Positions 1 to 13,233 of a stretch of 13,233 bases of DNA are shown here, piece after piece. The notes under the pieces are model-generated. The model searched no databases. It was not told where the DNA came from and saw nothing but the letters and a program-made list of their open reading frames with translations. Both the position numbers and the translations under genes were made by a program. Source of the DNA: Salpingoeca rosetta (taxonomy: Eukaryota; Protista; Choanoflagellata); the NCBI GenBank assembly GCA_033442325.1, contig JAWQFM010000025.1:173716-186948 (forward strand), given 5' to 3'. Position 1 is the first letter of the stretch. Each line of letters opens with the position of its first letter.

Positions 1-1150
1 GGGCAAGCTTCCATCATGGTGATGCCAAACGACACACGTGGCACAGGCTGTCGCATTTTGCCTTGCGGTCGTGCTCGCAGACAATCACTTCGGGTGCCAT
101 CCAGTGCAGGCTGCCAACAAACGTGTTGCGCTTGGCGCCGTCCTGCTTGTTGAAGGCGGATACGCCAAAGCCCGCAAGCTTCGCCATCCCGTCCTGCGTT
201 CAATTTCAACATGGTGCAGTGGGTGCAATGGGCAGTTGATGTGAGAAGAGAGGGATGATGAGGTCGTAAGGCAAGCACAGACAGCGTGGACGCATGCGGT
301 TGGCACAGCGAACTCAGGCTCCTTACACCGACAGACGGACGCATGCGCAAGGACCATGCACCACAGACGCAATGATACGCACACAAGTGACGAGGGTGTT
401 GCTGGCGTTGATATCGCGATGGATGACGCCGCAGCCATGCAAGAAAAGCGGATGCCCTTGACCATCTGGTGCGCAATGCACTCCATGGCATCCTCAGGCA
501 GGCCCGTCCTGTGGTTGACAGCGACAGCATTGAAGAAAATAGGATGGCAAGACGTAAGCGGTTGAAAGGCAAGGCAGTGGAATGTAATGAGTGGTAACGA
601 AGCACCTGAAGTGTGTCGACACATTGGACAAGAAAGAAGAAGAAGAGTGAATTGCACACGCCCACGCTCAATCATCAAGCGAACACAACAGGAAACCAGC
701 TGTCTCACACGTACGGTTGCTTCTCGACGTATTCGGCAAGGGATCCGGCATCGCACACTTCCAGCAAGATCCACAGCTCGTTGTTGTTGTAGTACGCATC
801 CATAAAGTTTGTAATGTTCCGATGTCTGCGTGTCAGGCGAACAAGTACAACGTGAGTGTCAGCTTGGCAGTGCATCAACAAAGAACGGTCAATCGTGGAG
901 GCACACGATGTTATCATGCTGCTCGTGCGTGAGTGGGCCTTGGTCGCTGGGCGTTGGCCACTCACTTGCAGGACGTTAGGATTTCAATCTCCGTGGCAAA
1001 GTTCTGTAGCTCTTCCTGGGCTTGAATAGGGGCGACCTTGGCGGCTGCAAGCTCGCCCGTGGCGCGGTTTCGTACCTACATCCGCGGGAAAGGGGAGAAA
1101 GGGGAGAAGGAAAAAAATGACATGAGGAGCATGTGTGTGTGTGTGTATGT

Positions 1151-1181
<31 letters not shown>

Positions 1182-1195
1182 CGTGTGTGTGTGTG

Positions 1196-1248
<53 letters not shown>

Positions 1249-1475
1249 CAAGCTCGCTTCGACGTTGCCATAACAATGAGCACGAACGCAAGAACGAAAC
1301 AAAGTTGGCGCCAACACACGCATGCACACACACATTCACGGACGAACACATACACCCACTATCAAACCTTGTGCACTTTTCCATATGATCCTGAGCCCAG
1401 GGTCTCCTGCAGCATCCATGTGTTGATGGGGCTCTCCTTCTTGACGTGGCGAAGCTTTCCACCCCCAGCACCCAT
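1..1475 (-). pseudogene. SLK/STK10(LOK)-like STE20 Ser/Thr kinase, 5' part, disrupted (exons 1475-1368, 1075-966, 825-715, 508-383, 193-<1)
   Basis: Manual splicing at GT..AG introns gives [36 protein letters not shown]|[37 protein letters not shown]|HRNITNFMDAYYNNNELWILLEVCDAGSLAEYVEKQP|TGLPEDAMECIAHQMVKGIRF(+2 nt)LHGCGVIHRDINASNTLVTC|DGMAKLAGFGVSAFNKQDGAKRNTFVGSLHWMAPEVIVCEHDRKAKCDSLCHV(-1)SFGITMME(+1)LA. LAAAKV, LWILxExC and WMAPEVxxCE match the SLK/LOK family as I recall it. Frameshifts at ~444-447, ~33 and ~9; DFG>GFG (170-172); HRDxK>HRDIN (407-409). Confidence 0.8.
1132..1247. repeat. (GT)n microsatellite in kinase intron 1; reads (CA)n on the transcribed strand
   Basis: Directly visible, slightly imperfect. 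Confidence 0.95.
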
Positions 1476-1681
1476 CCTGGTGTTGGCGTGACAGGCAGAA
1501 GAAAGAACGGTGTGCGTGTATCCGTCGTGAGTGAGCTGTTGTGGAATATCATGTGAAGATATTGCAGATAATCAGCACTGAGGCGATGCTCCGTCTCACT
1601 GATCTCAATCCAGCCAGCACCAAACACACCTGCTCACTCAAGCCCTCAAGCCTGCTTTCTTCCCTTCTGCCTTCCTCAGTC
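1476..1681. promoter_or_regulatory. Short divergent intergenic region, probable bidirectional promoter plus 5' UTRs
   Basis: 206 bp separate the minus-strand ATG at 1475 from the plus-strand ATG at 1682. No specific promoter motif was identified. Confidence 0.4.
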
Positions 1682-4600
1682 ATGCAATGGCCAATGACTG
1701 CGGCTGTGGCCATGCTGCTGGCGTTGGTGGTTGCCACCACGGTGGCCAGCACACAAGCACGCTCACCCAGCGCAAACGCACAAAACGATCAGGTGTGCTG
1801 TGGTGGTGGCGCATTTTGTTTTTCTTGTTTGTTGTTGTCCTGCTGTCCTTGTGTACTTGTTCGTTTCGTGTTGTAGTGTAGTAGTGTGTATTGATTCATG
1901 CAGAATGCATGACCTCGGTCCCATCTTGCCCCTCTCCTGCATACCAACGCGCACGCTGTGGCATCTGCTCACATGCTTGCTTGCAAGCACCTTCACCCCA
2001 ATGCCGTTCTGATAGCTGTGCTCTGACGTGCACGGGACACTGGACAGCATGGTGCGTGTGCTGGAAGTGCACGACGTGCCGTTCTTCCCCAAGCACGGTG
2101 CCAACAACAAGGGGAACAGCAGTCGCAATGACACAACACCTGCAACTGGAAACACAATGACACGCGAAGACATGCTGCCCTCCTTCCTTGTGGACCTATC
2201 CCCGATTCACCGCATGATGGCCGCATTTGGGTGTGGCGATCGAAATGGGGACGGTAGCAGGGAACTGGAGCTGCTTGAGAATGGAGAACACAGGACACCT
2301 CCCGCTCCATCAGGTACAAGGTCCACCAGCACGTACGTGGAGGAGAGGGTGAATGCCATCCGCCGCAACGAGACCATGCTGCCCTTGCAACAACAGTCAC
2401 AGTCGCAACACAGTCGTGTGCGACGGAATGATGACCCTGAAGTGCAGGCAGGGCAGTGCACGCTGGCGAGCGTGGTGGATGGCACGTGCCCTGGCGTCGA
2501 CAACCGTGGAAGGCTCACCATCACCTTGCGCGAGGGTGACTACGTGGACGACAGCACGGATGCAAGTGGGCTACGAGCCATTTCCAGCATCGTTGTCGAC
2601 TTGACTGTGAATGGGCACGTCGAACAAGCACCACTGCGGTGGATTGTGAAAAATGGCAATTGGACGGTGTGCTATACTGTTGTCTTGGATGGTGTGCAAT
2701 ACCCCATATTTCAGTTGAGCGAGCTCAACCCAATGGCACGCGTGAACACGACTCGGATCCGCGACAGCGTGCTGCTTCGGGAAGTGAGCACGAGCGGGTT
2801 TGCTCTCACACATGAGCTCGTCAACTTTGGTTTGAGCAACAATGCCCTCACATCCGTTCCAGACGTTTCTGGCATGACGTCGCTGAGGATCCTCAACTTG
2901 TACAACAACCGCATCCGTCGCATCGCAAAGGACGTTTTCAAGGGCTTACCAGTCCTGCAGCAGCTGCTCCTGGGCGAGAACCGCATTTCTGAGATCGAGT
3001 CACGGGCGTTTGACGACCTCACTCAGTTGCAGGTACTCACCCTGTTTGCCAACGACCTCAGCGCCATCCCCTCCAGCTTGTTCCATCGTCTCACGAGCCT
3101 CACCACGTTGCAGCTACAGCAGAACCCTATCACGCAACTTGATGCCGACGTATTCGCTGGGCTGACAATGCTGGATCACCTCAGCCTGGTGGACACGCTC
3201 CTCACCAGCTTACCAGCAACACTTTTACGAAACACCACCCGACTCACTCGCCTGGAATTGGCGCGTACCTTCATCACAACTCTTGATGAGACAGTCTTCT
3301 CCGGCCTGTTGTGGCTGGACGTGCTGGACCTCTTCAACAACCGACTGACATCGCTGCCACCGCGCGTGTTCAAGGACTTGACGGCGTTGACGTGGCTTGA
3401 CTTGTTTTCAAATGACATCACTTCCTTACCTGGCACGCTGCTGGAGAATTGCGCTCTTCTCCACGCGTTCTTCTGCAACAACAACCAATTGACCGTCCTT
3501 CCAGCCAACCTGTTCGCCAACAACCCAGCGCTGCTTCAGGTTAACTTGGCCAACAACGCCCTTCGTTCCATCGACACCGCCCTCGAATCGGCACAGCTGT
3601 CTTCTTTGCAGTTCCTCGACTTGGAGAACAATCAACTCACCAAGATGCGTCTGTTTCGAGAATTGCCCCGTCTTCATTATGTTGATTTGAGCGACAACCC
3701 CATGAAGGAGCTGCCAGATGTCACACTCACGCCTGCCCTGGACACTCTCCGGCTTCATAATCACGAAATCAAGCACATGAATTTAGCGCCGCTCCTCCGT
3801 CTGTCCAGCCTCACCATACTTGAGCTTGATGCTTCCCCGCAAGCACACTCCAGAGCAGTGTTGACGGACACCAACGTCGCCGACATTGCGCCGCTGTCAA
3901 CCCTCAGCCTTGAGAACGTCGATATCAGCACCGCTGTCCCATCACTTGCTCACCTTCCGTCGCTCAGCCTACGCACGCTTCACTTGGGCTGGTCGGGCGC
4001 CAGCAGCGATGAGCTTCCAATCAGCACCATGTGCGAGTTGTTTGCAAGCAACCTGCATGAGCTCCGCATTGCCAACACGGACTACCGAGTCATCGAACTG
4101 TGCCCCGACAAGACGTTCGACTCGCTCCTTCTCAACGACAACCAGCACCTGCAATCTGTCACCGTCCACAACCCGCTTCGTGAACTCAACGTGTCTGGCT
4201 GCACCCAGCTCACATCCATTGATGCCCCTCCTGTTGATATTCTGGACATCAGCAACACCAACTTCCCACCAACTGGTGCGCTGTGCACGCGGTGGGGCCG
4301 TCGCATCCTCTTCGCACGCAACTTGGTCAGAGACATCGATACACGACAGGCTGTCACAACTGTACGCAACTGCCTTCGGCAAGTGGACGTGTTGGATCTC
4401 TCTGGCAACACGTGGCTAAGTCAGCTGCCAGAGATCAATCGTGCGACAGAGAGAATTATTGTCTTGTCAGACGAAAAACACTTGTCCGCGGATTTCTTCT
4501 TCCTTCCAAACCGCCCCACCCCTCCCATCCTTCAGTTGACCGATGCGCCGATTGAATGTGCGCTTCAGCTGTTCAATCAGGATTTGCGACCAGTGCGTGA

Positions 4601-5335
4601 CAACTTCACATTGACCCCTCAGATTATGTTCTCCTTCCACTGCACGTGTGCGCGCGGTTTCAAGATGACGTCAGGTGGGCGGTGTGTGTTAGACGAGCCA
4701 GATATCGCCGGCATTGCCGCTGCCTCCGTGATTGGCGGCCTTGGCATTGGCCTGCTCATGGCGTGGCTGTCACGCCGCTACCGGGGCCTCACCAAGCGCA
4801 TTGGTCTGCAGGAGCAGCTGCTGGTGGAGCGAGACGAGGAGGTGATGGCGCTGAAGAAGGCGTGGGAGATTGAGTACAATGAGCTGAGGATGATCAAGCG
4901 AGTGGCTGCGGGTGCCTTTGGCGTGGTGTTCAAGGCAGAGTGGGACACGGTGATGGTGGCAGTCAAAGTGCTGCAGCAAGGGGTGATGATGTTCGACGAG
5001 AGCACGGTGCTTGAGTTTGAAAAGGAGGTGGAGTTTTTGCAGCGCACACGCCACCCCAACGTGGTGCGGTTCTTTGGCGCGGGCACCGACCCCAACGGCA
5101 GCCCGTTCCTGGTGCTGGAGTTTGTGGCCATGGGATCACTCAAAGATCTGTTGGGCAAGGACATGGAACAGGTGTTGATGGAAGTGAGGAGCAGGAAGGT
5201 CGAGGAGAGCAGCAACGGCAGTGTCAGGGATGATGTGAACAGTGTGTTGGATTTGAAGCTGCGGCTGCTTCGCGACGTCGCCAGTGGGATGGCTTTTATC
5301 CACAGCCTCGACCAGATGCACCGGTAAGTGGGATA

Positions 5336-5377
<42 letters not shown>

Positions 5378-6102
5378 CGTGCGTGCGTGTGTGTGTGTGT
5401 GTGCAGCCACGTGCTTCTTGTTCACTGCTCACCGCATCGTCCTACCCTCGCCCCAACTACACCAACACCACCCAAACAGAGACCTGAAGAGCGGCAACGT
5501 GCTTGTTTCATCATCGCTTCGTGCCAAGATTACGGATTTTGGATCCATCCGCCAGTGCTTCACACGTGACAGAAACCACCAGCAGCGCACTCGTCTGTCA
5601 TCCAGCCAAGATGTTTTTGATGATCCCCAGTACAGCCAGCAGGCTGGCTTGCAGACCATGACGAATATGACGCTGACGGCTGGCGTGGGCACGCCGCTGT
5701 ACATGGCGCCAGAGGCATTGACGGGCGACAAGTACAGCTTTGAGGCGGACATCTTCAGCTTTGGCGTGCTGATGTGGGAGGTGGCGACACAGCGTGTGCC
5801 GGATCTGATCAAACAGGAATGCGGCGAGGGGTTCAGCGGTCCCATCTTGGCCACCCTTCGAACGTTGATGGCAGATGGGAAGCGGCTCAAGTTTGAAGAC
5901 AGCGAGAGTGAGTTTTGTGTGTAGGTGTTTGTTTGAGCTGCTTTCTTGCGCGCGTATCTCTCCTCACACACACACATCCTCACACACACCCTCCTCCACA
6001 GGTATCCCCGAGTGGTTCCAGTCGCTGGCGTACAAGTGCATGGCGCAGAACCCGCGTGAGCGCCCGTCGTTTGGAGAATTAAAGGACCACCACTTTGCTT
6101 GA
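1682..6102 (+). CDS. LRR receptor kinase, TKL group, ~1315 aa (exons 1682-1792, 2016-5323, 5480-5907, 6002-6102)
   Basis: Signal peptide MQWPMTAAVAMLLALVVATTVASTQA. About 14 clear 22-25-aa LxxLxLxxNxL repeats start at 2817, with degenerate repeats to ~4430. CTCARGF...GRC at 4641-4685, TM IAGIAAASVIGGLGIGLLMAWL at 4704-4769, then RRYR. Kinase motifs: AAGAFG, VAVK, HR|DLKSGN (split by intron CG|gtaagt..cag|A), DFG, GTPLYMAPE, DIFSFG, RERPSF. Exon lengths sum to 3948 nt, in frame to TGA. The exon 1-2 join is the least certain. Confidence 0.9.
5338..5403. repeat. (GT)n/(GCGT)n microsatellite at the 5' end of LRR-kinase intron 2
   Basis: Directly visible. Confidence 0.95.
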
Positions 6103-6551
6103 ATGTGTTGGGGTTGACATGAACTACATACATGTGCTGTCGTAACCTGCACTGTCCTGGAGCTAGTACCAGCCAGCCAGCCAGGTATTTGGGTTTCCCA
6201 CTTCTTTGTCGAGTCAGCTGTTGGCAACCACGCGGCAGGCGCTGACGACACTCCACTGGCGCCACCTGTCCACACACCTTTAGAGCTTTCTTCTCCTCCT
6301 CTCCTCTCTGTTGAGGAATCTTTCCTGCTACCAATGAACACGAGCGACAACAAAGCCTCGCCTATCACGCCAACAGTCTGTGTGCATGCCCCTATGCTCC
6401 ATCTATGCTCCCTGACCGCTTACACTCTCACTCTCACCCACACGCCCACTTGCGCACGCATTCGTCCATGCATGCGATTCCATGCATGCTGTTGCCTCTG
6501 AGCGCTGGGAATGGTGTAAGATTTCAACGAGTTTTCCCCAATCAAAACAAG

Positions 6552-6771
<220 letters not shown>

Positions 6772-6789
6772 CAAACACCGCCTGCGACA

Positions 6790-9700
6790 ATGTCCACGCC
6801 AAAGCCAACAACTGCAGCCACCACAACCACCACAACAGCAGCAGCGCCCATCTGCACGGATGGGGTGAGCACCTCTGCCATCAAGCGGTTCATGTCGCAG
6901 ATCAAGGATTATCACCCCAACAACTATGAGGAGGTGACCACATACGATGCGTGCCTTAAGCCTGTGCTCCACCGCACGAAGGAATGGAAGTGTTCGTACA
7001 TCGACCTGCTGCGCAGAACCAAACCAGAGGAAGTGGGACCAGCCACTGTGTTCGTGTCGCACGCATGGCAGTACAAGATCTCCGACGTCCTCACCACCAT
7101 GCTGGAGTACGCCGAGGAGGAGGAGGAGAAAAAGCGCAAGGATGAAGATGGAACCAAGAAGGAGACGTTCTTCTGGTTTGACCTCTTCTGCAACAACCAG
7201 CACAAAGAATCGCGCATGGGCCTGTCGCCAGAACAGTGAGTTGCGTGTGTTTGTTTGTTTGTTTGTTTGTTTGTGTGTGTGTGTGTGTGTCTGTGCGTGT
7301 GTGGGTCTGTGCGTGTGCGTACAGTGCTTCACCAGACGTGTGCATTTCATCTTGCCACCTTAACGCACTCACACACACACACACGCACACACACACACAC
7401 ACACACGCACACACGCACACACATACGTGTCATGGCAGGATTGGCGCCCCGTTCAAGAACGCCATTGCATCCATTGGCAAGGTGCTGCTTGTGCTGACGC
7501 CATGGAACAACCCCGTCCCACTGACACGCGCGTGGTGCTTGTGGGAGATCTTCTGCGCCATCAGCCAGAGCAGTGATGACGTCGGATTGGAGATCAGACT
7601 GCCGCAACACCAGCGCACGAAGCTGAGGGAAGCTGTTGTTGATAGCTTTGACGCCGTCACCAACATGCTGGTTGAGGTGCAAGCGGAGAAGGCAGGCGCA
7701 AGTGTCCCAGCAGACAAGGAGATGATCTTCCGGGCGATTGAGGACACTGTGGGCTTCGCTGGAGTGAACAAGGCGGTGAAAGGACAGATGCGCGCCTGGT
7801 GTTTGACGATGGCAAGGTCATTCGTGAAGGAGCTGGAAGACTTGGGTGACCACAACGGAGAGCAGTACTCGTTGCTGTGCAGTCGAGTTGGAGCAGTCAT
7901 GCTCAGTTTTGGCGAACATGATGCTGCCATGAGGTTTCACAAGAAGAGCCTGAAGGCTTTGCGCGACCAGTTTGGGGAAACACATCCATTCACAGCAACT
8001 GCGTACCACCACATTGGCAACGTGCACGACAAGAAGGGTGAGTACGATCGTGCCATCGAGAACTTTGAGAAAGCACTCAAGGTCCAGTGTGACACCCTTG
8101 GTGAGAACCACTCCTACACGGCAGCCATCTATCACAGCTTGGGGCTGACGTATCATAACAGGGGAGAGTACGATCGCGCGCTCCACTTTTACAAGAAGGA
8201 CCTCCATATTACACTCAGCGCACATGGCGAGAACCATCCTTCCACGGCGACTGTGTATCACAATTTGGGCCAGGTGGTCCACAAACAAGGAAAGTACAAT
8301 GAAGCGACTGAGTTCTACAAGAACAGCTTGCAGATCAAGCTGGACACGCTGGGCGAGACGCACCCATCCACAGCAACTACGTACCACAACCTCGGCCAAG
8401 TGTTTCAGAGCAAGGGCGAGCAACAACGCGCAATCGACCATTACACCAAGGCCTTGAAGGTCATGCGTGAGACCTTGGGCGAGGGACACCCCACCACCGC
8501 AACCGTGCTCAGCAACTTGGGCGACGTGCACAGCAGCAGTGGTGAGCTTGACCGAGCGGTTGCATACTTCAAGAAGGCGTTGCAGATTAACATGGACACG
8601 CTTGGCAAGAAGCATCCTTCATACGCAGCCACGTCCCACAACTTGGGGCGAGCGTACGACAAACAGGGCAGGCATGATTGTGCGATCGAGCTCTACGCGC
8701 AAAGCCTGCAGGCAATGGTGGACACGCTGGGAGAGAACCATCCGTCCACCGCAACCGTGTGCCTCAGCCTTGGCGATGCGTACACGAGGAAAGCAGCGTA
8801 TGACCGTGCAATGCATTATTACAAGCGGGGTTTGACCATCTTCCTGGACACATGCGGAGAGAAGCATCCTTCCACCGCTCTAGCGCACGATCACGTGGGC
8901 AATTTGTATGTCAGCAAAGGCGAGCATGCGCGTGCCATTGAGCACTTCAAGAAGGCGCTGCACATCAACATCGATACGCGTGGTGAGCAGCATGCCTTCA
9001 CCTCGGCCACTTATTACAGCTTGGGCAGTGCGTATTACGAGACGCACCAGTATGATCTTGCAGTTGAACACCTCAATCAGGCCCTTCTTGCCGGGAAGCA
9101 CGAATCCACACCCGCCATTTTCCGCCAGCTGGGCAACGCGTATTACAAGAAGGGCGAATACGACCGAGCGATCGACCACTTCAACAAGGCACTGCGGATC
9201 AAGTTGGACACTGTTGGCGAGATGCACGCCTCCACTGCCGCCATCCTCCACGACCTGGGGGACATGTACATCAGCAAGGGCGAGTGTGACCGCGCCATTA
9301 ACTACTTTGAGAGGGCTCTCGACATCAAGGTGCAAACCCTTGGTGAGAAGCACAAGTCCACAGCGACTACATACAACAGCTTGGGCAGCGTGTATGAACG
9401 CAAGGGCGAGTACGATCGCGCTATCCACTGCTACACCAAAGACCTCGAGATCGCGCTCAACACGCTCGGTGACAAGCATCCGTCCACGGCAACGGCATAT
9501 CACAATTTGGGCGATGTGTACGAGAGCAAGGGCGAGTACAAGTTGGCCATGGAAAACTACGAGCGGAGCATTCAAATCAAAGTGGCCACGCTGGGCGAGA
9601 AGCACGCGTCTCTAGCAAGGACGCTGAACAACCTTGGCAGTGTGTATCACGCCCAAGGCGAATGCGCTCGCGCGCTGGAGTGCTTCGAAAAGGCGCTGCA

Positions 9701-10202
9701 TATCAAAGTTGACACACTTGGCGAGAAGCATCCTTCCACAGGAATCACGCACGGGTACTTGGGGAGCGTGCATAGTGAAATGGGCAGTTATGAAGGTGCA
9801 ATCGAGCACTTCCAGAACGCACTGCAGATCCAGGTGAACACGCTGGGAGAGAAACACACGGACACGGCAACCACATATCACTACTTGGGCACCGCGTATG
9901 CTGACAAAGGCGAGCATGACCGTGCCATCGAATGCTTCAGGAAGGCGCTGCAAATCAACATGGACGCGCTCGGACCTGACCACCTGTCCATCGCGTTCAC
10001 CTCAAACAGCATCGGCAAGACCTTCGCCAACCTGTATGATTTCGGCAATGCAATTCCGCACATCAGCCGGGCCGTTGACATCTTTCACGCGAGGCTTGGA
10101 CCCCGTCATCCAGAAACAATGCAGGCGGTCAAATGCCTCGAGAATGTGCGACAAGCCGCGCGTTCAAGTTCAAAAGTGTCACTGCACCAATCCACACTGT
10201 GA
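6790..10202 (+). CDS. TIR/HET-like domain + 18 kinesin-light-chain-type TPRs, ~1069 aa (exons 6790-7235, 7439-10202)
   Basis: A phase-2 intron (CA|gtgagt ... ggcag|G) joins the 149-aa ORF to the 988-aa ORF in frame (3210 nt total). N-terminal motifs: VFVSHAW, FFWFDLFCNNQH, VLLVLTPW, LTRAWCLWE. Eighteen repeats with consensus PSTATxYHNLGxxYxxKGEYDRAIxxFxKALxIxxDTLGEKH span 7860-10109. Confidence 0.9.
7245..7426. repeat. Intron with (GTTT)n/(GT)n at 7245-7320 and complementary (CA)n at 7363-7426
   Basis: Directly visible inside intron 7236-7438. Confidence 0.9.
7860..10109 (+). repeat. Coding tandem array of 18 TPR units (17 x 126 nt + 1 x 108 nt)
   Basis: Repeats counted from the translation; 17x126+108=2250 nt matches the span exactly. 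Confidence 0.9.
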
Positions 10203-10204
10203 TT

Positions 10205-10219
10205 GTGTGTGTGGGGGGG

Positions 10220-10292
<73 letters not shown>

Positions 10293-10305
10293 GTGGGTGG
10301 GTGTG
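10205..10305. repeat. (GT)n microsatellite immediately after the TIR-TPR stop codon
   Basis: Directly visible. Confidence 0.95.
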
Positions 10306-10582
10306 TTGGTTGCTTGGTTTTGTGTTCTTTGCGCGCGTGCTTGTTCTGCTGGACGCATACTTTGTTTTGCTTGCCGTGTTTGGCTGGTTGCTTTCCTTGC
10401 CGTTCGTTGAGTTACCTTACTTGTTTGCTCCAACGATGCTTGTTATGTTGAACCACAGCACTGTGTCTGTGTTCGCATGTTGGTTTCGGTTATGTTACAC
10501 TCACATGAACCATGACAGTTGCGGTTCATGGACTGCGAGGTGCTGTGAACACACGCGCTTGCTGTCACACATTTACGCTCGC

Positions 10583-10676
10583 ACAGAGAGACACGGAGAG
10601 AGACAAAGACAGAGAGAGAGACAGAGAGAGACAGAGAGAGACAGAGAGAGAGAGAGAGACAGACACACACACACAC
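10583..10676. repeat. Compound (GA)n/(GACA) + (CA)n microsatellite, intergenic
   Basis: Directly visible. Confidence 0.9.
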
Positions 10677-11182
10677 GTTCATCTTCTGTCACAACTGCCT
10701 GCCTCCTTGTCATGTGTTCATTTCAACCCTTCTTTTGCACTTCGTGATGAAGCCGTGGTGGGGGTACAACACAGCAAGACACCGACATCGTGTGCCGTGT
10801 GTGCTCTGTTCTTGTTGATCCAGTGATGAGCTGATGAAGGAAGGTTGAGGGAGGGAAGGAAGGCTGAGGGATGGATGGAAGGCTGTCTCAAGGATGGATG
10901 CGTTTCAACGTGCTTCCTTTCCACAACAAACACACACACACACACACAACAGTGAACTTGCTTGCTTGTGTGGCTGGAAATCCAATGCACGATTCCCAAC
11001 AATCGTCCACAACCACCACCAGCCAAAACGCCACAAACAACCACTGATCCAATCCTGTCTTCTCTTCTCTTGGTGCTGCGCCTGCCCTGCAAACAGACAC
11101 ACGAACGAGGAAGGAGGGAGGCACAGTTAACTTCTACTTCTGTTCTTTCCTTCTTCTCCTCCTCTTCCACTCTTCTTGTGCG

Positions 11183-12478
11183 ATGAGAATGGTGGGGTGC
11201 CTGCAGGCACGTGGGGTTCTGCTGCTCCCCGTGCTGCTGGTGGCGGCGGCAGTGTGCTGGATGCCGTTTGACAGCAGCGTTGCTGGAGAGGTGACGCTGG
11301 AGGAGGACGATGCGGGCGCGTTTCACATCAACACGAGCGATCCCATGAGCCAGCCGGTGTTTCTGAACGGCCTGAATGTGCACGATACCCTCAGCATGTT
11401 GATGAGCACCGTGTCGGCGCAGCAGAGCCTCAACGCTGCGCAGGAGGGCGTGATCGATGCACAACGGAGTGCGATTTCGGCTCAGCAGAGGGCGATTGAC
11501 CGTGTCCGTGGCGAAGTGTGCACCCCAAGTGCCACGACGATTGGACAACTGAGCTCAACCACCAACAAGTGGCTTGGCGGTGTGTTGGCAAACAATGGTT
11601 TCATCTATGCCGCACCGTACTACGCATCCTCTGTGCTCATCATCGACCCCAGCACCAACACCATCGATACGACTACCATCTCCGACCTTGGAACTGACTC
11701 GGGAAAATGGGCGGGTGGTGTGCGGGCTGACAACGGCCTCATTTACATGTTCTCTTCACGAAGGGAAACGATGCTTATCATTGACCCAAGTACCAACACC
11801 GTGGACACATCAAGCATCCACTCGCTTGGCTCCGGTGAAAAAAAATGGTTTAGCGGGGTTGTGGCCAGCAACGGCCTCATCTTTGGCATCCCATACTTTG
11901 CAACCTTCGTGCTGATCATTGATCCCGAGACCAACACAGCTGACACCACCACGCTGTCCGGACTAATGAGCCAGAGGTACAAGTGGTTTGAGGGGGTGCA
12001 AGCAGACAATGGTTTAATTTACTGCATTCCCGTCTCAGCTTCCTCCGTTCTAATCATTAACCCAGACACCTTGGCGATGGACCTCACAACCATTAGTGGT
12101 CTGGGAACACACGTTAAGTGGCGTGGCGGGGTGCTTGCACACAATGGCCTCATCTACACCATTCCCACTTACTCTGCGACGACACTGGTTATCAACACCT
12201 CCACCAACGTCACTGACGTGCTTGTTGTTGTAGATGCGATGAGCTCTTCGAAGTGGATTGGCGGTGTGCTCGCACCCAACGGCAACGTCATCGGTATCCC
12301 ATACAGGTCCTCATCAGTCCTCATCTTCGACCCAAGCAATAACACCACCGACACTACGACTGTTAACGACCTTGGGGGCGACAACAAATGGTGGGATGGC
12401 GTGCTCGCCCAAAACGGCCTCATCTATGGCATCCCACGCGATGCTGAATCTGTCCTCGTCATCGACCCAGGGTGCTGA
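11183..12478 (+). CDS. Intronless secreted protein, 431 aa: signal peptide, short beta-rich segment, coiled-coil stalk, 7-bladed beta-propeller (KWxGGVLAxNGxIYxIP repeats)
   Basis: Hydrophobic N-terminus VLLLPVLLVAAAVCW; heptads VSAQQSL/NAAQEGV/IDAQRSA/ISAQQRA/IDRV; seven 45-46-aa repeats KWxGGVLAxNGLIYxIPxxAxSVLIIDPxTNTxDTTTIxxLG (the last is truncated after IDPGC). The propeller fold is inferred from the four-strand pattern. Confidence 0.85.
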   Translation: MRMVGCLQARGVLLLPVLLVAAAVCWMPFDSSVAGEVTLEEDDAGAFHINTSDPMSQPVFLNGLNVHDTLSMLMSTVSAQQSLNAAQEGVIDAQRSAISAQQRAIDRVRGEVCTPSATTIGQLSSTTNKWLGGVLANNGFIYAAPYYASSVLIIDPSTNTIDTTTISDLGTDSGKWAGGVRADNGLIYMFSSRRETMLIIDPSTNTVDTSSIHSLGSGEKKWFSGVVASNGLIFGIPYFATFVLIIDPETNTADTTTLSGLMSQRYKWFEGVQADNGLIYCIPVSASSVLIINPDTLAMDLTTISGLGTHVKWRGGVLAHNGLIYTIPTYSATTLVINTSTNVTDVLVVVDAMSSSKWIGGVLAPNGNVIGIPYRSSSVLIFDPSNNTTDTTTVNDLGGDNKWWDGVLAQNGLIYGIPRDAESVLVIDPGC

Positions 12479-12891
12479 TGCGTACTTTGTGCGCACATAT
12501 TGTGTGCAAATGGGAGTGTGTGCGCACGATTTTGTGCATGTGCGCGTGTCTCCCTGCCACTCTTCTCTTTGTGATTCACCACCTCCTCTCCAAGCACACA
12601 CCTGCCGTTACTTTTCACCTCCTGTGTTTGTTTATTGGTTTTGTGTCGTTCCTTCCACACCAATGAGACACCGAACATTCCACGGGCACCATGAACAGCA
12701 ACAAGGCATGCGCCATCCAGTCTCTCCGATCCCCCCCCACACACACACACGCACGCACGACCTAACTGCAAGACAAAAATGCAAGCGACACAGTGAGCAG
12801 AGCAGCAAGCAAACACATTGCATCACATTCCACGTGCATAACACACGCACGTCCCAACACGGGAGCAATTGTGCCCCCTTTTGCTCCCCTG

Positions 12892-13128
12892 CTACTTCCT
12901 GCTCATCTGCTTGTCCATGGCGCCATCACGCGTCTTCACATCATCATCATCATCACCGCCATCATCGCCATCAGCGCCGCCCACGTGGCCGACGTCAACA
13001 GCGGTGTCGCTGGCGTCCTGCACGTCTTCATCGCCGGTGAGCTGGTCCTGTTTCTCCACGAGATCGACAATCGCTTGCAGGTGATCCGGGTGCACGTCCA
13101 CACCCTCGTACGCAATCAGATTCAGCAC
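12892..13128 (-). CDS. LETM1: Terminal exon of a gene entering from the right, probably a LETM1 homologue (mitochondrial inner-membrane cation/H+ exchanger)
   Basis: The acceptor tcgcag|GTG is preceded by (CA)n and a C-tract. VLNLIAYEGVDVHPDHLQAIVDLVEKQD aligns without gaps to the metazoan LETM1 C-terminus as I recall it ([28 protein letters not shown]). An acidic tail and TAG follow. Only 78 aa are visible, so the symbol is tentative. Confidence 0.55.
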   Translation of the reverse strand: MLNLIAYEGVDVHPDHLQAIVDLVEKQDQLTGDEDVQDASDTAVDVGHVGGADGDDGGDDDDDVKTRDGAMDKQMSRK

Positions 13129-13140
13129 CTGCGAGATGTT

Positions 13141-13163
13141 GGGGGGGGGGGGAGGGGATGTTG

Positions 13164-13233
<70 letters not shown>
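13141..13233. repeat. G-run plus (GT)n; reads (CA)n + C-tract at the 3' end of the last intron of the minus-strand gene
   Basis: Directly visible; runs off the window edge. Confidence 0.9.

Follow-up and report, generated by a model that had tools for sequence, protein, structure and literature searches.

Our results reveal that a locus of Salpingoeca rosetta is a transcribed two-exon gene, the 1069-aa product of which couples an N-terminal domain of predicted TIR-type fold directly to an array of 18 TPR units. With confidence a little better than even, we favor the view that this fusion of a TIR-type enzyme-like domain with TPRs, made without a STAND NTPase, is a putative TPR-regulated N-glycosidase that acts in conflict, immunity, or the distinction of self from non-self.

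Gene structure and transcription

The open reading frame starts with an ATG at position 6790 of the window, that is, the whole 13,233-nucleotide stretch of DNA that was analyzed. Once spliced between a donor (GTGAGT) that begins at 7236 and an acceptor AG that ends at 7438, it spans 3210 nt in frame and closes with TGA. The gene is laid out as follows:

6790..7235, + strand: exon 1 (446 nt), Met1 through the second base of codon 149; RNA contigs stop at 7234/7235 and continue from 7439
7236..7438, + strand: GT-AG intron of 203 nt, with an RNA depth of 0
7439..10202, + strand: exon 2, with the rest of the TIR-like domain, a helical extension, the 18 TPR units, and the stop codon TGA at 10200-10202

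Exon 1 encodes a family-specific N-terminal helical part, followed by the betaA, alphaA, and betaB elements of the TIR-like domain. The first-pass annotation, which was made from the sequence alone, had joined 7235 to 7439, and transcripts bear this out. Specifically, Logan contigs from two runs in two studies extend from 6785/6926 to 7234 and then from 7439 to 7568/9 with no mismatches. Depth on the gene was modest in the RNA runs and fell to 0 over 7236-7438, and raw stranded RNA-seq reads covered both exons and not the intron. In addition, a 2698-nt RNA contig runs from 7547 to beyond 8000 (first 454 nt aligned), consistent with exon 2 being a single continuous exon. Annotated paralogue models read ...PEQIGAPF... 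over the same exon junction. Furthermore, the paralogue count that had been suggested alongside the splice returned ~63 genes, almost all of which are split at the same position in the family profile. Since transcripts exist and the reading frame is intact, we rejected the possibility of a pseudogene or a misassembly.

The intron has a (UG)n-rich 5' arm that is complementary to a (CA)n-rich 3' arm, and the two are predicted to pair into a hairpin with an energy of -93.9 kcal/mol and a z of -2.58.

The N-terminal domain and its relatives

Structure was predicted for paralogue P0001, which stood in for the window protein and is 83% identical to it overall and 84% in the core. The AF2 models had a pLDDT of 87.4 for P0001 and 89.9 for the core and placed secondary-structure elements in the order betaA-alphaA-betaB-alphaB-betaC-alphaC-betaD, as in the flavodoxin-like, three-layer alpha/beta fold of TIR domains. 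The best 24 Foldseek matches to the core model were all TIR domains (top E 1.8e-3, probability 0.97). With VIA, the core model scored a Z of 7.5 against RPP1 and RUN1, over 125-126 aligned residues, and 7.0-7.4 against the SARM1 TIR, over 108-114 of 131-140 residues, although a Z below 8 may reflect an arrangement that is common. All 50 listed VIA entries were TIR, ThsB, NDT, or an uncharacterized protein (7m5h). Likewise, nearly all of the best 29 matches to the P0001 model in the VIA-wide search were TIR, ThsB, NDT, or SEFIR, with Z between 4.8 and 6.9. These structural scores are middling (Z <=7.5, Foldseek E >=1.8e-3) yet unanimous, and at that strength they place the ~290-aa domain, as modeled, in the TIR/nucleoside-deoxyribosyltransferase fold superfamily.

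Profile comparison points in the same direction. When 173 family domains were aligned by hhalign with 18 TIR_2 domains of S. rosetta, the match had a probability of 74%, a P of 2.8e-5, and a score of 38.1, against 16.2 for a reversed control and 9.4-14.4 for 20 column shuffles (control P 0.1-0.7). Standard domain models did not recover the relationship. Neither the window exons nor six homologue N-domains matched Pfam TIR (PF01582) or TIR_2 (PF13676) at E<=10, and TIR_2 was the commonest family only among sub-threshold Pfam matches (6 of 59 domains, best E 0.0089). The genome has 52 TIR_2 loci, all of them distinct from the listed loci of the family. Searches of PDB sequences with one sequence and two profiles gave no match to the N-domain beyond PdTIR 3h16 (E 0.15), PADLOC returned ThsB models below threshold, and an Atlas search by language-model features yielded no usable match. 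The first-pass description of the domain as TIR-like thus stands for its predicted fold and for its profile, and not for the Pfam families. Judged from sequence, the domain appears to be a distinct clade without a Pfam model that is related to TIR_2 at a remote profile level.

The conserved blocks of the domain lie at coordinates that, when recomputed, all agreed with the motifs quoted in the earlier annotation:

7027..7862, + strand: predicted TIR-like core (residues ~80-290), interrupted by the intron; from the AF2 model, Foldseek, VIA, and hhalign
7048..7068, + strand: betaA motif VFVSHAW (S90, H91, W93); S 97%, H 96%, and W 98% in 173 domain instances
7174..7203, + strand: betaB motif WFDLFCNNQH (W129, D131, Q137); W 97%, D 95%, and Q 94%
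7527..7547, + strand: alphaC motif RAWCLWE, with the putative catalytic pair W181-x-x-x-E185; R, W, C, and E each 97%

In the hhalign comparison, VFVSHAW fell on the betaA block (F-I-S-Y) of TIR_2, WFDLFCNNQH on its betaB block (w-l-D), and Glu185 (codon 7545-7547) on its alphaC catalytic Glu. We take W-x-x-x-E to be the equivalent of W638/E642 in SARM1 and of WCLxEL in plant TIRs. The Glu, which had been proposed as the key residue, is kept in 168 of the 173 domain instances (97%), as is W181, while S90, H91, D131, Q137, R179, C182, and D241 are kept in 94-97%. More generally, ~16 polar or aromatic residues are 94-98% conserved in family domains that have a mean column identity of ~28%. On the three points at which the sequence could have contradicted the first-pass annotation, namely, splicing, fold, and Glu conservation, no contradiction appeared.

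The same annotation had also compared the domain with the fungal HET domain. A remote relation of HET to TIR, with a conserved Glu, has been proposed (PMC4986451, PMC9153377), and HET homologues have been reported from choanoflagellates as well as from haptophytes, stramenopiles, and green algae (Dyrka et al. 2014, PMC4986451). In our family, FVSHAW, WFDLFCNNQ, and RAWCLWE follow the same order as the HET blocks [LIV]SYxW, WIDxxCINQ, and RxWxxQE, a consensus that comes in part from PMC4986451 and not from an HMM. The Pfam HET model (PF06985, threshold 22.5 bits) had no match at E<=10 in any of the 65 domains of the family that were searched, so that the link to HET consists of the three motifs only. 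A six-frame search of the genome with the same model was also negative, a weak result given that its controls were silent too. At the level of motifs, then, the three blocks seem to resemble the fungal HET domain most closely.

Two genes 11.5 kb downstream carry the UniRef name "Heterokaryon incompatibility domain" and contain VSHRW, LWIDWACINQ, and RPWCLVE. No other relatives of these two neighbors were found in a word-indexed database. An hhalign comparison of the family with the two neighbors aligned all three blocks without reaching significance (P 0.15).

Direct fusion to the TPR array

As first described, the protein's C-terminal portion is an array of 18 TPR units of the kinesin-light-chain type:

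7929..10199, + strand: TPR superhelix with 16 kinesin-light-chain-type units of the canonical 42 aa, another unit of 36 aa, and a cap at the C-terminus

The array matches Pfam TPR_12 (E 4e-183), TPR_10 (E 1e-130), and TPR_NPHP3, and the only PDB sequences that match its start are the TPR structures of KLC1 and KLC2. Tandem Repeats Finder detected no array in the underlying DNA, which argues that the TPR repeats did not arise by recent intragenic amplification. It had been anticipated that automatic annotation would label such a protein a TPR or kinesin light chain protein, and the relatives indeed carry the database names "TPR repeat protein" and "Kinesin light chain 3." The resemblance to kinesin light chain lies in the 42-aa TPR_12/TPR_10 units. 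In contrast, kinesin light chain has 6 TPRs and a heptad-repeat N-terminus that binds the kinesin heavy chain, whereas the window protein has 18 units and the TIR-like domain.

Within the 1069-aa product, which is probably cytosolic under our preferred interpretation, the N-domain occupies residues 20-312. The spliced N-domain scored 403 bits against a family profile that had been built without it, so its match to the family is not due to chance. Because the N-domain ends at ~312 and the TPRs begin at ~313, an NTPase would not fit between them. The earlier observation that Walker motifs are missing was upheld for Walker A (GxxxxGK[ST]), which is found nowhere in the protein. Likewise, neither NACHT nor NB-ARC was present among the listed Pfam matches of the window protein or in 16 relatives that were scanned partly or wholly. 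With the P-loop absent and no space between the two parts, we ruled out a hidden NTPase.

The ~63 genes of S. rosetta belong to a family for which public data contain 10,548 clusters when grouped at 50% identity. Most of these clusters are from protists, and those with recorded taxa are mainly from oomycetes, haptophytes, and chlorophytes. The domain is almost always fused directly to TPRs; the other partners seen were duplicated modules, PH, RanBP zinc finger, and ANK. Neither NACHT nor NB-ARC occurred in the members examined. Between close paralogues, N-domains are 83% identical versus ~48% for the TPR region, and arrays range from 5 to 18 units. The TPR arrays diverge and change unit number faster than the N-domain.

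Comparison with known systems brings out what is shared and what is distinctive. Enzymatic TIRs (RPP1, RUN1, and SNC1; SARM1; ThsB; AbTir; and the SPARTA TIR-APAZ) have the topology that is predicted for the N-domain and, by hhalign, the same betaA F-x-S-[HY], Asp after betaB, and alphaC W-C-L-x-E blocks. Yet, they are ~140 aa long compared to ~290 aa. The N-domain has in addition a helical N-terminal part of 60 aa that is conserved, a BB region with a long insert bearing N-Q and W-W motifs, and a helical C-terminal extension, and it is joined directly to TPRs rather than to the NB-ARC or SAM/ARM partners of enzymatic TIRs. Fungal HET domains, ~220-240 aa in size (PMC12881547), are similar in their extended length, in their N-terminal place before repeat arrays, and in their large and variable gene families. 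They occur alone or as HET-NACHT-WD40/TPR, however, whereas in the window protein the TPRs follow the N-domain directly.

Similar comparisons apply to two recently described groups. TeTIR is a TIR-like domain that has no Pfam model, bears the Glu, and is a demonstrated NADase (doi 10.64898/2026.09.21.753143), and the same activity has been demonstrated for the TIR-like, Glu-bearing DUF4062 (doi 10.64898/2026.05.01.722283). Like our family, these domains (TEP1, NWD1/2, and NPHP3, and bacterial Swarozyc) are extended, are missed by standard TIR models, keep the Glu, and are linked to repeats of the TPR_12 type or to WD40; the match of the window TPRs to TPR_NPHP3 is a further likeness. A NACHT ATPase, which the window protein does not have, always follows TeTIR (doi 10.64898/2026.09.21.753143), and the motif of TeTIR/DUF4062 is an RWG loop instead of RAWCLWE. 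In the sub-threshold Pfam matches of 59 family domains, DUF4062 was not one of the commonest families. Because neither a Pfam signal of this kind nor NACHT was seen, we ruled out membership in TeTIR/DUF4062. Finally, plant TNP/XTNX (TIR-NBARC-TPR) and other STAND NLRs follow a similar logic, with a TIR-type effector at the N-terminus and a TPR sensor at the C-terminus. The central NTPase switch that defines STAND NLRs (TNL, TNP, HNWD, TeTIR-NACHT) is, however, absent.

Possible functions in the cell

If the gene encodes a TPR-regulated N-glycosidase, the N-domain would act on NAD+ or a related nucleotide and would be held inactive by the TPR solenoid. Binding of a ligand or self-association could then cluster N-domains into active oligomers. 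The output may be depletion of NAD+ or a nucleotide signal in a setting of conflict, immunity, or self/non-self recognition. A broader version of this idea is more speculative, and we hold it only tentatively. In it, the family would be a STAND-independent class of cytosolic sensor-effectors, in which direct contact of a ligand with the TPR solenoid would activate the fused HET/TIR-type NADase. Such proteins might be the dominant intracellular receptors for innate immunity or allorecognition in choanoflagellates and many other protists, as well as an evolutionary bridge from fungal HET to canonical TIR domains.

Many animal TIRs have retained the fold and serve only as adaptors. The N-domain could similarly be a noncatalytic assembly module that, in the manner of MyD88, MAL, and TLR TIRs, provides homotypic scaffolding and recruits partners to a TPR-bound target. 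The TIRs of MyD88, MAL, TRIF, TRAM, and the IL-1R family match the N-domain structurally at similar Z, and an adaptor role was the one originally proposed for HET (Dyrka et al. 2014, PMC4986451). We regard this explanation as unlikely. The near-invariance of polar and aromatic residues (W-x-x-x-E, S-H, D, N-Q) in such divergent domains is typical of a pocket and not of an interface, and the best structural matches are to enzymatic TIRs (RPP1, RUN1, SARM1, SPARTA, ThsB, AbTir) and NDT.

Improbable, too, is that the domain truly belongs to the fungal HET cell-death family and mediates allorecognition between choanoflagellate cells or colonies rather than the sensing of pathogens. The order of the three blocks and the presence of the HET-annotated genes downstream are in its favor, and the taxa reported to have HET homologues (PMC4986451) resemble those of our clusters. 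Both Pfam HET searches and the nonsignificant alignment with the annotated neighbors argue against it. We give very little credence to a housekeeping function without a role in conflict, whether as a TPR scaffold, as a cargo adaptor that resembles kinesin light chain, or as an NDT/DNPH1-like enzyme of nucleotide salvage. Although relatives are named kinesin light chain or TPR protein in databases and NDT enzymes rank high in the structural comparisons, the TIR-like domain replaces the heptad-repeat N-terminus that defines kinesin light chain. Furthermore, ~63 divergent paralogues with variable repeat number and lineage-specific expansions in protists are a poor fit to housekeeping.

NAD+-cleaving domains of the TIR type are an immune currency common to bacteria, plants, and animals. 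S. rosetta is among the closest unicellular relatives of animals and is genetically tractable, so our hypothesis can be tested directly. Overlooked TIR-like families are a recent theme, with proof of NADase activity for TeTIR and DUF4062 coming only in 2026 (doi 10.64898/2026.09.21.753143; doi 10.64898/2026.05.01.722283). The family described here is large, with >10,000 clusters at 50% identity that have no Pfam model and carry no label beyond "TPR" or "kinesin light chain." Should the domain be active, a major class of NADase effectors, most of them from protists, would be gained, along with a natural case of TIR-type activation without a STAND ATPase. It would also offer a tractable handle on the biochemistry of the HET cell-death domain.

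The gene and its product

The gene and its transcript are established. The surrounding part of the 55.4-Mb choanoflagellate genome (G000:C25:173716-186948) has a G+C content of about 55% and long (CA)n/(TG)n microsatellites, and the features that matter here are as follows.

Features of the window and of the encoded protein
2028-5327 (+): exon of an LRR receptor kinase, a long open frame with at least seven LRR_8 stretches, a cEGF-like piece and a Tyr/Ser-Thr kinase N-lobe; the exon continues beyond the ORF end
6790-10202 (+): gene under study, two exons
11183-12478 (+): 431-aa ORF, no Pfam family above threshold
Residues 20-312 of the product: N-terminal domain, a single domain
Residues 313-1069 of the product: TPR array, 16 canonical 42-aa kinesin-light-chain-type units, a shortened unit and a C-terminal cap (18 in total)

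Translation starts at an ATG at 6790, and the intron runs from the donor GTGAGT at 7236 to an acceptor AG ending at 7438. With 7235 spliced to 7439, the open frame is 3210 nt long, codes for 1069 aa and closes with TGA at 10200-10202. This splice, which the first-pass annotation had proposed from the sequence together with motif coordinates that all proved correct, is confirmed by RNA contigs: in two runs, each from a different study, they match ...7234 then 7439... with no mismatches and an intron depth of 0. Raw stranded RNA-seq reads likewise cover both exons and leave the intron uncovered, and paralogue gene models read PEQ|IGAPF over the same junction. In addition, a 2698-nt RNA contig that starts at 7547 and extends past 8000 is consistent with one uninterrupted exon 2. 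A profile search of the genome for the family, that is, proteins sharing residues 20-312, found 127 exon pieces, which puts the paralogue count at about 63 genes; a split at profile position ~112-118 is common to nearly all of them.

The intron has a (UG)n/U-rich 5' arm and a (CA)n 3' arm, which are predicted to fold into a single long hairpin (-93.9 kcal/mol, z -2.58, with none of 200 shuffles equally stable) that would draw the two splice sites close. In the five closest paralogues (L051-L055) the introns at this position share the layout and translate as VCVC... followed by HTHT.... Upstream of the gene, ~215 nt of (CA)n (6556-6770) stop 20 nt short of the ATG, and (TG)n repeats (10203-10290) follow directly on the stop codon, so that the gene is bracketed by strand-complementary microsatellites. 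At the exon junction, residues 149-150 (7234-7442) are Q-I in the subclade formed with the close paralogues P0001 and P0003, and W-W in 86% of the family; this subclade has lost a strongly conserved W-W exactly at the split codon.

The N-terminal domain scored 403 bits against a profile of ten homologues from which the window protein was excluded. The TPR array, whose 18 units agree with the count originally proposed, matches Pfam TPR_12 with an E value of 4e-183, and its units have diverged at the DNA level. As the first-pass annotation had noted, the window protein has no Walker A motif, and the two regions leave no room for an NTPase.

TIR-like character of the N-terminal domain

All of the nearest database matches are gene models of Salpingoeca rosetta. 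A Pfam search at E<=10 with the exons and six full-length homologous N-domains returned no match, nor did PDB sequence searches with the N-domain, which has no sequence-level family. The family itself is very large: when 1.84 billion cluster representatives were searched exhaustively with a family profile, E<=1e-3 was reached by 10,548 proteins and E<=1e-30 by 2,486. The named members are proteins of S. rosetta, S. infusionum and one chytrid, the last labeled 'Kinesin light chain 3', the kind of automatic name that the first-pass annotation had predicted. Structure-based neighbors are oomycete, haptophyte and chlorophyte clusters.

Profile comparison points to remote homology with TIR. Eighteen TIR_2 domains that Pfam recognizes in this genome were aligned, and hhalign matched a profile of 173 family domains to that alignment with a probability of 74% and P 2.8e-5; the matched stretch spans 99 columns, betaA through betaD. 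The score was 38.1, against 16.2 when the TIR alignment was reversed and 9.4-14.4 in 20 column shuffles. In this match the betaA F-I-S-Y block lies opposite FVSHAW, the betaB w-l-D block opposite WFD, betaC opposite VLLVLTPW and the alphaC C-x-x-E block opposite WCLWE, which places Glu185 at the position of the TIR catalytic Glu. Weaker signals agree: TIR_2 was the commonest sub-threshold Pfam family (6 of 59 domains), PdTIR (3h16) was the sole non-TPR PDB match of note (E 0.15), and ThsB models matched below threshold in PADLOC.

Although mean column identity in a diverse family alignment is 28%, fifteen residues are each conserved in 94-98% of the 173 domain instances: S90, H91, W93, W129, D131, Q137, P170, W171, P174, R179, W181, C182, E185, D241 and I245. 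Among these, W181-x-x-x-E185 is presumably the counterpart of the Trp/Glu pair of enzymatic TIRs, and the pattern is easier to reconcile with a pocket than with a simple interface.

Structure prediction leads to the same fold. An AlphaFold2 model of residues 20-300 of P0001, which is 83% identical to the window protein, was confident (pLDDT 87.4, pTM 0.87), and the best 29 matches from an unbiased search of 48,161 PDB representatives were almost only TIR, ThsB, SEFIR and nucleoside 2-deoxyribosyltransferase chains (Z 4.8-6.9 over model residues ~64-260). With a second model, of the core alone (pLDDT 89.9), the best 24 Foldseek rows were all TIR domains (best E 1.8e-3, probability 0.97), and VIA aligned 125-126 residues with RPP1 and RUN1 at Z 7.5 and 108-114 of 131-140 residues with the SARM1 TIR at Z 7.0-7.4. 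These scores are middling on the tool's own calibration, but the match list is unanimous and most of each TIR domain is covered. The models bear out the TIR-like fold expected of the N-domain.

The question of a HET relation

The first-pass annotation also saw a likeness to HET. Homologues of HET have been reported from choanoflagellates, one S. rosetta sequence among them, and from green algae, haptophytes and stramenopiles (Dyrka et al. 2014, PMC4986451). Three motif blocks of the N-domain do look like those of HET. The genome offers a local comparison, 11.5 kb downstream.

G000:C25:197500-203500 (L050), ORFs 404-2236 and 3303-4868: tandem genes PTSG_09132 and PTSG_09133, UniRef name 'Heterokaryon incompatibility domain'

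One of the pair, bearing VSHRW, LWIDWACINQ and RPWCLVE, reached Pfam HET below threshold (E 0.0095). All three blocks align between the family and this pair, but the hhalign match is not significant (P 0.15) and Pfam HET matched none of 65 family domains, so a HET relation is plausible but unproven, and the relation to TIR is better supported. Within the pair, the downstream copy retains VSHRW, WIDWACINQ and WCLVE; in the upstream copy these are VSHHH, WIDWPCIDQ and WCLVQ, with Trp and Glu replaced. A subset of the Pfam-positive TIR_2 domains (L021, L022, L028, L030, L033, L038) has betaA F-x-S-Y-x-W, for example FLSYTWKY, which resembles both the family's FVSHAWQY and the LSYxW of HET; these may be intermediate forms.

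A TIR-like domain fused to TPRs

The components, a TIR-like effector and a TPR array, are of known kinds. The clade of the N-domain has no Pfam model and is uncharacterized as far as the searched literature goes, and its obligate fusion without an NTPase is unusual. Relatives share the domain-TPR architecture, some with two or three such modules per protein, some with an N-terminal PH domain or RanBP zinc finger, and some with ankyrin repeats replacing the TPRs; neither NACHT nor NB-ARC was found among those examined. Identity between the closest paralogues is 83% in the N-domain and ~48-50% in the first five TPR units, and their arrays hold ~5, 7, 9, 14.5, 15 or 18 units. This is the pattern of immune-type receptors, in which the effector is conserved and the sensor diversified; as evidence it is correlative.

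Other family copies include one at G000:C17:74972-75984 (-), inside or adjoining an open frame that is reported to run uninterrupted for 9024 aa, and one at G000:C23:1190652-1191898 (+), possibly a pseudogene, with an in-frame TAA in exon 1. About 2 kb from the latter, on the opposite strand, 1193998-1194303 (-) has a sub-threshold TIR_2 match (26.9 bits, cut-off 28).

Overlooked TIR-like families that keep this Glu can be real NADases, as preprints on TeTIR (doi 10.64898/2026.09.21.753143) and DUF4062 (doi 10.64898/2026.05.01.722283) have shown. Those families are coupled to NACHT or phage-defence partners, whereas the window protein is without an NTPase. Like gene and transcript, the fold, the remote homology, the conserved motifs and the behavior of the family are shown by the data; catalysis, gating and biological role we infer. 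The best-supported reading is that the N-domain would be a TIR-type N-glycosidase acting on NAD+ or a related nucleotide, that its activity would need clustering and be gated by the fused TPR solenoid, and that the protein may act in biotic conflict or self/non-self recognition.
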